A stretch of 64,000 nucleotides of DNA from a virus. Position 1 is the stretch's first letter. The number at the start of each line of letters is the position of its first letter. The DNA lies in the IMG/VR virus record IMGVR_UViG_3300027976_000033; one strand, given 5' to 3'. Under the pieces are notes generated by a model. The model saw nothing but the letters and a program-made list of their open reading frames with translations. It ran no database searches and was not told where the DNA came from. This document shows positions 1 through 64,000 of the stretch, one piece after another. A program made the position numbers and the translations under genes.

Positions 1-75
1 ATGCAGAATTATTACTATGGCATAGGTTGTCTTATGTTACCGAGATTCGAAAGAGTTATTGAACAATTTAAATAG
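1..75 (+). CDS. 3' end of upstream gene (partial); position suggests the sliding clamp gene 45 by T4 synteny
   Basis: open frame ending TAG 73-75 directly upstream of the gene 44 homolog; only about 24 aa visible, so identity cannot be verified. Confidence 0.2.
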   Translation: MQNYYYGIGCLMLPRFERVIEQFK

Positions 76-85
76 GTGATATTAT

Positions 86-718
86 ATGATTATGAACGAA
101 AATCCACTATGGGTGGAAAAATACAGACCAAAGACTATCGAAGATACTATTCTTCCTAGTGATCTCAAGAAAACATTTCAGACATTTGTTGATCAAAAAC
201 AAATTCCTAATTTAATTCTAGCTGGCTCTTCTGGTGTTGGTAAAACAACAGTAGCAAAAGCCATGCTAGAAGAACTTTCTTGTGATTATATTGTGATCAA
301 TGGGTCGATGAAGGGCAATATTGATACTCTGAGAAATGACATTCAACAATTCGCTAGTTCAGTATCTCTATCTGGTGGACGAAAGTATGTTATCCTCGAT
401 GAGGCCGATTATCTAAATTGTCTAGAAGAAAATGAAATGGTAAGACTTTTTGATGGATCTGCAATTAAGTTGAAAGATATGAAAGCCGATACTGAATATA
501 ATGTGGTTTCTTTTAATGTGCACACATTAGAGTTTGAATCTGACATAGCTACCGTTCTAAACCGAACAGAAAAAGAAACTTTCAAAGTCACGTTAGATGA
601 CGGAAGCTGTATCGAAGTGACAGCCGATCATCCGTTTATAGTTAAAGATTGTGATGGTATCATATCCGAAAGGTCTATTAATGACGGGTTAACTGGATAT
701 GAAATTGTATTGAAGTAA
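86..718 (+). CDS. 44: clamp loader large subunit gp44, N-terminal fragment: N-extein (86-418) fused to split-intein N half (419-715)
   Basis: KYRP motif, Walker A GSSGVGKTT and Walker B VILDEAD align with T4 gp44; after DEADYLN the frame continues as a Cys-initiated Hint domain and ends at TAA. Confidence 0.85.
   Translation: MIMNENPLWVEKYRPKTIEDTILPSDLKKTFQTFVDQKQIPNLILAGSSGVGKTTVAKAMLEELSCDYIVINGSMKGNIDTLRNDIQQFASSVSLSGGRKYVILDEADYLNCLEENEMVRLFDGSAIKLKDMKADTEYNVVSFNVHTLEFESDIATVLNRTEKETFKVTLDDGSCIEVTADHPFIVKDCDGIISERSINDGLTGYEIVLK
419..715 (+). other. split intein N-terminal half (IntN, 99 aa) in gene 44
   Basis: starts with Cys directly after the Walker B box; intein block B T-x-x-H (EVTADHPF); terminates at an in-frame stop instead of continuing into the extein. 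Confidence 0.8.
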
Positions 719-739
719 TGAGCTTGGAATTCATGTTTA

Positions 740-747
740 TATAAATA
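740..747 (+). promoter_or_regulatory. T4-type late promoter TATAAATA upstream of the intein-embedded endonuclease gene
   Basis: exact TATAAATA octamer about 60 nt upstream of ATG 806; T4 free-standing HEGs are commonly late-transcribed. Confidence 0.45.
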
Positions 748-805
748 AAGTGTAGGTCGCGGAGTGCAATCTCACCTACTCTAGAAATATAACCGGAGTT
801 CCAGC

Positions 806-1663
806 ATGAATATTTATAAACCATATACGTATTTAATAGGATGGGCTAAACTCGACAAATATTATTATGGTGCTAGATATGCTAAAAACTGTCATCCTAC
901 TGATTTGTGGAATCCATATAAAACATCTTCTCCTATAGTAAAGGAATTCGTAAGAATGTATGGACCCCCAGACATCATATCAATTAGAAAAACCTTCTGT
1001 GATGCTTATAGTGCTATCGATTGGGAACATAAAGTATTAACCAGACTTAAAGTTGGGGCAGGCAATCCTAAATTTTTAAACGCGCATAATGCTAAAGGAT
1101 TTATGCCCTATACTAGTGAAAATAATCCAATGTGCTTTCCTGCGGTAAAGATGAAAATGATTAAAACTAAAAGGGTTAAGGGTCTAATACTTTTATTAAA
1201 GAATAAAAATACATTTGTTCCGAGTAAAAACAAGGTTTTAAACCAACGATTAAAAAATTATTTACAAATAATAGAAGATAGACCTCGTCCTTATAAGATC
1301 ATAAAACAAGTTTTAGAAAAAATGTTAAATGATTGTGATAATTTTAAAAAAAGAAGTTATCCACAAGAAAGAAAGAGTAGTCCCCGCGGCAAGATGCCTA
1401 ACATTGGTATAGCCAAACTTTGTACAAAGTGGTATCATGATCCAGTCGATCTAAAAACCAGACCATTTATACCAGGCTCCGAACCTCAAGGTTGGGTATT
1501 AGGTATGATAAAATTGACACCGAATAATAATACAGATTCATCTAAAAAGAAACTATCTATATCGATGAAGCAATATCGTGCCAGCGAATCTGATGAAAAA
1601 AAACAACAAAGGATGACAAAATATCATGAAACAATTGAAAAGCGCAAAAGTGTTAAGTATTGA
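806..1663 (+). CDS. free-standing GIY-YIG-type homing endonuclease inserted between the split-intein halves of gene 44
   Basis: N-terminal YTYLIGW-x7-KYYYGAR-x-AKNCH then WEHKVL...N matches GIY-x10-YIG, R, H, E, N of Seg/I-TevI-like enzymes; basic C-terminal DNA-binding tail; 3' end overlaps start of the downstream gp44 fragment. Confidence 0.65.
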   Translation: MNIYKPYTYLIGWAKLDKYYYGARYAKNCHPTDLWNPYKTSSPIVKEFVRMYGPPDIISIRKTFCDAYSAIDWEHKVLTRLKVGAGNPKFLNAHNAKGFMPYTSENNPMCFPAVKMKMIKTKRVKGLILLLKNKNTFVPSKNKVLNQRLKNYLQIIEDRPRPYKIIKQVLEKMLNDCDNFKKRSYPQERKSSPRGKMPNIGIAKLCTKWYHDPVDLKTRPFIPGSEPQGWVLGMIKLTPNNNTDSSKKKLSISMKQYRASESDEKKQQRMTKYHETIEKRKSVKY

Positions 1664-1748
1664 ATCGACGGGAATTAAAAGCGTAGTCGATCTTACTGTT
1701 TACAAAAACCACACCTTTGTTACTGGCAATAACATTGTAGTACACAAT
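1626..1748 (+). other. split intein C-terminal half (IntC, 41 aa) in gene 44
   Basis: intein blocks F and G (VDLTV...NNIVVHN) followed by +1 Cys. Confidence 0.8.
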
Positions 1749-2363
1749 TGCAACTCTACACAACCAGCTCTTCGTAATTTCATGGAAGAGTTTTCAAAGA
1801 ATTGTGGATTTATTCTAACTTGCAATTATAAGAATAGAATTATAGCTCCGCTTCAGTCTAGATGTTCTATGATAGATTTCAAAATAAACAAGACAGATAT
1901 TGCACAATTATCTATGCAATTTATGAAACGTGTTTGTGACATATTAGATATCGAGAAAGTTACATATGAAAAGGCTGTAGTAGCTGAAGTTATTAAGAAA
2001 CATTATCCAGATTGGAGACGTGTTCTAAATGATGTACAGAGATACGCTGCCACTGGTGCTATTGATAGTGGAATTCTTGTTAATTTTCAAGAAGCATCAC
2101 TCAAACAACTCATAACACACATGAAAGCTAAGAATTTCACTGAAGTTCGTAAATGGGCTGGTGAAAATGTAGATAATGATGCTGATGTTATATTTAGAAA
2201 AATATATGATCAGGCAGCGGAATTATTGGTACCTTCAGCTGTTCCAGCGGTAGTTTTGACTATTGGGAAGTATCAGTATCAACATGCATTTGCTGCAGAC
2301 TCAGAAATCAATCTAGTGTGTTGTCTGCTTGAGATCATGATTGATTCTGAGTGGAGAACATGA
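1626..2363 (+). CDS. 44: gp44 C-terminal fragment: split-intein C half (1626-1748) plus C-extein (1749-2363)
   Basis: begins MKQLK...VVDLTVYKNHTFVTGNNIVVHN|C; the extein CNSTQPALRNFMEEF...LQSRC aligns with T4 gp44 after its Walker B region (sensor-1 and SRC motif). Confidence 0.85.
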   Translation: MKQLKSAKVLSIESTGIKSVVDLTVYKNHTFVTGNNIVVHNCNSTQPALRNFMEEFSKNCGFILTCNYKNRIIAPLQSRCSMIDFKINKTDIAQLSMQFMKRVCDILDIEKVTYEKAVVAEVIKKHYPDWRRVLNDVQRYAATGAIDSGILVNFQEASLKQLITHMKAKNFTEVRKWAGENVDNDADVIFRKIYDQAAELLVPSAVPAVVLTIGKYQYQHAFAADSEINLVCCLLEIMIDSEWRT

Positions 2364-2602
2364 GCCACTTTATAGTACGAAATGACCAAGGTGATTACAT
2401 GTATCACCGAAGAAATACTGGCCACATGTATGAAGATCGCACCGCATGGGGTGACAACATCTGTGAAGCTAGAGTTTTTACTAAAAAGAGCGCTGCCACA
2501 AATTCTGCAAATCAAGCCACACTTCAACCATATGATAAAAAGCCAAAATTCACTTATGATATAATTAAGGTAGTTTTAATAGAGATAACAGATGAACTGT
2601 GA
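2360..2602 (+). CDS. hypothetical protein
   Basis: ATG overlaps the gp44 stop (ATGA), suggesting translational coupling; 80 aa. Confidence 0.4.
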   Translation: MSHFIVRNDQGDYMYHRRNTGHMYEDRTAWGDNICEARVFTKKSAATNSANQATLQPYDKKPKFTYDIIKVVLIEITDEL

Positions 2603-2768
2603 ATGTTGTGACAATCCTCTTAAGGACGGTGAAGAAGCTATTTTGAAACTTGGCACTGCGGATGGTCCAGTTAAAATGAAAATATGCGCAGATTGTGAGA
2701 GATTCTTAGAAACGGCAATAAGTGCGATGAAGGATATTGACATTGATAATGATAAATTCTCCGAATAG
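2592..2768 (+). CDS. small zinc-ribbon protein (two CxxC pairs)
   Basis: 58-aa ORF MNCECCDNP...ICADCERF; below the ORF-track length cutoff. Confidence 0.35.
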   Translation: MNCECCDNPLKDGEEAILKLGTADGPVKMKICADCERFLETAISAMKDIDIDNDKFSE

Positions 2769-3216
2769 TATTGATGCGGAACATCATGATTATACGGTCT
2801 TCTTAAGTGGTTCTCTATCAATAAACGATACGAGTATCTATTGGAGAAGAAAGCTAATAGCATGTCTTGGTCCTATAGATCACGATGTAGCATTTTTAAA
2901 TCCTCATAGAGACGATTTGATTGAAGATCCAACTTGTCAATACTATATTGAACATATAGAGTGGGTAATGAAATGTCTCAACACAGCTGACCAGATGGTA
3001 TTTTATTTTGATCCTAAAGTTGAAACTCCCGTTTCGATGATGGAACTTGGTGCGATTGCAAGCAATAGAAATGTGATCATATGTTGTCCAGATAAGTTCT
3101 GGAAAAAGACTATAGTGAATGTCATATGTAACGAATTTGATGTTCCCATATTTAAAACTATAGAAGAAACTGCAGGATTTTTAAAGAAAAGAATATTAGA
3201 GGATATTGAATCATGA
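2749..3216 (+). CDS. nucleoside 2-deoxyribosyltransferase-like (Rossmann-like) protein, putative
   Basis: VFLSGS...W...NPH pattern typical of the deoxyribosyltransferase/DUF1937-like fold; first ATG at 2749. Confidence 0.3.
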   Translation: MINSPNSIDAEHHDYTVFLSGSLSINDTSIYWRRKLIACLGPIDHDVAFLNPHRDDLIEDPTCQYYIEHIEWVMKCLNTADQMVFYFDPKVETPVSMMELGAIASNRNVIICCPDKFWKKTIVNVICNEFDVPIFKTIEETAGFLKKRILEDIES

Positions 3217-3322
3217 CAGCAAAATTAGTTTTAGCACAACGTGCAAGTTATCTGTAATAAATATGATATGACCTTGGTTAATACTAAGGAAGAATTCTAT
3301 GATGAAATAAGAAAGTACATTA

Positions 3323-3697
3323 ATGATGAATATGTGGGACCTTCTGAATAGTATTAATCAGAACAAGAAAGATCTTTCTAAAGAAGAAGAATTCGAAAAA
3401 CAATACAACAACTTTATGATCAATCGCGGTCTGAGTTACTTCCCAGACACGATAATGTATTCTAATGAATTGAATCTACTCCCAGACTTAGATAAAGACT
3501 TACAATATCGATATCTAATAAATATTATTAGACCACGAAAGAGGTTTAGTAAATGGGCGAAGAAAAAAGATGACAGTGATTTGCAGTTAGTTATGGAATA
3601 TTTTGACTATAATATTGAGAAAGCAAAATCGGCATTATCTATACTTTCACCATCTGATATGAAAAAAATAAAAGAAAAATTGAACAAGGGTGGATAA
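3323..3697 (+). CDS. 62: clamp loader small subunit gp62
   Basis: FMINRGLSYFPD and YLINIIRPRKRFSKWAKK resemble T4 gp62 FMVENALSQFPE and YLMAAVPRGKRYGKWAKL; located between 44 and regA as in T4. Confidence 0.7.
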   Translation: MMNMWDLLNSINQNKKDLSKEEEFEKQYNNFMINRGLSYFPDTIMYSNELNLLPDLDKDLQYRYLINIIRPRKRFSKWAKKKDDSDLQLVMEYFDYNIEKAKSALSILSPSDMKKIKEKLNKGG

Positions 3698-4106
3698 CAT
3701 GACAAACGATATTTTCAATGGTAAGGGTATAGAAATTCTTATCGAAGAAGATGATGACTTTCTTAAAATAAGAGAAACACTTACACGCATAGGTGTAGCA
3801 TCAAGAAAAGATAAAATTCTCTATCAATCGTGCCATATTTTACATAAGCAAGGTAGATATGCCATTATACATTTTAAAGAGTTATTTGAGCTTGATGGAA
3901 AGACATCGAACTTTTCAGAAGAAGATCGTGGACGTAGAAATACGATTAGCAAATTGCTTGAGGATTGGGGTCTTATTACGATCGTAAATGTAGAGCAATC
4001 AGAAGCTCCTATCGCGCCATTGAGTCAAATTAAAATTCTTCCATATAAAGAAAAAGTAGACTGGGAATTGGTGACCAAATATAATATTGGTTCTCGCAAA
4101 AATTAA
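3690..4106 (+). CDS. regA: translational repressor RegA
   Basis: DDDFLKIRETLTRIGVASRKDKILYQSCHILHKQGRYAIIHFKE and LLEDWGLITIV match T4 RegA almost motif for motif. Confidence 0.9.
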   Translation: MDNMTNDIFNGKGIEILIEEDDDFLKIRETLTRIGVASRKDKILYQSCHILHKQGRYAIIHFKELFELDGKTSNFSEEDRGRRNTISKLLEDWGLITIVNVEQSEAPIAPLSQIKILPYKEKVDWELVTKYNIGSRKN

Positions 4107-4107
4107 G

Positions 4108-4136
4108 TTGACATTATCTCCTCAGTGGTATATAAA
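4108..4136 (+). promoter_or_regulatory. sigma70-type early promoter (TTGACA-N17-TATAAA)
   Basis: -35 TTGACA 4108-4113, 17-bp spacer, -10 4131-4136; followed by RBS GAGGAG and ATG 4158. Confidence 0.55.
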
Positions 4137-4157
4137 GTATCATTGAGGAGAATTGTT

Positions 4158-4337
4158 ATGAAATTTGTTGTAATAGAATTGAATGTTTATTCTAGTCCAG
4201 AAGAAGGTGAGAACCCCGGAACAATAGAAGCCGTTCATGGTCCGTTTGATGCAAAGACCGCTCAGGTCATATGCACAAAATTTAAAAAAGATAAAAAGTT
4301 TGCTACGAACTATTCTATTCATCCATTAATTTGTTGA
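4158..4337 (+). CDS. hypothetical protein
   Basis: ATG with GAGGAG RBS downstream of promoter. Confidence 0.4.
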   Translation: MKFVVIELNVYSSPEEGENPGTIEAVHGPFDAKTAQVICTKFKKDKKFATNYSIHPLIC

Positions 4338-4362
4338 CACCACTTTAAGTTTAGTATATAAG
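4334..4362 (+). promoter_or_regulatory. early promoter, member of repeated family (TTGACA-N17-TATAAG)
   Basis: gttgacaccactttaagtttagtatataag; same architecture as the 8404, 14191 and other copies. Confidence 0.6.
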
Positions 4363-4392
4363 AAATATATCAAAACAACAAAGGAACTTATT

Positions 4393-4767
4393 ATGTACAA
4401 ATCAATTGATAAGAAAACCGCAAATAAGATCATCAATGAAGTTGAAGCTGTGATGAAGAAATATGGTGCTGAAGTTGGATTGACCTTACTTCCTAGTCGC
4501 GCCAAATATTCAGATACCGACATTGGGTTTAATTTTACCCTCAAGATCGATGGCGCGAAATCATTCGATGATTTGAAGAAAGAACGCGCGCTCAAACAAG
4601 TCGCTGCAATGTACAATCTAACAACCGAACCAAAAGGCGGATTTCAACTTGTTGGTTATAATAGCCGCAAGCACAAATACCCCTTCATATATCAGAATCT
4701 TTCTAATGGCAAGCGGTTTATCACTTGCGATGAACGTGCAACATTGATGTTTGGTAATGCAGCTTAA
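4393..4767 (+). CDS. hypothetical protein
   Basis: ORF with AAGGAA RBS downstream of promoter. Confidence 0.5.
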   Translation: MYKSIDKKTANKIINEVEAVMKKYGAEVGLTLLPSRAKYSDTDIGFNFTLKIDGAKSFDDLKKERALKQVAAMYNLTTEPKGGFQLVGYNSRKHKYPFIYQNLSNGKRFITCDERATLMFGNAA

Positions 4768-4951
4768 GGATGTTTCTTCATGGAAATCAAATCATATGAC
4801 TTGCCAACGCGGTCCGATGGGGCATATGCTATAGAAACTAAATATTGCGAGCTTCTAACTCGTCAAAGGGCTGGTGAAAACCTTGCAGAAGAACAGAAGG
4901 ATTGGATGGACTCGGCTAACAGTTGGCTATCGATATTGTAAGGAATTTGAT

Positions 4952-5251
4952 ATGATTGAGTATAAAGTTATAGTACATGTTAATGGTGATAAGTATTGGT
5001 ACCTTGATGGTAAGCTCCATCGTGAAGATGGTCCCGCAGTTGAATATGCTAATGGCAACAAGTATTGGCTTCTTAATGGTAAGCAACATCGTGAAGCGGG
5101 ACCAGCAATCGAATATGCCAATGGTTATAAGTATTGGTATCTTAATGGTGTAGAAGTTACTGAAGACAAAGTCATGAATCCTGGCAAAGAACTTACAGTT
5201 GCTGAAATTAGTAAGCTTCTAGGTTATGAAGTAAAAATCATCAAGGGTTAA
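4952..5251 (+). CDS. MORN-variant repeat protein, paralog 1 of 4
   Basis: MIEYKV start as in the other paralogs; three about 23-aa repeats KYWYLNGK-HREDGPA-EYANG; conserved tail VMNPGKELTVAEISKLLGYEVKIIKG. Confidence 0.6.
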   Translation: MIEYKVIVHVNGDKYWYLDGKLHREDGPAVEYANGNKYWLLNGKQHREAGPAIEYANGYKYWYLNGVEVTEDKVMNPGKELTVAEISKLLGYEVKIIKG

Positions 5252-5380
5252 CATTATGACAGAAAAGAATAGAAATATTAGCATAGGTGTTGGAGCGCTT
5301 CTTGCCATCAGTGGTCTTTTGGTATTCCTATCAATGCGCGCAATTCGATTACAGCTTGATGCGGTGTACGATGAAATTGA

Positions 5381-5755
5381 TTGGGATTATATCCCACCGA
5401 AATCGTGAAACCGCTTATTCATGCGAAGATTTCAGTCAAAAAGTACGGTGGTCATGTTGATGATTATCTTCCTATTCACAATTTCATTGACTCTAGTAAG
5501 TCAGCCATGCCTGATGTAAGACATCGAGCTATTTTACATAGTTCATTTGGATGTTATTTAGCAGAAGAAGTTTATGGTACATACATCACAAATGCTGATG
5601 GTAAGATGATTTCGACTAGAGACATAGTTGAAGAACATATCATACAAGATTTGGGATTTATACCAACAGTCGAAAAATGGCTAGGAACCATGCCCATAGA
5701 AAAATGGATGTCTGGTTCATTCAAACGTACAAGAATAAACTATGATCCAGATTAG
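5381..5755 (+). CDS. hypothetical protein
   Basis: ORF only. Confidence 0.45.
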   Translation: MGLYPTEIVKPLIHAKISVKKYGGHVDDYLPIHNFIDSSKSAMPDVRHRAILHSSFGCYLAEEVYGTYITNADGKMISTRDIVEEHIIQDLGFIPTVEKWLGTMPIEKWMSGSFKRTRINYDPD

Positions 5756-5758
5756 GAA

Positions 5759-6211
5759 ATGATTATGAATGACAGTATCGAAGATCAAATTGAAATGCTT
5801 AAGGTAATTAAAGAAAATTATCAAAAGCAATCTCAGGAACTTTTGAAAAAGACCATTAATGAATATATGGCTCGACATCCACAGTTGGCCTGTATCGTGT
5901 GGACTCAATACACCCCATACTCTAATGATGGTGAAGAATGTACTTTCCGGATTGGTGGGCCAGAATATTATAATCTTATCGATGGTGTAGAATTTGATCT
6001 TGATTCAGAAGATGTTGCTTCTTTTTCTTATGGTGAAGATGGTGAAACATGTGAGAATATTGGATATAAACATCCAGATAATGAAAAACATAAACCATTT
6101 ACACGAATGATACATGATAATTCTGAAATTCTACAACACATTTTTGATAATCATGTTATTGTTACTATAACAAGAGACGAAATCGTCGACGACGAATATG
6201 AGCACGAATGA
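5759..6211 (+). CDS. hypothetical acidic protein
   Basis: ORF, tightly packed with neighbours. Confidence 0.5.
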   Translation: MIMNDSIEDQIEMLKVIKENYQKQSQELLKKTINEYMARHPQLACIVWTQYTPYSNDGEECTFRIGGPEYYNLIDGVEFDLDSEDVASFSYGEDGETCENIGYKHPDNEKHKPFTRMIHDNSEILQHIFDNHVIVTITRDEIVDDEYEHE

Positions 6212-6600
6212 TGTGGTCATTTAAAAAGAAAAATATGTTTCATGGACACGATCTCAATAAGTGGAATTATCTTGGATCGTCTGAAATAAACTTTACAGAT
6301 AATGGTATTATTACTAGACAATCTTACATTTATTATTTTGTTCATAATAAGACAGACAAAAGGTCATATCATTGCTCAAACAAATATATGAAGATGCATC
6401 AGTTTATTAGTCATTACAGTGAATTGTGGAAAATTGGTGAGACTAGTTTATTTGAAATAATTCTAGATAAGCCATCGTCATATTGTATCAAACTCGCCGC
6501 AGACGCCGGATATAAATTTGATTATGGTAATACTTGTTGGATAAGATTTCTTGCTCCGACAAAAACTACTGATAATGTAATAAAAGTGGATTTCAAATGA
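6208..6600 (+). CDS. hypothetical protein
   Basis: ORF with overlapping stop/start. Confidence 0.5.
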   Translation: MMWSFKKKNMFHGHDLNKWNYLGSSEINFTDNGIITRQSYIYYFVHNKTDKRSYHCSNKYMKMHQFISHYSELWKIGETSLFEIILDKPSSYCIKLAADAGYKFDYGNTCWIRFLAPTKTTDNVIKVDFK

Positions 6601-7196
6601 GTAAACAATTATCAACTGAATGGCATAAAATGTGTCATGATATTTTACAGTTACATGTTAATGGCCAACCAGAAGTTGGTTGGCAAAAACTATTTGATGG
6701 AAATCCATTCGCTTCATCGTTCAAAGTGAAGCTGCGATATGAAGATAAAATCTATAAACTACCTTACAGATTACGTATTGATAGAAAAGAAGAAACCGTA
6801 GAAGTCTTTGTCCCACTAACAAAAGAACAAGATGAGCTTAATCGATTGATACGTGCAAATAGATATAAAAATCATGATTATGATTTTCCATTGCATAAAT
6901 ACGATGCAAATAAATTTAATCTAACATACGATCAAATAGTTAATGATGTAGAATTTGCTTTAGTAAATATTGGAAATTTCAACAAATATATCGACGATTT
7001 TAAAGTTGGTTGCTTTGCAAAATTTAGTGGACAACGAGATAAAAAATCTTGGCGAAAGATTTTATCTATTGATTGGCAATTTCAAACAGCCCATGGTCAT
7101 AAATATTCAGCTCCAGTTGATGATGTAAAATTTGATGAGAGACATTCATCGGTCAATAGTATTTCAACTCTAATAGAGGTTCATACAAATGACTAA
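6597..7196 (+). CDS. hypothetical protein
   Basis: ORF with overlapping stop/start. Confidence 0.5.
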   Translation: MSKQLSTEWHKMCHDILQLHVNGQPEVGWQKLFDGNPFASSFKVKLRYEDKIYKLPYRLRIDRKEETVEVFVPLTKEQDELNRLIRANRYKNHDYDFPLHKYDANKFNLTYDQIVNDVEFALVNIGNFNKYIDDFKVGCFAKFSGQRDKKSWRKILSIDWQFQTAHGHKYSAPVDDVKFDERHSSVNSISTLIEVHTND

Positions 7197-7743
7197 TAAG
7201 CCAATAGTTTATATTGATATGGATGGAGTTTTAGCTGATCTTGATGGTGGTGTCTTTGATTGTTTTGGTGAATATCCAAGTGAAATGTCTGCAGAATCAA
7301 GTAAACATTTTTATAGAGAAATCTTACCAGCGTACACCAAGCTTAACATGTTTGAGTTACAGCCAACATTGAAAGAATCTCAAATATTAGTGTTAGCATT
7401 GAATATGCTTAAGAAGGAAGGTAAAGTAAATTTAGCAATATGTACGAGTACTGGACATTTTTACAGACCTTTATCTGAAGTTAGACATCAAAAAAGCAAA
7501 TTTATAGAACAACACTTCACATCATTAAAAGATATTCCATTCATAACAACATCATCTGGTATTGAAAAATCTTTCATGGCACACAAAAGAGCATTTTTGA
7601 TAGATGATCATCACAAAAACATAACCAGATTTATTGAAGCTGGTGGTTCTGGCTATATCTATGATGCTGATGATGCAAAATGTGTAACTAAAACGATTAA
7701 TGCAATAAATTTGTGGTTAGATCGAATATCACTGTATAAATAG
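7189..7743 (+). CDS. 5'(3')-deoxyribonucleotidase (HAD superfamily, NT5C-like)
   Basis: N-terminal IVYIDMDGVLADL is the HAD motif I DxDG(V/T)L of NT5C-type deoxynucleotidases. Confidence 0.65.
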   Translation: MTNKPIVYIDMDGVLADLDGGVFDCFGEYPSEMSAESSKHFYREILPAYTKLNMFELQPTLKESQILVLALNMLKKEGKVNLAICTSTGHFYRPLSEVRHQKSKFIEQHFTSLKDIPFITTSSGIEKSFMAHKRAFLIDDHHKNITRFIEAGGSGYIYDADDAKCVTKTINAINLWLDRISLYK

Positions 7744-7834
7744 AAACACAAGGATTGAACCTAAGGGTTCTTTAGCATTTAAAACCCATAATGCTTTAAT
7801 ATTGGTAAAACATAAACAACTATAGGAATAATAT

Positions 7835-8317
7835 ATGAATAAGTTAATTTCTCTAATGGCTGCCGCATTACTTTTTGCAGTACCATCAATTGCATCTGCA
7901 AATGAATTTTCTGGTTTTAGAATTGGTGTAACTGCCGGTCTTGATGACGTAACAGTTGCTCCAGATCGTACCGATGTTACATACGGAGCTGAAGTTGGAT
8001 ATGACGTTAACATTAATGATACTCCAGTTTATCTAGGTGTTGAAGCAACACTTGATAATGTGTTTGATAGACGTGATGTAGGTGCATCTGCACGCCTTGG
8101 TGTACAGGTTGCTAGCGATACATTGCTCTATGGTAAAGTTGGATATGCTAACTATAAAGACGTTTTCTCTCGTGAACTTGATGGTCTCCGCGTCGGTGGT
8201 GGTGCTGAACTTCATCTATCCGAAAATGTCTACGGGAAAGTAGAATATCGTTATACCGACTTTCAAGCTGGTGTTGGAAAGCACGGCGGGTTGATTGGTC
8301 TTGGTTATCGCTTTTAA
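7835..8317 (+). CDS. outer-membrane beta-barrel protein (OmpX/Ail/Lom-like) with signal peptide
   Basis: cleavable signal peptide MNKLISLMAAALLFAVPSIASA; alternating amphipathic strands; C-terminal LGYRF aromatic terminus typical of OMP beta-barrels. Confidence 0.55.
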   Translation: MNKLISLMAAALLFAVPSIASANEFSGFRIGVTAGLDDVTVAPDRTDVTYGAEVGYDVNINDTPVYLGVEATLDNVFDRRDVGASARLGVQVASDTLLYGKVGYANYKDVFSRELDGLRVGGGAELHLSENVYGKVEYRYTDFQAGVGKHGGLIGLGYRF

Positions 8318-8376
8318 TTAAGCGTTAAGTTCCTGAGCATGAATTTAAACTGCTTAACTTCACCTTGGTTAACCTT

Positions 8377-8402
8377 AACCCGCCCTGTGCGGGTTATTTT
8401 TT
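8377..8402 (+). terminator. rho-independent terminator
   Basis: acccgccctgtgcgggtt stem-loop followed by T-run. Confidence 0.7.
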
Positions 8403-8403
8403 G

Positions 8404-8432
8404 TTGACATTCTTTTCGAAATAGTATATAAG
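8404..8432 (+). promoter_or_regulatory. early promoter (TTGACA-N17-TATAAG), repeated family
   Basis: gttgacattcttttcgaaatagtatataag; near-identical to the copies at 47254, 54046 and 62676. Confidence 0.65.
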
Positions 8433-8462
8433 AATATATCAAGTCAATAAAGGATTAGGATT

Positions 8463-8762
8463 ATGATCGAATATAAAGTAGAAGTCCATGAGAATGGCGA
8501 CAAGCATTGGTACCTTAATGGTAAGAGACATCGTGAAGATGGACCAGCTATCGAATATGCTGATTTGGACAAACATTGGTACCTTAATGGTAAGAAGCAT
8601 CGTGAAGATGGACCAGCAATCGAACTTGCTAGTGGTACAAGGCTATGGTTCCTTAATGGTGTATTAGTTAATGAAGATAAAGTCATGAATCCTGGCAAGG
8701 AACTTACGGTTGCTGAAGTATCAAAGCTTCTAGGTTATGAAGTGAAAATAGTTAAGGGTTAA
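8463..8762 (+). CDS. MORN-variant repeat protein, paralog 2
   Basis: same repeat and C-terminal tail as the 4952 gene. Confidence 0.65.
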   Translation: MIEYKVEVHENGDKHWYLNGKRHREDGPAIEYADLDKHWYLNGKKHREDGPAIELASGTRLWFLNGVLVNEDKVMNPGKELTVAEVSKLLGYEVKIVKG

Positions 8763-8787
8763 CATTCTTTTCGAAATAGTATATAAG
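8759..8787 (+). promoter_or_regulatory. early promoter variant (TTAACA-N17-TATAAG)
   Basis: ttaacattcttttcgaaatagtatataag. Confidence 0.5.
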
Positions 8788-8815
8788 AAATATATAATAA
8801 ATATGGAGAAACATT

Positions 8816-9130
8816 ATGCAAATCAAAGTTTATCATACCGGTCTCGCAGTTGCATCCATTCAGATTTCACACACAAATGATATCATGGCTGCATTAGAAT
8901 ATGCATTTTTTCGTACTCAGAACATTCATGGTAGTTGGTCCCGCGGAGAATTCTTCGAACTCGGTCAAGAAAATTGCGACTATAGTGCTGATATTAATGT
9001 CTTGGCTCCACTCCATGAAGCCGATGGTCATATTTACGGTCTCAGATCATCGATGGTCGGTGACACGTTTGTCGTAAATGACGAAATGGGATATAGTGTA
9101 GCAAGCATGGGATTTGAGGAAATATTATGA
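8816..9130 (+). CDS. hypothetical protein
   Basis: ORF with GGAGAA RBS. Confidence 0.5.
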   Translation: MQIKVYHTGLAVASIQISHTNDIMAALEYAFFRTQNIHGSWSRGEFFELGQENCDYSADINVLAPLHEADGHIYGLRSSMVGDTFVVNDEMGYSVASMGFEEIL

Positions 9131-10407
9131 AACCGACAATTATCACTTCAGAACCAGTTCATGGTTCACACGCTAGAAAGAATTTGAGCATGGAATATGA
9201 ATTTCCACTAATCATCAATATCAATGATGTGCTTCCAGCAATCGAAGGTCGCGACGAATTTAATGTCTCTGTGAAAGAAGGCTATACAGTCATCAATTAC
9301 AATGTGATGTTTGAAGACACATTCCCACCAATTAAAGTTGCTGGCGGAAGTCCAAAAATGCGTGCCGAAAGAGCTTTGCATAATGCTCTTCGTCGTGAGT
9401 GCCGCGGCATCATTTTTGATACTGTGACTGGTGATATTTTGCGTAGACCATATCACAAATTTTTCAATGTGAATGAACGAGATGAAACTCAAGATCATAT
9501 TGTTGATATGTCTGTCGGACATAGTATTCTTGAAAAGCTCGATGGTTCTATGATTGCTCCATTTATTGTTAATGAAAATATGATTTGGGGCACCAAAATG
9601 GGCGCTACAGATGTCGCAAAACCAGTTGAAGATTTTGTGAAGAACAATCCACATTATGCAGAATTTGCTGAGACATTGATCAAAAAATATGCTCTAACTC
9701 CAATCTTTGAATGGTGCTCTCGTAAACAGCGCATCGTTATTGATCACCCAGAAGATATGCTGATCTTGACTGGAATTAGAAACAGATTCAACGGCGATTA
9801 TGTTCTACATCGTCATCTTCATGAATACGTTCGTGATAAAGATATTCCAATTGTTAAAGCATTTAAACCACAGACTGACATGAAAGAATTCATCAATTAT
9901 GTTGTCGATCTGGAGGAAACTGAGGGCTTTGTAGTTAGATTTAATAGTGGTCATATGGTCAAACTAAAATGTCACTGGTATATCAATCTGCATAAGGCTA
10001 AAGAAGCTATTTTGCAAGATCGCAATATTGTTCAACTTATCATTGATAATTCTTTGGATGATATCAAAGCTCATCTTTCACCTGAAGACCGCGTAAAAAT
10101 TGAACAATTTGAAACCGATTTTAATAATGCGATAATAAAACAGTATAGATATATTATCGCAGTACTCTATAGTAATGCGCAGAAAAAAATAGACAGAAAA
10201 ACTTTTGCATTAAATCATGCTCAAAATGTTGATCGATATGCTCGTGGGATAGTATTCAAAAACTTTGAATATCGACCAGATATAGTAACCCCGAAAATGA
10301 TTCGTGATGATGTTCTTAATACCATTCGCAACAATCTTACGAAAACTGTTAAGTATGAAGAAATTCGAGATGCTTGGTTTTCAGATGTTAAATATAACGC
10401 GGAGTAG
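9127..10407 (+). CDS. rnlA: RNA ligase 1 (T4 gp63/RnlA-like)
   Basis: RECRGIIFD, nucleotidyltransferase motif I KLDGS, EGFVV and WYINLH align along the length of T4 Rnl1; extra about 50-aa N-terminal extension carrying the EPVHGSHAR motif. Confidence 0.9.
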   Translation: MKPTIITSEPVHGSHARKNLSMEYEFPLIININDVLPAIEGRDEFNVSVKEGYTVINYNVMFEDTFPPIKVAGGSPKMRAERALHNALRRECRGIIFDTVTGDILRRPYHKFFNVNERDETQDHIVDMSVGHSILEKLDGSMIAPFIVNENMIWGTKMGATDVAKPVEDFVKNNPHYAEFAETLIKKYALTPIFEWCSRKQRIVIDHPEDMLILTGIRNRFNGDYVLHRHLHEYVRDKDIPIVKAFKPQTDMKEFINYVVDLEETEGFVVRFNSGHMVKLKCHWYINLHKAKEAILQDRNIVQLIIDNSLDDIKAHLSPEDRVKIEQFETDFNNAIIKQYRYIIAVLYSNAQKKIDRKTFALNHAQNVDRYARGIVFKNFEYRPDIVTPKMIRDDVLNTIRNNLTKTVKYEEIRDAWFSDVKYNAE

Positions 10408-10411
10408 ACTA

Positions 10412-10690
10412 ATGGATCATCTGATATTAGTATTGCCTTTAATGTTATTGATATTCGCATTGCTCAGCCAATATAAGTATCTTCAAACGAGGCGAAGAAT
10501 TCGATTTGATGCATATGTTAGGAAGCTCGATTTAGAATTTCATAGGGTCGGTGGTGAGAGTTGGGTTCTTGGACGAGTCGTGAAAACTAATAAGATAAAT
10601 AGCTTGGAATCTATTCACAACTTTGAAAAGACTAAAATTTGGAATTATGATTTTGCATCAATGGTAGTATTGGAGAAAAGAAATGACTGA
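10412..10690 (+). CDS. small membrane protein, hypothetical
   Basis: ATG with GGAG RBS; hydrophobic N-terminus. Confidence 0.4.
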   Translation: MDHLILVLPLMLLIFALLSQYKYLQTRRRIRFDAYVRKLDLEFHRVGGESWVLGRVVKTNKINSLESIHNFEKTKIWNYDFASMVVLEKRND

Positions 10691-11216
10691 CCCTAAACCT
10701 ATATGTTACATCCTGATCGGTCCTCCTGCTGCTGGCAAGTCCACGTGGATTGCAGAAAATTGGATGAATGAATACACACGTCATATCGTTGTCAGTTCTG
10801 ATAATGAAATTGAACGCCATGCCAAAAGTGTTGGCAAGACTTATAATGATGTCTTTGCGTCACATATCAAAAAGGCAACAAAAGTTGCAATGGCTGACGC
10901 ACAAATGGCTGCTGATCAGGGATATAATGTAGTGATTGATAGAACCAATATGACTATTGGAGCTAGGAAAAAGTTCATTGATATCTTTAAAGACACACAT
11001 ATTATTATTGGATATGATTTTGGAACACCAGATAACATTGTTGAACGCTTGCTTTCTAGACCAGGAAAAGATATTCCAATGCACATTGTTCGTAATATGA
11101 TAGAATCATATGAAGCTCCAACATTGGAAGAAGGATTCGATGCTGTTTATGATAACGATAGTGCGATCGATACTTTGAAAATTGTAAATGATTTAAAAAT
11201 ACATGAAGGGAATTAA
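10683..11216 (+). CDS. polynucleotide 5'-kinase (T4 Pnk kinase-domain-like P-loop kinase), no HAD phosphatase domain
   Basis: P-loop GPPAAGKSTW, VVIDRTNMT (T4 VIISDTNLN) and C-terminal RLLSRPGKDIPMHIVRNM (T4 KRNSKRGTKAVPIDVLRSM). Confidence 0.7.
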   Translation: MTDPKPICYILIGPPAAGKSTWIAENWMNEYTRHIVVSSDNEIERHAKSVGKTYNDVFASHIKKATKVAMADAQMAADQGYNVVIDRTNMTIGARKKFIDIFKDTHIIIGYDFGTPDNIVERLLSRPGKDIPMHIVRNMIESYEAPTLEEGFDAVYDNDSAIDTLKIVNDLKIHEGN

Positions 11217-11218
11217 TT

Positions 11219-11587
11219 ATGATCGAATATAAAGTTAGAGTTTATGAGAATGGTACAAAGTATTGGTATCTTAATGGTAAACGTCATCGTGAAGATGGAC
11301 CAGCAATCGAATATGCCGATGGTAACAAGTATTGGTATCTTAATGATAAACTTCATCGTGAAGATGGTCCAGCAGTCGAATATGCCGATGGTAACAAGTT
11401 TTGGTATCTTAATGGTAAGTGTCATCGTGAAGATGGTCCAGCTATGGAATATGCTGATGGTGATAAGTACTGGTACATTAATGATCTGAAAGTTACAGAA
11501 GCTGACGTCATGAATCGTAACAGAGAACTTACAGTTGCTGAAGTATCAAAGTTTCTAGGATACGATGTAAAAATCGTTAAGGGTTGA
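11219..11587 (+). CDS. MORN-variant repeat protein, paralog 3 (four repeats)
   Basis: same repeat and tail. Confidence 0.65.
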   Translation: MIEYKVRVYENGTKYWYLNGKRHREDGPAIEYADGNKYWYLNDKLHREDGPAVEYADGNKFWYLNGKCHREDGPAMEYADGDKYWYINDLKVTEADVMNRNRELTVAEVSKFLGYDVKIVKG

Positions 11588-11613
11588 CATTCTTTTCGTT
11601 TTGGTATATAAGA
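11585..11613 (+). promoter_or_regulatory. early promoter (TTGACA-N17-TATAAG)
   Basis: gttgacattcttttcgttttggtatataag; identical to the 13349 copy. Confidence 0.6.
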
Positions 11614-11975
11614 GTCATAACAACAAAGGAATGTTATGATGGTAACTAAAGATGATGCAATGGAATTTATTGTAGAACTTGAAGATATGATGAAAGTTCT
11701 CGAATTGCGCCTTGATGAAAAAGTATCAACTGCAATGTCTGATCGTTATTTTGCTATCAAAAAATATATCCGAAATTCAGAAAACATAATCGTAAAGGCA
11801 AAAACGTGAAATTCAAAATTGTAAACCCAAAACATTCATGGCATTTTGCTTACGCACATCAGACTTTTGAAGTAGCTGAAGGGTATGATCCAGACCACCC
11901 ACAAGTGCCGGCAATGACGTCGTTCGGCCGGACTTGGTTTGATATCGATGTTATAGAATTTATAGAGGACTAAAA

Positions 11976-12632
11976 ATGGGAAAATTTGTAAACAGATTCA
12001 TTATCTCCGATACGCATTTCGGACACACCAATTCTTGGGAAAAGTTCAAGAATGCTGATGGCACACCACTGCGCCCATTTACTTCTACTGAAGAAATGGA
12101 TGAAGCGATGGTTGAACGTTGGAATGCGAAGGTTAAACCTGGAGATACTGTGTATCATCTGGGTGATGTTGTTATCAATGCTAAATCACTGCATCATGTA
12201 TCTAGGCTGAATGGTCGTAAGATTCTGATTCGTGGTAACCATGATATCTTCAAGGATAAACAATACCGTGAAGTTGGCTTTGAACAACTGCATGGTTGCA
12301 GAGTTTTTGTTGATAAATTCATTATGACTCATATTCCACTGCATCCAGATAGTGTAACAGATCGCTTTCGTGTAAATGTCCACGGGCATCTGCATGGCAA
12401 TGAGGTTATGACAAATGGTGTGGTTTTCGATAAGGATGACCAATCTGGAGGTAATCCCTACAAAAAGATTACATATCCTGATCCTCGTTATCTATGTGTA
12501 TCGGTAGAACATACCAACTATGAACCACTGCATTTTGATGAAGTGGAAGCACGAATTCAGCAGCGCTGGAAAACTGTCGGCTATAATCCACCAAGTGGTG
12601 CTGGATGGGGTAATGGAAGCGGAGCTAGTTAA
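11976..12632 (+). CDS. calcineurin-like metallophosphoesterase
   Basis: motifs DTHFGH, GDVV, GNHD, THIPLH, HGHLHG. Confidence 0.75.
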   Translation: MGKFVNRFIISDTHFGHTNSWEKFKNADGTPLRPFTSTEEMDEAMVERWNAKVKPGDTVYHLGDVVINAKSLHHVSRLNGRKILIRGNHDIFKDKQYREVGFEQLHGCRVFVDKFIMTHIPLHPDSVTDRFRVNVHGHLHGNEVMTNGVVFDKDDQSGGNPYKKITYPDPRYLCVSVEHTNYEPLHFDEVEARIQQRWKTVGYNPPSGAGWGNGSGAS

Positions 12633-12928
12633 TGGGACTGGGTATTATGTCTTCTGGTGATAGCTATAGGACTTTTTCACTAAATCCAGATCCATATAAG
12701 TTTCGTATCGTGAAAACATCTAAAATTAATGGTTTGCATATTAGTATGATCAATTACCCAAACTGTACTAACTACGAGGGTAATAAGTTGTTGGTTACCA
12801 CATATGATCCTCGAAATAGACTCTCAATTGATCCACATTTCAGTGGAGACGGTGGACTAGTTGCTAGATTTCAACCAACATTGATTGGGTGGGAAAGTGC
12901 TGTTAGTTTCGTGAAAGGTTTGAAATGA
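12632..12928 (+). CDS. hypothetical protein
   Basis: ORF; start overlaps upstream stop. Confidence 0.45.
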   Translation: MGLGIMSSGDSYRTFSLNPDPYKFRIVKTSKINGLHISMINYPNCTNYEGNKLLVTTYDPRNRLSIDPHFSGDGGLVARFQPTLIGWESAVSFVKGLK

Positions 12929-13099
12929 AATGAAAATTAATTTTATATACAAAAGTGAGATAATCGAAGAGTGGGTAGATTATCCATTCGTGCCCCGCGT
13001 AGGCGATTATGTTCGCTGCTTCGACGAATCTCGTGATAGAGTAATTACTCGAGTTCAACATACACGTGATTATATTAATATAGAAGTGGACCATGCCTA

Positions 13100-13345
13100 A
13101 TGATTACTTTTCATAAGAAATACTTTGCACTTGATGGACTTCCAGGATATTACTGGAATAAAGAAGACGAAAAACTTTATTCGATTAAAATCGGCGGTGT
13201 TCTGAGACCTTTGGCACTTCAGAAACCCAATAGTTTTAATCACTTATGTGATCATGGATATCAATTATCTAAACATAATAGATCATATAGCTATACTATT
13301 CGACAGATTAAATCTAAAATCGTTGAAAATTATATCATTCAGTGA
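13100..13345 (+). CDS. hypothetical protein
   Basis: ORF. Confidence 0.4.
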   Translation: MITFHKKYFALDGLPGYYWNKEDEKLYSIKIGGVLRPLALQKPNSFNHLCDHGYQLSKHNRSYSYTIRQIKSKIVENYIIQ

Positions 13346-13348
13346 TAG

Positions 13349-13377
13349 TTGACATTCTTTTCGTTTTGGTATATAAG
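13349..13377 (+). promoter_or_regulatory. early promoter (TTGACA-N17-TATAAG)
   Basis: identical to the 11585 copy. Confidence 0.6.
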
Positions 13378-13403
13378 AGTTATATTAAATCAGGAGAAAC
13401 ATC

Positions 13404-13652
13404 ATGAATGGTACAGATATTGTAAATCTTCTTCGCACAAATGATAAAGCCGTTGCTCGCGCTTTGGTTGTTCTGACCGAACGTCAGACATCGGATGAGC
13501 AAGTTGCCGAAAGAACCAAGCACGTAAATGGTCGTGGATTTCGACCAGCGCATGCAAAATGGGTACAGCGATGGCTAAGTTCTATCTTCGTACAGGTTAC
13601 CTTTCTCCAAAGCAAATTGCATATTGGAGAGTACGCGGCAAACAAGGAATGA
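13404..13652 (+). CDS. hypothetical protein (possible frameshift with the overlapping frame 13570-13719)
   Basis: RBS AGGAGA; a second protein-like frame is open over the 3' end. Confidence 0.4.
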   Translation: MNGTDIVNLLRTNDKAVARALVVLTERQTSDEQVAERTKHVNGRGFRPAHAKWVQRWLSSIFVQVTFLQSKLHIGEYAANKE

Positions 13653-13709
13653 GAATTTCTATCTATTGGCGCCAGCTACTTCAGGTTGCTAACGAAAAGG
13701 CAGCTCGCA

Positions 13710-14006
13710 ATGCCGTGTAATAAAAGAAAACGGAGATTTCTGGCGCGGATGATGAAAGCTCAAAATGGAAAATGTGTTTATTGTTTTACACCCATGGTCT
13801 TACAACTTTCCGGAATATCTCGTCTATCAGATAATACAGCTACATTAGATCATATCATCCCAAGATCTAAAGGCGGGAAATATGATATGTCACACAATAC
13901 TGTATGCGCTTGCCATAAGTGTAACAATCAGCGTGGCGATATGTGTATTACCAAATTTTTGATTCAACAAAGGAATGTTCATGAAAGTCTATGTAACATA
14001 TTATGA
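13710..14006 (+). CDS. free-standing HNH endonuclease
   Basis: CVYC ... LDHIIPRSKGG ... HN ... CHKCN: HNH motif with zinc-ligand cysteines. Confidence 0.65.
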   Translation: MPCNKRKRRFLARMMKAQNGKCVYCFTPMVLQLSGISRLSDNTATLDHIIPRSKGGKYDMSHNTVCACHKCNNQRGDMCITKFLIQQRNVHESLCNIL

Positions 14007-14190
14007 TTACGGTCCGCATGAGGGCTTGAGTGCACCTCTTGGGTGCACTCTTCTCTTGAAGAAGCTATGAACTCATTTGATATTTCCCCTGAACGAATTA
14101 TGAAGCGCGATTGCGGGTGGGTTCATTTTACAGATGAAAATTTATGGATTTTTGATAACTCAGAATCAATTACTGAATTCGAAGTATAAG

Positions 14191-14219
14191 TTGACACCAC
14201 TTTAAAAATAGTATATAAG
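14191..14219 (+). promoter_or_regulatory. early promoter (TTGACA-N17-TATAAG)
   Basis: gttgacaccactttaaaaatagtatataag. Confidence 0.6.
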
Positions 14220-14242
14220 AATACTATAAAGAGGAAAACGTT

Positions 14243-14698
14243 ATGAAAAATGGTGAAATGCTTGGAAAAATGCTAGTTATGGCAGCGGTTGCTCATGATG
14301 GACAATTCGATAAAGGTGGAAAACCTTACATTCTACATTGTCTCCAGGTCATGCATAATCTCAAAAGCGATGACGAAGAGCTACAGTGTATTGCACTTGG
14401 CCACGACATTATTGAAGATACAAAGACTACATGGCATGATCTTGAAGAAGCTGGCTTTTCCAAACGTGTCGTAAGTGGAATTCGTGCCATGACAAAGCAA
14501 AATGGTTATTCCTATGATGAATACAAACTGCAAGTGTTTGCAAACAAAGACGCAATGAAAGTCAAAATGGCTGATCTTATGCATAACAGTGATATCCGCA
14601 GATTGAAGGGTGTTACAGAAAAGGACATCAATCGGATGGCTAAGTACCACCGCTTCTATCTCGAAATACAAACAAAATTGGATAAAGACATTGAGTAA
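14243..14698 (+). CDS. small alarmone hydrolase: SpoT/RelA-type HD-domain (p)ppGpp hydrolase
   Basis: AHDGQFDKGGKPYILHCLQV ... ALGHDIIEDT matches the HxGQ-R-sGePY-H and HD..EDT signature of SpoT hydrolase domains; 151 aa single domain. Confidence 0.8.
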   Translation: MKNGEMLGKMLVMAAVAHDGQFDKGGKPYILHCLQVMHNLKSDDEELQCIALGHDIIEDTKTTWHDLEEAGFSKRVVSGIRAMTKQNGYSYDEYKLQVFANKDAMKVKMADLMHNSDIRRLKGVTEKDINRMAKYHRFYLEIQTKLDKDIE

Positions 14699-14911
14699 AT
14701 ATAATAGAGCATTTCCTCTCGAGTCGATGCATAACATGGAAACTGGGATAAGTCAATTGGATTATTTTGCTGCTCAGGCTTTAACGACCTTTGACGTATC
14801 AAAGGTCAGAGGTCTTGATGGTGGTGTTCCAGACGAAATTGCTACACTTTGGGCCAAAAGCGCATTTAAAATTGCAGAAGCCATGATAAAGGAATCAGAA
14901 AGGAGACACAC

Positions 14912-15709
14912 ATGAAAATACAATTTGTAAGTGATCTTCATCTAGAATTTGAAAGTCAATTCAGAATTAAGAATGCCGGCAGTGATCTTCTGATCCTCGG
15001 TGGAGACATATGTACTGCTATGCCATTTTCAAGATCTGAAGATTCACCATATTATGCTTACGGTCAACGATTCAAAGAGTTCTTTGAATACTGTTCTAAT
15101 GAATTTGAACACGTTCTTTATATCATGGGCAACCATGAGTCATATCAATACATTCAAAATAAGACTGAGCAAACTCTTCGTGAAACTCTAGCACATCTGC
15201 CAAATATTAATATACTAGAAAACGAATATGTTGAAGTTGGAGATGTTAGATTTCTAGGAACTACGCTCTGGACTGATATGAATAAGAATGATCCTATTAC
15301 TATGGGTCTTATAAAGGATAAGATGAATGATTTTCGAGTCGTTCAAGTAAATCACGATGGTGTTTATCGTAAATTTCAACCATATGACGCATCTCGGATG
15401 CACGACGCGGCACTGAAATTTATTGATAAAAACACTGTCGATCATGATAAGTGCTTTGTACTTTCTCATCATGCACCAAGTACATTGTCTATCAGCAAGA
15501 GATTTGCAAATGATTTTGTGATGAATGGTGGATATGCTTCCGATCTAAGTGAATTTATACTAGATCGTCCACAAATCAAAATGTGGACTCATGGTCACGT
15601 TCATCATAACAATGATTATGAACTCGGCTCATGCCGGATCATGTCTAATCCTCGTGGATATGATGATGAAAATCCTGGTTTTATGGTTGATAAAATCGTA
15701 GAATTATGA
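14912..15709 (+). CDS. calcineurin-like metallophosphoesterase (second copy, different family member)
   Basis: VSDLHLE, GGDI, GNHE, HGHVHH. Confidence 0.7.
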   Translation: MKIQFVSDLHLEFESQFRIKNAGSDLLILGGDICTAMPFSRSEDSPYYAYGQRFKEFFEYCSNEFEHVLYIMGNHESYQYIQNKTEQTLRETLAHLPNINILENEYVEVGDVRFLGTTLWTDMNKNDPITMGLIKDKMNDFRVVQVNHDGVYRKFQPYDASRMHDAALKFIDKNTVDHDKCFVLSHHAPSTLSISKRFANDFVMNGGYASDLSEFILDRPQIKMWTHGHVHHNNDYELGSCRIMSNPRGYDDENPGFMVDKIVEL

Positions 15710-15723
15710 TCTCAATGTATATA

Positions 15724-15757
15724 TAGTATGCCTAATGCACATTGGTTAGGCATACTA
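15724..15757 (+). promoter_or_regulatory. perfect 12-bp-stem hairpin in the hsp20 5' region (no U-tract)
   Basis: tagtatgcctaa-N10-ttaggcatacta. Confidence 0.5.
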
Positions 15758-15783
15758 TAAATCTTGCTTTTACAGGAGATCAT

Positions 15784-16233
15784 ATGATTAATAAAGCACT
15801 CTCGTTCAGTGACGGATTCACTGAGTTTTTTGTTGGTTTTGACAAATTTTTTGGAGACCTAGAATCTCTAACAAAAACCCTCCCACTACGACACTCATAT
15901 CCACCACACAACATCATCAAAACTAATGATGGCTATAAGCTTGAATTGGCTGTTGCTGGCTTTGCAGATTCTGATATTTTGATCAGCGTTGAAAATTGTG
16001 TATTGAGCATTGCCGGTAATAAGGATAAAGTGGAAACTGAAGATCCTGAAAATCTAAGCACATACATCCACCGCGGTGTGGCTAATAGATCTTTCGAAAA
16101 GAAATTCCAAATGGGTGATTTCTTAGACATCGATTCAATCGATGCTAAAATGGAAGACGGTCTTCTAACTGTTACTGTTGATAAAACTAAATCAGTAGAA
16201 CCTAAAACCGTAAAGATTAAAACTAATGGGTAA
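15784..16233 (+). CDS. small heat-shock protein (Hsp20/alpha-crystallin family)
   Basis: alpha-crystallin domain: YPPHNIIKTNDGYKLELAVAGF ... YIHRGVANRSFEKKFQM ... DGLLTVTV; RBS AGGAGA. Confidence 0.85.
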   Translation: MINKALSFSDGFTEFFVGFDKFFGDLESLTKTLPLRHSYPPHNIIKTNDGYKLELAVAGFADSDILISVENCVLSIAGNKDKVETEDPENLSTYIHRGVANRSFEKKFQMGDFLDIDSIDAKMEDGLLTVTVDKTKSVEPKTVKIKTNG

Positions 16234-16332
16234 TGTTGTACATATCACAAGCGTAGCAAACGTGTCATCACTTATTGTTAGTGTGCTCATGCTTTGCATG
16301 TTCCTTGGTACTATTGGACTCGGATAAAAGAC

Positions 16333-16371
16333 AAAAAAAGAGCGGGAGATTTGTTTTCCCGCTCTTTTTTG
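16333..16371. terminator. bidirectional rho-independent terminator
   Basis: A-run, agagcggga-N9-tcccgctct stem, T-run; sits between convergent hsp20 (+) and endolysin (-). Confidence 0.7.
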
Positions 16372-16374
16372 TAA

Positions 16375-17025
16375 TTATGGCCAGTTATAAAATTTAACTG
16401 TTTGATTAATTCTATCATCTAAACCATGAGTACCGCCGTTGATTCTCTTTGTGAGATCGATAATTGCACTACGATTTACTCCTCTATCACAGATAGTCCA
16501 TAGACCATTTGAATCAAAAAAGAATTTTGCAGACTCGAATGCAAGTTCTGTTGCAACAATATCAGGATTTTTAAGAATATCTGGACGTTTTAAATATTTA
16601 GCAAAAGCCGTATAGTTATTTTTACCAGTTAGTTGAATAGCACCACGACCACGATATTTCCATCCGTCGCCAGATTTTTCATCACCGTTACCCATTCTAT
16701 TTGCATATACTCTATTTGCAATCATTTCAGGATTACGTGCATATTTTTTAGCTGTAGCGGCATTGAAATATTTTCCAAATGTCTTTAATAGACCTGATTC
16801 GGAATAATTTAAATTTTCGCTGAATTTTGTTAAACCTGCAGATTCATGAGAACATTGGCCGAAAAAGTGAGCCGATCTGATCTTCGATAATTTATAAAAC
16901 TTGGTCACTGCTCTAAATGTATTTGGTCCAAAAGCGCCGTCTGGATTTACACCAGATTTTGTTTGCAATAATTTTACTGGATTTGTTTCCACATCATTTC
17001 TCCTATCGTAATATATAATATACAT
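16375..17025 (-). CDS. endolysin: peptidoglycan-binding domain plus GH19 (chitinase-like) lysozyme domain
   Basis: GH19 signature NGDEKSGDGWKYRGRGAIQLTGKNNY; N-terminal PG_binding-like TKSGVNPDGAFGPNTFRAV. Confidence 0.7.
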   Translation of the reverse strand: MYIIYYDRRNDVETNPVKLLQTKSGVNPDGAFGPNTFRAVTKFYKLSKIRSAHFFGQCSHESAGLTKFSENLNYSESGLLKTFGKYFNAATAKKYARNPEMIANRVYANRMGNGDEKSGDGWKYRGRGAIQLTGKNNYTAFAKYLKRPDILKNPDIVATELAFESAKFFFDSNGLWTICDRGVNRSAIIDLTKRINGGTHGLDDRINQTVKFYNWP

Positions 17026-17050
17026 ACTATTTATTCATTGAGGATTCCCT

Positions 17051-19534
17051 ATGTTTTACACCAACGTCTGGCTTCACCGCGGCAAAATTTATACTAAAGG
17101 AGTAAGAGAGGGAAAGCCATTTAGAGAAACATCTGCATATTCACCATATCTGTTTGTCAATTCACCTGTCGAGACACAGTACAAAACTTTGGATGGAAAA
17201 TATGTCGATAAGAAAAATTTCAATACAATCCGCGAGGCTAGAGATTTTGTTAAATCTTATAGTGATGTGTCGAATTTTCCAATCTATGGTCTGACACAAT
17301 ATCAGTATACTTACATCTTTGATAACTACAAGGGTATGATTGAATATGATCCTGAACTGATTTCTGTTGTTGGTCTCGACATCGAAAACTCTATGAAGAA
17401 TAGAGTCGATATCGCAACAGGTGTTACAACGACTCCAAATGAAATTACGGCGATAACACTTCGTAAAGGCATTCACAGATATACCTTTGGTGTTAAAGAA
17501 TTTACAGAACATCAAGACGATCTTACATACTATCATTGTAAAAATGAAAAAGATCTACTATTAAAATTCATTCAGGTTTGGAAGCTCTTAGACCCTGATG
17601 TAATTACTGGATGGAACGTAGAATTCTATGATATTCCATATCTCGTTAATAGAATTATCAGAGTTCTTGGTGAAAGACATGCTAAAGAACTTAGCCCATG
17701 GGGTAACCTGATCGCTTACGAAGTTATGATCAAAGGCAAACTCTGCCCATCATATCAATTGGCTGGTATCAGCGTATTGGACTATATGCAACTATACAAA
17801 AAGTTTACATACAAAAGTCGAGAAAAATATACACTAGCACATATATGTGAAGTCGAATTGGGTGAAACGAAGCTAGACTACACAGACTACATTAATCTCG
17901 ACGATTTGTATGAAAAAAATCCACAGAAATACATCGAATATAATATTCACGACGTTGATTTGATTTTTAAACTAGAAGACAAGCTTAAACTAATTGAATT
18001 AGTCTTCGCTCTTGCATATGATGCAAAAGTAAACTATAATGATACTCTTGCATCTGTGCGCCAGTGGGATGTGATGATACACAATTATCTACTGGAAGAT
18101 GATATAGTCATACCGAATAATAGAGATAGTGGCCTCGGTGGGCCTCTAGTGGGCGGATATGTTAAGGCTCCGCACGTTGGTATGCATAAGTGGGTAGTTT
18201 CATTCGATTTAAATTCACTATATCCACACCTTATCATGCAATACAATATTAGTCCAGAGACATTTGCTGGTCGAGTTAGTTCTTTTAATACTATAGACAA
18301 ACTACTTGAAAGAAAAATTATACGAGATGATGATCACTCGTGGGCTGCGAATGGATGTTATTATACGAAAGACAAGCAGGGATTTTTACCAGCTTTGATG
18401 GAAAAAATGTATGAGGACAGAAACAAATACAAGAGATTAATGTTTGATGTAAAACAGAAAAATCAAAAAAATCCAACATGGGAATTGCAGAAACTAATTG
18501 CTAAATTTAATAATCTACAGATGGCTAAGAAAATTCAGCTGAACAGTGCTTATGGTGCGCTTGGAAATAAATATTTCAGATGGTATGATATTAACCATGC
18601 TGAAGCTATTACGATGTCTGGACAGTTATCTATTCGTTGGATTGCAGATAGACTTAATGAATATCTCAATAAGCTTATAGGTACTGAGAATGTAGATTTT
18701 GTTATTGCGAGTGATACTGACTCTGTCTATATTACACTCGATAGACTAGTTCAAAAGGTTGGAATATCCGATAAAAGCGATTTAGAAATAACTAGAATTC
18801 TTGATAAGTTCTGTTCTGAGAAAATGGAAGTACAAATTGAAAAGTTCTATTCTGAATTAGCTATTATGATGAATGCTAAATCTCAGAAAATGAAAATGGC
18901 CAGAGAGTGTATTGCTAATAAAGCAATATGGACAGCCAAGAAAAGATATATTCTTAATGTTTACAATCTCGAGGGTGTTGAGTACGCAATACCAGAATTA
19001 AAAATGTCCGGTATTGAAGCTATTAAATCATCAACTCCACAAGTATGTCGAACAGCAATTAAGCATTCGATATCACTCATTATGTCTGCTGAAGAAAAAG
19101 ATCTACAGCAATATGTTTCTAAATTTAGAACTGAATTTGAAAACAAAAACTTTGCTGAAATATCATTTCCAAGGGGAATTAGTGATATAGCCAAATGGAA
19201 TACACGCACTGGATTTCTAAAGAAAACTCCGATACATGTAAAAGGTTCAATTTTGTTCAATAGATTGATAGAAGAGCACGACATTCGTAATAAATATGAA
19301 GAGATAGGAAGCGGCGACAAAATAAGATTTTGTTATCTCAAGGCTCCGAACCCACATTTTTCTAATGTACTATCGTGTCCGGATGAACTTCCAGAGGAAT
19401 TCAATATACAAAAATATATCAATTACGATTTGCAATTTACTAAATCGTTTCTTGACCCACTGTTAGCTATCCTTAAATCGATAGGCTGGGAAGCAGAGCA
19501 CACGTCAAACCTTGATAGTTTTTTTGGAGATTAA
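17051..19534 (+). CDS. 43: DNA polymerase gp43 (family B)
   Basis: exonuclease motif VVGLDIE, motif B KIQLNSAYGALGN, motif C VIASDTDSVYI; 827 aa. Confidence 0.95.
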   Translation: MFYTNVWLHRGKIYTKGVREGKPFRETSAYSPYLFVNSPVETQYKTLDGKYVDKKNFNTIREARDFVKSYSDVSNFPIYGLTQYQYTYIFDNYKGMIEYDPELISVVGLDIENSMKNRVDIATGVTTTPNEITAITLRKGIHRYTFGVKEFTEHQDDLTYYHCKNEKDLLLKFIQVWKLLDPDVITGWNVEFYDIPYLVNRIIRVLGERHAKELSPWGNLIAYEVMIKGKLCPSYQLAGISVLDYMQLYKKFTYKSREKYTLAHICEVELGETKLDYTDYINLDDLYEKNPQKYIEYNIHDVDLIFKLEDKLKLIELVFALAYDAKVNYNDTLASVRQWDVMIHNYLLEDDIVIPNNRDSGLGGPLVGGYVKAPHVGMHKWVVSFDLNSLYPHLIMQYNISPETFAGRVSSFNTIDKLLERKIIRDDDHSWAANGCYYTKDKQGFLPALMEKMYEDRNKYKRLMFDVKQKNQKNPTWELQKLIAKFNNLQMAKKIQLNSAYGALGNKYFRWYDINHAEAITMSGQLSIRWIADRLNEYLNKLIGTENVDFVIASDTDSVYITLDRLVQKVGISDKSDLEITRILDKFCSEKMEVQIEKFYSELAIMMNAKSQKMKMARECIANKAIWTAKKRYILNVYNLEGVEYAIPELKMSGIEAIKSSTPQVCRTAIKHSISLIMSAEEKDLQQYVSKFRTEFENKNFAEISFPRGISDIAKWNTRTGFLKKTPIHVKGSILFNRLIEEHDIRNKYEEIGSGDKIRFCYLKAPNPHFSNVLSCPDELPEEFNIQKYINYDLQFTKSFLDPLLAILKSIGWEAEHTSNLDSFFGD

Positions 19535-19536
19535 TT

Positions 19537-19719
19537 ATGAGAATTGGTCCAATATACACTGCCGAAGACTGTGACGAATTAGTCAAACTGTTGAAGTGTT
19601 CGAGCAACACAAAAATATCTAATATGGCCAGAGAGTTAGAATTTAAAGAGAACATCAAGCTGGCAATTTTTGATGATGATGATGAAGAGTTTCATTTGGG
19701 AAAAATTATTTATGAATGA
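19537..19719 (+). CDS. hypothetical small protein
   Basis: ORF. Confidence 0.35.
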   Translation: MRIGPIYTAEDCDELVKLLKCSSNTKISNMARELEFKENIKLAIFDDDDEEFHLGKIIYE

Positions 19720-19942
19720 TGAAAATGATTTCGGTTTTAGTGCCGTAGATGACGAATTTATATCGAGCGAATTCGATAATAGAGACAAGGCTAAAGAAAT
19801 GTATGATGCCATTTATCCATTATTAACGAATCTTAAAAAGGATTCTGATAAGAGCAAATATATTCTATGGCCAGAACGTGCAAAAAAGATTGACCAATTT
19901 ATTGACAGACTACAAAATATATTAAACGGAGAGAATACATAA
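19712..19942 (+). CDS. hypothetical protein
   Basis: ATG overlaps upstream stop. Confidence 0.4.
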   Translation: MNDENDFGFSAVDDEFISSEFDNRDKAKEMYDAIYPLLTNLKKDSDKSKYILWPERAKKIDQFIDRLQNILNGENT

Positions 19943-19943
19943 C

Positions 19944-21014
19944 ATGTCATTACTAGAAAAAATTAAAAAGAATTCTACAATTAAAGAAAGTTCGATATTG
20001 TCGACATCAAAATTCTTTAATGAAAAGGATATGATCCAAACACAAATCCCGGCAATTAATGTTGCATACTCTGGTGATCTAGATGGCGGACTTACTCCTG
20101 GACTTACTCAGTGGGCTGGGCCATCTCGGCACTTTAAGACTTTGTTCTCTCTCATTTCAGCCAAAGCATATATGGACAAATACCCAGATGCCGTATTGTT
20201 ATTTTATGACTCAGAATTTGGTACACCAAAATCATATTTTGAAGCTGTTGGTATTGACATGGAAAGAGTTATCCACACACCACTGACAAACATCGAACAG
20301 ATGAAGTTTGATGTTATGACTCAATTGGAAGACATTATCCGTGGAGAACATCTGATAGTTCTCATCGATTCTATCGGCAACATGGCATCTAAGAAAGAAG
20401 TCGACGACGCTCTTGACGGTAAATCTGTTGCTGACATGACTCGTGCTAAGCAGCTTAAATCGTTCTTCAGAATGGTTACACCACATCTAAATCTCAAAGA
20501 TATTCCAATGATCGTCGTAAATCACGTTTACATGACTATGGAAATGTTCAGTAAACCCATCGTGTCAGGCGGAACGGGAGGAATGTACTCCTCGGATAAC
20601 GTGTTCATTATCGGTCGTCAACAGGATAAAGACGGTAAAGATCTTATGGGATATAACTTCATTATCAATGTTGAAAAATCTCGCTACGTTAAAGAAAAAT
20701 CTAAGATTCCAATTACAGTGAAATTCAAGGGTGGTATTTCTAAATGGTCTGGTTTGTTAGATATGGCTCTCGAATCTGGTCACGTTACGAAACCGAAGAA
20801 CGGTAGATATTCAAAAGTAGATCAAGAGACTGGTGAATTTGATGAAAAGGGCATAAAGATTCAAGCTACTGACACTGCTGATTTTTGGAAGCCAATTCTT
20901 GCGGATCAGAAATTTAAAGACTTTGTTAAAGCGAAATACTCAGTATCTCATGGTGCTTTGATTGAAGATGATTCTGAAGAAGTTTATGATAATTTGGAGG
21001 ACGAAAACGAGTAA
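19944..21014 (+). CDS. uvsX: recombinase UvsX (RecA/Rad51 family)
   Basis: near-colinear with T4 UvsX (SKFFNEKD, YPDAVLLFYDSEFG, VSDMTRAK, GGTGGMYS, NVEKSRYVKEKSK). Confidence 0.95.
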   Translation: MSLLEKIKKNSTIKESSILSTSKFFNEKDMIQTQIPAINVAYSGDLDGGLTPGLTQWAGPSRHFKTLFSLISAKAYMDKYPDAVLLFYDSEFGTPKSYFEAVGIDMERVIHTPLTNIEQMKFDVMTQLEDIIRGEHLIVLIDSIGNMASKKEVDDALDGKSVADMTRAKQLKSFFRMVTPHLNLKDIPMIVVNHVYMTMEMFSKPIVSGGTGGMYSSDNVFIIGRQQDKDGKDLMGYNFIINVEKSRYVKEKSKIPITVKFKGGISKWSGLLDMALESGHVTKPKNGRYSKVDQETGEFDEKGIKIQATDTADFWKPILADQKFKDFVKAKYSVSHGALIEDDSEEVYDNLEDENE

Positions 21015-21060
21015 CTTGGTATATATAGTTCGCTAATAGAATTCAACACGAAGGATCAAT

Positions 21061-21690
21061 ATGAGCATTGAAAATATTATATTAAGTAGTTTGTTATATA
21101 ATGAAGATTACGTCAGAAAGACGATAGCATTTTTAAAGCCAGAATATTTTCATAACGATGCTGATAAAGTTCTTTATAAATTAATAGAACACTATTTCCA
21201 GAAGTACAATGCCTCTCCAACAAAGGAAGCATTGCTTCTGGACATAGATAAAGTATCTTTACCGGAACACGTTTTTAAAGAGTGTGTCGAAAAGACCAAG
21301 ACTTTAGAATATACCGAACAACAGATGGTTTGGCTTACAGATACTACAGAGAAATTCTGTCAAGACAAAGCTCTCTACAATGCGATCATGGATTCAATCA
21401 AAATTATCGATGACGATGATGACAAAAATCCATTATCTAAGGGTTCTATTCCACAAATTCTGAGTGACGCTTTAGCAGTATCGTTTGATACTGATATCGG
21501 TCATGATTATTTAGAAAATTCTGAAGAGAGATTCGAGTATTATCATTTAGCTGAAGCGAAAATACCATTCGACATTGAGCATTTTAATAATATCACTAAG
21601 GGTGGTGTTTCTAGAAAAACACTTACAATCATACTTGCTGGTTGTGTTCATCCATCAACAAAAATTAAAGTGCGAATTAGAAAAGTGTAA
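21061..21690 (+). CDS. 41: replicative helicase gp41, fragment 1: N-extein (21061-21642) plus 15-aa split-intein N half
   Basis: DnaB/gp41 N-terminal domain; ends ...KTLTIILAG|CVHPSTKIKVRIRKV* inside the Walker A loop (T4 LLAG-VNVGKS). Confidence 0.85.
   Translation: MSIENIILSSLLYNEDYVRKTIAFLKPEYFHNDADKVLYKLIEHYFQKYNASPTKEALLLDIDKVSLPEHVFKECVEKTKTLEYTEQQMVWLTDTTEKFCQDKALYNAIMDSIKIIDDDDDKNPLSKGSIPQILSDALAVSFDTDIGHDYLENSEERFEYYHLAEAKIPFDIEHFNNITKGGVSRKTLTIILAGCVHPSTKIKVRIRKV
21643..21687 (+). other. atypical split-intein N half (IntN, 15 aa)
   Basis: Cys-initiated 15-residue peptide between the extein and an in-frame stop; complemented by a 128-aa IntC downstream. Confidence 0.65.
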
Positions 21691-22309
21691 ATCCGCGCTG
21701 GTATCCAATATCAATATACGATTGCAACAAATCAGGCTTTATTCTAGTTCTATGTTTTCCATTAGTTACACATATGAAGCCAGTAAGAGCTCTGCCGCCC
21801 TTAGCACAAATAATTTTTTTTACATCTGGATCGAAAAAGGCTCCTATTTTATTTTCTCTTTGTGTTTTAGAGCCAGCAGTTCCACCCTTTGAACACATGT
21901 TTTTTCTAAAGACTGGATCGAAAGTTCCTACTTTATTTTTGGATTGTGTCACCGCCGCCTTTCTGGCGCTAGCTCTGATTGATTCTTTATTATTTTTATA
22001 TTTATCAGAATGAAATCCGATTTTGTTTTTATGACAGAACTTACCAGTGATAATTCGCTGTTTAGTTGAAAGCTTCGCACCCAACATGTGCATAGATCTT
22101 AAATCATTTGGATTTTTATATATTTTCCACAATAAGAAATGAGCAATTATGTGTTCTCTAATATTTAGATATGTTAAATTTTCTTGTAAATCGCCGCCGC
22201 CCATGTGTTTTGGAATTATGTGATGAGCATGTAATCCGCTGGCGTAGCCATATTTTTCTTTTAATGATTTTCTATTTTCACACAATGATGAATAGATTAT
22301 ATCATACAT
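21677..22309 (-). CDS. HNH homing endonuclease (free-standing, opposite strand, between the split-intein halves)
   Basis: GLHAHHIIPKHMGGGD ... NLTYLNIREHIIAH HNH motif. Confidence 0.75.
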   Translation of the reverse strand: MYDIIYSSLCENRKSLKEKYGYASGLHAHHIIPKHMGGGDLQENLTYLNIREHIIAHFLLWKIYKNPNDLRSMHMLGAKLSTKQRIITGKFCHKNKIGFHSDKYKNNKESIRASARKAAVTQSKNKVGTFDPVFRKNMCSKGGTAGSKTQRENKIGAFFDPDVKKIICAKGGRALTGFICVTNGKHRTRIKPDLLQSYIDIGYQRGFTLF

Positions 22310-22323
22310 GTTTTAATCTTTCG

Positions 22324-22331
22324 TATAAATA
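22324..22331 (+). promoter_or_regulatory. T4-type late promoter octamer TATAAATA upstream of gp41 fragment 2
   Basis: exact TATAAATA 46 nt upstream of ATG 22377. Confidence 0.4.
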
Positions 22332-22376
22332 TTATGCCAGTGCCGGCTAGTAATATTTATTATTTTGGAGTTTTTA

Positions 22377-22760
22377 ATGAATAATTGGGTAGAAAAAGAA
22401 ATAGAAATAGGTGCCGTAGATGACTTGCTTAAAGAGGGTTATGAAGTAGAGGTATATTCTCCAGATGGTTGGGTTGGCATTAATTTTTTTGTTGATAAGG
22501 GTTCATATGAAGAATATATCATTACAACCGCAAATGGATTAGAAGTCAAATGTAACGCGGATCATTTATTTAAGTCTGTTGATGATGAATGGATTACTGC
22601 ACAAGAGTTAGAATATATGCAAGATCCTGTAGAATTAGTAACGATACATGGACCATCATTAGCATTTACCATTAAGACAGATAATATAATTCCAATTGTA
22701 GACATAAATGTTAATCATAAAAATAAGCGATATTATACAAATGGTATAGAATCACACAAT
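22377..22760 (+). other. atypical split-intein C half (IntC, 128 aa, contains block B)
   Basis: contains EVKCNADHLF (block B) and terminal GIESHN followed by +1 Thr. Confidence 0.65.
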
Positions 22761-23558
22761 ACTGGCGCGGGCAAAAGTTTGGCAATGTGCCACATGGCAG
22801 CTGGCAATCTCATGGATAATAAGAGTGTCCTATATATCACGCTCGAAATGGCTGAAGAAAAGATCGCAGAAAGAATTGATGCTAATCTTCTAAATATTAC
22901 CATGGACGATTTGGATAAAACTCCAAAAGCCTACTACGATAAAATGATTGCTAAGCTAAAGTCCAGAACTATGGGCAAGCTTATCATTAAAGAATATCCA
23001 ACTTCAACAGCCCATGCAAATCACTTTCGTCATCTTCTTAATGAATTAAAAATTAAGAAGAATTTTATACCAGACATCATCTATATCGATTACATCAATC
23101 TATGCGGATCAGTCAGAATTAAGGCCGGTGCTAATGCTAACTCGTACACGATGATTAAGTCGATTGCCGAAGAACTTCGTGGACTTGCCGTTGAACACAA
23201 CGTTCCTATCATTAGTGCTACACAGGTTACTCGAGCTGGATATGGTTCAAGCGATATTGAAATTACCGATACATCTGAATGTATCTTCCAGGATGAAATG
23301 ATTGAACTGCGTGATGGTAGTTCTAAAATGATTAAAGATATTGTAGTTGGAGATCAAATTATATCTAATGATCAATATAAAACGGTTCATATGGTTCATC
23401 ATTCGAAACTCAAAGACTGTTATAAGATAAAAACATCAGCTGGCAAAGAAATAATTGTAAGCAAAGATCATGTATTTCCAACAAAGCGTGGCAGAATATC
23501 AATCGAAACTGGTTTGAGTGTTGGTGATAATCTTAATAGTAGGAACCGTGATGAGTAA
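22377..23558 (+). CDS. 41: gp41 fragment 2: 128-aa IntC (22377-22760) plus central extein (22761-23279) plus IntN of second split intein (23280-23555)
   Basis: ...NGIESHN|TGAGKSLAMCHMA completes the Walker A motif; DnaB RecA-like core; ends ...DTSE|CIFQDEM...NRDE*. Confidence 0.85.
   Translation: MNNWVEKEIEIGAVDDLLKEGYEVEVYSPDGWVGINFFVDKGSYEEYIITTANGLEVKCNADHLFKSVDDEWITAQELEYMQDPVELVTIHGPSLAFTIKTDNIIPIVDINVNHKNKRYYTNGIESHNTGAGKSLAMCHMAAGNLMDNKSVLYITLEMAEEKIAERIDANLLNITMDDLDKTPKAYYDKMIAKLKSRTMGKLIIKEYPTSTAHANHFRHLLNELKIKKNFIPDIIYIDYINLCGSVRIKAGANANSYTMIKSIAEELRGLAVEHNVPIISATQVTRAGYGSSDIEITDTSECIFQDEMIELRDGSSKMIKDIVVGDQIISNDQYKTVHMVHHSKLKDCYKIKTSAGKEIIVSKDHVFPTKRGRISIETGLSVGDNLNSRNRDE
23280..23555 (+). 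other. split-intein N half (IntN, 92 aa), gp41-1-like
   Basis: CIFQDEMIELRDGS ... KDHVFPT (block B) ... stop; same pattern as described gp41-type split IntN. Confidence 0.8.
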
Positions 23559-23817
23559 TATTTATTTAGCATGCTTAGCTAAAGCAGAGTACTTGATGGA
23601 AAATGGTTATCCAGTTGGTAAGATTGATTTGGCACAATTGACCGATCTTCTTGTTAAATTGGAAAATGAGAAAATAGAAAAGCAAACACTCTCAGATGCT
23701 GTTATAGATTATAATGATACTATTGTCGAAATCATAGAGCTTGGAGAACTGGAAACAGTCGATCTTTCTGTGTCTGGTGATAATCTTTTCTATTGTAATG
23801 ACATATTAACAAAGAAT
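23551..23817 (+). other. split-intein C half (IntC; start uncertain, 89 aa from first ATG)
   Basis: blocks F/G VDLSVSGDNLFYCNDILTKN then +1 Ser. Confidence 0.6.
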
Positions 23818-24102
23818 AGTTTTGGACTTCCCGCCACTGCAGATTTAATGTTTGCTCTAGTTACATCTGAAGAGATGGAAAAATTAAATCAAGTTATGGT
23901 GAAGCAACTTAAAAACAGATATTCAGACATATCAAAGGATAGGAGATTTTTTGTTGGACTAGATAAGAGTAGAATGAAATTTTATGATCTAGAAGATAGT
24001 GCACAACGAGTTTTAAATGACGATGTTGCTATAATGGATCAAACGCCGACTGGTAAAAGAATTAATGATGAACTTAGAGATAAAATGAAAGATTTTAAAT
24101 GA
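23551..24102 (+). CDS. 41: gp41 fragment 3: IntC (23551-23817) plus C-extein (23818-24102)
   Basis: ATG overlaps the fragment-2 stop (ATGAGTAA); ...VDLSVSGDNLFYCNDILTKN|SFGLPATADLMFAL continues T4 gp41 ...SAGLPATADFMLAV. Confidence 0.8.
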   Translation: MSNIYLACLAKAEYLMENGYPVGKIDLAQLTDLLVKLENEKIEKQTLSDAVIDYNDTIVEIIELGELETVDLSVSGDNLFYCNDILTKNSFGLPATADLMFALVTSEEMEKLNQVMVKQLKNRYSDISKDRRFFVGLDKSRMKFYDLEDSAQRVLNDDVAIMDQTPTGKRINDELRDKMKDFK

Positions 24103-24269
24103 GCTATAAAATTATTGATAATACACTCGTAGAAAATAAAACTGATATTACTATTATTCAATCTAAAGATCGTAAAACATTAGTAAATATGAAACGACAT
24201 TTGTGCATGGGTGGTGGTTTTAACGGCTTTACACCGGCATTCTTTTTAAACAAACCAGGAGTAAAATAA
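24099..24269 (+). CDS. hypothetical small protein
   Basis: 56-aa ORF; ATG overlaps the gp41 stop. Confidence 0.3.
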   Translation: MSYKIIDNTLVENKTDITIIQSKDRKTLVNMKRHLCMGGGFNGFTPAFFLNKPGVK

Positions 24270-24467
24270 ATGGCTAACAACACATCTTCATCTAGCACCG
24301 GTGGCGTAGGATTTTTAGGACTACTTACTATCGTATTCATTACGCTAAAACTTACAGGATATGTTGCCTGGAATTGGTTTTGGGTATTGTCGCCCATCAT
24401 TATTCCATTTAGTATTGCAATATTGATAATTTTGATATGGATAATTGTTACTATTTTTAAAAGATAG
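24270..24467 (+). CDS. small membrane protein (two TM helices)
   Basis: hydrophobic 65-aa ORF with coupled start. Confidence 0.45.
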   Translation: MANNTSSSSTGGVGFLGLLTIVFITLKLTGYVAWNWFWVLSPIIIPFSIAILIILIWIIVTIFKR

Positions 24468-24496
24468 TTGACATTTGAATGAGAATTGTTTATAAG
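24468..24496 (+). promoter_or_regulatory. early promoter (TTGACA-N17-TATAAG); ATG 5 nt after the -10, likely leaderless
   Basis: gttgacatttgaatgagaattgtttataagagcatATG. Confidence 0.55.
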
Positions 24497-24501
24497 AGCA
24501 T

Positions 24502-25044
24502 ATGAACATATTCTATTTAGATAAATCACCAGTTCTCTGTGCGCAGTGGATGGTGGACAAGCATGTAGTTAAGATGATCGTCGAAACTGCTCAAATGTTG
24601 TCTACCGCCCATCGTGTATTAGACGGCACTCAGATAATTCAGTCGTATGAAAAATCGAATGGAAAAATTGGCTCTCGGAAACATATGCTTTTGGTTGATG
24701 AACGAGAGCCAATATTATATAAAGCTACTCATGCCAATCATCCATCTTCAGTGTGGGCTCGCACTTCGGTGCAAAATTATAACTGGTTGGTAGAACACAT
24801 GTATGCACTTGGTAGTGAGTACACTTATCGTTACGGTAAGACTCATGCAACTATTACTAAGTTAGCATATCTTCTGCAGAGCCCTCCGTATGGATTACAG
24901 AAGCAGGGTTGGACAGAACCACCATCATGCATGCCAGATGAATTTAAAACATCTGATGTAGTTGCCAATTATCGTGAATATTACAAGACCGCGAAAGCAC
25001 ATCTGCATTCGTGGAAAAAACGCGAAAAGCCAGATTGGATTTGA
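24502..25044 (+). CDS. hypothetical protein
   Basis: 180-aa ORF directly at promoter. Confidence 0.55.
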   Translation: MNIFYLDKSPVLCAQWMVDKHVVKMIVETAQMLSTAHRVLDGTQIIQSYEKSNGKIGSRKHMLLVDEREPILYKATHANHPSSVWARTSVQNYNWLVEHMYALGSEYTYRYGKTHATITKLAYLLQSPPYGLQKQGWTEPPSCMPDEFKTSDVVANYREYYKTAKAHLHSWKKREKPDWI

Positions 25045-25045
25045 T

Positions 25046-26005
25046 ATGAATAAGATTGATCACATTCCACATCTCGAAGATCTTTTGATACTTCGCGGGA
25101 CCGATGCTCTCAATGATATTATTGATGTTCTTTATTATAAGGACTCGTTCTCTATCAAATACGATGGTGCTCCTGCCGTATTGTTTGGAACATGTCCAAC
25201 TGAGAATAAGTTCTTCGTTGCAACTAAATCATTTTTTAATAAGACGCCAAAGATTAATTATAATGTGGAAGACATTACTAGAAACCACGGCAAATCACCG
25301 GAACTGGTAAATAAGCTCACGTATATATTTCCACTATTAGAAGATCTGTTTCATAATGATCTTTCGGTAACACATCAATCATCAATCATCCAAGGAGATT
25401 TGTTATTTCTTGGCAGTGATCTCGATGGAACAAACACTTTCACAGCTAACACTATAACATATAAATTTGATTCACCACACCGAGTTTACTATGACATTGG
25501 TATAGCACTTCATACACATTATGACACTCAACTGAAAAGCAGTACATCTATTAGTGATAACGTTTTAAAAACGCCGCAATTGGATAGAAGTTTCTATGCT
25601 CCACAAACGAGTGTTTCTCGAGGAAGAGGTGGAGACGGTAAACTATCATCATTCCTTTACAGTCTTGTGAATTTTAATAGATATGCTAAAAGCTTTAAGC
25701 CAGACCCAAAAAATGTAGTGCTCGTAAATAAACTCATTAGAAATAATGAAGAACTAACAATTTATAATCTACAAGATATTTTTAACAACGAAGAATTTGT
25801 AATCCTATATTTGAAAGTTAAAGCTGCTAAAGAACTTTTAATTAGTATGCTAGACCGGTACTATGGACGACATGGTTTGATCAAAAGTATCAATGATGTT
25901 TCATGTGGTCATGAAGGATTTGTCACTAGGCTCCAGGACAATACACCAGTAAAACTTGTTAATAGAAAAGCATTCAGCTATGCAAACTTTGAGAGACATT
26001 CATGA
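25046..26005 (+). CDS. putative nucleotidyltransferase/ligase-like protein (KxDG motif)
   Basis: SIKYDGAPAVLFG resembles motif I of covalent nucleotidyltransferases; other motifs not securely recognisable. Confidence 0.3.
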   Translation: MNKIDHIPHLEDLLILRGTDALNDIIDVLYYKDSFSIKYDGAPAVLFGTCPTENKFFVATKSFFNKTPKINYNVEDITRNHGKSPELVNKLTYIFPLLEDLFHNDLSVTHQSSIIQGDLLFLGSDLDGTNTFTANTITYKFDSPHRVYYDIGIALHTHYDTQLKSSTSISDNVLKTPQLDRSFYAPQTSVSRGRGGDGKLSSFLYSLVNFNRYAKSFKPDPKNVVLVNKLIRNNEELTIYNLQDIFNNEEFVILYLKVKAAKELLISMLDRYYGRHGLIKSINDVSCGHEGFVTRLQDNTPVKLVNRKAFSYANFERHS

Positions 26006-26559
26006 AAACTTTAATATTCACATATGGTAGATTTAATCCACCAACACTCGGTCATGAACTAGTATTCAATTTGATGTGCAAGACACGAATGAAATATAAA
26101 AATGCAGAAACTATGGTTGTACTAAGCCATTCTAATGATAAGAATAAAAACCCGTTGGATATAGACTTTAAATTCAACATATTGTCTGAATCATATCCGA
26201 CTATGAATTTCGTTAAAGCATCGTCACATCATCCATCGTTTATTCAACATCTAACACTGGCTTCACCAAATTATGACAAATTAATTTTTGTGTGTGGTGA
26301 AGATCGTGTTAAAGAATATAAGCGATTATTGAATAACTACAACCATCTCGATTTTAATTTCAAAGAAATAGAAGTGATTTCTGTCGGAAAAAGAGATGAA
26401 AGCGACGATGTTTCTGGAATTAGTGGTTCTAAAATGAGACAGTTTGTTAAAGATAGTGATAAAGAATCATTTAAGCTTAATTGTCCATTAGCATTTAGTG
26501 AAGGCTTTAAAAATGTTACATACAATTATTTGAGAGTAAAGGAGAAAGATGATGAGTAA
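26002..26559 (+). CDS. cytidylyltransferase-family nucleotidyltransferase (NMN/NaMN adenylyltransferase or PPAT-like)
   Basis: FTYGRFNPPTLGHE (HxGH motif) and ISGSKMRQ (ISSTxxR-like). Confidence 0.55.
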   Translation: MKTLIFTYGRFNPPTLGHELVFNLMCKTRMKYKNAETMVVLSHSNDKNKNPLDIDFKFNILSESYPTMNFVKASSHHPSFIQHLTLASPNYDKLIFVCGEDRVKEYKRLLNNYNHLDFNFKEIEVISVGKRDESDDVSGISGSKMRQFVKDSDKESFKLNCPLAFSEGFKNVTYNYLRVKEKDDE

Positions 26560-26588
26560 CACTATAGAAAAATCAATCAATGAACGCA
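26544..26588 (+). repeat. 45-bp direct repeat copy A (copy B at 27370-27414, 1 mismatch)
   Basis: agaaagatgatgagtaacac[t/g]atagaaaaatcaatcaatgaacgc; copy A spans the 3' end of the NMNAT-like gene, copy B is internal to ORF 27160. Confidence 0.8.
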
Positions 26589-26610
26589 ACCGAGCAGAGC
26601 AGGCTAGCCA
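26589..26610 (+). repeat. 22-bp exact direct repeat accgagcagagcaggctagcca (second copy 26821-26842)
   Basis: exact match seen in sequence. Confidence 0.8.
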
Positions 26611-26842
26611 TAAACTAGCATATATCATGCAGCGCGAAGGCCTCCCAATGGACGCGCAGCTAATGACCGCTGTCGCGGCTGAGATTGAAGCATTCTGGAA
26701 TAAAATGGGAGCCAAGACCATGGAGCCCGATCAAACGCAAAGGAACCCCCCCAATGACCAATAACCCAATACCCTGCGCCGATGATGAGCGCAAGGCAAC
26801 CACCCAACAGATAATCAGCGACCGAGCAGAGCAGGCTAGCCA

Positions 26843-27163
26843 ATGACCTGCCACACATTCACAACATTCATCCAGCGCGGCGATGACGAACTGGAAGTCC
26901 GCGTCACCTATAGCGTCTCGCCATTTATCGCACAGACATATTGGCAACCAGCTGAAGGCGGCGACTGTGAAATCATCAATGCCGAGTTTGTCGGGATCGA
27001 TGTCGCTGGTCGGATCGCAGACTTCAATGATGCAGAATATGAAGCTCTGCAAATCGAGTGTGAAGAACGGGCAGGTAGCGACGAACAGGACGCCGCCGCT
27101 GATTATGCAGATTATAGATATGAACAACACCGTGACCAGCAAATGATGGAGAAATTAACATGA
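26843..27163 (+). CDS. hypothetical protein (GC-rich island)
   Basis: ORF in high-GC segment; stop overlaps next start. Confidence 0.45.
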   Translation: MTCHTFTTFIQRGDDELEVRVTYSVSPFIAQTYWQPAEGGDCEIINAEFVGIDVAGRIADFNDAEYEALQIECEERAGSDEQDAAADYADYRYEQHRDQQMMEKLT

Positions 27164-27597
27164 CCGATATACCACAGTGGGCTTATGATAGAGCGCGCGA
27201 ACTGCGCGGAGGTTTTGGTACTTTTCAAGACCACGACAGAACCTTCGCCCTCTACATAAGCGAGCATGAAGACCCGCCAGAAGACCCGCTGCTACAGCAG
27301 GCGCTGGATATCGCTGCGGATGTTTATCTTAAGGCAGGATATAACAGCGATTTCACTGATAAGATTAGTAGAAAGATGATGAGTAACACGATAGAAAAAT
27401 CAATCAATGAACGCGATCGCCAATTGGCTTTTAATGCGCTGAATGGTGCTTATGGCGATGGCTCGAATGGCTGCGCTGATCTGGCTTTGGCTATTGCACA
27501 GAACCGTATTTTTGGGATGACTTATGAAAAAGTTAAATCCAATGATAAAGCCTTAGAAGCCACCGTGAAAGAAGATATTGAGAGGAATATAGGATGA
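27160..27597 (+). CDS. hypothetical protein (GC-rich island)
   Basis: coupled ORF chain; contains the internal copy of the 45-bp repeat. Confidence 0.5.
   Translation: MTDIPQWAYDRARELRGGFGTFQDHDRTFALYISEHEDPPEDPLLQQALDIAADVYLKAGYNSDFTDKISRKMMSNTIEKSINERDRQLAFNALNGAYGDGSNGCADLALAIAQNRIFGMTYEKVKSNDKALEATVKEDIERNIG
27370..27414 (+). repeat. 45-bp direct repeat copy B
   Basis: see copy A. Confidence 0.8.
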
Positions 27598-28067
27598 TCA
27601 ATGAAACAATAATGGGTGATCCAGTGATGGCTGATACGATAGAGCCGACGCTATTCGAACGCATTGGCAAAGCTGAATGGGGTGCGACAAAAGCGCAGAC
27701 AGCGAAAGAACATGGAGCTTCCATGAAAAAATCAGTTGAGATTACCGCCGAATATTTCGAGCAGGATGGGCCGCAACAATTGAACGGCCTGTATATTGCT
27801 GGAACTGAAACAGTTATCTGTCACACTGGAACAAGCCCGAATAGTCCAGAGATAGCGGCGAAATTGACTGAACTGTGGAACGATCAGGACGCCACCCTAT
27901 CCCAGGCGGCTCAAACGCGGAAGGTGATTGAGGATTGTGTTGAGGCTTTGGAATACGCAAAAGAAGCAATCGAATTTGCTTATATGGTCTCACTAGAACA
28001 GCCCCGCGAGATAGAAATGACCCGCACAGCCATCACCGCCGCCAAAGCATATCTAGGAGAGAAGTGA
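27594..28067 (+). CDS. hypothetical protein (GC-rich island)
   Basis: coupled ORF. Confidence 0.5.
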   Translation: MINETIMGDPVMADTIEPTLFERIGKAEWGATKAQTAKEHGASMKKSVEITAEYFEQDGPQQLNGLYIAGTETVICHTGTSPNSPEIAAKLTELWNDQDATLSQAAQTRKVIEDCVEALEYAKEAIEFAYMVSLEQPREIEMTRTAITAAKAYLGEK

Positions 28068-28101
28068 TGGGAACACTGTTGTTAGGCGGTCTTTATATAA
28101 T

Positions 28102-28350
28102 TTGCTGTTTCTTTTTTATTGCCAGTCTGGGCGCAGTGATCGATCTATGGTGGGACCAATGACCGACCTAAGCAAACGCCTGAAAGCTGAGAGCGTCCCG
28201 GATCGGGAACTGGATGCGGATATTGCTTGCGCGCTCCATGAGGGCATCGGGCATGATGCCCCGCCAGACAATACGACTGCCCGGAATGGTAAATTCTGTC
28301 ACGGAAGCCAGCCCGGCAATTATGACGTTCATGTCTTAAGTGGATTGTAG
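28102..28350 (+). CDS. hypothetical protein (GC-rich island)
   Basis: ORF. Confidence 0.35.
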   Translation: MLFLFYCQSGRSDRSMVGPMTDLSKRLKAESVPDRELDADIACALHEGIGHDAPPDNTTARNGKFCHGSQPGNYDVHVLSGL

Positions 28351-28379
28351 ACGGAAATGCAGCCGTAATTATTTAAAAT

Positions 28380-28387
28380 TATAAATA
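28380..28387 (+). promoter_or_regulatory. T4-type late promoter octamer TATAAATA
   Basis: exact octamer about 235 nt upstream of the 760-aa ORF. Confidence 0.35.
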
Positions 28388-28393
28388 TATAGT

Positions 28394-28412
28394 GCAAGAA
28401 CAGTTCTTGCAT
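28394..28412. repeat. perfect 19-bp palindrome tgcaagaacagttcttgca
   Basis: seen in sequence. Confidence 0.7.
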
Positions 28413-28417
28413 AACGG

Positions 28418-28564
28418 TTAGGCCAAGGCAATCCCGTTTAACAAAGATAAGTCTTAGGAAAACTCTTTGATGTTATTATATGTTTATCAACTCATCCGCG
28501 ACAGAAACGCTACTTCTCCAAAGCTAGATACTATGTCGGAGAAATGGGATTGTCCTTGGCCTAA
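28418..28564. repeat. 147-bp element bounded by 18/19-bp terminal inverted repeats (ttaggccaagg-caatccc / gggattgtccttggcctaa)
   Basis: long-range inverted repeat flanking about 110 bp non-coding; candidate structured 5'UTR RNA or MITE-like element. Confidence 0.4.
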
Positions 28565-28622
28565 TTAAGTTTGTCTTTCGAGATTTCTCGGAGGGCTTTT
28601 TTTATACGCAGAAAAAGAAGAT

Positions 28623-30905
28623 ATGGAAAACAAACAAGTAGAAGCAGAAGAACTTGATGAAGTTCTCAGTATTGCTCAGAGACAGAAACGATCTCAAATC
28701 ATTCGTGCAAATAAGAACAAGCTTAAGATAGCTCGTCGTGTTGCTAGAGGCAAACATGCTCCACAGAAGATAATTAAAAAGAGAGCATATGCATTAGCAC
28801 GTAAAATTATTAGAAGAAAATTTGCAGGTAAAAGAGGCGCCGATTATGCCAATCTTTCAGTTTCAGAAAAGATGGTCATCGATAAGGCAATAGAATCTAA
28901 AACCAAACTTATTAAAAAATTAGCATTAAGACTAATTCCTCGCATACAAAATATGGAATCGAAAAGATTACAATCATTCATGGCAGGTAAAAAACTAGAA
29001 AACTTGGGTAAAAAAGAAATGGCCGAATCATTAAACGAAAAATTTGCTGAAATTATTGGTAAAAAGAAAGAAGAAAAAGATAAAGAAAAATCTGTTAAAG
29101 TTAGTTCTTCTCCCAATATTAAATTCTATAGAAAATTTTCAGAAGAAAAAGAACTAGAAACACCAACGTTCTTGGCTCTTAAGAAAAAGTCAGATTCTAG
29201 TAACATAGATATCGATATACTAGGTGAAGTATATAATCGTGGTTGTGATTGCTGGAAAGAATCATATAACTATTCCATGGAACAGTATGCATTTGCTAGA
29301 GTTAATTCATTCATTAATATGGGTAAAACATACTTTAAAGAAGATGCCGATCTTCATGAAGCCCAACTCGCTCGCGTTGGATCTCCAGGCGCTTCTTCTC
29401 GCAGATGGATCGATCATGTAACCAAAAAGAGAACTGAATTATCTCAATCGCGCCGCAAAAATGCTAAGAAACTTGAAGTAGTAGAATCATCTTCTCGTGC
29501 CGAAAGCCCGGCATTTAAAGACGCTCAGAAAAATCTCGCTGATTTGAAAGCCGGTAAAGTTAAGCGTGAATATAAACCGAGAGAACAGAGCCTTGATCAG
29601 AGAATTAAATCGCAGAATAAAGCATGGGCTAAAGAAGATCATGCTACAGCCGAACACCATCGCAAAGCACATAATGATCTTAAAAAAGAACACGGTGAAA
29701 GCTTTAAGATGGAAGATGATTTAGATGCTGGTAATCACAAAAAATGGGGATTCAGTGACGAAGAAGCCCGTGGCGCACATGAAGAAATTGGCTACCACAA
29801 TGATAAAGTTCGTCAAAAATTGCAGCATCATCATAACAAGTTTCATAAAGCCGTTTCTGGATACGAAGAATTGTCCGGTAAGCAATATAGAGGCAAACTT
29901 CATGAAGCAGTTGATCCAGATTATGAAAAGAAGCTTCAAGCACATGTTGAATTATCTAAAAAGCTTATAGATAAATATGGTGGAATACATCAGAGAACAC
30001 CAAAGGGTAATGGATTTGTACATGCAGCAGCATTTGGAAAGCCAGATCATGTTGTTCTTCGTAATAATCATGAAGACGATAGAATAGTCCATATTAAACA
30101 TTTAAAGACTGAGCAGGATTATATGAAGAAAGAATCTATGGATGAAGCTTGGACGGAAAAAGACAGATTTGGTAAAGACGTTGTTAATGTAAAAAATCCA
30201 TATGGTAAAGGATTTAGTCAACAGGGTGTTCATATAGTCAATGGAAAAGAAGTACCTAGCTGTGTAAAGAACACCAATGAAGAAGCAGAAATAGATGAAT
30301 CTAACAATACACCACATGTTAGACCACATTTTGGCGATGTTAATAATACTGAAGCTCAAACTGGTTGGAAAGCATCTAATAAGCATGGTAAAGTAAAATT
30401 GTTTGGAATGAAGTTCAAAGATTCTGCTAACAGACATGCTGGCATTAATGAGTCGAGTTCTAAATTTGGTGCGGCATGGGACCCATACACACCAGACGGC
30501 CCAGCATACCCAAAGGCTGCTTATAGTAAAACAACTGGAAAGTTGAATAAAAAGAGTGCAGCTTTCAAACAACACGTAAAAGATCATTATCCTAAACATC
30601 TTCATAAGCAATACGGTATTAATGAAGAATCAATAGTTGAAGGCGATCCTAATCCGGCGCATAGGGAAGTTGGCACAGACTCAGCAACTAAAATATTTGC
30701 TAATGACACACCGGGTCAATGTAAGCATACAAAATGTGGTACACCAGATTGTTGTGGTGAATGTAAGTCTGTAAAAGAGGGTTCAATCGAAGGAATTCCA
30801 GTAGTACATACCAATTCTTCTGATACGAAACGAGTGAAGGTCAAAAGTGCAAGTGGCAAAATGGTCTGGAGAAACGTCAGATCATCTAGAGATATAATTA
30901 AATAG
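28623..30905 (+). CDS. large Lys/Glu/His-rich protein, candidate virion-internal protein
   Basis: 760-aa ORF, strongly basic low-complexity N-terminal half; no enzymatic motifs recognised. Confidence 0.55.
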   Translation: MENKQVEAEELDEVLSIAQRQKRSQIIRANKNKLKIARRVARGKHAPQKIIKKRAYALARKIIRRKFAGKRGADYANLSVSEKMVIDKAIESKTKLIKKLALRLIPRIQNMESKRLQSFMAGKKLENLGKKEMAESLNEKFAEIIGKKKEEKDKEKSVKVSSSPNIKFYRKFSEEKELETPTFLALKKKSDSSNIDIDILGEVYNRGCDCWKESYNYSMEQYAFARVNSFINMGKTYFKEDADLHEAQLARVGSPGASSRRWIDHVTKKRTELSQSRRKNAKKLEVVESSSRAESPAFKDAQKNLADLKAGKVKREYKPREQSLDQRIKSQNKAWAKEDHATAEHHRKAHNDLKKEHGESFKMEDDLDAGNHKKWGFSDEEARGAHEEIGYHNDKVRQKLQHHHNKFHKAVSGYEELSGKQYRGKLHEAVDPDYEKKLQAHVELSKKLIDKYGGIHQRTPKGNGFVHAAAFGKPDHVVLRNNHEDDRIVHIKHLKTEQDYMKKESMDEAWTEKDRFGKDVVNVKNPYGKGFSQQGVHIVNGKEVPSCVKNTNEEAEIDESNNTPHVRPHFGDVNNTEAQTGWKASNKHGKVKLFGMKFKDSANRHAGINESSSKFGAAWDPYTPDGPAYPKAAYSKTTGKLNKKSAAFKQHVKDHYPKHLHKQYGINEESIVEGDPNPAHREVGTDSATKIFANDTPGQCKHTKCGTPDCCGECKSVKEGSIEGIPVVHTNSSDTKRVKVKSASGKMVWRNVRSSRDIIK

Positions 30906-31146
30906 GAAATTAAAATAACACTACCACGTATCATAAGAGACATCATGTATTTAAGCAAATCAAATGACAAAACACTTGAGACTAAGTCGGGTGCAGCTGA
31001 AGAAAAAATAGATAGACCGGAACAAATGAGTAAAGCTGATATAGTTGCAAATAGGTATCTAAGAAAACCATTGCACAATGCACAGCTTAAATCAAAAATA
31101 ATTGATAATACGTAATTAATAAATAAAAGAAAAAAGGTTTTATTAC

Positions 31147-32436
31147 ATGACAAGCATTAAAGACATCATTAAAAATATTACTGCATCGGTTACTCTTATC
31201 GCTGAAGAAGTGAATAATGTGGAGCCGGAAGCAGTTGTTGAAGAAGAGCAGATAGATGAACTATCAAAGAATACTCTAATAAAGTATAGTACCAAGTCAA
31301 CGAAAGATCAGTTTAATGCTGCTTTTGACGGTGATAATGACCGCATTTCAAAGAGAGCTAAAGGTGAGACGATGACTCGCAAAAAGATTGACAAACTTAC
31401 TAAAGAAGATGTAATGAACAGAGAAGAATTAGAAATCAGTGGTGTCTTTAATGAAGACGAAATCAATCGTTTAGATGAAATATCTAAGGGTGCCGTGGCT
31501 AATTATATTGGCAAAGCTTCAACTGATGTGCACAACACTGCATATAGAGCTGGTAAAAAAGATGGTGATCTAAAAAACTTCGACACTGACGGTATTCTAA
31601 AAAGTATTAAAAGACAGATGTCTATCAAAAAAGCTGCTTCTAGACTTGCTAAAGAAGAAGTAGAAATCACTGAAGCACGAGAACGTACACCAAATTTTAG
31701 ATTTACACACAAGCCTGGTGATAAAGGATCTGAAAAGAAGCTTGCTGATCTTAAAGCTAATAAAGCTCCACATGAAGTTGTTTCTATGAAGCCCCGCCTT
31801 GGCAAGAACAGTCCACATGCTGATCTATATAAGAAAGGCGGAGAGCTTAGTCGCAAAGATATAAAAAAGCAACACGCTAGTCATTTTGACGTATATGTTC
31901 ACCCAAAACATGATCATCCACATTGGACAAAAATTCGTGATGCCGAAGCTGATGAAAACCGCAAAAGTCATATATCTAATAACAATGCACTAAAAACCAA
32001 ATTTGATAGTGTTGCTCATAAGACACTAACAAAACATGGGTATGATAAGGTCGGCGAAAGCCCACATGATACGGTGTATGCACACTTTAATAATAAGACC
32101 GGTGTGCATCACACCGCGACTATTAGTAAGGCTGGCGTAGCAGCTGCTTTCCATACAAACAAGGCAACCGGCTCTACGTTTCACTCGTGGACAACATCGC
32201 ATGCAGATCATCATAAAGAAACCATGGATAATTTGCCGGTAAAATTCGAAGCTCATGTTATAGGTGAACATGAACAGCATCATAAAATTCACCACAGTAT
32301 GAGAGAAGATTTTCAAATTGACTTTGAAAAAGAGCTCATAGAACATGAAGAGTATGGTTTAGGTAATATCATATATGAAAACGATGAAACGGTAGAAGTA
32401 GCATTCGAAACCGGCATTATTTTGTTAAATAAATAA
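31147..32436 (+). CDS. Lys/His-rich protein, candidate virion-internal protein
   Basis: 429-aa ORF; shares short K/H-rich motifs with the 28623, 33687 and 56508 products. Confidence 0.55.
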   Translation: MTSIKDIIKNITASVTLIAEEVNNVEPEAVVEEEQIDELSKNTLIKYSTKSTKDQFNAAFDGDNDRISKRAKGETMTRKKIDKLTKEDVMNREELEISGVFNEDEINRLDEISKGAVANYIGKASTDVHNTAYRAGKKDGDLKNFDTDGILKSIKRQMSIKKAASRLAKEEVEITEARERTPNFRFTHKPGDKGSEKKLADLKANKAPHEVVSMKPRLGKNSPHADLYKKGGELSRKDIKKQHASHFDVYVHPKHDHPHWTKIRDAEADENRKSHISNNNALKTKFDSVAHKTLTKHGYDKVGESPHDTVYAHFNNKTGVHHTATISKAGVAAAFHTNKATGSTFHSWTTSHADHHKETMDNLPVKFEAHVIGEHEQHHKIHHSMREDFQIDFEKELIEHEEYGLGNIIYENDETVEVAFETGIILLNK

Positions 32437-32465
32437 TATTAAGAAAAGAATAATAGGAGAACTAA

Positions 32466-33041
32466 ATGACTTGGGGAAATACAGATGATGCAGCAAACTC
32501 AGTAAGTTATGCACCATCACAAGCAGGTAAAACATCTAATACAGGTAATCAGACAGCATTGTTTGGTAATACAACAGTTGGTACCTTTGAAGCCGGAAAA
32601 GCAACTGGACAATTTGGTGTTTCAACTGCCGAAATGGCAAATACAGGCGGCGAAGCTCAGAAAGTAACTCATGCTGGTTGGGTGTTAAGAAATGCCGGAA
32701 CTGGTTCGATCGAATCTATCGTAGTTAGTGTAGGCGGCACTACATATAACAATACTGATGTTATCAGTATCACTAGTGATACAGCAAACGCTGCAGCAAC
32801 TTTAACTACAAATGCTACAGGTGGTATTACATCTGTAACAATTACCAACGCAGGCGCTGGCTTCGTTGCAGTTAATCCAACAGTTCTTATTGCTAATTCT
32901 ACCGCAGGCGCAACTGGTGGTTCTGGTGCAACTCTTGTTGCAACTGCTGGTGGCAGAGCAGGTAGAGTAAATTACGAAACATTAGTTGCAATGGGCAGTA
33001 TTACTGGCGATGCAACTGACGACGCATTACTACCAGAATAA
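32466..33041 (+). CDS. Gly/Thr/Ala-rich putative structural protein
   Basis: composition typical of fibrous or surface structural proteins. Confidence 0.45.
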   Translation: MTWGNTDDAANSVSYAPSQAGKTSNTGNQTALFGNTTVGTFEAGKATGQFGVSTAEMANTGGEAQKVTHAGWVLRNAGTGSIESIVVSVGGTTYNNTDVISITSDTANAAATLTTNATGGITSVTITNAGAGFVAVNPTVLIANSTAGATGGSGATLVATAGGRAGRVNYETLVAMGSITGDATDDALLPE

Positions 33042-33056
33042 TTGGGATATTAAATT

Positions 33057-33302
33057 ATGACTAGTAGAGCTAGAAAAATAAATGAATTGCCCGCGGCTAC
33101 AACTATTGACTCTGATGATCTTATCGTTATAGAAAAGGTTACTGGAGCCAACAGTGTAACGTCGCAAATTAATGGAAACAATTTGAAAACCGCATTATTT
33201 GCCGGACCGTATGATGACGATACAGCTGCAGCAGCAGGAACTGTATTATTAGGTGAACCATATTATACGACAACAGGTGCGCTTAGAATTAGAATAGTGT
33301 AA
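33057..33302 (+). CDS. hypothetical protein
   Basis: ORF. Confidence 0.4.
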   Translation: MTSRARKINELPAATTIDSDDLIVIEKVTGANSVTSQINGNNLKTALFAGPYDDDTAAAAGTVLLGEPYYTTTGALRIRIV

Positions 33303-33306
33303 TTAT

Positions 33307-33687
33307 ATGAACCCCGAAATGTTGAATGACGACAATTTTCTTCTTTATGCAGCAAGACATTATGACAGTTCACAATGTCATGATCCAAAAGAATTTGACG
33401 ACGATTTAAAGAGATTTAAATACATTAAAAGATTATTTGGAAAATACAAAGATGGTGGTGAATTGAGAGAACGATTAATCTTAAATCATATCATTATTAT
33501 CTATAATGTATTCGGTGCAGGAGCTACTAAAATGTTATTTTATAAGTTGCACATGTATCAAGAATATTTAAAACCGTTTGTGGTTCTACTAAATATGATG
33601 CCAGATAAAATAGAAAACGAGACTATCATATACGCAAGTGATATACATATGGATGATCATATCGTTGGTGTATTAAGGAAACTTTAA
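33307..33687 (+). CDS. hypothetical protein
   Basis: ORF. Confidence 0.5.
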   Translation: MNPEMLNDDNFLLYAARHYDSSQCHDPKEFDDDLKRFKYIKRLFGKYKDGGELRERLILNHIIIIYNVFGAGATKMLFYKLHMYQEYLKPFVVLLNMMPDKIENETIIYASDIHMDDHIVGVLRKL

Positions 33688-34352
33688 TGAATATTGAAAC
33701 TGTAGATAAACACATTGGTGCATTAAGATCTAAATTTAAAACGACAGCGCCAAGACATGCAACATATCATAGAGATGGGTCTGATATACCAAATGTAAAA
33801 TATGTAAAAAGCGATGAAGATCATCAAAAGATCTTTAATCATCTAAAGAAAAGTGGTTTTAAAAAAACTGAAGGATACGATCCAAACCCAAACACTTGGT
33901 CCATGGGTCATTCGGCTGAAAGAATGTATTCTTATTCAGATCCAGTTCATCATAAGGATGGTTTATCAGTACATATTTCTAAAGAGCATAAGGGTATGAC
34001 ACATGTTCACTTCTCTCATAAGCGCAAACTTAAAGAAGAATTCATCAAAGAAGAGCAAATTACTAGTAATGTCGCAGCTCTAGAAGCTCCATTCAGAAAA
34101 ATTGCTGATGAACTTAAAACAAATTCAGTTTCTTTAAAGAAAAGAAATGAAAAGATGTCTAATGCATTTGAGCATTATCACAATATGTATAATCATCTAG
34201 CAATACAATCAAGTTTGAATAGACCAGAAAACGTGGCACACATTTTTGAAACGTTAGATGAAGATGGTGCTAAATTCATCAATGAAATATTAGATGAAAA
34301 TGAACAGCAGACGGTGCTAGAAGAATTAAAAAATATTGGAATAGAATTATGA
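33687..34352 (+). CDS. hypothetical His/Lys-rich protein
   Basis: ORF. Confidence 0.5.
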   Translation: MNIETVDKHIGALRSKFKTTAPRHATYHRDGSDIPNVKYVKSDEDHQKIFNHLKKSGFKKTEGYDPNPNTWSMGHSAERMYSYSDPVHHKDGLSVHISKEHKGMTHVHFSHKRKLKEEFIKEEQITSNVAALEAPFRKIADELKTNSVSLKKRNEKMSNAFEHYHNMYNHLAIQSSLNRPENVAHIFETLDEDGAKFINEILDENEQQTVLEELKNIGIEL

Positions 34353-34510
34353 CCAATGAAGAAGCTCCAACAAATTCAGCAGGCGGTGGGCAAGTGGCAG
34401 CAATTGGTGTAGGTCCAGATGGCGAACCGCCAGCAAAAAAGAAAAAGAAAGACGCTACATTTAAGCGCATGTCGTCTTTTAAAGATTATCTTGTAAAGGG
34501 TAAGGTTTAA
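34349..34510 (+). CDS. hypothetical small basic protein
   Basis: 53-aa ORF with start and stop coupled to both neighbours. Confidence 0.3.
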   Translation: MTNEEAPTNSAGGGQVAAIGVGPDGEPPAKKKKKDATFKRMSSFKDYLVKGKV

Positions 34511-34983
34511 TGTTTACTGGTATTTTGATGAAAATTGGATTTAGCATACTTGGCGGATTTAAATGGATCGGCCAGTTTCTAAAAGATAATTGGAAATGGG
34601 TGCTTCCTATTCTATTAGCCCTTGGTGCTTATTGGTATCACAACCATGCTGTAAAAACTGCATACGGAAATGGATATCTGGGTGGTGTTAAAGATGAACA
34701 GGCAGCCATTCAAGAAAGAATGGATGCTGAAAATAAAAAGAATCGCGAATTCGAGCAGATGTTAAATAGTGCAATAAGTGAATTCGGTAGAGGATTGATT
34801 ACTGAAACGGCTGAAAGAGTTGCAATCGAAGCGAAATTGAATAAATCAATTCAAACGATTATTAGAGACAATCCTATCTATGAACAGTGCCAGGTAGATC
34901 AGGGTGTTACTGATGCTAGAAATCAGATTAGAAAATTGGGACCCGGTCCCGTGGCTAGAATGGAATTACCAGATGCAGAATAA
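34510..34983 (+). CDS. inner-membrane spanin (Rz-like)
   Basis: N-terminal TM helix then charged coiled-coil periplasmic domain; followed by overlapping lipoprotein gene. Confidence 0.6.
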   Translation: MFTGILMKIGFSILGGFKWIGQFLKDNWKWVLPILLALGAYWYHNHAVKTAYGNGYLGGVKDEQAAIQERMDAENKKNREFEQMLNSAISEFGRGLITETAERVAIEAKLNKSIQTIIRDNPIYEQCQVDQGVTDARNQIRKLGPGPVARMELPDAE

Positions 34984-35299
34984 AATTATAATAGTGATCG
35001 CTAGCCTCGCCCTTGCAGGATGCGCTACAACTCATGAATTTACACCAGATGGTGTAACACCTGTTCGAATTCCAGATTTACCAGCAGGGCTTTCTATTAA
35101 GGCCAACCAGATGCCACAAATTGAAAGCAACAGTATGGGAGCACATGTTAGTGCTGGTGTTGATGCTGATATTGCTTATAACGATGTCGCATTTAAATAT
35201 AACCATTTAATTGATTTATACAATTGTGTTAAGCAATCAATTAACAATAAAACAGATTTGAAAGAGTGTTTAGATGGCCCAGCCGAATCCACTAGATAA
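34973..35299 (+). CDS. outer-membrane spanin lipoprotein (Rz1-like)
   Basis: signal peptide with lipobox LALAG|C; start overlaps the last 11 nt of the i-spanin gene. Confidence 0.6.
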   Translation: MQNKIIIVIASLALAGCATTHEFTPDGVTPVRIPDLPAGLSIKANQMPQIESNSMGAHVSAGVDADIAYNDVAFKYNHLIDLYNCVKQSINNKTDLKECLDGPAESTR

Positions 35300-35498
35300 T
35301 AAACAAGCAATAGTTCAATATATTCTTTCGAATATAACGAAGCTTGCAAACAGTGCCAACCCCGATGATGCTCGTCAGTTGATCATGTTGGTTGCTGCAA
35401 TATCTCTATTGAATCTTGGAAACACCTCTCAGATAATTTCTAGTGCTCGTCGTGTTGCTCAATTGTCTATGATTAAATCGAAATCTAAAAAGAAATAA
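35274..35498 (+). CDS. hypothetical protein
   Basis: ORF. Confidence 0.35.
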   Translation: MAQPNPLDNKQAIVQYILSNITKLANSANPDDARQLIMLVAAISLLNLGNTSQIISSARRVAQLSMIKSKSKKK

Positions 35499-35555
35499 AT
35501 ACAATATGATTTGATGACTTTTCTCTGTAATGTATAATTAAATAGGAGAAATAGA

Positions 35556-35804
35556 ATGAAAATATTAGCGCGTATTGTTAACTGGTCTGTCATAGTAATA
35601 AACAGTGTACTAGAATTTATAAGAGTATCATGGCGACCAGCAGCTTGCATTGGTATGGCTGGAAGTGTTATTATTCATGGAATATATTTACCATTATCTA
35701 CAGGTGTCAGTGCTGATTTGATAGGCCTTACTGGATTGATAACGGCCGTAGTTGCAGGATTTGCCATAAGAGAATATGGTAAACTTAAGGGAACTATCGA
35801 GTAA
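35556..35804 (+). CDS. small membrane protein
   Basis: RBS AGGAGA; 2-3 predicted TM segments. Confidence 0.45.
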   Translation: MKILARIVNWSVIVINSVLEFIRVSWRPAACIGMAGSVIIHGIYLPLSTGVSADLIGLTGLITAVVAGFAIREYGKLKGTIE

Positions 35805-35848
35805 ATTGTATATATAGTTTAGTATTACATTATGTGAGCAATTTAAAT

Positions 35849-36871
35849 ATGTACTCCTGGATAGATACTAAATATATCAATCTACTTTCACCAAAACTTC
35901 AAATGTTTAAAAGATCGGGCGGATCCTATAATTTTAGGTGTCCGATCTGTGGTGACTCTCGAAAATCAAAAACTAAAGCGCGCGGTTGGATTTATCCAAA
36001 GGACGGACATGTGAGATTTCACTGTCATAATTGCAATGCGAGTATGAAGTTCAAATATTTTCTTAAACAGATAGACAATCCGCTTTATTATGAATATCTG
36101 AAAGAGGTTCTTGTGGATAAAGATGGTCCTAAGAAAGAAACCGATCTTCAGCAATTTGTTAATAAAATGAAAAAGCCAGTCTTTGCAAAGACAACTAAAA
36201 TTGCTGATCTTAAAAAGATATCACAATTGGCGCCAGATCATCCTGCTAAATTATATGTGATGAAAAGAAGAATTCCACCACACGTTCATCATAAACTATA
36301 CTATGCACCAAAATTTAAAGCATGGACAAATAGCCAAATAGCAAACAAATTTGAAAGTCTAGAATTCGATGATGGTAGAATTATCATTCCACTTCTAGAC
36401 GAAGCTGGCGACATGTTTGGCTATCAGGGTAGGTCTCTAAAGAAGAACGATAATATGAAATATATTACAATTTTGCTTAATGATGACAGACCTAAAGTTT
36501 TTGGATTAGATAGCATAGATAAATCCAAGCGTGTTTATGTCTTAGAGGGTCCGTTGGATGCATTGTTTCTTAGTAACTCTATAGCATCATGTGGGGGCAA
36601 ACTTGAAACAAACATTGAAGCATGTGATATCGAAAATCATGTTATTGTTTATGACAATGAACCACGTGGAAAAGAAACAATTCGCAAAATGGAAGATTCA
36701 ATTAATGCTGGACACAACATTTGCATATGGCCAAATGATATCATTCAAAAAGATATAAACGATATGGTGTTGGCTGGATTCACTCCATTAGAAATAAAAA
36801 ATATCATAAATGAAAACACGTACGATAATTTGTCAGCGAAAATGCAAATGTTAGAATGGAAAAAGATATGA
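35849..36871 (+). CDS. 61: DNA primase gp61
   Basis: zinc ribbon FRCPICGDSRKSKTKARGW...HCHNCN and TOPRIM VLEGPLDALFL...DNEPRG align with T4 gp61. Confidence 0.9.
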   Translation: MYSWIDTKYINLLSPKLQMFKRSGGSYNFRCPICGDSRKSKTKARGWIYPKDGHVRFHCHNCNASMKFKYFLKQIDNPLYYEYLKEVLVDKDGPKKETDLQQFVNKMKKPVFAKTTKIADLKKISQLAPDHPAKLYVMKRRIPPHVHHKLYYAPKFKAWTNSQIANKFESLEFDDGRIIIPLLDEAGDMFGYQGRSLKKNDNMKYITILLNDDRPKVFGLDSIDKSKRVYVLEGPLDALFLSNSIASCGGKLETNIEACDIENHVIVYDNEPRGKETIRKMEDSINAGHNICIWPNDIIQKDINDMVLAGFTPLEIKNIINENTYDNLSAKMQMLEWKKI

Positions 36872-37113
36872 CTATTAATGAAGAAGTAGATGATTTTATC
36901 AACGGTTTGCCAGAAGCACCTGACAAAAGAGTATATATAGTTTTATATAATACTGACTTCCACAAAAACTTTATGAAAAGAATTTGTGAATTGAGATCAG
37001 AAGAATATGCCGAACGCGTGACGCTTTTAGATAAAAATGCGGCCATAGCTGGGCGGCGGGATTTATGGATTTTTAAACCAACACACTATTATGTTGGTAA
37101 TGGCTACAATTGA
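36856..37113 (+). CDS. hypothetical protein
   Basis: ORF. Confidence 0.4.
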   Translation: MEKDMTINEEVDDFINGLPEAPDKRVYIVLYNTDFHKNFMKRICELRSEEYAERVTLLDKNAAIAGRRDLWIFKPTHYYVGNGYN

Positions 37114-37122
37114 GGATAAACA

Positions 37123-37623
37123 ATGATGAATTTTAATGAATTTGTAATAGAACAGAAAGGTGATCACAAAGATGGAACATACATTTCTGTTAAATTGAAT
37201 AAGCAAGACTCAGCAAAGCTTGACTTTTGGGCAACTGAAAATGGAATAAAGAATCTTATAGACCCTTCAGAATATCATACCACAGTAATATATTCAAAGA
37301 AGGGCATACCAGATTCTAAAGGATATGATCTTGATCTTCCAATAGAAGCTAAAATATCCGGATGGGAAATATTTGATTCACAGGGAAGTACCAAATGTCT
37401 AGTTGGTGTATTAGACAGCAAAGAATTAGTAAAGCATCACAACAACATCATGAGCACATATAAGGGTACTTATGATTTTCCGAAATATATTCCACATATC
37501 ACACTAACATATAATAATGCAGATCGTGGCATTCCAAAAGAACTACCCGATTTTAATCTTAAGTTTGATACTAGAGATTTTCAACCCATTCGACCAGATT
37601 TTATACCGAAAAGCAAATCATAA
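37123..37623 (+). CDS. 2H phosphoesterase superfamily protein (LigT/cyclic phosphodiesterase-like)
   Basis: two H-x-T-x motifs: HTTVIY and HITLTY. Confidence 0.55.
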   Translation: MMNFNEFVIEQKGDHKDGTYISVKLNKQDSAKLDFWATENGIKNLIDPSEYHTTVIYSKKGIPDSKGYDLDLPIEAKISGWEIFDSQGSTKCLVGVLDSKELVKHHNNIMSTYKGTYDFPKYIPHITLTYNNADRGIPKELPDFNLKFDTRDFQPIRPDFIPKSKS

Positions 37624-38660
37624 TGAGAATTGAAACTGAAGAATATCTTGATTTTTCACAAGTTCTTCTTAAGCCAAAAAGATCTAAATTGACTTCTAGA
37701 CTTCAGGCTAACATTACTAGAAATTTTAAATTCCTCTATTCAAATATAGATTTTAATGACTGTACTCCGATAATTGCTGCTAATATGACTACTGTTGGAA
37801 CATTTGAAACTGCTAAAGTGTTATCAGATAATGCAATGCCAACATGCATACACAAATTTTATAACATTGATGAACTAGAAGCTTTTTTTAAAATAGATAC
37901 TAACAGAGAATTTTTCTATACTATGGGGTCGGGTCAAGAAGAATATGATAAGTATGTTACACTGATATCGAAGATTGGTTATACTCCAAACGTGTGTATC
38001 GATGTTGCAAACGGATATTCGGAAAGCTTTGTAAAATATGTGTCTAAAGTTAGAGCGTTTGTTGAAAATAATGCCACAATCATGGCTGGAAATGTTGCAA
38101 CACCAGAAATTACAGAAGAATTAATTCTGAATGGTGCCGATATTGTAAAAGCTGGAATCGGTTCAGGGGCACTTTGTACAACTCGTTTAGTTACAGGTGT
38201 TGGCATACCACAATTTTCATGTGTTGCTGAATGTGCTGATGCTGCTCATGGTGTTGGTGGTATGCTTTGTTCAGACGGCGGGATTACATGTCCGGGTGAT
38301 GTTGTAAAAGCTTTTGGTGCAGGCGCTGATTTTGTGATGGTTGGATCTGAGTTTGCTGGCCATACTGAAAATTCGGATTCTGGTAATAATGTTACAATAT
38401 ATGGTATGAGTTCATCCATGGCTCAAGAGAAACACTACACAGAAAATAAATCATACAGATCAAGTGAAGGCCGAGAAGCTGTTATAGAATTCAGAGGCGA
38501 TATACAAGACACACTAAATTATTATTTTGGTGGGCTTCGCTCTGGAATGACATATATTGGAGCTCAAAACATTAAAGAGATTCCAAAAAGAGCAACCTTT
38601 ATCAAAGTGTCTAAAATATTAAATGAGACACATCTACACAATACCGTAAGGATTAAATAA
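37623..38660 (+). CDS. guaC: GMP reductase (IMPDH/GMPR family)
   Basis: catalytic loop [11 protein letters not shown]; 345 aa, the GuaC size, without CBS insert. Confidence 0.75.
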
Positions 38661-39391
38661 TGACCGAACCAGTATCACTAGTATCGCTATCTTCACCATC
38701 AGCTGAAACTGACTGTAAAACGGCTGAAGAATTGATTGCTTATGTAGCAAGAGTAAGTGCGAAAGAAAATCAGGGAAATAAATCGACAGCACAATCTCTA
38801 ATTAATTTTTTAATTACTCATAATCATTGGTCTCCATTAGAGATGGTTAATATGACATTGGAAATTAATACTACGAGAGACATTGCACGACAATTACTTC
38901 GTCATAGATCATTTTCGTTTCAAGAATTTAGTCAGAGGTATGCTGAAGTAAATACTGATGATTTTGTTTTGAGAGAAGCGAGATTACAAGATTCAAAAAA
39001 CAGACAAAATAGTATGAAGTCGCATGATATGGGTCTACAGACTGAGTGGAACAAAAAACAACAAAGTGTTATTAGAGCTGCAACAGAAGCATATGAATGG
39101 GCAGCAGCACATAATATCGCTAAAGAACAGCGCCGCGTTGTTTTACCAGAAGGACTAACACCATCTAGAATGTATATGCAAGGCAATATACGCTCGTGGC
39201 TACACTATTGTTTATTGAGAATGGGGAATGGTACTCAATTAGAACACATAATGATAGCAAATAGAGTGTGGTTAATTCTTCATCAACATTTTCCAAACAT
39301 AACAAAAATATTTCATGAGCATCAAAGAGAAATTCAAAATATTCTCCTAGCTTATGATAATGAACAAGATGCCTATCAGAATGCAAAATAA
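38660..39391 (+). CDS. thyX: flavin-dependent thymidylate synthase ThyX
   Basis: ThyX signature RHRSFSFQEFSQRY (RHR-x7-S). Confidence 0.85.
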   Translation: MTEPVSLVSLSSPSAETDCKTAEELIAYVARVSAKENQGNKSTAQSLINFLITHNHWSPLEMVNMTLEINTTRDIARQLLRHRSFSFQEFSQRYAEVNTDDFVLREARLQDSKNRQNSMKSHDMGLQTEWNKKQQSVIRAATEAYEWAAAHNIAKEQRRVVLPEGLTPSRMYMQGNIRSWLHYCLLRMGNGTQLEHIMIANRVWLILHQHFPNITKIFHEHQREIQNILLAYDNEQDAYQNAK

Positions 39392-39659
39392 TAGATTACA
39401 TATAGTGTGCGATTGTAACACTTTAGAACATCAAATTGTATTTGATTATGATGATGACGAATATTATCTCATGGTTCATTTATCTAAAAAGTCATTTTTT
39501 AGAAGATTCATCCATGCAATCAAATATATAATAGGCTATCAATCACAAAATGGCGCATTTGATGAGGTTCTTATAGGAACATCAGATTTAGATAGAATAA
39601 TAGAGCACATGAAAAAATATAAAAATAAGGACCAACATGTCACAAATACACGTAATTAA
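39354..39659 (+). CDS. hypothetical protein
   Basis: ORF. Confidence 0.4.
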   Translation: MIMNKMPIRMQNNRLHIVCDCNTLEHQIVFDYDDDEYYLMVHLSKKSFFRRFIHAIKYIIGYQSQNGAFDEVLIGTSDLDRIIEHMKKYKNKDQHVTNTRN

Positions 39660-41253
39660 AAGAGACGGCTCAAAAGAACTCTTAGATATAGAAAAAATTC
39701 ACAAAGTATTATATTGGGCATGTGAGGATATTACTGGCGTTTCAGTATCTGAAATTGAACTGAAATCAGAAATTCAGTTTTATACCAACATAGAGACTGC
39801 GACGATTCATGAAACCATGATTCGATCTGCTGCCGAACTTATCACTGAAGACTCACCGAATTATCAATATGTTGCTGGTAGACTTATAAACTATCATCTT
39901 AGAAAACAAATCTATGGTTCACATAAAGTTCCTAATCTCTTTGAACATTACAAAAAGATAACAGATCTTGGGTATTACGATAAACAGCTAATGGATTTAT
40001 ATGATGTGGATGAGTGGGAATATTTAGATAAAATAATAGATCATTCGCGTGATGATGATATTGCATATGCCGGCATGGAACAGTTGCGCGGCAAGTATCT
40101 TGTTAAGGATAGAGCATCTAGTGAAATATTTGAGACACCACAAATAGCGTTCATGTTGATTTCAATGACTCTATTTTCTCATTATAATAAATACAATAGG
40201 ATGAAGTGGGTTAAAGATTTATATAATGCTATATCACAATTCGATATAAGTTTACCTACTCCCATTATGGCTGGCGTCAGAACTCCTGACAGACAATTCA
40301 GCTCTTGTGTATTGATTGAAAGTGGAGATTCTTTGGATTCAATTAATGCTACTTCGTCTGCTACAGTTAAATACGTATCTCAGAAAGCTGGCATTGGCCT
40401 TGGCGCAGGTCGTATCCGTGCCCTTAAATCTCGTATTAGGAACGGCGCTGCTGTGCACACTGGGGTTATTCCTTTTTATAAGCTCTTTGCTTCTTCTGTT
40501 AAATCCTGCAATCAGGGCGGAGTTCGCGGGGGGTCTGCGACACTTCACACAGTTATTTGGCATAAGGAAATAGATGATATTCTTGCTCTGAAGAGCAATA
40601 AGAAAACAGTAGAAACTAGCTGTAGAAATTTGGATTATTCCATTCAATTGTCTAGACTGTTTTATGATAGACTTATTAGTGGCGGCGATATAACACTGTT
40701 TTGTCCAAATGATGTTCCAGATTTATACGATGCGTTTTTTAAAGATCAAGACGAATTCGATAGATTGTATGTTAAGTACGAAAAATCTTATAAGATTGAA
40801 AAGACGACTGTTCCAGCGATTGAAGTATTTTCTAAACTGATGCAAGAAAGAAAAGAAACTGGTCGCATATATTTCATGAATGTGGATCATTGTAATACAC
40901 ACAGTTCATTCAAACAAGATTTAGCTCCAATTAGAATGAGCAATCTCTGTCTATCAGGAAATACTGATATTGTTATAATGAATGATAATGGTGAGATCAA
41001 AGATATTAAAATTAAAGATTCTATTGTTGGTGATAAAATATATTCCCGTGATTTAAACAAAGGCAAGGACGAATTTCGCGAAATTAAAGCTTTCGCGAAA
41101 ACCGCACAAGACGCTAGTGTTATGAAAATTACTGATGAAGAAACAGGTAAATTTATCATTTGTACACCAGAACATAAAATATACACACAAAATCGTGGAT
41201 ATGTGATGGCTGAGGATCTTCTTGAAAGCGACATTTTAAAGTTTCAGGATTAG
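39637..41253 (+). CDS. nrdA: ribonucleotide reductase alpha subunit NrdA, N-terminal fragment: N-extein (39637-40947) plus split-intein N half (40948-41250)
   Basis: ATP-cone, class I RNR core; ends ...PIRMSNL|CLSGNTDIV... (E. coli SNLCLEI site). Confidence 0.9.
   Translation: MSQIHVIKRDGSKELLDIEKIHKVLYWACEDITGVSVSEIELKSEIQFYTNIETATIHETMIRSAAELITEDSPNYQYVAGRLINYHLRKQIYGSHKVPNLFEHYKKITDLGYYDKQLMDLYDVDEWEYLDKIIDHSRDDDIAYAGMEQLRGKYLVKDRASSEIFETPQIAFMLISMTLFSHYNKYNRMKWVKDLYNAISQFDISLPTPIMAGVRTPDRQFSSCVLIESGDSLDSINATSSATVKYVSQKAGIGLGAGRIRALKSRIRNGAAVHTGVIPFYKLFASSVKSCNQGGVRGGSATLHTVIWHKEIDDILALKSNKKTVETSCRNLDYSIQLSRLFYDRLISGGDITLFCPNDVPDLYDAFFKDQDEFDRLYVKYEKSYKIEKTTVPAIEVFSKLMQERKETGRIYFMNVDHCNTHSSFKQDLAPIRMSNLCLSGNTDIVIMNDNGEIKDIKIKDSIVGDKIYSRDLNKGKDEFREIKAFAKTAQDASVMKITDEETGKFIICTPEHKIYTQNRGYVMAEDLLESDILKFQD
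40948..41250 (+). other. split-intein N half (IntN, 101 aa) in nrdA
   Basis: Cys start, block B TPEHKIYT, ends at stop. Confidence 0.8.
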
Positions 41254-41401
41254 TTGGAATATGTTCCATATTACAAATGTAAGAAACAAAAATCGTAACT
41301 GGAAAAAAATGGTTTTTTTGTAAAGACATAAAAAGCAATAGATTGTGTCATGAACATGAATTAGATATAAAATTAAACTGGAAAAAGGGTAGAATGACAT
41401 C

Positions 41402-41503
41402 ATGGGATTAAGACTAGAATATTTAACTGATGTAGAAGATGTTTATGACGTAACGGTTGATAAAAATTTAAATTTTTATGCTAATGGTATTTTAGTTCAT
41501 AAT
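41402..41503 (+). other. split-intein C half (IntC, 34 aa) in nrdA
   Basis: blocks F/G, terminal HN, +1 Cys. Confidence 0.8.
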
Positions 41504-42667
41504 TGTCAAGAAATAACATTACCAACTCATCCACTTACTAGCATCCACGATGGAGAACCATCTAAAGAGCCAGTTCAAATTAACTGGAGTGATTGGGACG
41601 CATATGAAGAATTCAAAATATCGAATTCAGATTATGTTTACAAGCGCGGAAAGGGTCAGCACACCGACACATTTGCTTATGAAGTCATAAATTATATCAA
41701 TTTTGATAGCGCTTATAGGTGTGTTTACGAATTAGCTGAGAGTGATTCTAAAGCAGAAATTGCACTATGTACATTGGGAGCAATCAATTGGGGCAAAATT
41801 AAAAAACCTGAAGATTTCATGAAGCCAGCTAGATTGTTGGTTAGAGCTTTAGATGCACTATTAGATTATCAGTCGTATCCAGTTAAAGCTGCTGAAAATG
41901 CAACCATGAATAGAAGGCCACTTGGAATTGGTATCATCAATTTTGCATATTGGATCGCTAAGAATGGTATGACATATAGTGAACCAAATTTAGAGCTCAT
42001 CCACGAATACGCCGAAGCATGGTCATATTATTTGATTAGAGCATCTGTAGAATTAGCAGAAGATTTTGGTCCATGCCCACTATCACACCAGACAAAATAT
42101 GATGACGGTATTATGCCAATTCATACATACAAAGAAGCTGTTGATGAATTAGTAAACCCAGACTATAAATTGGATTGGAATGAACTATCAGAAAGATTGA
42201 AGAAGAGCAAGATTAGAAATTCTACATTAATGGCTCTAATGCCATCAGAAACATCTTCTCAAGTTTCTAATTCTACTAATGGTATTGACCCTATCAGAGA
42301 GATAGTTTCTATTAAACAATCTAAAGATGGTGTACTAGCACAAGTTGCGCCGGAGCCAATTAAATTTAAGAACAAGTATGAAAAGATGTGGGATGCTAAA
42401 ACACCACACGGTTATATAAAAATTATGGCAGTACTTCAAAAGTTCATTGATCAATCTATCTCAACAAATACGACTTATAATCCAGAGCATTATCCAGATG
42501 AGATGCTGTCTGAGGCTGGATTGCTTACAGACATGTTGATGATGTATAAATATGGTATCAAGACAGCATATTATTTTAATACAAATGACGATGCTGGAGA
42601 GATAGAAGTCCCTGATGCCGACGTTGAAGCAATGGAAGATGAAACGTGCGACGCTTGCGCGATATAA
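41402..42667 (+). CDS. nrdA: NrdA C-terminal fragment: IntC (41402-41503) plus C-extein (41504-42667)
   Basis: MGLRLEYLTDVEDVYDVTVDKNLNFYANGILVHN|CQEITLPT; the extein restores the catalytic NLCxEIxLPT motif. Confidence 0.9.
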   Translation: MGLRLEYLTDVEDVYDVTVDKNLNFYANGILVHNCQEITLPTHPLTSIHDGEPSKEPVQINWSDWDAYEEFKISNSDYVYKRGKGQHTDTFAYEVINYINFDSAYRCVYELAESDSKAEIALCTLGAINWGKIKKPEDFMKPARLLVRALDALLDYQSYPVKAAENATMNRRPLGIGIINFAYWIAKNGMTYSEPNLELIHEYAEAWSYYLIRASVELAEDFGPCPLSHQTKYDDGIMPIHTYKEAVDELVNPDYKLDWNELSERLKKSKIRNSTLMALMPSETSSQVSNSTNGIDPIREIVSIKQSKDGVLAQVAPEPIKFKNKYEKMWDAKTPHGYIKIMAVLQKFIDQSISTNTTYNPEHYPDEMLSEAGLLTDMLMMYKYGIKTAYYFNTNDDAGEIEVPDADVEAMEDETCDACAI

Positions 42668-42680
42668 TGAGAGTAATTTA

Positions 42681-43775
42681 ATGTCTGTTTTCAATTTAAA
42701 TAATAAGACGCCACATCATAAGAGAACTATGTTCTTTGGAGAATCTGTTGATGTGGCAAGATACGATAAGTTTAAATATCCACAATTCGACAAACTAAAC
42801 GATAAGCAATTATCATTCTTTTGGAGACCTGAAGAAATAGATATATCTAAGGACTTCAAGGATTTTAAAACTTTAAATTCGCATGAACAGCATATGTTTA
42901 CTGCTAATCTAAAAAGACAAATTCTGTTAGATTCTGTTCAGGGTAGAGCGCCTTCTTTAGCATTTCTTCCTATAGTATCATTACCAGAATTGGAAAATTG
43001 GATTACTACATGGACTTTCTCTGAAACGATTCACTCTAAATCTTACACACATTTAATTAAAAATATCTATTCAGATCCGTCTAAGGTTTTTGATGAAATA
43101 AAAGAAATAACTGAAATCATCGATTGCGCTAAGGACATCAGTAAATATTATGATGATTTGATTTTGTGTAATAGTATGTTGAGTCCTCATTCAGCCCACG
43201 CTATTACTACATACGAACACAAAAAGGCTCTATGGCTTTGTCTGAATGCTGTGAATGCTCTTGAGGGAATTCGTTTCTATGTAAGCTTTGCAATTTCGTG
43301 GAACTTTGCAGAACTTAAGAAGATGGAAGGCAATGCAAAGATTATTAAATTCATTGCAAGAGATGAAAATTTACATTTAGCATCCACACAACAGATGATA
43401 AAGCTATTACCAAGTGATGATAAAGATTTCAAAAAGATAGAAAAAGAATGCCAACCAGAAGTTATTCAAATGTTTACTGATGTGGTAAATCAAGAAAGAG
43501 ATTGGGCAAAATATGTCTTTAAAGACGGTTCCATGATCGGCATCAATGAAGCACTTTCAGTAGAATATTTGGAATGGATAGCAAATAAAAGAATGCTAGC
43601 AATAGGTCTACCATCTCCATATAAAGGTGGTTCCAATCCACTCCCATGGACACAAAAATGGATTGCTGGCTCCGATGTCCAGACAGCCCCCCAACAAACT
43701 CAGATATCCAGTTATACAATCGGGGCTGTTAAAAAAGACATTCAAGATGATACATTTAAAGGATTTTCATTATAA
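42681..43775 (+). CDS. nrdB: ribonucleotide reductase beta subunit NrdB
   Basis: di-iron ferritin-like R2 protein (EGIRFYVSFA, ARDENLH); follows nrdA. Confidence 0.9.
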   Translation: MSVFNLNNKTPHHKRTMFFGESVDVARYDKFKYPQFDKLNDKQLSFFWRPEEIDISKDFKDFKTLNSHEQHMFTANLKRQILLDSVQGRAPSLAFLPIVSLPELENWITTWTFSETIHSKSYTHLIKNIYSDPSKVFDEIKEITEIIDCAKDISKYYDDLILCNSMLSPHSAHAITTYEHKKALWLCLNAVNALEGIRFYVSFAISWNFAELKKMEGNAKIIKFIARDENLHLASTQQMIKLLPSDDKDFKKIEKECQPEVIQMFTDVVNQERDWAKYVFKDGSMIGINEALSVEYLEWIANKRMLAIGLPSPYKGGSNPLPWTQKWIAGSDVQTAPQQTQISSYTIGAVKKDIQDDTFKGFSL

Positions 43776-43798
43776 TTTGGAAAATACCGGAATATAAT

Positions 43799-44536
43799 TT
43801 GATTCAAGTGGAACCAACATTACATTCATTAGAAAATTGCTGCCACTGGAACGTAGATAAACAAATAGAGTTAGTGGGTGGTGAATCTATAAGAGGCGTA
43901 TATGTATTACATTCAGACGTTCTGAATGATTATCAATATATAGATCATACAGTTTGGAAATTTGGAAACTGTGTTGTAGATATAACACCATTCGAAGATA
44001 ATCGACAATATAATTGCTTTTATCCGATTAACATACATTTTAAAAATGTATATGGAATAGAAATTTATGATATAATAAATAATTGTAGTTTCATGAATAA
44101 GGATACTGTAATGTCGTATTATGTCTATGGATTATTAGACCCAATAACAAAACATGTGTTTTATGTTGGAAATGGTAAAGGTGATAGATCTGAATCACAT
44201 TTTTCAGAACAAACGATTAAAAAATATAAATTTAGAAAAGATAAAAATATTCATGATAGAAAAATGGATAAAATTATCTCTCTAAGTTCTAAAGGTTTAG
44301 AACCAATTGTAATTTATTACGCAGAAAATATTGAGAATGAAACAGTAGCATATCAGTACGAAGAAAAGATAATAAGAAAATTCGGAAGAAGAGATATAGA
44401 TGACGGTGGAATATTATTAAATATCTGTCTAGGTTCAAATCCACCCAATCACAGCGGAAAAACATATTCTGAAATTATGGCTCCTAAAGCTACTATTAAA
44501 CTAAAAGAAAGAAAATTACCATATGAAGTGGCATGA
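43799..44536 (+). CDS. GIY-YIG homing endonuclease-like protein with about 100-aa N-terminal extension
   Basis: YVYGLLDPITKHVFYVGNGKGDRSESHF GIY-YIG core located centrally in the protein. Confidence 0.55.
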   Translation: MIQVEPTLHSLENCCHWNVDKQIELVGGESIRGVYVLHSDVLNDYQYIDHTVWKFGNCVVDITPFEDNRQYNCFYPINIHFKNVYGIEIYDIINNCSFMNKDTVMSYYVYGLLDPITKHVFYVGNGKGDRSESHFSEQTIKKYKFRKDKNIHDRKMDKIISLSSKGLEPIVIYYAENIENETVAYQYEEKIIRKFGRRDIDDGGILLNICLGSNPPNHSGKTYSEIMAPKATIKLKERKLPYEVA

Positions 44537-44669
44537 ATGCACAGAGTGCGGTGCGGAGTTTAGAATTGTTGCCGACACACATATACATCCAGAGTTTTGT
44601 CCGTTTTGCGCGACAGAGCTTCCCGTAGAAGACGACGAAGACGACGAAGACGAGGATGATGACTATTAA
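44523..44669 (+). CDS. small zinc-ribbon protein with poly-acidic tail
   Basis: CTEC...CPFC then DDEDDEDEDDDY; 48 aa. Confidence 0.35.
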   Translation: MKWHECTECGAEFRIVADTHIHPEFCPFCATELPVEDDEDDEDEDDDY

Positions 44670-44710
44670 AATCTAATAAATATATTTTTAATACAACAAA
44701 GATTGAAAAT

Positions 44711-45130
44711 ATGAATTGGATTTACGAAGGCGTCGAGTTTGAGAATGATGGAGAATATTATGGATTTATCTATTTAATAGAAAACATAACCAGTGGTAAG
44801 AAATATATCGGAAGAAAGTTTCTAACTAAAGCTGGATATAAAACCGTCAAAAAGAAAAGAAAAAAAATTAGAGTAGAATCCGATTGGAAAGATTACTACG
44901 GCTCGTCGCTGTCATTAAAAAAAGACATTGATGAACTTGGGGTCGAAAATTTTAAAAGAACGATTTTAAAGCTATGCAAATCTAGAGGTGAATGTAATTA
45001 CCAAGAAGCAAAAATGATTTTTGAAGCTGATGCTGTTATTGATGATAATTACTATAATAACTGGGTTTCGGCAAAAGTACATCGAGGGCATGTATTAGCT
45101 TTAGTTTTTAATAGTGCGGAGAATTTATGA
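44711..45130 (+). CDS. GIY-YIG homing endonuclease (Seg-like)
   Basis: GFIYLIENITSGKKYIGRK = GIY-x10-YIG-x-R near N-terminus. Confidence 0.7.
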   Translation: MNWIYEGVEFENDGEYYGFIYLIENITSGKKYIGRKFLTKAGYKTVKKKRKKIRVESDWKDYYGSSLSLKKDIDELGVENFKRTILKLCKSRGECNYQEAKMIFEADAVIDDNYYNNWVSAKVHRGHVLALVFNSAENL

Positions 45131-45512
45131 CGTGGGTAAAATATTAGAACATAAGCATTTGATTATTACAGGAAGAATTAACAATCCACCGCGAGATACG
45201 GTATATATAGATATGTGGATGAAAAAACTTGTTAATTCTATTGGTATGAAAATATTAATGGGGCCGTATTCAGTTTATTCTAAAATAGCCGGTAATCGAG
45301 GACTTACATCAGTAACGATCATAGAAACATCACATATCGCACTCCATGTCTGGGATGAAGAAGAACCTGGAAAGCTCCAACTTGATGTATATTCATGCAG
45401 CACATTGGACGTTGATGTAGTATTGAAAGCAATAGACGAATTTGAGCCGCAGAACATGAATTACTATCTGATCGATAGAGATCAAGAACTAAAATTAATA
45501 GCATCACAATAA
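45114..45512 (+). CDS. pyruvoyl-dependent S-adenosylmethionine decarboxylase (SpeH-type small proenzyme)
   Basis: LTSVTIIETSHIALHVWDEEEPGKLQLDVYSCS matches the AdoMetDC class 1 processing site (E-S-H). Confidence 0.65.
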   Translation: MRRIYDVGKILEHKHLIITGRINNPPRDTVYIDMWMKKLVNSIGMKILMGPYSVYSKIAGNRGLTSVTIIETSHIALHVWDEEEPGKLQLDVYSCSTLDVDVVLKAIDEFEPQNMNYYLIDRDQELKLIASQ

Positions 45513-45519
45513 GGAATAT

Positions 45520-45786
45520 ATGATGGGTAAAAAGAAGCATCGCAGTGGATATACATCCAAGGGCCAAAGAAGAAATGTTAGCAAAGAAAATTGTAAAATG
45601 GTAAAAAATAATGTTAGTGCCGCCGATAAGGCGCTCAACATTATTGAAGCGTGGAGAGCAGGCAAAAATCCATGGATAAGTATTGTCGATATAAATCGTG
45701 CTCAAGGGCGCCAACATACTAGAGTTCGTGCTAACGATTGTTACGGCAATCCGAAATTTCTATCATTAAGACAGGGTAAATCATGA
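45520..45786 (+). CDS. hypothetical basic protein
   Basis: ORF. Confidence 0.4.
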   Translation: MMGKKKHRSGYTSKGQRRNVSKENCKMVKNNVSAADKALNIIEAWRAGKNPWISIVDINRAQGRQHTRVRANDCYGNPKFLSLRQGKS

Positions 45787-46037
45787 CAACAATAATTTAC
45801 AGTAAAAAGGCATGTCCAAATTGTGATTATTCTAAAATGTTGATGCAATCTAGAAATCAACCTTATATTGAAACTGTTATCGGTGAAGACATTACCCGAG
45901 AAGAATTTATGACAACATTTCCTGGAGTGATGTCTGTACCATACATTATCATAAACGGAAAACCTATAGGCGGTTTCACAGAATTAAAGGAATATTATAA
46001 TGGACTTGAAAGCAAAACCTTCCTTACAGAAGACTGA
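45783..46037 (+). CDS. glutaredoxin (NrdC/NrdH-like)
   Basis: CPNC active site near N-terminus; 84 aa. Confidence 0.6.
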   Translation: MTTIIYSKKACPNCDYSKMLMQSRNQPYIETVIGEDITREEFMTTFPGVMSVPYIIINGKPIGGFTELKEYYNGLESKTFLTED

Positions 46038-46278
46038 CGTTGTAAAACTACTACAATCAAATCGTATGGACGTAGTTTTTAGAAAGACTGATGGGACAAT
46101 GAGAAAAATGCATTGTACATTGATGGAAGATTATCTTCCAGAGAAATCAGAAGAAACTAGATCACATACACCAAATGATGAAGTTGTTTCGGTTTGGGAT
46201 TTAGAGAAGCAAGATTGGAGAGCATTCAGACTGGATGCAGTTAGTGAAATTAGAAGTGTGAATATCAATGGAAATTAA
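46000..46278 (+). CDS. hypothetical protein
   Basis: ORF. Confidence 0.4.
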   Translation: MDLKAKPSLQKTDVVKLLQSNRMDVVFRKTDGTMRKMHCTLMEDYLPEKSEETRSHTPNDEVVSVWDLEKQDWRAFRLDAVSEIRSVNINGN

Positions 46279-47257
46279 TGGTGGAAAACTAATTCGCAAT
46301 GAGACTAACCAGAAATCTATGGGTGGAAGTGAAATTATTGCTACTGCACTGGTCAACAAATTAAATCCAGATTTATTAAAAGAATTTCAAATCGTCAATT
46401 CTCGTGTAAGAGAATTGGACGACAGTAAAGTTCGTGTATTTATTGCCCACGATCTTCCAGGCGATCCAGAATCTGAATTTCTTAAAGATGGTGGGTATGA
46501 TGTTTTTCATAAGCTAGTATTTGTATCAAATTGGCAAATGCAAGCATATATGAATCATTATAGAATTCCATGGTCTAAATGCGTTGTAATGCAAAATGCA
46601 ATAGAACCAATAACAAGAATTGAAAATAAACCAAAAGAAACAATTCGACTTGGATATTGGTCTACTCCTCATCGTGGATTAAGCATACTCGTTCCAGTAT
46701 TTCAGAAATTGTGCGAAAAATATGATAACATCGAACTTGATGTATATTCATCTTTCAGTCTATATGGTTGGGAAGAAAGAGATGAAGCATTCGAGCCATT
46801 ATTTAATACGTGTAGAGAACATGATAAAATCAATTATCACGGTGCAGTATCTAACGATGAAATCAGATCAGGACTCGATGGTATGCATATATTAGCATAT
46901 CCATCTACTTGGTTAGAAACATCATGTTTAGTTCTCATGGAAGCAATGGCAGCTGGTCTATTATGTGTTCATTCTAATTATGGCGCGCTCTATGAAACCG
47001 CAGCAAATTGGACTTGGATGTATCAATATAACGAAGATATGAACGGCCATGCTAATATGTTTTATCAGGTCTTGGATGGTGCTATTCAATCTATGCAGCA
47101 TGAATTGGTAGAACATCACGTGTCTTCACAATCCTCATGGGCTAATATGAACTATGGTTGGGATAGAAGAGTTCCAAATTGGGATGCGTTCCTATTATCA
47201 CTAGTAAATGAACCTAGAGATTTACCAAAAGAATCATTTAAATATTCTACTGGTTGA
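46268..47257 (+). CDS. glycosyltransferase family 4-like (GT-B fold)
   Basis: ETSCLVLMEAMAAGLLCVHSNYGALYET = E-x7-E motif of GT4 retaining glycosyltransferases. Confidence 0.7.
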   Translation: MEINGGKLIRNETNQKSMGGSEIIATALVNKLNPDLLKEFQIVNSRVRELDDSKVRVFIAHDLPGDPESEFLKDGGYDVFHKLVFVSNWQMQAYMNHYRIPWSKCVVMQNAIEPITRIENKPKETIRLGYWSTPHRGLSILVPVFQKLCEKYDNIELDVYSSFSLYGWEERDEAFEPLFNTCREHDKINYHGAVSNDEIRSGLDGMHILAYPSTWLETSCLVLMEAMAAGLLCVHSNYGALYETAANWTWMYQYNEDMNGHANMFYQVLDGAIQSMQHELVEHHVSSQSSWANMNYGWDRRVPNWDAFLLSLVNEPRDLPKESFKYSTG

Positions 47258-47282
47258 CATTCTTTTCGAAATAGTATATAAG
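47254..47282 (+). promoter_or_regulatory. early promoter (TTGACA-N17-TATAAG)
   Basis: identical over 40 bp to the 8404 copy. Confidence 0.65.
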
Positions 47283-47312
47283 AATATATCAAAACAATAA
47301 AGGATTAGGTTT

Positions 47313-48401
47313 ATGGCCAAACGTAATAAGGAAAAATCCAAAAACATTGATCAAGTTGGAATGGGTTTCGAACCTGTTCTTACCGAGGTTAATGGTGTTC
47401 GTGATATAAATCTTATCAAATCGTTCAACTGGTATAACTACATGTACGATGCCAAAAGGGGTAAAGTATGGTTGATCAAATGGATGAAAGAAAACAACCA
47501 CACACCAGCTTATATTTCTTCTATTAAACATGCGCCAGATTGGGTAATCAATACCACCGCATGTTGGTCTGCTAAAATGGCTCTTAATGGAACCATTCTG
47601 GCACAAGAAAATATCGACTTTATTAATAGACAAATTGGTATTAGTGTCGATCGTCACAAAGCACTTATCGTCGAAAAAGAAGAAGATGACCGACCAAAGC
47701 CAACTATTCAATCACGAATTCAAGCCAAAAATCGGGCTCTTGCCGAGCAGGCTGAAGCTCTGGTAGATCAGATCATCGATGGTGAAGAATTAGATATGTA
47801 TGATTTCCTTCTTCGTAATGAGGGAACACCGGTTCTAGCTAATTTTCTCAAATCCATATACGAGCCAATTCTTGAAGAGCTCATGTCTGATGATGAAGAT
47901 GTTGTGGAAGCATATGGTAAAACATTGAAGCGTTGGCAGAAAATTTATCAGACCATTATTGATGATATTGATCGTTTTGCTAACAACAAAAAGGTGGTTC
48001 GCAAGCGTCGAATCACAGTCAAGAAGGTCAAACCAATCAGCGCAATTGTTAAGAATCTCAAATATCAAAAAGAAGATACTACACTCAAGGTTGTGTCGGT
48101 TAATCCAGAACAACTGGTTGGAGCATCAAGCGTTTGGCTATATAACACCAAATATAAGTCACTAACCAATCTTAGCACTAATGCTCCAACCGGTCTTGGT
48201 GTAAAGGGAACCACCATCATTAACTATGATGTGGCTACCGCAATTTCCAAAAAGCTTCGCAAGCCAGAGGAAACTATTGCCAAGCTCCTTGCTTCTGGTA
48301 AGGTTGGTGTTAGAACTTTCATGGATGCGCTAACTACTAAACCTGGTGGTGTGAATGGCCGTATAAATAATAATATAATTATCTTGAAAGTTATAAAATG
48401 A
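47313..48401 (+). CDS. hypothetical protein
   Basis: 362-aa ORF downstream of promoter. Confidence 0.55.
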   Translation: MAKRNKEKSKNIDQVGMGFEPVLTEVNGVRDINLIKSFNWYNYMYDAKRGKVWLIKWMKENNHTPAYISSIKHAPDWVINTTACWSAKMALNGTILAQENIDFINRQIGISVDRHKALIVEKEEDDRPKPTIQSRIQAKNRALAEQAEALVDQIIDGEELDMYDFLLRNEGTPVLANFLKSIYEPILEELMSDDEDVVEAYGKTLKRWQKIYQTIIDDIDRFANNKKVVRKRRITVKKVKPISAIVKNLKYQKEDTTLKVVSVNPEQLVGASSVWLYNTKYKSLTNLSTNAPTGLGVKGTTIINYDVATAISKKLRKPEETIAKLLASGKVGVRTFMDALTTKPGGVNGRINNNIIILKVIK

Positions 48402-48601
48402 GTAGCCCTCGGATAGAAGTAGCTGGATCAATTGATACAAATCGATATGAACATCGCATATATAGTTCACATTCAGTTATAGTGAAAACACATCAGAGTG
48501 GAAAATCACTACAAAACAAGTGGGGTGGATATTCACCAATCAATGTTGGTCAGCATGGTTACGTAGCAAAGAAATTTGCGTCTATACGAAAGGGAATGTG
48601 A
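48398..48601 (+). CDS. hypothetical protein
   Basis: ORF. Confidence 0.35.
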   Translation: MSSPRIEVAGSIDTNRYEHRIYSSHSVIVKTHQSGKSLQNKWGGYSPINVGQHGYVAKKFASIRKGM

Positions 48602-48641
48602 TGTTATTTTTAGCAGTAGTCACTATTAATGAAACCATCAC

Positions 48642-48947
48642 ATGACTAATGTAATAGCATTTCCTAAGGGAAAGAAGCACTCACCTGTACAAAGTGTAAG
48701 TGATGTTATTCGTCATGTTGAAGAAGTTCGCAAAGAACAAATAGAGCTTATGGCTGATGGATTAATACATAACATAGTTCAATCCATTTATGACGACGGA
48801 TATGATGTTTCTAGCCCACAATGCATTGTTCCTATAGCATACTTAACGGAAACTATCAAGGGTATTCTATGTGCTTCTATGAACATAGACCATCCAATAC
48901 ATCAACACGCAGTAGACTTTTATGAAACTAAAATTGAAGAAGATTAA
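48642..48947 (+). CDS. hypothetical protein
   Basis: ORF. Confidence 0.45.
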   Translation: MTNVIAFPKGKKHSPVQSVSDVIRHVEEVRKEQIELMADGLIHNIVQSIYDDGYDVSSPQCIVPIAYLTETIKGILCASMNIDHPIHQHAVDFYETKIEED

Positions 48948-48950
48948 TTT

Positions 48951-49853
48951 ATGATTATCGTTGATTTGAACCAAGTTATTATCTCATCTCTCATGGCATC
49001 TCTTGGAACACATGCTCCAAAACTTATCAATAAAACAGAAGATGAGGGCACATATGAAAATGAGTCTCTCCTGCGGCACTTTGTTCTTAATAGTATAAGA
49101 TCATATAACCACAAATTTAAAGACAAATACGGTGAGCTGGTAATCGCATGCGATGCGACTGATTACTGGCGTAAAGACATATTTCCATATTACAAACAGA
49201 ATAGAAAAAAAGATCGCGATGCGTCAGAATTAGACTGGAACGTGTTGTTCAAAAGTCTAAACAAAATTCGTGATGAAATTATAACATTTCTTCCTTATCG
49301 TGTTATTAGAATTGATAGAGCTGAAGCTGATGATGTTATTGCATCTCTCTGTCACGAATTTGGAAATACATCACAGAAGATTATGATTGTAAGCGGTGAT
49401 AAAGATTTCAAACAGCTCCAGTCATATGTGAATGTAGAGCAATATGATCCAGTCCGCAAAAAGAAAATTGTAGAAAAAAATCCAGAAGCATATTTGAAAG
49501 AGCACATCATGCGCGGAGATGGTGGTGATGGCATACCAAACTTCTTGAGTCCAGATGATAAGTTTGTAACTGGTGTTAGAGCAAAACCAATCTCAGCTAA
49601 GAACATAAATAAGTGGATTTATATGAAACCCGCAGAATTTTGTGATGATCATATGCTGAGAGGTTATAAGCGCAATGAAGCATTGGTTGACCTACAACTA
49701 ATTCCAGAAAACATTAAGATTGCTACTATAGAATCGTATAATGAACAAGTAGACAAACACAAACAAAACAATCGTATGCTAACATATTTTATTGAAAAGC
49801 GATTGAAGAATTTAACAGAAGTAATTACACAATTTAAGGTGAACCATGGCTAG
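48951..49853 (+). CDS. rnh: RNase H / 5'-3' flap exonuclease (T4 rnh)
   Basis: IVDLNQV, LVIACD, FPYYKQNRKK, AEADDVIA, VSGDKDFKQL align with T4 RNase H. Confidence 0.85.
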   Translation: MIIVDLNQVIISSLMASLGTHAPKLINKTEDEGTYENESLLRHFVLNSIRSYNHKFKDKYGELVIACDATDYWRKDIFPYYKQNRKKDRDASELDWNVLFKSLNKIRDEIITFLPYRVIRIDRAEADDVIASLCHEFGNTSQKIMIVSGDKDFKQLQSYVNVEQYDPVRKKKIVEKNPEAYLKEHIMRGDGGDGIPNFLSPDDKFVTGVRAKPISAKNINKWIYMKPAEFCDDHMLRGYKRNEALVDLQLIPENIKIATIESYNEQVDKHKQNNRMLTYFIEKRLKNLTEVITQFKVNHG

Positions 49854-50253
49854 AAAAGCAGTATCGTGGATTTTAGAATTTGCATCTAATCTCCCTAAAA
49901 AAGAAATGATAAAATGTTTAAGAGAGAATGAACTAGCAGTTAAGACCGTTCTTCAATATGCATATGATCCAAATATTAAATGGCTTCTACCAAAAGGAGA
50001 TGTTCCATATGAGCCCTGCAAATTTGACAATCAAGATGGTATTTTATATGCAGAGCTTAGAAGACTCTATCTCTTTGTAGAAGGTGGAAACCCAAATCTA
50101 ACTCAATTAAAAAGAGAATCTATATTCATTGACATTATTGAAAATGTTACACCAGAAGATGCTATATTGTTGGTTAACATTAAAGACAAAAAGCTCCCTC
50201 ATCCAAAAGTCACATCAAAGATAGTTTTGGAAGCGTTTCCTGGATTGTATTAA
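49846..50253 (+). CDS. hypothetical protein
   Basis: ORF. Confidence 0.45.
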   Translation: MARKAVSWILEFASNLPKKEMIKCLRENELAVKTVLQYAYDPNIKWLLPKGDVPYEPCKFDNQDGILYAELRRLYLFVEGGNPNLTQLKRESIFIDIIENVTPEDAILLVNIKDKKLPHPKVTSKIVLEAFPGLY

Positions 50254-50414
50254 TGTCTAAAAATAAAAAATTTGATGACGATGAAGATGAAGAATATAGT
50301 AATTCGAAATTTCGTCAAGAACTAAAACAGCACCGAAAGGATAAGAAAATCAAAAATGCTTTGCGCAATAATAATATTAATTTTCTTATAGATGACGATG
50401 ATGATTACCAATGA
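50253..50414 (+). CDS. hypothetical small acidic protein
   Basis: 53-aa ORF. Confidence 0.3.
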   Translation: MSKNKKFDDDEDEEYSNSKFRQELKQHRKDKKIKNALRNNNINFLIDDDDDYQ

Positions 50415-50416
50415 GA

Positions 50417-50424
50417 TATAAATA
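50417..50424 (+). promoter_or_regulatory. late promoter octamer TATAAATA, 4 nt before ATG 50429
   Basis: exact octamer. Confidence 0.35.
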
Positions 50425-50428
50425 AATC

Positions 50429-50725
50429 ATGCCAACCTATCTTTTTTTAAATACAGAAACTAACGAACCATTTGAAGATTTCTTATCTTACGAAGCTCGT
50501 AAAATTCTTTTAGATGAAAATCCCCACATCATTCCAATAGTTACCGCACCGGCCATCGTGTCTGGTGTGTCTAGTGGCATGAAAACTGACGGAGGATTTA
50601 ACGAAGTATTATCTAAAATTGGTGAAGCTCATCCAGCGTCAGCTCTGGCAGATAAACATGTCAGAAGATCTAATAAACAAGTAAAAACACGGGAGATTGT
50701 CAAAAAACACTTTGGTAAAAAATGA
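50429..50725 (+). CDS. hypothetical protein
   Basis: ORF. Confidence 0.5.
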   Translation: MPTYLFLNTETNEPFEDFLSYEARKILLDENPHIIPIVTAPAIVSGVSSGMKTDGGFNEVLSKIGEAHPASALADKHVRRSNKQVKTREIVKKHFGKK

Positions 50726-50771
50726 TCGTGGCTATGATTCAGTGATCAACACTAACCACTAAGGAACTATC

Positions 50772-51503
50772 ATGTCTGTAACTAGATCTACTAAAAGACA
50801 AAAGAGACAAGCAGCATCATCATCAAATTGTGGAACTAAAAATCATTTAGAACTTAGAGATATTGGTCCGATAACGGACAACCAGGTTAAAACATTTCAG
50901 TATTATAATGAAAACAAAAATGTTTTCTTATTAGGATGCGCTGGAACTGGTAAAACATTTCTAAGTTTATATCTAGCGCTAAAAGAAATTTTATACCAAA
51001 AAACTGACAAACGACAAATAGTTATAATTAGAACAGCACAACCAACAAAACAAATTGGATTTCTTCCAGGTGATGAAGCAACCAAAATGGATGTTTATGA
51101 AGCACCATATAGAGCTATATGTTCTGAACTATTTAATAGAGATGATGCATACGAAATTCTTAAACAAAAAGGTGTTATAGTTTTTGCTGGCACATCATTC
51201 CTTAGAGGTTGTACCATCAATGAAAGTATTATTATAGCCGACGAAGTTCAAAATTGTGGATATCAAGAGTTGAGAACAGTGCTGACAAGACCTGGTGACA
51301 AATCAAAAATAATTTTATGTGGTGATACACGCCAAGACGACTTAACATCTAAAAGATACAATGAATTTAGTGGAATTCAAGACATAATGAAAGTGCTAGG
51401 TAATGTAGAATCTATGAAAACTGTTATCTTCGATATAGATGATATTGTTAGAAGCAATTTTGTAAGAGACTTCATTATAGCGGAGTATGAAGCAGGAATT
51501 TAA
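50772..51503 (+). CDS. phoH: PhoH-like ATPase
   Basis: Walker A LLGCAGTGKTFL and PhoH family layout. Confidence 0.85.
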   Translation: MSVTRSTKRQKRQAASSSNCGTKNHLELRDIGPITDNQVKTFQYYNENKNVFLLGCAGTGKTFLSLYLALKEILYQKTDKRQIVIIRTAQPTKQIGFLPGDEATKMDVYEAPYRAICSELFNRDDAYEILKQKGVIVFAGTSFLRGCTINESIIIADEVQNCGYQELRTVLTRPGDKSKIILCGDTRQDDLTSKRYNEFSGIQDIMKVLGNVESMKTVIFDIDDIVRSNFVRDFIIAEYEAGI

Positions 51504-52181
51504 ATGACATTTAATCATGAACTAATAAAAAATCTACCAGAGTTGGAACAAATCAATACCGACTCTGGTAGATTTTATTTAACACCAGAAGGAAACCGAT
51601 ATTCTTCTGTAACAACAATTCTCGGAACTATGTCTGACAAGTCTGGGTTAGATCAGTGGCGAGAACGTGTTGGCGCCCGAGAAGCTGATCGCATCGGTAA
51701 TCAAGCAAGTCTTCGTGGAACACACTTCCATAGTCTATGTGAAGATTATGTTCTAAATAGAGAAGTCGATGTCCAATCGCTGATGCCATTAGACAAACAA
51801 CTATTCAACCAAACGAAAAAAGTCTTGGATGCTAATCTGACTACACTTCGTGGTTCTGAAAGTAGATTATATTCTAACAGACTTAAGTCTGCTGGATCAT
51901 GTGATCTTATTTGTGATTGGAATGGTGAATTAGCTATTGGTGATTTTAAGACATCTGCTAAACCAAAAGATAAAGAATACATCTTAAATTATTTTTTACA
52001 AACAACTGCATATTCATATATGTTATGGGAACAGCATAGAATGATGTGTAAGAAGATTGTAGTGATTATAGCGTGTGATTCTTTACCTCATGCACAAGTT
52101 TATATTGAAGATCCACGAAAATATATTGATAAAGTAGTTGACATGTTCGATACTTTTGATTATAATAATAAACATGGATAG
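51504..52181 (+). CDS. PD-(D/E)XK nuclease superfamily protein
   Basis: D...DFK core (GSCDLICDW...IGDFKTS) with C-terminal QTTAY. Confidence 0.5.
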   Translation: MTFNHELIKNLPELEQINTDSGRFYLTPEGNRYSSVTTILGTMSDKSGLDQWRERVGAREADRIGNQASLRGTHFHSLCEDYVLNREVDVQSLMPLDKQLFNQTKKVLDANLTTLRGSESRLYSNRLKSAGSCDLICDWNGELAIGDFKTSAKPKDKEYILNYFLQTTAYSYMLWEQHRMMCKKIVVIIACDSLPHAQVYIEDPRKYIDKVVDMFDTFDYNNKHG

Positions 52182-52764
52182 ACTATATAAAGAATATATC
52201 GACAAATGTGGACTAAAGAATCGTCTGATAGATCGCCGGATTTCGATGTCGCGGGATTCTCAAGCAGAAAAGACTTATAGTAGTGAAACTCTCTTCGATA
52301 ATGCTAATGATGATTTAAATATTAAATTTAAAAATATTAAAGAAGCGAATGAATACGCAAAGAAGATACTGAAATATAAAGCTTGGAAAAAGATAATGTG
52401 TCCAGGTCTTTTCAAAAGACCTGCACCGAATATCATTTTTAAGAGTCATAAAAGTTTGCTTGGAATGTATTGTGGTGGTGGACTCATTTGGTTATCTACT
52501 AAAGGTATGACATCATTCACACTAATACATGAACTAATCCATTATGCCGGTTATGATCATCATGATGCATTTTTCAGACATGCTCAGATAAAAATAATCT
52601 CGGCCGCAGTCAGTCGAGAAACGGCATCATCTTTAAAAGAGTATTACAAAGCAGATGGATTAAAATGCAATCTACCAAAGAAAATAAAACCACTGTCATA
52701 TAAAGACTGGAAAATTAAATATCTAAGATTAGAAGATGCGAGAAATAAAAGGAAGATATTATGA
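52174..52764 (+). CDS. putative Zn-metallopeptidase (HExxH, SprT-like)
   Basis: HELIHYAG; ATG overlaps upstream stop. Confidence 0.45.
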   Translation: MDRLYKEYIDKCGLKNRLIDRRISMSRDSQAEKTYSSETLFDNANDDLNIKFKNIKEANEYAKKILKYKAWKKIMCPGLFKRPAPNIIFKSHKSLLGMYCGGGLIWLSTKGMTSFTLIHELIHYAGYDHHDAFFRHAQIKIISAAVSRETASSLKEYYKADGLKCNLPKKIKPLSYKDWKIKYLRLEDARNKRKIL

Positions 52765-52846
52765 ACAAAGATATTGTAGTGTGGCTACCTAGAATTATAT
52801 TAATAGTCTTAGTGTTTATTGGATTAATTTATATTGGAGTTTTATC

Positions 52847-53449
52847 ATGAACAAACAATTGTGGGCTTACGGTGCTGGTATCATTGCTCTTGCTGCATAT
52901 ATCGCTGTTAACATACCAATCATTGAAAAGAAAATGGAAATGAAATCAGTAGAAGCTGAATTTGTAGCAGAAGATTTAACACCAATTGGAGAATATACAC
53001 CTTCTTTGAGTCTGAAATATGATTTTGAGATGGACATCTTTAGTAATTTTAAACAAGTCACATATATCAAAAATTATGGCCGTGAAAACATTGATATTGA
53101 AAGTGTTGTTGTAAATGGGCGAGAAGGATGTCTATTATCACTATATGGTCTTTCAATGGACGATATCAAGAAATGGGATATCGTTAAAACACTGACTAGT
53201 GATGGAACTGAAGATGAAGCATTGGATGGTATTCCACCAGAGATTCAAAAAACGGCTGCAGATTACAGAATCACAGATTTAGATTTTAGACCAGTTCCAC
53301 TTGGTTACAACCCAGGTCATGTACTTCCTGGCGTAACACTACAACCCGGTGATTCAATCAAAATCAACTATCCTAAAAACAGATGTGGTAAGGATATCAT
53401 TTTCTTGGAAGTAAGAAATGGCGACGCTTCATTTGAATTGATTGGTTAA
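52847..53449 (+). CDS. membrane-anchored hypothetical protein
   Basis: N-terminal TM helix. Confidence 0.45.
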   Translation: MNKQLWAYGAGIIALAAYIAVNIPIIEKKMEMKSVEAEFVAEDLTPIGEYTPSLSLKYDFEMDIFSNFKQVTYIKNYGRENIDIESVVVNGREGCLLSLYGLSMDDIKKWDIVKTLTSDGTEDEALDGIPPEIQKTAADYRITDLDFRPVPLGYNPGHVLPGVTLQPGDSIKINYPKNRCGKDIIFLEVRNGDASFELIG

Positions 53450-53474
53450 CATTCTTTTCGTTTCAGTATATAAG
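53446..53474 (+). promoter_or_regulatory. early promoter variant (TTAACA-N17-TATAAG); ATG 6 nt after -10
   Basis: ttaacattcttttcgtttcagtatataag. Confidence 0.5.
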
Positions 53475-53480
53475 ATAATC

Positions 53481-53678
53481 ATGGAAAAATATATTCAAGA
53501 AGGTGATCTCCTATTGTACCACAACGAGTGGGCAGGTGGAGTCAGACCTAAAGACAAAATAAATACTGCTAGACACAAGCTGGTCAAGAAAGGCCAAGCT
53601 GAAATAGTTTTGCCAGAAGACTATTTTCCAAAGAAAAAAGTTAAGATCACTCGCAAAGGCAAATTGAAAGGTAATTAA
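53481..53678 (+). CDS. hypothetical small basic protein
   Basis: ORF directly at promoter. Confidence 0.4.
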   Translation: MEKYIQEGDLLLYHNEWAGGVRPKDKINTARHKLVKKGQAEIVLPEDYFPKKKVKITRKGKLKGN

Positions 53679-53680
53679 TT

Positions 53681-54049
53681 ATGATCGAATATAAAGTTGA
53701 AGTTTATCCTAATGGTACCAAGTATTGGTTCCTTAATGGGAAATATCATCGCGAAGATGGTCCAGCTATCGAATGGTCTAATGGTAACAAATATTGGTAC
53801 ATTAATGATGTACTCCATCGTGAAGATGGCCCAGCAATCGAATATGCCAATGGTGGCAAGGTTTGGTACCTTGATGGTAAGCCCCATCGTGAAGATGGAC
53901 CAGCTGTCGAATATGCCGATGGTGATAAGTATTGGTACCTTAATGGTGTATTAGTTACCGAAGACGAAGTAATGAATCCTGGCAAAGAACTTACTGTTGC
54001 TGAAATTAGTAAGCTTCTTGGATACGATGTAAAAATCATCAAGGGTTGA
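53681..54049 (+). CDS. MORN-variant repeat protein, paralog 4 (four repeats)
   Basis: same repeat and tail. Confidence 0.65.
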   Translation: MIEYKVEVYPNGTKYWFLNGKYHREDGPAIEWSNGNKYWYINDVLHREDGPAIEYANGGKVWYLDGKPHREDGPAVEYADGDKYWYLNGVLVTEDEVMNPGKELTVAEISKLLGYDVKIIKG

Positions 54050-54074
54050 CATTCTTTTCGAAATAGTATATAAG
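54046..54074 (+). promoter_or_regulatory. early promoter (TTGACA-N17-TATAAG)
   Basis: gttgacattcttttcgaaatagtatataag. Confidence 0.65.
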
Positions 54075-54105
54075 AGTCATATCAAAACAACAATAGGAAC
54101 TTATT

Positions 54106-55074
54106 ATGTCTCATGAACTTGAAATGGTTGGTAAAGATGCTCAAATGGCTTACGTCGGCGACGTTCCATGGCACGGTCTTGGTGTAAAAGTCCCCGCCGA
54201 TCTCACTCCACAACAAATGGCAAAATCTGCCGGCGTCGATTGGAATGTTGAAACCATTCCAGCACACGTCGAAATCAACGGCAAACAAGTTGAAATTGGA
54301 AAATCTGCACTAGTGCGAAGCACTGACAAGAAAATTTTGGATGTTATCAGTAATGACTGGAACCCATGTCAGAACGTTGACGCCTTCGAATTCTTCAATG
54401 ACTTTATTTCGGCTGGCGATATGGAAATGCATACGGCTGGATCGCTCAAAGATGGCAAAATCGTCTGGGCGCTCGCAAAGGTGAAGGATTCTTCATTCGA
54501 ACTATTTAACGGTAAAGACCGAGTAGATTCTTATCTCCACTTTACCAATCCACATCAATATGGACAATCAATCGATGTCCGCTTCACACCAATTCGAGTG
54601 GTATGTAATAACACACTTTCGCTCTCGCTTGGTATGAAATCAAAAAATATGGTGAAGATTTCCCATCGCGCACAATTTAATGCAGATGAAGTCAAGTTGG
54701 CTCTCGGTGTTGCAGCTGATAAGTTGAAAACTTACAAAGAGTCTGCAATGTTTCTCAGTGAAAAGCGATACACAAACGAAAGCATGGAAAACTATTTCAA
54801 ACGCGTTTTCCCTTATATGTCATCTGATCCAAAGAAAGCAACTGAACTTTCTCGCAATGCAAAGCTTGCTTCTGAAGATTATTTGACCGGTCAGGCCGGC
54901 GCAGAACTTGGTGAAGGCACATACTGGCAGCTGTTCAATACCGTAACCTATATGACAGATCATGTAATGGGCCGTACCGCCGACAATCGGCTATCTTCAG
55001 CTTGGTATGGTAGTAACCGCAATCTCAAAGTAAGAGCGCTAGAAACCGCCCTTGAAATGGCAAACGAAGCTTAA
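54106..55074 (+). CDS. phage/plasmid-like protein (DUF932/TIGR03299-like), putative
   Basis: size and sequence pattern reminiscent of the DUF932 family; weak. Confidence 0.4.
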   Translation: MSHELEMVGKDAQMAYVGDVPWHGLGVKVPADLTPQQMAKSAGVDWNVETIPAHVEINGKQVEIGKSALVRSTDKKILDVISNDWNPCQNVDAFEFFNDFISAGDMEMHTAGSLKDGKIVWALAKVKDSSFELFNGKDRVDSYLHFTNPHQYGQSIDVRFTPIRVVCNNTLSLSLGMKSKNMVKISHRAQFNADEVKLALGVAADKLKTYKESAMFLSEKRYTNESMENYFKRVFPYMSSDPKKATELSRNAKLASEDYLTGQAGAELGEGTYWQLFNTVTYMTDHVMGRTADNRLSSAWYGSNRNLKVRALETALEMANEA

Positions 55075-55080
55075 GATATC

Positions 55081-55105
55081 AGGGGGCTTCGGCCCCCTCT
55101 TTTTG
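55081..55105 (+). terminator. rho-independent terminator
   Basis: agggggcttcggccccct then T-run. Confidence 0.75.
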
Positions 55106-55114
55106 GAGAAATTT

Positions 55115-56311
55115 ATGTTGTACTTTTATAATGATGGTGAAATTGATATCAACGGAGCCACAATAGCTGGATTATCTGCTAAAGATAATAATAAACCTAT
55201 TGGCTTCTTCGGCACTGGATTGAAATATGCTATTGCATGCATTCTTCGATGGGATGGAGAAATCAGTATTTGGTCTGGCAAAACAAAATACATTTTTAGT
55301 CTAAATGAGCTGATGTTTCGTGGAGCATCATTCAAACAAATAGTTATGACTAACAGATCAACTGGTAAAGTGAGTGAACTTGGATTCACTACAGAGTATG
55401 GTAAAAATTGGAAACCGTGGCAAGTGTTTAGAGAGCTATACAGCAACGCTATAGATGAAAATGGTGATGTAACCCAGTATGATTCTAAAGATCTCCATGG
55501 TGGTGGTAAAACTGTAATAGAAGTATCTTCTGAGGAATTGCATGACATATATCCGAAACGCGATTCTATTATTCTACCAAAAACCTTCGGCCCAAAAATA
55601 GAAACAAAATATGGGTACATATATAACACTCCAAATAATAGTGTTTATTACCGAGGAGTGCGAGTGGCTGAGGCTGAAAGCAAATATACGTACAATATCA
55701 CAGACACATTGGATCTTACTGAAGATAGAACAGTAGATACATATTACATGCGGCGTGCAGCTGGCAGATTAGTTATAAATTGTAAGTCTCGAGACATTAT
55801 CTATGATATTATAACAGCCAAAGATGGTCTTGAAAGCGATCTCTATTATACGGCTTACTCAGAACATACACCAGAATTCATGGATGCATGCCGTCAAATT
55901 CACTTAGAGACACCAAACAAATATGCGACAGTGACTGAATTTTTGAAGCGATATGATAAAACATTCAAAGAAAACACTGAAGTCACAATATCTACTATTC
56001 AAAAATCTATGATGGATAAGGCCATACGAGTTTGTTGCGCCATGTTTAATATCAATGATAGCGAATTGCCAAATATAAAATATGGCAATCTTGGTCGCGA
56101 AACTCTTGGATTGTATGATCCAAAGTGTAGAGAAATTTGGATCGATGTTAAGTGTTTCAACAGTGGAACGAAGTTTGTTACATCAACACTCTATGAAGAA
56201 ATAACACATTGGCTCACCGGTCACACTGATTGTAATTATACCATGCAGACTTATCTTTTTGATAAAATTATTACACTATATGAAGAGCATGTGCTAAAAG
56301 AACCAATATAA
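55115..56311 (+). CDS. hypothetical protein
   Basis: RBS GGAGAA. Confidence 0.5.
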   Translation: MLYFYNDGEIDINGATIAGLSAKDNNKPIGFFGTGLKYAIACILRWDGEISIWSGKTKYIFSLNELMFRGASFKQIVMTNRSTGKVSELGFTTEYGKNWKPWQVFRELYSNAIDENGDVTQYDSKDLHGGGKTVIEVSSEELHDIYPKRDSIILPKTFGPKIETKYGYIYNTPNNSVYYRGVRVAEAESKYTYNITDTLDLTEDRTVDTYYMRRAAGRLVINCKSRDIIYDIITAKDGLESDLYYTAYSEHTPEFMDACRQIHLETPNKYATVTEFLKRYDKTFKENTEVTISTIQKSMMDKAIRVCCAMFNINDSELPNIKYGNLGRETLGLYDPKCREIWIDVKCFNSGTKFVTSTLYEEITHWLTGHTDCNYTMQTYLFDKIITLYEEHVLKEPI

Positions 56312-56314
56312 ATA
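56307..56314 (+). promoter_or_regulatory. late promoter octamer TATAAATA
   Basis: exact octamer 6 nt before ATG 56320. Confidence 0.35.
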
Positions 56315-56319
56315 ATTAT

Positions 56320-64000: not shown

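Follow-up and report, generated by a model that had tools for sequence, protein, structure and literature searches.

The replicative helicase gene gp41 of an uncultured T4-like phage, found in the 64,000-nt viral sequence analyzed here (IMG/VR record IMGVR_UViG_3300027976_000033; hereafter the window), very probably harbors a genuine, naturally split class-1 intein, which we refer to as intein 2 and whose halves lie in two separate ORFs, each fused to its own extein. In its C-terminal half, a conserved module with two predicted helices precedes the catalytic part, and this module characterizes a large and apparently undescribed family of split inteins.

Organization of the gp41 Locus

The coordinates of the features at this locus are collected in table 1. 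Since a first intein (intein 1) splits the P-loop and intein 2 splits the protein further downstream, gp41 is encoded in three ORFs, in agreement with the sequence-only reading that preceded this work, which had described intein 2 as the second split intein of the gene. As junction references we used the uninterrupted gp41 proteins of Stenotrophomonas phage DLP_6 and Synechococcus phage S-CRM01. The intein 1 junction (ESHN/TGAGKS) rebuilds the P-loop as in DLP_6 (ILAGTGVGKS), whereas intein 2 is inserted in the helicase motif H4 (DTSE/SFGLPATAD), a region that both references read without interruption as TDTSE-SFGLPATAD. The gp41 sequence therefore resumes exactly after the C-intein, as had been proposed. 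In-silico removal of both inteins restored a colinear host protein of 461 aa, with 60% identity over 429 aa to the DLP_6 gp41 and gap-free at both junctions. The tblastn matches to DLP_6 and S-CRM01 seemed to reach into the intein, and on inspection these comprised uninterrupted gp41 followed by unrelated ORFs.

Intein 1 is contiguous in two other loci (L008 and L114), and the whole element is missing from the closest relatives (L086/L087); the comparison of extein 1 with L086 exhibits 98.9% nucleotide identity, ending at position 21642. The two inteins share no sequence relationship (E = 5.2), and each is split at another topological position, so that they are likely to be orthogonal to each other.

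Table 1. Features of the gp41 Locus, in Positions of the Window
Feature	Position	Strand	Description
gp41 extein 1	21061..21642	+	194 aa, N-terminal domain to ...TIILAG of the Walker A loop; Pfam DnaB N-terminal domain; colinear with DLP_6 gp41
Intein 1 N fragment	21643..21690	+	15 aa (CVHPSTKIKVRIRKV) and stop; atypical split near the N-terminus
HNH-type homing endonuclease ORF	21677..22309	-	Free-standing, between the intein 1 halves; 210 aa; PHROG 655 "homing endonuclease" (E = 9e-20); weak Pfam HNH match
Intein 1 C fragment	22377..22760	+	128 aa, ...YYTNGIESHN, then Thr+1
gp41 extein 2	22761..23279	+	173 aa, TGAGKS... to ...DIEITDTSE, RecA-like core; Pfam DnaB_C (E = 1e-14); PHROG 19; colinear alignment
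Intein 2 N fragment	23280..23558	+	92 aa, Cys1 at 23280, block B VSKDH, conserved HH-K-K-C patch, TAA at 23556-23558
Shine-Dalgarno-like AGGA	23541..23544	+	6 nt 5' of the ORF C ATG, within the final part of the N-intein coding region; identical in seven other contigs
Intein 2 C fragment, N-terminal extension	23551..23706	+	Residues 1-52, conserved and acidic, with a hairpin of two helices predicted
Intein 2 C fragment, HINT part	23707..23817	+	Residues 53-89, ...DYNDTIVEIIELGELETVDLSVSGDNLFYCNDILTKN; blocks F and G, terminal Asn; aligns with gp41-1 residues 97-128 and with the Ssp DnaB mini-intein
gp41 extein 3	23818..24102	+	94 aa, SFGLPATADLMFAL... to stop; PHROG 19 DnaB-like helicase; colinear alignment

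Identity and Catalytic Residues of Intein 2

The fused halves of intein 2 matched the structure of the gp41-1 intein (PDB 6qaz) with E = 8e-18, far better than chance would allow, in two pieces flanking the extension of the C fragment. A comparison with gp41-1-type split inteins, which the sequence-only reading had recommended, supported this relationship in the N half taken alone (E = 6e-17 against a gp41-1 allele, with 43% identity over 67 aa). In these alignments, the N fragment covers gp41-1 residues 17-85 and the HINT part of the C fragment residues 97-128, which places the split at the canonical position between blocks B and F, where endonucleases are inserted.

The residues expected of a class-1 intein were found at their respective positions. 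The nucleophile at position 1 is a Cys encoded at 23280, directly after DTSE, and the T/S-x-x-H motif of block B is represented by VSKDH, aligned with CSEEH of gp41-1. The block-F Asp, the C-terminal Asn, and the Ser+1 are likewise present (ETVDLSVSGDNLFYCNDILTKN/S), and in an alignment of 24 paired inteins C1, S65/H68, D167, N185, and S186 were invariant. Two residues that are common in inteins and not defining, namely the penultimate His and the block-F His, are replaced throughout the family, the former by an invariant Lys and the latter by Asn (GDN-LF). Because the family lacks both of these histidines, the usual helpers of Asn cyclization, the chemistry of intein 2 may be slower or differently organized. 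The C fragment, with 89 aa, also exceeds the length of about 35-50 aa typical of canonical split C fragments (PMC13014065), the excess corresponding to a conserved hairpin that is examined below.

Distribution of the Family and Loss of the Endonuclease Gene

Searches with ORF C returned more than 2500 database matches, the best 120 of which were all stand-alone ORFs of 172-208 aa. Used by itself as the query, the N fragment of 92 aa gave only two matches, an effect of the word index of the search, and for N-half homologs it was extended by 60 aa of extein. Both halves were located in 58 loci from IMG/VR and other sources, none of which carried a contiguous intein. Throughout the family the C fragment measures 86-105 aa (up to 113 aa under another start-codon rule), and in most loci the halves lie about 1.0-1.17 kb apart, compared with a distance of -11 to +170 nt in about 12 lineages. 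One locus (L172) carries both a gp41-1-type split intein and an intein of the intein 2 type, separated by a 12-residue extein.

In most relatives, a free-standing Vsr-like homing endonuclease gene lies between the halves, the order being N half, short spacer, and endonuclease gene, with the 3' end of the latter overlapping the start of the C half. This cassette, observed for instance in L005, L146, and phage ESh36, matches homing-endonuclease PHROGs. A clean 1024-nt deletion distinguishes L133 from L138, and a remnant coding for the C-terminal end of the endonuclease (...VWSDDNL...) is kept in L089, L133, and L153. About 12 lineages, the intein 2 of the window included, have lost the endonuclease gene by deletion. 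The endonuclease gene that makes a fractured gene of most relatives is absent from the window, in which the two ORFs overlap by 8 nt, and the earlier description of the halves as devoid of an intervening endonuclease gene was accordingly sustained. Judged against its relatives, the window shows the most compact end state, with overlapping stop and start codons. The signature peptides of the family were not found in the paper texts searched, and no near-identical DNA for the locus was matched in GenBank phages.

The ORF B/ORF C Junction and the Proposed Trans-Splicing

ORF B (22365/22377-23558) reads ...DIEITDTSE/CIFQDEMIELRDGS...VSKDHVFPT...NSRNRDE up to its stop codon. Inspection of the sequence recovered the N half of 92 aa (23280-23555) exactly where the sequence-only reading had placed it, as well as the claimed overlap of the ORF C start with the ORF B stop, the ATG at 23551-23553 being in the +1 frame (cgtgATGagTAA). 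The 89-aa C-intein of ORF C ends ...VDLSVSGDNLFYCNDILTKN at 23817 (...ILTKN/SFGLPATAD), where it passes into SFGLPATADLMFAL... RNA structure prediction at the overlap yielded nothing distinctive and nothing beyond shuffled controls (z = 0.2).

The geometry of this junction suggests that ribosomes ending ORF B would re-initiate at the ATG at 23551, with AGGA 6 nt upstream, and we propose that the two fragments would therefore be produced in roughly equal amounts. The N fragment, which is basic, would then associate with the strongly acidic C fragment and fold with it into a HINT domain, and trans-splicing would proceed through the N-S shift at Cys1, the attack by Ser+1, and the cyclization of Asn89, so that exteins 2 and 3 become joined. 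With the unrelated intein 1, atypically split within the P-loop, acting as well, full-length gp41 would be assembled from three polypeptides.

Three alternatives bear on this proposal. Over 23518-23558 the two halves have open frames offset by +1, so that a 1-nt indel near 23550, introduced during sequencing or assembly, would hide a true contiguous mini-intein of about 180 aa, an outcome that the sequence-only reading had singled out as fatal to the split. Such an error is extremely improbable, given that the junction sequence AGGAACCGTGATGAGTAATATTTA is identical in seven other contigs from independent samples, runs, and assemblers, including a diverged strain (L086/L087) in which the neighboring nucleotide changes are silent in the N-intein frame; the halves also occupy separate ORFs at all of the 58 related loci, with many different spacers, and a profile of the extension matched no contiguous-intein architecture among 1.84 billion representatives. 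Programmed +1 ribosomal frameshifting at the overlap, which would yield a contiguous precursor besides or instead of the two fragments, could be suspected from the Shine-Dalgarno-like AGGA upstream of the stop codon, loosely reminiscent of a prfB-type +1 frameshift site, but we regard it as very improbable: a slippery codon is absent (GAG occupies the P site before TAA), the motif lies 11 nt from the stop, and RNA structure prediction gave nothing stimulatory there. Moreover, frameshifting cannot join the halves in the relatives, because spacers of +6 to +170 nt or the 1-kb endonuclease cassette intervene. Finally, the halves might no longer splice, in which case gp41 would either work as three pieces bound non-covalently through the intein halves or be a decaying gene. 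The family-wide absence of the block-F and penultimate histidines speaks for this interpretation, although inteins without the penultimate His can splice; against it, even diverged members keep Cys1, the block-B His, the block-F Asp, the terminal Asn, and the Ser+1 without exception, purifying selection acts on the intein parts (dN/dS 0.15), T4-like phages cannot do without gp41, and the intein family is abundant. A loss of splicing is thus decidedly improbable, and trans-splicing of a naturally split intein remains the reading that we adopt.

A Conserved Acidic Extension in the C Fragment

The 52-aa extension of the C fragment is predicted to form two helices, spanning about residues 1-17 (23551-23601) and about residues 27-50 (23629-23700). 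In two AlphaFold2 runs with different alignments, the block means of pLDDT for this hairpin were 81-94, whereas the overall HINT assembly was not confident (pTM 0.37 and 0.31), so that the helices of the hairpin are confidently predicted and their packing is not; the combined unpaired alignment held 12 N rows and 4 C rows. Several residues of the extension are invariant or nearly so (C8, A12, L34, K36, E38, E40, K41, K44, and D49), and its net charge, between -3 and -10, is always negative, with a mean of -6.0, compared with mean charges of +3.8 in the N fragment and -4.5 in the HINT part of the C fragment. The dN/dS values were 0.14 in the extension, 0.15 in the HINT part, and 0.21 in the extein. 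A search with the extension profile across the 1.84 billion representatives retrieved 17 matches, of which 15 were N-terminal, most of them in C-intein ORFs of 175-214 aa; the other two were a spurious repeat protein and a 111-aa fragment matching at residues 41-87. The repeat protein aside, the matches all correspond to C-intein ORFs or pieces of them, and no other type of protein carried the extension. No known domain was detected in the extension by Pfam, PHROGs, or PDB profile searches, and a Foldseek comparison of AlphaFold2 model 1 with the PDB gave nothing significant.

With regard to the origin and role of this extension, the sequence-only reading had considered the long C half a possible linker or degraded endonuclease remnant, and the final ~12 residues before block F do look like the Ssp DnaB mini-intein linker. 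Nevertheless, this part of the earlier reading was not supported: because the extension is conserved family-wide, unchanged both beside intact endonuclease genes and in diverged helicase hosts, and is under purifying selection as strong as that on the catalytic part, it would not represent an endonuclease remnant or a neutral linker. Taken together with the near-invariant residues and the confidently predicted hairpin, a neutral leftover, whether a linker or a remnant of the endonuclease or of the 3' end of an invading cassette, is improbable. The consistently strong acidity of the extension, and its conservation here when the closely related gp41-1-type inteins do without it, would also be consistent with a role unrelated to splicing, for instance if the excised intein heterodimer or the hairpin itself, once splicing is over, mimicked DNA or regulated the endonuclease, the helicase loader, or a host factor, but homology to known domains and a structural match are both absent; such a role is purely speculative and we consider it unlikely. 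A functional accessory of the intein itself is what we tentatively put forward, at rather less than even confidence: the acidic hairpin may raise the affinity of the fragments or their partner specificity, or keep the C fragment soluble. More doubtful is the formulation in which the hairpin would be a hitherto unrecognized functional add-on to a split intein, serving either as a partner-recognition or affinity module or to regulate C-terminal cleavage, or make up for its weakness, in a family without the canonical histidines. If true, a partner-recognition hairpin would allow related split inteins to coexist in one helicase gene without cross-reaction.

Implications

Phage gp41 split inteins such as gp41-1 and gp41-8 are among the fastest protein-ligation tools. 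The family examined here offers candidates of a related but distinct and abundant type, with another insertion site, a penultimate Lys, no block-F His, and a conserved extra module, and its natural co-occurrence with other split inteins in one gene could supply the orthogonal pairs or triples needed for multi-fragment protein assembly. The surveyed loci also display the whole life cycle of such an element side by side, with the endonuclease kept, partly deleted, or lost with the junction compacted, and with no re-fused contiguous intein among them. As for annotation, the C-terminal gp41 fragments in the databases examined are called "hypothetical protein" wherever they are named.

Comparison with Known Systems

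As judged by sequence, gp41-1 is the nearest solved relative of intein 2 (Dassa et al. 2009; PMC2677866; PDB 6qaz). Both reside in the same host protein, gp41 of T4-like phages, and both are class-1 inteins with Cys1 and Ser+1, the canonical split position, clearly homologous blocks F and G, a basic N fragment, and an acidic C fragment. They differ in the insertion site, which is TRSGY/SSSDV for gp41-1 (locus L012) and lies 12 residues downstream for intein 2 (TDTSE/SFGLPATAD), in the penultimate residue (His in gp41-1, Lys in intein 2), and in block F, where Asn takes the place of His. The C fragment of intein 2 has 89 rather than 37 aa because of the conserved two-helix N-terminal module; the C fragments reported by Dassa et al. 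(2009) range from 33 to 54 aa (PMC2677866). The gp41-1 to gp41-7 alleles have host proteins that are 89-100% identical and very similar inteins (PMC2677866), and intein 2 falls outside this allelic group both by its insertion point and by the 43% identity over 67 aa of its N half.

The Ssp DnaB intein and its mini-intein (PDB 1mi8) likewise have a host of the DnaB helicase family. Their last 48 aa can be aligned to the C-fragment profile at residues 45-92, the segment before block F (EIEKLSQSDISWD) matching KIEKQTLSDAVIDYND, and the junction, which we take to be RESG/SIEQD, would place the insertion in the equivalent motif, within about 2 residues. Unlike intein 2, the Ssp DnaB intein is contiguous, natively contains an in-frame endonuclease domain, and has the canonical histidines, and nothing in it corresponds to the first ~45 residues of the extension. 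Intein 1, in turn, resembles the atypically split VidaL and AceL-TerL inteins, whose N fragments have 16 and 25 aa, respectively (cited in PMC13014065), in pairing a short N fragment of 15 aa with a C fragment of 128 aa that contains nearly the whole HINT fold, and differs from them by the HNH endonuclease gene on the opposite strand between its halves.

Among 50,697 phage records, the only match was Shigella phage ESh36 (ON528746.1, Tequatrovirus, an unverified GenBank record), which carries an intein of the same family at the same insertion site. Its gp41 reads MSDIAE/.../SAGLPATADFMLAV (SAGLPATADF at the C junction), and its C fragment is similarly long, bears the extension, and ends in ILTKN; it differs in having a 332-aa endonuclease ORF between the halves and a single intein in gp41. 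The annotation of its two halves goes no further than "DNA primase/helicase" and "hypothetical protein". With respect to the fractured genes described by Dassa et al. (2009), the relatives of intein 2 show the full layout, and the window matches step III of that model, in which the endonuclease is lost and the halves are adjacent, as in gp41-7, an endonuclease-less locus whose halves were left next to each other (PMC2677866). Intein 2 differs from gp41-7 in belonging to another intein family, in its insertion point, and in the compaction of its halves to an 8-nt overlap of stop and start.

Anatomy of the second gp41 split intein

The junction between the middle (ORF B) and last (ORF C) pieces of the gp41 replicative helicase harbors a split intein, here intein 2, with exact junctions and conserved catalytic residues. 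The 92-aa N half, the overlap of start and stop codons and the 89-aa C half proposed by the sequence-only reading all agree with the sequence, as does the lack of an endonuclease gene between the halves, which overlap by 8 nt. AGGA is read 6 nt upstream of the ORF C start, and AGGA or GGAG lies 5-9 nt ahead of the start codons of nearby window genes. The uninterrupted gp41 of Stenotrophomonas phage DLP_6 and Synechococcus phage S-CRM01 reads TDTSE-SFGLPATAD and ILAG-TGVGKS, and in silico removal of both window inteins (intein 1 being the upstream one) yielded a 461-aa gp41 with 60% identity to that of DLP_6 over 429 aa, gap-free at both junctions. The fused intein 2 halves matched the gp41-1 intein structure 6qaz (E = 8e-18) over two segments of the query (15-83 and 150-181), its middle being left unmatched.

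Features of the window and of related gp41 loci (slashes mark splice junctions)
Feature	Position	Strand	Description
Intein 1	21643-22760 (1118 nt)	both	In P-loop/Walker A: ILAG/C...ESHN/TGAGKS
Intein 1 N fragment	21643-21690	+	15 aa
HNH homing-endonuclease ORF in intein 1	21677-22309	-	Between the two fragments
Intein 1 C fragment	22377-22760	+	128 aa
ORF B	TTG 22365 or ATG 22377, to 23558	+	End reads ...GSSDIEITDTSE/CIFQDEMIELRDGSSKMIKDIVVGDQIISNDQYKTVHMVHHSKLKDCYKIKTSAGKEIIVSKDHVFPTKRGRISIETGLSVGDNLNSRNRDE, then stop
Intein 2 N fragment	From Cys at 23280	+	92 aa, then TAA 23556-58; read in sequence
ORF C	Start ATG 23551	+	+1 frame; 8-nt overlap with ORF B (cgtgATGagTAA)
ORF C product		+	89 aa to ...VSGDNLFYCNDILTKN, then SFGLPATADLMFAL...; read in sequence
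Shigella phage ESh36 gp41 locus	L166 455-3435		N fragment; 332-aa endonuclease ORF; long C fragment
gp41 with paired inteins	L172 57-1331; L173 (protein P0134)		Two endonuclease-less split inteins, 12 residues apart

Intein 1 is atypically split, into 15 aa and 128 aa, and its comparison with intein 2 revealed no sequence similarity (E = 5.2). As gp41 carries intein 1, in the P-loop, in addition to intein 2, the gene layout favors the earlier proposal that gp41 is made from three polypeptides, which would be joined by splicing. The closest relatives of the window (L086/L087) lack exactly 21643-22760 and read ILAG-I-GAGKS; in L086 the flanks are 97-99% identical to the window and the +1 codon is ATT (Ile) rather than ACT (Thr). 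Hence the division into three pieces is recent in the window lineage, and intein 2 is older. The L003/L088 and L006/L124-128 lineages likewise have gp41 in three pieces, and intein 1 is present in contiguous form in L008 and L114.

Elsewhere in the window, region 26500-28400 has a GC content of 0.43, compared with ~0.35 in the remainder, and carries several small ORFs of differing amino-acid composition; one copy of the peptide MMSNTIEKSINER opens ORF 26549-26764, and a second lies within ORF 27160-27597.

Evidence against a sequencing error or programmed frameshifting at the split

The earlier reading had raised the case of a single-base indel disguising a contiguous intein, which is contradicted by independent contigs, related loci and the extension profile search. 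At least seven contigs encode the exact ORF C protein; they stem from independent sequencing runs and different assemblers (SRR5208770, SRR5468154, ERZ27247431, ERZ27247429 and JGI 3300007523), and the 8-nt overlap of the upstream gene with ORF C was present in all five loci displayed. These contigs share the same 24-nt junction, which also recurs unchanged in L086 and L087, two IMG/VR contigs from a diverged strain; the differences of that strain near the junction are synonymous in the N-intein frame. Scanning IMG/VR with a C-intein-only alignment recovered 80 loci, and at none of the 58 loci with both halves located (the window and other fetched loci included) did the halves share one ORF. 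The contiguous architecture was likewise absent among the matches of the extension profile against 1.84 billion representative proteins.

Programmed frameshifting, which would join the two frames at the overlap, is unlikely: the overlap has neither a slippery site nor a predicted stimulatory RNA structure (z = 0.2), and the spacers or 1-kb cassette of relatives are too long to bridge.

The intein 2 family and loss of its endonuclease

ORF C produced >2500 database matches, of which the best 120 were all stand-alone ORFs of 172-208 aa. In most family loci, the N-intein stop and C-intein start are separated by ~1.0-1.17 kb, occupied by a free-standing endonuclease gene that runs, at its 3' end, into the C-intein start (a 77-aa and a 207-aa ORF in L005, the latter with the motif ...VVEYNGVFWHP...; a 354-aa ORF in L146). 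These ORFs match homing-endonuclease PHROGs and appear similar, by motif only, to the Vsr-like family known from fractured genes. The endonuclease is missing from about 12 lineages, in which the gap measures -11 to +170 nt. This state arises by deletion, because 1024 nt present in L138 are cleanly deleted in L133, L147 differs from L146 by 1097 nt, and the endonuclease C-terminus ...VWSDDNL... is still encoded in L089, L133 and L153. Among family members, the window has the most compact arrangement.

Among 50,697 GenBank phage records, the only family carrier was Shigella phage ESh36 (Tequatrovirus; ON528746.1), with the same insertion site as the window, MSDIAE/.../SAGLPATADF. Its record annotates no intein and labels the endonuclease ORF 'hypothetical protein'. 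The same intein type was also observed in more distant DnaB-like helicases (L160, L162, L164 and L165, around 5900-6500), with the C-extein S[VI]GLAATADV...MKNRYG and a diverged extension, without the conserved Cys, in which two helices seem apparent by sequence alone.

A conserved extension in the long C fragment

The long C half had been read as a possible linker or degraded endonuclease remnant, an idea against which conservation, selection and predicted fold all point. Its first ~52 residues form an extension, preceding the HINT part (residues 53-89), found in every readable C-intein ORF, including loci with intact endonucleases and diverged helicase hosts, with C8, A12, L34, K36, E38, E40, K41, K44 and D49 invariant or nearly so. 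The extension had a dN/dS of 0.14 (Nei-Gojobori, 41 distinct sequences), the HINT part 0.15 and the extein 0.21, values that are rough because the unsaturated-pair subset differs per region and that point to selection on the extension. Two AlphaFold2 runs with different alignments predicted two helices, at about residues 1-17 and 27-50 (pLDDT block means 81-94), with a global fold lacking confidence in either run (pTM 0.37 and 0.31). Mean net charge was -6.0 for the extension (negative in every case), -4.5 for the HINT-C part and +3.8 for the N fragment.

No counterpart of the extension was found in Pfam, PHROG or PDB, and the pre-block-F segment of the Ssp DnaB mini-intein resembles only its last dozen residues. 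The extension profile matched 17 representatives, 15 of them with the extension at the N-terminus and mostly C-intein ORFs of 175-214 aa; the other two were a spurious repeat protein and a 111-aa fragment matched at residues 41-87.

Insertion-site hotspot and proposed mechanism

L012, essentially the gp41-1 locus, has its intein at TRSGY/SSSDV, 12 residues upstream of the window site, and a 37-aa C fragment; its N half shares 43% identity with that of the window over 67 aa. Intein 2 thus represents a related lineage at another site and not a gp41-1 allele. The family has an invariant penultimate Lys (ILTKN), and its block F reads GDN-LF, compared with GNH-LF in gp41-1. L008, L010 and L015 likewise carry a split intein at the gp41-1 site, and L007/L009 carry one at TQTTR/.../SGYGNSDV. 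This short gp41 stretch, with insertion points few residues apart, is a split-intein hotspot.

In L172/L173, an ORF ending in a gp41-1-type N fragment is followed by a 142-aa ORF that links a gp41-1-type C fragment to an intein 2-family N fragment through the 12-residue extein SNSDIEITDTSE, so that this middle polypeptide gives the mature helicase just 12 residues. Such closely spaced related inteins must not cross-react, which makes a specificity role of the hairpin predicted for the extension plausible.

We propose that termination of ORF B would lead to coupled re-initiation and translation of ORF C, that the basic N fragment would capture the acidic C fragment, and that the pair would adopt the HINT fold and trans-splice, with intein 1 probably working independently. 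Most speculatively, the acidic hairpin might strengthen or specify fragment pairing, or keep the C fragment soluble.

Comparison with known split inteins

gp41 split inteins have been known since 2009, as have fractured genes carrying an endonuclease and a derivative without one. The insertion site, the Lys/Asn at the usual His positions and the conserved hairpin appear undescribed in the searchable literature (the Dassa 2009 supplement aside), and the family is of interest mainly as a supply of orthogonal split inteins and for what the hairpin may do. The window matches step III of the model of Dassa et al., exemplified there by locus gp41-7 (PMC2677866). C fragments usually measure 35-50 aa (PMC13014065), or 33-54 aa in Dassa 2009 (PMC2677866), lengths that the hairpin approximately doubles.

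Follow-up and report, generated by a model that had tools for sequence, protein, structure and literature searches.

The GC-rich stretch at 26575–28370 of the window analyzed here, a 64,000-nucleotide stretch of viral DNA, is real and consists of small genes and fragments of genes, joined in a patchwork and foreign to the genome carrying them, the backbone of which is that of a T4-like (Kyanoviridae-like) myovirus with 36% GC. We hold with good confidence that this island is a horizontally acquired mosaic cassette of accessory genes and fragments in a T4-like myovirus of ~36% GC, a reading carried by a shift in base composition, foreign homologues, mosaic polymorphism, a gene that is continuous in relatives and repeats at the breakpoints. 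The features surrounding the island are the following.

26002..26559, plus strand: NMNAT-like cytidylyltransferase gene (185 aa; PF01467, E = 6e-4; phrog_3041, E = 2e-44)
28380..28387, plus strand: TATAAATA, which fits the consensus of T4-type late promoters and lies 236 nt 5' of the 760-aa gene
28392..28603, plus strand: structured non-coding element (MFE -74.4 kcal/mol, z = -6.75; 0 of 200 shuffles fold as well)
28623..30905, plus strand: 760-aa gene, the downstream half of an ancestrally continuous gene

Composition and Gene Content of the Island

The interval 26575–28370 has a GC of 0.492, against a mean of 0.356 (SD 0.020, maximum 0.419) for all other 1796-bp windows (z = 6.8). Its edges are sharp in 100-bp windows: on the left, GC is 0.33 at 26500 and already 0.54 at 26600; on the right, it is 0.51 at 28250 and only 0.38 at 28300. 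The abrupt switch claimed in an earlier, sequence-only reading of this DNA is thus confirmed by sliding windows, and recomputation leaves the shift in place rather than yielding uniform GC. Codon usage, which that reading had proposed to analyze, is likewise non-native: GC3 of the island open reading frames (ORFs) is 0.43–0.56, against 0.272 ± 0.049 (maximum 0.40) in 74 backbone ORFs (z 3.2–5.9), and the RSCU of the island correlates at 0.07 with the backbone and at 0.42 with the other genes of L038, a phage contig of 53% GC. The island is heterogeneous, with a native-like segment at 27379–27597 (GC 0.41, GC3 0.37) lying between GC-rich blocks.

Stop and start codons overlap at all gene junctions of the island. 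The coupling of its plus-strand ORFs therefore stands as first described, but not their number, given as four, since five ORFs reach 63 aa or more (71, 106, 145, 157 and 63 aa) and two further mini-ORFs have 30 and 32 aa.

26549..26764, plus strand: ORF-A (71 aa, GC3 0.54), chimeric: the first 13 codons are of native type and the rest is GC-rich foreign sequence
26738..26822, plus strand: fragment of a 52-aa gene of L054-type phages, with homology that covers the region upstream of that gene and reaches its codon 23
26843..27163, plus strand: ORF-B (106 aa, pI 4.05), a full-length member of a conserved phage family
27160..27597, plus strand: ORF-C (145 aa), a chimera of a foreign N-terminal half fused in frame to gene X at copy 2 of repeat D2
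27379–27597, plus strand: gene X (72 aa), the C-terminal part of ORF-C, with backbone-like GC3 (0.37)
27594..28067, plus strand: ORF-D (157 aa), whose conserved core is preceded by a short leader and followed by a variable helical module at the C-terminus
28064..28350, plus strand: ORF-E (32 aa, GTG start, hydrophobic) and ORF-F (63 aa), GC 0.55

Searches of all island ORFs with Pfam, PHROGs, NCBIfam and PADLOC gave nothing significant, and no integrase, transposase or endonuclease domain is present in any frame of the island. When GenBank phages were searched at the DNA level for the island and the sequence flanking it, neither near nor distant mode returned a match; tRNA/tmRNA and Rfam scans found nothing, and neither did PDB sequence-profile searches. 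No plus-strand terminator was detected inside the island by the terminator scan, and promoter matches are not in excess in the region (12 found vs 10.7 expected from shuffles).

The fragment of the 52-aa gene lies within the mini-ORF at 26754–26846, is cut off at copy 2 of repeat D3 and shows 82% DNA identity to L054 (2108–2194) and 93% over 30 nt to L038. In these donor-type phages the gene lies ~1.2 kb downstream of the ORF-B/C pair, so that the order is permuted here. ORF-B belongs to a family with the invariant motif QPAEGG, of which 27 homologues share 40–85% identity; at the DNA level ORF-B is 85% identical to L057 and 76% to L038 and L054, and its relatives occur in early-left operons of prophages, between the repressor and integrase/RecT. 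Its AlphaFold2 model (pLDDT 66.1) had no Foldseek match in the PDB with E < 0.6. The N-terminal half of ORF-C (27160–27366; GC3 0.49, as compared with 0.37 in X) is homologous to genes of 89–94 aa situated 3' of ORF-B in donor-type phages, the homology to P0025 and the L038/L054 genes stopping at ~27344. This half is hypervariable, with three alleles co-existing at one position.

ORF-D contains a core domain (residues ~24–96) with the invariant GTETVICHTGTSPNSP. This domain is represented by 236 cluster representatives, all 17 other contigs that carry it have 46–63% GC, and the DNA of ORF-D is 88–94% identical to L022 (52% GC). It has no Pfam family, PDB sequence-profile match or fold match, its AlphaFold2 model (pLDDT 71.5) having no Foldseek match in the PDB with E < 0.6. 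Among the large fusion proteins containing the domain, Pfam found just one sub-threshold Lar-like match and one match to PGDYG; one protein with the domain, P0174, has a Lar-like N-terminus. No ORF of the window matches the Lar family itself (PF14354/TIGR03655). ORF-F retains just the first 26 residues of a phage protein family of 117 aa and is thus a gene fragment; a supposed resemblance to NinX/DUF2591 received no confirmation from Pfam and was discarded.

Variation among Related Strains

A close relative, the backbone of which is 96–99% identical, carries a different mix at the same site: blocks are replaced, a 268-bp piece is missing and a Lar-like ORF is added. Its flanks are 97.8% and 99.7% identical to those of the window, and in between (alignment A2) blocks of ~99% identity alternate with blocks that barely align, together with one indel. 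The first 58 codons of ORF-A continue in frame into the Lar-like ORF of the relative, which also carries an ORF of 66 aa; the N-terminal half of ORF-B is replaced, copy 2 of D3 is absent and the missing block corresponds to 28069–28336. The Lar-like ORF matches its profiles over their whole length, with scores below the curated cut-offs (25.4 bits for a cut-off of 28.6 and 27.5 bits for one of 39.6). The third allele of ORF-C is found in L010 and is identical to that of an L054-type phage at 103 of 103 nt, a recombinant that could be an assembly chimera, as it is seen in one MEGAHIT contig with the crossover in a shared stretch of 36 nt. Hence the alternative set out in the sequence-only reading, an island conserved in all relatives and phage-like in codon usage, does not describe what is found, namely variable content and non-native codons.

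Direct Repeats at the Breakpoints

Two direct repeats, each present in two copies, mark the joints of the mosaic.

26543..26588, plus strand: repeat D2, copy 1 (~46 nt), AT-rich, with backbone-like GC (0.33)
27370..27415, plus strand: repeat D2, copy 2, an AT-rich patch in ORF-C at the joint of the foreign N-terminal half and X
26586..26610, plus strand: repeat D3, copy 1 (25 nt, 22 of them exact from 26589), directly abutting D2 copy 1 at the left GC boundary
26818..26842, plus strand: repeat D3, copy 2, immediately 5' of the start codon of ORF-B

Copy 1 of D2 takes in the end of the NMNAT-like gene, from its final codons through the stop, as well as the ribosome binding site (RBS), start and first 13 codons of ORF-A (MMSNTIEKSINER). 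The existence of a 45-bp repeat spanning this stop codon had been proposed and is upheld, with its coordinates shifted by one base (26543–26587 vs 27370–27414, 1 mismatch); in longer alignments it extends to 53 nt at 92%, or 48 nt with two mismatches (BLAST E 1e-15). The GC of both copies is backbone-like (0.33–0.35). The exact 22-bp repeat at 26589 and 26821 is also confirmed and extends to 25 nt at 96%, the chance expectation for exact 22-mer pairs in 3 kb being ~3e-7. A repeat search of 26000–29000 found no further copies of D2 or D3. Copy 1 of D2 has neither a hairpin nor a promoter match; D2 and D3 fold no better than shuffles (z +1.6, +1.3 and 0.0), lack a stem-loop terminator and show no promoter-like match when sigma-70-like early promoters are sought. 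The short repeat families D1 and D4–D6 were judged to be due to chance, as was the inverted repeat I1 (14 nt) that flanks the island, ~0.7 such pairs being expected in 3 kb. A diversity-generating retroelement was also considered and rejected, the mismatches not being A-specific and no reverse transcriptase being present among the genes examined (18–38 kb).

D2 brackets a block of 827 bp at the start of the small gene X, with chimeric ORFs as the result, and a nested sub-block of 232 bp is bracketed by D3 (22/25 nt). The repeats sit at homology breakpoints, as donor-type homology stops at ~27344, just before copy 2 of D2. They had been taken as the possible means by which foreign DNA was captured, through repeat-mediated recombination; they are more simply read as duplications made at the insertion joints. 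The close relative has both copies of D2 with the same differences.

Both blocks being bracketed by direct repeats, they could instead be mobile modules that form small circles via these repeats and integrate, Campbell-style, wherever the repeat exists, in the manner of the PeSL mini-circles of T4-type phages. Such behavior has a precedent (Arbiol et al. 2010, PMC2839356), the phage encodes UvsX, and the gene order is circularly permuted with respect to donor-type phages, the 52-aa-gene fragment lying 5' of ORF-B here and 3' of it in L054/L038. We nevertheless consider this unlikely, because each repeat has only two copies, without promoter or stem-loop, and one-off duplications account for the repeats equally well. 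A circle junction was never observed, and no D2 × D2 deletion junction is present in IMG/VR, a search of low power given the few contigs of this lineage there.

A bolder version, which we rate as improbable, would make the whole 2.06-kb segment between the flanking genes an undescribed, endonuclease-free, gene-splitting mobile cassette that spreads among co-infecting unrelated phages via junction repeats or mini-circles. The ~210 nt at 28392–28603 would then be a functional RNA (a late sRNA or leader) that arrived with the cassette or evolved to re-coordinate the gene halves.

Provenance of the Foreign DNA

The families of island ORFs are found in phage and prophage contigs with 46–63% GC, and the closest copies, with 76–94% DNA identity and the same gene order, lie on phage contigs of 52–53% GC from the same samples. 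In L038, obtained from the same sample as the contig of the window, the homologue of ORF-B is directly followed by that of the N-terminal half of ORF-C, with 76% DNA identity over 26843–27344; the same pair recurs in L054–57 at 76–85%. An exact donor was not recovered, these 76–94% being the highest identities seen in DNA. The DNA thus appears to derive from the gene pool of unrelated phages with mid-to-high GC, the nearest sampled of which have 52–53% GC and come from the same samples, and more distant homologues are situated in early operons of temperate phages with 55–63% GC. The proposal that foreign DNA entered by recombination, leaving repeats at the joints, is consequently supported by the non-native composition, the distant relatives without the island and the variant form in the close relative. 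That the acquisition was recent holds only in relative terms: GC has not been ameliorated, yet the repeats are common to the two close strains, which places acquisition of the core before their split.

The sequence-only reading had suggested, as a possibility, that the DNA was derived from the host. Capture of host chromosomal DNA would fit a GC above that of the phage, as expected for the hosts of many T4-like phages, and relatives of ORF-B do occur on a 275-kb scaffold (L039) as well as in Sphingopyxis and Pseudomonas MAGs. These occurrences, however, are prophage regions, with repressor, RecT/YqaJ and integrase genes. In 185,579 species-representative bacterial genomes the ORF-D domain has no match and the ORF-B family just two, as against 15 IMG/VR viral contigs and 236 cluster representatives for the former; the closest relatives at the DNA level come from phage contigs in the same samples, and no housekeeping or metabolic host gene is present in the island. 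An origin from the host chromosome is therefore very unlikely and, for non-prophage host DNA, already fails on these comparisons. A resident prophage is a possible physical donor.

The Interrupted Gene and the Structured Element

In alignments, the 185-aa NMNAT-like protein corresponds to the N-terminal domain of ORFs that are undivided in L048, HTVC008M (gp130), Melnitz (gp18) and C48C1 (CDS0089). In the L048 ORF, which encodes 709 aa in one piece with uniform GC (0.36–0.41), the part that follows the cytidylyltransferase domain in the same frame aligns with residues 7–116 and 185–231 of the 760-aa protein; the 760-aa gene also matches Melnitz gp18, HTVC008M gp130 and C48C1, as well as positions 221–331 (of 602) of phrog_23027. 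In the alignment with relatives, the two proteins of the window abut in a linker, without extra sequence of intein size. Since a single ORF encodes both the NMNAT-like domain and the 760-aa protein in HTVC008M, Melnitz, C48C1 and a metagenome contig, the 2.06-kb segment, including the structured RNA-like element, appears to split a gene that is one ORF in distant relatives. The converse, namely fusion in those distant lineages (31–43% amino acid identity) instead of fission here, is formally still conceivable. The empty site that had been suggested as a check is therefore found in part: distant relatives have one continuous ORF, but when viral and metagenome data were scanned for both flanking proteins, the search recovered, besides the distant L048, just one related strain and no close relative with an empty site. 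The cyanomyovirus locus around a DUF6267 homologue was also inspected and set aside as too distant to inform on synteny.

Downstream of the island, the segment contains the late-promoter-like motif and the structured element. The motif occurs in the window at a chance count (10 found, 9.3 expected), with a strand split of 9 to 1, and its sequence and position at 28380..28387 suggest a putative late promoter. The element consists of a 5' hairpin (28392–28412) and a long-range helix of ~23 bp (28416–28438 with 28545–28566) that encloses a branched domain, and is closed by a hairpin resembling an intrinsic terminator (28573–28596) followed by T7. It is situated in the intervening segment, yet has backbone-like GC, and its region differs from that of the close relative by one mismatch in 362 nt. 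No Rfam family was found for it at the gathering threshold, E <= 1 or E <= 10.

A gene that is continuous in relatives, with a strongly structured RNA-like element (z = -6.75) just 5' of its downstream half, could also suggest that the 2.06 kb is a self-splicing intron, a homing-endonuclease cassette or a split-intein cassette in the cytidylyltransferase-fusion gene, the RNA at 28392–28603 being the catalytic core or an IC-UTS-like spacer. Elsewhere in this phage a helicase gene is fragmented, with signatures of an intein and an ORF that is HNH-like, and T4-like phages are known for introns and gene-splitting endonucleases (PMC2988022). For an intron, however, no Rfam family is matched even at E <= 10, the upstream half ends at an in-frame stop codon overlapped by a coupled ORF, and the element ends with a terminator and T-run that are followed by an RBS and ATG. 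Nor is there an HNH, GIY-YIG, LAGLIDADG or intein domain in any frame, Pfam finding no endonuclease on all plus-strand ORFs and eight alternative or minus-strand ORFs. In the fractured gene reportedly described by Dassa et al. in 2009, an N-intein is said to end the first half and a C-intein to begin the second; the halves here abut without additional sequence of intein size, the 185-aa protein has no intein/Hint match and the 760-aa protein has no Pfam match on record. Intron, endonuclease and intein are thus highly improbable explanations.

Integrity of the Assembly

Both junctions of the island are 100% identical in independent assemblies (MEGAHIT, Logan, JGI) from several samples (ENA ERZ27247425/29/31; Logan SRR5208770 and SRR5468154; JGI 3300007523 and 3300027983), and the island is therefore no assembly artefact. 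That it is an assembly chimera, which these independent assemblies already refute, or a native, fast-evolving region with GC set by amino acid content is hardly credible: the underlying data are metagenomic and contigs often end within the island (at 26634, 27128, 27170, 28391, 28430 and 28481), but these breaks fall on strain SNPs and on a 36-nt stretch common to a co-occurring phage, a homologous island occupies the same site in the related strain, the excess GC lies at third codon positions and there are DNA-level homologues in other phages.

A Possible History of the Island

For the horizontally acquired cassette that we favor, we infer the order of events, the recombination mechanism, the mode of expression and the function as follows, the order and mechanism of the insertions being reconstructed from two genomes only. 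A segment now at 26560–28622 would have entered the linker of a single gene comprising the cytidylyltransferase domain and a long C-terminal region. This segment would consist of the island, the late-promoter-like motif, the structured RNA-like element with its terminator, and a new RBS and ATG; with its presence in the linker, the gene would have become two. The island itself may have been built stepwise by short-homology or illegitimate recombination, each step leaving a short duplication at the joint. Thus D2 (46 nt) would bracket the 827-bp block set at the translation start of resident gene X, its duplication handing the RBS and start of X to the first incoming ORF, coupled to the NMNAT stop (ATGATGAGTAA), and fusing a truncated foreign gene in frame to X. 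D3 (22–25 nt) would bracket the nested 232-bp sub-block in the same way. After acquisition, the island probably kept exchanging blocks with the same phage pool, which would account for the replaced alleles of ORF-C and ORF-D as well as for the 268-bp indel and, in the relative, the inserted Lar-like ORF.

The island genes are most likely expressed with the upstream early/middle operon of replication and nucleotide metabolism, of which they would form the translationally coupled tail. Their products are most likely dispensable and accessory, with a candidate role in host takeover or counter-defence.

Comparison with Known Systems

The nearest parallels are the hyperplastic regions (HPRs) of T4-type phages and the modular shuffling associated with PeSL (Arbiol et al. 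2010, PMC2839356; Comeau et al. 2014, PMC4122927). As in HPRs, the ORFs of which are non-essential, a cluster of small ORFs lies between conserved core genes of a T4-like phage and close strains are told apart by pieces inserted, deleted or replaced; direct repeats of short length at module borders are common to both systems and to the island. In contrast with HPRs, the inserted DNA is foreign (49% vs 36% GC) and can be traced to phages that are not T4-like. The repeats also differ from PeSL, a motif absent from the island, in consisting of an RBS-start region and a coding junction, with two copies each and no promoter/stem-loop cassette. PeSL cassettes occur in many copies dispersed over the variable regions, and with mini-circles.

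Gene splitting in T4-like phages (Edgell et al. 2010, PMC2988022; Crona et al. 2010, PMC3045599) is exemplified by mobE in nrdA of Aeh1, by mobA in gene 39/60 of T4 and, for gene 43 of phages 25 and 44RR, by seg or the IC-UTS. As in the mobE, mobA and seg splits, the insert divides a region contiguous in related phages into two ORFs, the first inserted ORF overlaps the stop of the upstream half and a new promoter-like signal lies 5' of the downstream half; the untranslated structured spacer is reminiscent of IC-UTS. Unlike these splits, the present one involves no homing endonuclease, its insert is a multi-gene patchwork from other phages and it falls in an inter-domain linker rather than in the catalytic core.

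The island also resembles the moron-type genes of temperate phages, since homologues of ORF-B lie between the repressor and the recombination/integrase genes of prophages and the products are small acidic proteins with overlapping gene junctions; in the relative, a Lar-like zinc-ribbon domain recalls moron-type Lar proteins. It differs in residing in a T4-like genome of virulent type with no evident promoter or terminator of its own and, as regards restriction alleviation by Lar, in having window ORFs that match neither Lar nor any anti-defence family. Two uncharacterized conserved families are nonetheless flagged as candidates for host takeover or counter-defence, that of ORF-B (QPAEGG) and that of ORF-D (GTETVICHTGTSPNSP, sometimes fused to Lar-like domains).

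Finally, the ORFanage regions or islands of marine cyanomyoviruses (e.g., PMC4503421), in which deletion of ORFans of native composition has been described, share with the present island a dispensable ORFan cluster in a Kyanoviridae-type genome that is gained or lost between close strains; the island here is instead compositionally foreign, with an identifiable donor pool. It is a clear example of a known process, without a new kind of element, and leaves the concepts of phage mosaicism unchanged. What the locus adds is a view at nucleotide resolution, within one natural community, of a virulent T4-like phage trading accessory genes with GC-richer phages, in which breakpoints, short duplicated joints, chimeric ORFs and leftover gene fragments are visible together. 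The passage from one gene to two without a homing endonuclease would, moreover, constitute a simple route to gene fission.

The Phage Genome and the Composition of the Island

The phage represented by the window is a distant T4-like marine-type myovirus of approximately 36% GC; no GenBank phage matches it at the DNA level, and its protein-level relatives are Kyanoviridae, namely cyanomyoviruses, Pelagibacter phage HTVC008M, Methylophilales phage Melnitz and phage C48C1. The backbone genes lie almost all on a single strand and encode PolB, UvsX, a DnaB/gp41-like helicase, a DenV-like glycosylase, a DUF6267 protein, a cytidylyltransferase, Acb1 and IMPDH. Amid a plus-strand region, a minus-strand gene (16375-17025) specifies a GH19 chitinase-like/PG_binding_3 protein, probably an endolysin-type enzyme. 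The gp41/DnaB-like helicase is in pieces at 21061-24102, a layout resembling the known 'fractured gene' arrangement of split intein plus free-standing endonuclease; a close relative lacks 21643-22763, including the HNH ORF.

209-aa ORF, helicase piece with the DnaB N-terminal domain
210-aa ORF, minus strand, within the helicase region, weak HNH match (E=0.005)
393-aa ORF, helicase piece with DnaB_C and C-terminal intein/Hint signatures (E=1.6e-7)
183-aa ORF, helicase piece with a C-intein-like block (...GDNLFYCNDILTKN|S)

The switch in base composition that the sequence-only reading had reported at 26575-28370 is confirmed, since the GC content of this island is 0.492 versus a mean of 0.356 (sd 0.020, maximum 0.419; z 6.8) across all remaining 1796-bp stretches of the 64 kb. 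Both edges are abrupt in 100-bp windows, GC rising from 0.33 at 26500 to 0.54 at 26600 and falling from 0.51 at 28250 to 0.38 at 28300. The excess is located at synonymous positions, the GC3 of island ORFs being 0.43-0.56 versus 0.272±0.049 (maximum 0.40) in 74 backbone ORFs. Stop and start codons overlap at all island ORF junctions; the ORFs do not number four, however, but five with a length of 63 aa or more, together with two mini-ORFs. An assembly artefact is ruled out because the island and both its junctions are 100% identical in independent MEGAHIT, Logan and JGI assemblies (ERZ27247425/29/31, SRR5208770, SRR5468154, 3300007523 and 3300027983). The frequent contig breaks within the island coincide with strain-level SNPs and with 36 nt that a co-occurring phage also has, and thus reflect population diversity rather than misassembly.

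The Island Splits a Gene That Is Continuous in Relatives

In HTVC008M (gp130, 596 aa), Melnitz (gp18, 650 aa), C48C1 (CDS0089) and the more distant relative L048, a metagenome contig, one ORF stands for both genes that flank the island, each of them matching one of its ends.

26002-26559, NMNAT-like (cytidylyltransferase) gene, one end of the single ORF
28623-30905, 760-aa gene, other end of the single ORF

In L048, the cytidylyltransferase domain (43% amino acid identity to the NMNAT-like protein of the window) and the homologue of the 760-aa protein form one 709-aa ORF in one frame, with uniform GC of 0.36-0.41. Multiple alignment places the end of the 185-aa protein (...NYLRVKEKDDE*) and the start of the 760-aa protein (MENKQVEAEELDEV...) adjacent to each other in the inter-domain linker. 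Since the ORF is continuous in relatives, 26560-28622 (2063 bp) constitutes an intervening segment, which has split the gene in the window phage. For the empty site sought in related phages, this uninterrupted coding region of distant relatives is the best available representative.

Origin of the Island Genes

None of the island ORFs belongs to a Pfam, PHROG, NCBIfam or PADLOC family, but ORF-B and ORF-D are members of two conserved, unnamed phage families. The core domain of ORF-D (27594-28067) comprises about 75 residues and includes an invariant motif, GTETVICHTGTSPNSP; a profile search for the domain retrieved 236 cluster representatives, mostly with variable N-terminal extensions. All 17 other contigs with this domain have a GC content of 46-63%, and DNA identity of the core reaches 88-94% with L022, a 52% GC contig from another sample. 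ORF-B (26843-27163) represents, at full length, a family whose proteins measure about 105 aa and share an invariant QPAEGG motif; in prophages (L039, L040 and L041) this family is found in the early-left operon, between the repressor and the RecT/integrase end. The phage contig L038 (53% GC) comes from the sample that also yielded the contig of the window; its ORF-B homologue (79% amino acid identity) directly precedes an 89-aa homologue of the ORF-C N-terminal half, and DNA identity to 26843-27344 is 76%. The same gene pair is present in L054-56 (52-53% GC, same samples), while L057 has the ORF-B homologue without its partner; DNA identity of L054-57 to the window is 76-85%. As to the codon usage check proposed earlier, the island is unlike the backbone (r=0.07) and closer to the other genes of L038 (r=0.42).

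These homologues in phage families, their shared gene order and the codon usage indicate that the DNA came from the gene pool of unrelated phages with mid to high GC. Acquisition by recombination, as originally proposed, is thus upheld, but the donors were other phages and not the host chromosome: homologues occur in phages and prophages, and the ORF-D domain is found in 0 of 185,579 species-representative bacterial genomes. The physical donor could nevertheless have been a prophage resident in the host.

Repeats at the Breakpoints of Homology

Two direct repeats, D2 and D3, sit exactly where homology to donor-type phages ends.

26543-26587 and 27370-27414, D2, 53 nt at 92% or 48 nt with two mismatches (BLAST E ~1e-15)
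26589 and 26821, D3, exact 22-nt core within 25 nt at 96%

The sequence-only reading had recognized both; the long repeat is real, even if its coordinates were off by one base, and the exact 22-bp repeat stands and extends to 25 nt. Neither promoter-like motifs nor hairpins were found in D2 and D3, which rules them out as PeSL-type regulatory cassettes (the promoter/stem-loop cassettes of T4-type phages).

ORF-C is chimeric. The 89-94-aa genes of L038, L054 and P0025 share homology with its N-terminal half as far as about 27344, and this half is joined in frame at D2 copy 2 (27370-27415) to X, a 72-aa unit (MMSNTIEKSINER..., 27379-27597) of near-backbone composition (GC3 0.37). D2 copy 1, now the start of ORF-A, comprises the RBS, start codon and first 13 codons of X, and its start region overlaps the NMNAT stop codon (ATGATGAGTAA). 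The simplest reading is that X once lay directly 3' of the NMNAT-like gene and that a foreign block of 827 bp entered at the start of X, duplicating about 46 nt; the first incoming ORF would thereby have gained the translation initiation region of X, and the last, truncated incoming gene would have been fused to X.

D3 brackets a nested 232-bp piece, and its copy 2 is the break point of a fragment of a donor-type 52-aa gene (first 23 codons, 82% DNA identity to L054) just 5' of the ORF-B ATG. In donor-type phages the ORF-B/C pair precedes this 52-aa gene by about 1.2 kb, so that the island has a permuted gene order. ORF-F is likewise a gene fragment: of a 117-aa family it retains no more than the first 26 residues. 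The donor-type contigs L022 (2152 bp, 52% GC) and L054 (2100-2300) have internal direct repeats of their own at gene junctions: ...AYLGDG* followed by ATGACCCCCAACC occurs twice, the gene start MTNPEIECPDCGG is repeated and CAAAGGAACCCCCAATGACCAAT flanks the 52-aa gene on both sides. This suggests that shuffling in the donor gene pool may be driven by conserved junction sequences.

Polymorphism between Strains

A close related strain, pieced together from L019 and L012 (73-nt overlap), has a backbone 96-99% identical to the window and a different island. Blocks within 27340-27920 are about 99% identical, whereas the N-terminal half of ORF-C (27183-27340) and the C-terminal module of ORF-D (27920-28030) are barely alignable, and a 268-bp piece with ORF-E and ORF-F (28069-28336) is present only in the window. 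In place of 26722-26995 the relative carries a 66-aa ORF and a Lar-like ORF that covers the whole profiles of PF14354 (E=1.7e-5) and TIGR03655 (E=2.8e-6), below curated cut-offs, and shares with ORF-D a leader (M[IT]NETIMGDPVM) and the C-terminal module. Both D2 copies, with the same differences, are common to the two strains, and hence acquisition of the core is older than their split.

For the N-terminal half of ORF-C, a further, third allele is seen in L010 (4730-4870), which matches the window up to 27157 and then an L054-type phage (52% GC) at 103/103 nt, the switch lying within a shared 36-nt stretch (window 27122-27157). L010 is either a very recent inter-phage recombinant or a contig rendered chimeric by assembly.

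The Right-Hand Part of the Intervening Segment

The remainder of the intervening segment is not GC-rich and contains the following features.

28380, TATAAATA motif
28392-28566, plus strand, strongly structured non-coding element, 5' hairpin and ~23-bp long-range helix enclosing a branched domain
28573-28603, plus strand, terminator-like hairpin with T7
3' of this hairpin, RBS and ATG of the 760-aa gene

Folding of 28385-28605 gave an MFE of -74.4 kcal/mol (z=-6.75), the element (28392-28603) matches no Rfam family, and its region differs from the relative by one base in 362. Because TATAAATA is found 10 times in the window versus 9.3 expected (all but one on the coding strand), its designation at 28380 as a putative late promoter is drawn from motif together with position. 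The stretch 28392-28603 may specify a late sRNA (about 210 nt) or else serve as a leader with a regulatory role. At its positions 1759-1771 (window 28392 onward), the JGI contig L004 departs from the window right after TATAAATATATA and reads CCTAGATCTTCAG, a sequence found nowhere else in the window; this is an artefact of the contig end or else reflects an alternative right-hand context.

Proposed History and Function

The island is a cassette of foreign DNA, mosaic and polymorphic; the site it occupies is uninterrupted in relatives, and its repeats lie at the breakpoints of homology. We infer that at least two nested insertion events built it, duplicating 22-46 nt of target sequence, and that blocks would still be exchanged with mid-GC phages, either co-infecting or resident as prophages, possibly via recombination at short conserved gene-junction sequences; the junctions ...AY[LI]GEK*/GGAGAGAAGTGATG and the start motif AAAGGAACCCCCAATGACC recur in donor contigs. 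Since the plus strand of the island has no internal terminator, promoter-like matches are at chance level and the ORF junctions overlap, its genes would be transcribed together with the upstream early/middle operon, forming the translationally coupled tail of that operon. Weak observations, namely the uniformly acidic proteins (pI 4.0-5.3), the early-left homologues in prophages, the Lar-like module of the relative and P0174, a fusion of Lar-like and ORF-D domains, point to the island products as candidate accessory host-takeover or counter-defence proteins.

Split genes are known in nrdA of Aeh1, gene 39/60 of T4 and gene 43 of phages 25 and 44RR (PMC2988022). In contrast to these, the insert described here is devoid of homing endonuclease, intein or intron signatures. 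The island belongs to a known kind, the hyperplastic accessory regions that T4-like phages acquire horizontally; it is a well-resolved example, and it has also caused insertional gene fission.

Follow-up and report, generated by a model that had tools for sequence, protein, structure and literature searches.

Organization of the nrdA locus

In the T4-like phage represented by IMG/VR record IMGVR_UViG_3300027976_000033, nrdA reads directly as two ORFs on the plus strand with 148 bp between them (Table 1). The stretch analysed, 64,000 nucleotides in length, is referred to below as the window. A first-pass annotation, made from the sequence alone, had proposed a split intein at the NLC site of the protein with a gene-free spacer between its halves, and had taken the locus for the stage that follows the loss of a homing endonuclease; its positions, its 101-residue N-terminal intein half (IntN) with block B and its spacer length all proved correct to the base.

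The C-terminal part of the upstream ORF reads RMSNL/CLSGNTDIV, then TPEHKIYT and KFQD before the TAG stop, and the downstream ORF opens with MGLRLEYLTDVEDVYDVTVDKNLNFYANGILVHN/CQEITLPT. The N-extein is identified by matches to Pfam PF03477, PF00317 and PF02867 (positions 1-212), by NCBIfam NF006578 and by alignment to E. coli NrdA in the PDB; across both fragments, NF006578 is covered at positions 3-441 and 453-760 of 761, which, with the Pfam domains for the ATP-cone, the all-alpha part and the ten-stranded barrel, identifies the protein as a class Ia RNR alpha subunit. The spacer has a GC content of 26%, as against 36% for the whole window. The two ORFs lie in different reading frames and the spacer contains stop codons in all three (7, 5 and 1), including an in-frame TAG at 41390 just 5' of the ATG of the C-terminal intein half (IntC). 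Neither read-through nor a single frameshift can therefore yield a contiguous intein, and an intein made in one of these ways was ruled out. The locus thus consists, as fractured genes do, of separate genes that each encode one intein half and one extein. A terminator scan found no terminator-like site between nrdA-N and nrdB.

Table 1. Features of the nrdA locus (positions in the window)
Feature	Position	Strand	Description
nrdA-N ORF	39637..41253	+	538 aa; N-extein plus 101-aa IntN
nrdA N-extein	39637..40947	+	437 aa; ATP-cone, all-alpha domain, first half of barrel; ends ..RMSNL
IntN	40948..41253	+	101 aa, CLSGNT...KFQD; TAG stop 41251-41253 included
Spacer	41254..41401	+	148 bp; decayed homing-endonuclease locus, ORF-free
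5' UTR leftover	41254..41264	+	first 11 nt past the stop, TTGGAATATGT; retained start of the endonuclease 5' UTR
AATATGT	41258..41264	+	microhomology at the 599-bp deletion junction
Endonuclease ORF 3' remnant	41265..41411	+	..VPYYKCKKQK / ..IVTGKKWFFCKDIKSNRLCHEHELDIKLNWKKGRMTSWD (stop); 10-nt overlap with IntC start
CAAAAA, second deletion site	41287..41292	+	16 bp lost between direct repeats
Probable Shine-Dalgarno of IntC gene	41383..41389	+	AAAGGGT; ends 12 nt before ATG; presumed function
nrdA-C ORF	41402..42667	+	34-aa IntC plus C-extein
IntC	41402..41503	+	34 aa, MGLRLEYLTDVEDVYDVTVDKNLNFYANGILVHN; blocks F and G, terminal His-Asn
nrdA C-extein	41504..42667	+	387 aa plus stop; begins CQEITLPT; ~63-aa insertion after finger loop
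nrdB (small subunit)	42615..43775	+	PF00268; overlaps the end of nrdA-C

Intein halves and the predicted spliced product

Both halves carry splicing signatures. IntN has the position-1 nucleophile, Cys1, and the block B motif T73-P-E-H76 (TxxH) of an N-terminal splicing region, and IntC ends in VYDVTVDKNLNFYANGILVHN/C, that is, in the His-Asn followed by a +1 Cys of a C-terminal splicing region. On the Pfam Intein_splicing profile (PF14890) IntN occupies positions 2-92 and IntC positions 127-155 of 155, and the joined halves score 49 bits (gathering cut-off 35.8). The NCBIfam model intein_Nterm (TIGR01445) gives 24.5 bits with the native fragment, exactly at its cut-off of 24.5, and 29.1 bits with the joined intein; intein_Cterm (TIGR01443) gives 38.7 bits (cut-off 15.6). 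The nearest solved structures by sequence are the NrdJ-1 split intein (8ubs, E 5e-12) and gp41-1 (6qaz, E 9e-6), a similarity that indirectly supports a HINT fold; an AlphaFold2 model of the joined intein, computed from the single sequence with no alignment, had a pLDDT of 44.7, too low to be informative. The break falls between blocks B and F, which is the canonical position of endonuclease insertion and the same in 68 split relatives, while 7 contiguous relatives have a linker of ~10 aa at this position.

Splicing in silico yields an NrdA of 824 aa that aligns with E. coli NrdA without gaps over the junction (E about 1e-266): residues 4-453 of the query correspond to residues 5-454 of 2r1r, and the +1 Cys aligns with C439, the thiyl-radical residue. 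The intein insertion point is directly N-terminal to this Cys (SNL/C). Removing the intein restores a colinear, conserved host protein, and the SNLCQE motif (finger-loop Asn-x-Cys-x-Glu) is restored by splicing only. Together with the profile matches, the alignment to C439 bears out the first-pass placement of a split intein at the NLC site, and supports the view of the locus as a naturally split intein in nrdA whose predicted splicing residues are all intact. With its junction in the finger loop and the radical Cys doubling as the +1 nucleophile, the enzyme should be inactive until spliced.

A different route to an active enzyme would be non-covalent assembly of the unspliced NrdA fragments, with the intein halves acting solely as a dimerisation handle. 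This is how Aeromonas phage Aeh1 proceeds, likewise T4-like, whose nrdA is cut into two genes by the free-standing endonuclease gene mobE (Friedrich et al. 2007; Crona et al. 2011, PMC3045599) and whose NrdA-a and NrdA-b are active without ligation (PMC3045599; PMC2677866); split-intein halves, moreover, bind one another tightly. A hairpin and a late promoter control mobE, as they do the endonucleases of fractured genes. However, the Aeh1 fragments are devoid of intein sequence, are broken at another site and are still separated by the endonuclease gene, whereas both fragments in the window carry intein halves. The break in the window separates L438 from the radical Cys C439 within the finger loop, where a 135-aa HINT domain left in place should block the active site. 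Furthermore, Cys1, TxxH, His-Asn and Cys+1 are all conserved, which pure docking would not need, and the related NrdA-2 intein, at the same SNL/C site, does splice: Pinto et al. 2020 (PMC7090010 supplement) report 75-98% for the reaction in cis, and splicing in trans as well. We regard assembly without splicing as highly improbable.

Sibling contigs carry an endonuclease gene in place of the spacer

Four distinct metagenomic contigs (L002, L003, L004 and L090) show 97-99.5% identity to the window over the aligned blocks. In IntN and IntC they match it at 100%, with the same IntN stop and IntC start, but the gap between the halves measures 763 bp and contains an intact ORF of 242 aa that matches the GIY-YIG family (Pfam PF01541, E 1.4e-10). 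A free-standing homing-endonuclease gene thus lies between the halves in all four contigs, and only its ~130-nt remnant in the window. The 5' UTR of the sibling gene forms a 12-bp hairpin enclosing TATAAATA, the Shine-Dalgarno (SD) sequence and the AUG (z = -2.8 in L002); such a hairpin, with the late promoter TATAAATA over the endonuclease ribosome-binding site, is seen across the family and is deleted in the window.

Alignment to these contigs resolves the spacer into the 3' end of the sibling gene minus two deletions flanked by microhomology. The larger one has removed 599 bp between two copies of AATATGT (positions 6461-6467 and 7060-7066 in L002), the upstream copy being the 5' arm of the UTR hairpin. 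In the L002 protein the GIY-YIG catalytic domain (PF01541) spans residues 2-88, whose codons are wholly inside these 599 bp, and no intact ORF with such a domain is found in the window spacer. The smaller deletion comprises the 16 bp that read GAACAACTTTCAAAAA in L002 and shifts the reading frame of the remnant. What is left amounts to about 130 nt of coding sequence, frameshifted and without a start codon, with 0 substitutions relative to L002. Judged from this comparison, the spacer is a pseudogene remnant of the homing-endonuclease gene and not plain non-coding DNA. The term "gene-free" used in the first-pass annotation is accurate in that no ORF remains, but it conceals the origin of the spacer as the 3' end of a gene; the suggested loss of an endonuclease was confirmed by the siblings, which keep the whole gene at this place. 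Insertion of an endonuclease gene into a window-like ancestor was considered and rejected in favour of deletion, for two reasons. The amino acids specified by the remnant belong to the conserved C-terminal part of a protein whose entire length shows homology to endonucleases from the relative L006 and from the wider family; the remnant also has the frameshifting 16-bp gap.

The window comes from a probably metagenomic assembly, and the endonuclease-positive and -negative alleles are from sample series with adjacent JGI identifiers, so that occupied and decayed alleles apparently co-occur in one sample series. Either circumstance might suggest that the stop, the spacer or the deletion arose in sequencing or assembly and that the true genome has a contiguous intein or an intact endonuclease gene. 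The identical 148-bp spacer is, however, present in five other contigs from five assembly records and different pipelines (ENA ERZ27247431 and ERZ27247429; JGI 3300032462 and 3300007523; Logan SRR5468154), which argues that it is not an assembly artefact, even if some of these "independent" assemblies may share overlapping read sets. The repeats at the junctions, at 6-7 nt, are far shorter than assembler k-mers, stops occur in all frames, and IntN of the endonuclease-positive relatives ends at the homologous position. An artefact has, in our estimation, a next to negligible probability. The endonuclease-less allele was located through exact-protein look-ups. A search of IMG/VR for the exact 599-bp deletion junction gave no match, and a metagenome pattern scan open to either allele of the 16-bp indel returned two contigs, both endonuclease-positive. 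Megablast of the nrdA locus against the phage collection also gave no match, indicating no close cultured relative in that collection.

Distribution of the split intein and selection on its parts

A total of 75 family loci, made up of 74 fetched loci and the window, were classified. The split form accounts for 68 of them: an endonuclease gene is present in 65 (GIY-YIG of one family in 64, HNH in 1) and absent from 3, namely the window, its duplicate L087 and L005, which represent two lineages. The remaining 7 are contiguous mini-inteins. L005, a relative with 72% identity, has a spacer of 69 bp. This spacer, too, aligns to the 3' end of the endonuclease gene, but its breakpoints differ from those of the window, and by this alignment L005 is an independent loss of the same gene. 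Both deletions spare at least the last 50 nt before the IntC ATG.

Across all 42 distinct family sequences Cys1 and TP[ED]H are retained; H-N/C is likewise invariant, and block F is conservatively maintained as V-[YF]-D-[VI]-T-V. Values of dN/dS are 0.14-0.18 (about 0.15) for the intein parts and 0.07 for the adjacent extein, and they are no gauge of selection after the loss of the endonuclease, since divergence from that point is essentially zero. These data bear on the idea that the locus is a decaying pseudogene, from which functional NrdA is no longer made and both ORFs are heading for loss. Similar fractured nrdA loci of Campylobacter phages are annotated as pseudogenes and have been called degenerating in the literature (PMC3653736), and the adjoining endonuclease gene has clearly decayed. 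Yet both ORFs are full length with all intein and RNR catalytic residues intact, diverged siblings have the same proteins or ones at 99% identity, dN/dS is low throughout, nrdB is intact and overlaps nrdA-C, and more than 60 related loci share the architecture. Decay of nrdA itself is very unlikely on these grounds, and nrdA loci of this type are probably not pseudogenes, a caution for their annotation.

Signals in the spacer

The first-pass annotation had noted two copies of the 11-mer AACTGGAAAAA and had expected the spacer to hold a ribosome-binding site and possibly a promoter. Both copies are present, at 41297 and 41376, with no other in the window, and an exact repeat of at least 11 nt occurs in 2.3% of spacer shuffles. 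They coincide with endonuclease codons (..VTGKKW.. and ..LNWKKG..), and at the DNA level the relatives L005 and L006 have not kept the sequence. Being inherited as codons and unconserved in these relatives, they are not regulatory repeats. Scanning for sigma-70-like promoters produced matches at chance level (25 found, 22.8 expected), one of them in the spacer (41345..41373, 9/12). The T4 late-promoter motif TATAAATA occurs 0 times in the spacer (10 times in the window, 9.3 expected), the late-promoter hairpin of the siblings is deleted, and the spacer RNA has no significant structure, folding no better than shuffles (z = -0.05). A promoter within the spacer is not supported.

The ribosome-binding site fared better. 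An SD-like AAGGG is present, but its distance of 12 nt from the ATG exceeds the 5-8 nt of most genes of this phage, making the yield of the C fragment uncertain; in relatives, GGAG, GAGG or AGGA stands 7-9 nt before the IntC ATG. The element was once inside the endonuclease coding sequence and is unchanged in the endonuclease-positive siblings.

It seems conceivable that the remnant has been kept for a function gained beyond that of IntC ribosome-binding region, for instance that of an internal promoter or small RNA. Such a function could account for the way in which two independent deletions, in the window and in L005, halted short of the IntC ATG, and for the sigma-70-like match and the nominally unusual 11-mer. 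The same match is one of a number that chance predicts, the 11-mer copies are inherited codons, and neither TATAAATA nor a stable fold is found in the spacer. As no substitution has accumulated since the deletion, the remnant's neutral persistence is explanation enough, and a gained function appears improbable.

History and proposed splicing pathway

The locus is very probably a split NrdA intein soon after deletion of the endonuclease gene that once separated its halves. Comparison shows that an ancestor had the 242-aa GIY-YIG gene between the halves, preceded by a 5' UTR with hairpin and late promoter. Deletion of 599 bp between the AATATGT heptamers took away the UTR hairpin together with the start codon and catalytic domain, and a 16-bp slippage deletion between the CAAAAA repeats struck the remnant. 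The survival of about 130 nt from the endonuclease 3' end is probably due to the IntC-gene translation-initiation region being located there. In the present genome nrdA-N, spacer, nrdA-C and nrdB are presumably co-transcribed. The N product (437-aa N-extein plus 101-aa IntN) would stop at TAG 41251, and the C product (34-aa IntC plus 387-aa C-extein) would initiate independently at ATG 41402, on a ribosome-binding region presumably formed by what were the last endonuclease codons. IntN and IntC would combine into a HINT domain, in which formation of the Cys1 thioester, transfer to the +1 Cys, cyclisation of the terminal Asn and an S-to-N shift would lead to the native peptide bond ..RMSNL-CQEITLPT.. 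(junction peptide RMSNLCQEITLPT) and to the 824-aa NrdA. The conserved residues point to this mechanism, as do experiments with two related inteins, NrdA-2 and NrdJ-1.

A further-reaching interpretation would make the endonuclease-less allele a stable, selected end state that depends on the remnant, is immune to re-invasion and marks a haplotype. The imprecise deletion may have kept the ~130 nt because they are now the translation-initiation region of the IntC gene, and destruction of the homing site would give immunity to the endonuclease still circulating in sibling genomes. A GIY-YIG gene that follows nrdB is intact in the window and in three further contigs where the intein endonuclease is lost, and the pattern is reversed in 4/4 endonuclease-positive contigs; this reciprocity would correspond to two haplotypes, in which two adjacent homing endonucleases are mutually exclusive or one takes the place of the other. 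As a joint proposition, the end state seems doubtful to us. The occurrence of both alleles at 97-99.5% identity, together with a second independent loss, makes questions about the homing cycle directly testable, including whether the remnant allele is cleaved, whether it can be re-invaded and whether the remnant is needed in translation.

Relation to known systems

Split inteins NrdA-1 to NrdA-7 of "fractured genes" and the endonuclease-less gp41-7 were described by Dassa et al. 2009 (PMC2677866), who also reported the 5' hairpin carrying TATAAATA as a fractured-gene element. Like the window intein, NrdA-1 to -7 reside in class I RNR alpha subunits of T4-like or cyanophage-like phages, are inserted at SNL/C and are split at the endonuclease-insertion position, giving two neighbouring genes that point the same way. 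The siblings of the window resemble them also in the free-standing GIY-YIG gene, in its TATAAATA 5' hairpin and in its 3' overlap of the IntC start; the window differs in having lost the endonuclease gene and hairpin, and its extein has CQE instead of CNE (NrdA-2 being compared by description). The gp41-7 locus, "step III" of the Dassa model, is a further parallel: there, too, neighbouring genes encode the split-intein halves, and the endonuclease gene is missing. The host gene of gp41-7 is gp41, however, and a hairpin is reported to be retained upstream of its C gene, whereas in the window the hairpin is deleted, the 3' coding end is kept and comparison with endonuclease-positive siblings defines the deletion junctions. 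In its gene arrangement as read from the DNA, the window locus corresponds to step III; it is a new example of an already proposed fractured-gene stage and not a new kind of element. Its value lies in a base-level record of a fractured gene losing its endonuclease, a step formerly inferred from gp41-7 alone.

Among cultured myoviruses, Yersinia phage vB_YenM_TG1 (KP202158) and Campylobacter phages of the CPt10 group have nrdA broken at a homologous intein, with 37-43% identity to IntN. Neither is endonuclease-less: the intervening ORF is an HNH gene in TG1, not GIY-YIG, and there are two intervening ORFs in CPt10, annotated as a pseudogene. The fast, phage-derived split inteins NrdJ-1 and gp41-1 have halves of comparable size (IntN 88-105 aa, IntC 35-40 aa) but distinct sequences and different host proteins or sites, NrdJ-1 being inserted one residue further C-terminal. 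With its 101 + 34 aa and native Cys+1, the window intein is a compact addition to this family used as protein-ligation tools. Endonuclease loss as recorded here is presumed to lead to such split inteins as the cyanobacterial DnaE intein (Ssp, Npu), which is naturally split, has no associated endonuclease and works by protein trans-splicing. In DnaE the halves are encoded at distant genomic sites ("step IV" of the Dassa model), whereas those in the window are 148 bp apart and probably co-transcribed.

Organization of nrdA and its intein

The two ORFs that make up nrdA (see table) lie in different frames, and the spacer between them contains seven, five and one stop codons in its three frames; the in-frame stop nearest upstream of the IntC start codon is at 41390. 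A contiguous intein, expressed by read-through or through a single frameshift, is therefore impossible and was rejected. Direct reading of the window showed all coordinates of the split, spacer and ORFs in the first-pass annotation to be correct. Its placement of a split intein at the NLC site of NrdA is borne out by profile matches in both halves. Pfam Intein_splicing aligns over profile positions 2-92 in the IntN piece and 127-155 in the IntC piece, and the joined halves score 49 bits (gathering score 35.8). With NCBIfam intein_Nterm, the native fragment scores exactly the cut-off (24.5 bits) and the joined intein 29.1 bits; intein_Cterm gives 38.7 bits (cut-off 15.6). Among solved inteins, NrdJ-1 (E 5e-12) and gp41-1 (E 9e-6) are nearest in sequence. 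NrdA spliced in silico (824 aa) aligns with E. coli NrdA without gaps over the junction (query 4-453 to 2r1r 5-454, E ~1e-266); thus the last N-extein residue is equivalent to L438, and position +1 is occupied by the thiyl-radical cysteine, C439. Directly C-terminal of the catalytic finger loop, the C-extein carries an insertion of ~63 aa (GEPSKEPVQINWSDWDAYEEFK...ELAESDSK) that is found neither in E. coli NrdA nor in the closest solved structures; a relative, L005, appears to have the same insertion.

Features of the window discussed in the text
Feature	Coordinates	Strand	Description
Helicase ORF	21061..21690	+	gp41-like; ends ..IILAG/CVHPSTKIKVRIRKV and stop
HNH-like ORF	21677..22309	-	between helicase pieces
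Helicase ORF	22365..23558	+	opens with ~131 aa ending ..NGIESHN/TGAGKS
First helicase intein region	21061..22365
Second helicase intein region	23260..24102		N piece ..DTSE/CIFQDEMIELRDG...NSRNRDE and stop
ORF	23518/23551..24102		holds ..LSVSGDNLFYCNDILTKN/SFGLPATADL
Acb1-like ORF	37123..37623		anti-CBASS phosphodiesterase family (PF23474, E 1e-25)
IMPDH/GMP reductase-like gene	37623..38660
ThyX-like gene	38660..39391
Hypothetical ORF	39354..39659		just upstream of nrdA
139-bp indel	39438..39576		within hypothetical ORF
nrdA-N ORF	39637..41253	+	538 aa: 437-aa NrdA N part (ends ..RMSNL), 101-aa IntN
IntN	within 39637..41253	+	101 aa; starts CLSGNT, T73-P-E-H76, ends ..KFQD; TAG 41251-41253
Spacer	41254..41401		exactly 148 bp; GC 26% (window 36%)
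Deletion 1	41258..41264		599 bp between two AATATGT copies (L002 6461-6467, 7060-7066)
Deletion 2	41287..41292		16 bp between direct CAAAAA repeats
nrdA-C ORF	41402..42667	+	34-aa IntC ending ..NGILVHN, then CQEITLPT and remaining NrdA
C-extein insertion	~41555..41743		C-extein residues ~18-80
527-bp segment	43779..44305		within LEM-3-like ORF
LEM-3-like ORF	43808..44536		GIY-YIG, after nrdB
SegE-like gene	44711..45130		free-standing GIY-YIG (PF19835, E 2e-32)
S-adenosylmethionine-decarboxylase-like ORF	45114..45512		PF02675

The spacer as an endonuclease-gene remnant

Scanning IMG/VR with the N-extein/IntN peptide yielded 80 loci. In three sibling contigs (L002, L003, L004), identity to the window is 97.9-99.6% in every block but one, the exception being a terminal L003 block of 354 bp (95.5%); their IntN is 100% and their C fragment 99% identical to the window's. 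Between IntN stop and IntC ATG they have 763 bp, as against 148 bp. Here lies a 242-aa ORF that extends 10 nt into the IntC gene and encodes a GIY-YIG catalytic domain (PF01541, E 1.4e-10). Alignment and exact coordinates show that two deletions set the window apart here. Free of substitutions, the rest of the gap consists of 11 nt from the beginning of the endonuclease 5' UTR and ~130 nt from the 3' end of its ORF, the latter now frameshifted. Lost with the 599-bp deletion were the start codon, the entire catalytic domain and a 12-bp hairpin enclosing TATAAATA, SD and AUG (z = -2.8); in the window's spacer no hairpin (fold z = -0.05) and no TATAAATA motif were found.

Homology of the intact endonuclease to that of another family locus, L006 (50% identity), and to those of ~60 further loci (34-40%) spans the entire protein. 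Because the remnant codes for the conserved C-terminal portion of this endonuclease, the direction of change was deletion; insertion of an endonuclease gene into a window-like ancestor was rejected on the same grounds and in view of the frameshift. By sequence comparison, the spacer is shown to be the 3' end of a decayed endonuclease gene, lost by deletion. The first-pass annotation, which had placed the locus at the stage after homing-endonuclease loss and proposed a search for remnants in the spacer, is supported and now demonstrated in its interpretation. The two AACTGGAAAAA copies it pointed out do exist and are unusual in nominal terms (2.3% of shuffles), but both are endonuclease codons (VTGKKW, LNWKKG) and as DNA are not conserved in L005 or L006; they are therefore treated as inherited coding sequence.

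Occurrence of the endonuclease-less allele

By exact-protein look-up, both NrdA fragments were found on five contigs (ENA ERZ27247431 and ERZ27247429; JGI 3300032462 and 3300007523; Logan SRR5468154), all 100% identical to the window, with the same spacer, although some may share read sets. The recurrence of the spacer, with stops in all frames, in multiple assemblies, and the inability of 6-7-nt repeats to produce assembler mis-joins, exclude an assembly or sequencing error in the stop, spacer or deletion, including the artefactual stop in a contiguous intein envisaged in the first-pass annotation. A metagenome scan added L090 (Ga0105055) as a fourth distinct endonuclease-positive contig. Endonuclease-positive and -negative alleles come from sample series with neighbouring identifiers, suggesting that both derive from one environment.

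L005 is also split, with a spacer of only 69 bp, and shares 72% identity with the window over the N-extein/IntN query region. Its spacer aligns with the same endonuclease 3' end (..C-DLKANRLCHEKDLD.. versus ..CKDIKSNRLCHEHELD..); since the breakpoints differ from the window's and there is an additional 20-nt gap, its sequence indicates an independent endonuclease loss. The last ~50 nt were spared in both losses, the only positive indication that the remnant might have gained a new function.

The 527-bp segment downstream of nrdB is missing from all four endonuclease-positive contigs and kept in the window and in three further endonuclease-negative contigs long enough to judge, so that the gene is whole there. 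The deletion, between ATT[A/G]TAATTT repeats, leaves the last ~77 codons of the LEM-3-like gene. This gene and the intein endonuclease gene, 2.4 kb apart, thus define two haplotypes with reciprocal decay. On a tentative reading, which we consider rather unlikely, the imprecise deletion left an allele that is stably split and resists homing, and decay of the two adjacent endonuclease genes is mutually exclusive. A third microhomology-flanked haplotype indel, the 139-bp segment, is present in the window and missing in L002, L003 and L090; its flanking 8-nt repeat is GAACATCA.

Family survey and selection

Ninety-two records were scanned and the arrangement classified for 75 (74 fetched loci and the window). 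Sixty-four are split and carry a 223-247-aa GIY-YIG gene of one family; one, Yersinia phage TG1, is split with an HNH gene; seven are contiguous mini-inteins in which a linker of ~10 aa occupies the split position; and three, representing two lineages (the window, its duplicate L087, and L005), are split without an endonuclease gene. In 41 distinct full-length family sequences (a 42nd, from TG1, was recovered for IntN only), no variation occurs in Cys1, TP[E/D]H or H-N/C, block F (V-[YF]-D-[VI]-T-V) is conservatively kept, and few positions vary in block G before His-Asn (consensus N-F-[FY]-A-N-x-[IV]-L-[VI]). Among the window, L005 and a further family locus, L007, dN/dS of IntN plus IntC is 0.14-0.18, close to the neighbouring extein's 0.07, these figures being approximate because synonymous sites are near saturation. 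The intact, conserved ORFs and these values contradict the view that the locus is a decaying pseudogene without functional NrdA.

In the contiguous mini-intein L048, the linker (1959..1993, ..ELVIDGIIQKKKVLKIEYL..) resembles in DNA the endonuclease-gene flanks of split relatives L013 and L015, matching the endonuclease 5' UTR start and the ..CAGGAGAAAAAAATG.. RBS/start of IntC. These ~30 nt hint that a split intein can re-fuse in frame once the endonuclease gene is deleted. In the cultured Campylobacter phage CPt10 (L092; NC_027996.1, 117773..121840), nrdA contains two intervening ORFs as well as a homologous IntN. The annotation calls it a disrupted pseudogene; by analogy with the present family it may instead be a functional fractured gene.

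Proposed expression and splicing

No terminators are predicted between nrdA-N and nrdB, and the operon would be co-transcribed. The C fragment would initiate independently, from former endonuclease coding sequence. The RBS expected in the spacer by the first-pass annotation is plausible, as an SD-like AAGGG is present in both alleles, but it is poorly spaced, 12 nt upstream of the IntC ATG; the suggested promoter is unsupported. The splicing residues are intact and the insertion site immediately precedes the radical Cys. IntN would associate with IntC and splicing follow the canonical four steps (Cys1 thioester, trans-thioesterification to Cys+1, Asn cyclisation, S-to-N shift), giving a product that reads ..RMSNL-CQEITLPT... 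Because the intein interrupts the finger loop, NrdA should be inactive until spliced. Non-covalent assembly of the fragments without splicing is unlikely, since the break falls within the active-site loop and the residues needed for splicing are conserved. Experimental precedent is provided by the NrdA-2 intein (GOS; native exteins SNL/CNE), for which both cis-splicing (75-98%) and trans-splicing have been reported (PMC7090010 supplement).

Comparison with fractured genes

Dassa et al. (2009; PMC2677866) described "fractured genes", among them seven NrdA loci whose split inteins lie at this same insertion point, the halves being separated by a free-standing endonuclease gene with a late-promoter hairpin and a 3' overlap with the IntC gene. 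One locus lacking the endonuclease, gp41-7, was read as "step III", en route to dispersed split inteins such as DnaE (PMC2677866). The window belongs to this class, at step III like gp41-7, and the siblings' hairpin, deleted in the window, is the regulatory element known from fractured genes and Aeh1 mobE (PMC2677866). However, gp41-7 is reported to keep the 5' hairpin, whereas the window keeps the endonuclease 3' end. Aeh1 NrdA differs in having no intein and fragments that function non-covalently (PMC3045599), while the window's NrdA should need splicing. What is new is the occurrence of step III in NrdA, with occupied and decayed alleles at 97-99.5% identity, both deletion junctions defined and microhomology-flanked, the endonuclease 3' end rather than the 5' hairpin retained, and a second, independent loss (L005). 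The fractured-gene concept is unchanged by these additions.

Apparent helicase inteins and other genes

The gp41-like helicase gene is also broken. Its first piece looks to end in a ~15-aa IntN within the Walker A loop. Put together, the two intein parts give a match to VidaL, a split intein of known structure with an ultra-short IntN (6vgv, E 3.7e-11). By sequence, the arrangement is apparently an atypical split intein that has kept its endonuclease gene. In the second intein, the N piece matches Pfam Intein_splicing and Hint; the C-terminal ORF overlaps the stop codon of this piece, with no endonuclease gene in between, ~55 additional residues before the IntC-like part and a penultimate Lys in place of His. 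This could be either a further split intein that lacks an endonuclease or a contiguous intein with a frameshift. Elsewhere, the Acb1-like ORF lies in a nucleotide-metabolism cluster, adjoining the IMPDH/GMP reductase- and ThyX-like genes, and the SegE-like gene is followed by the S-adenosylmethionine-decarboxylase-like ORF.
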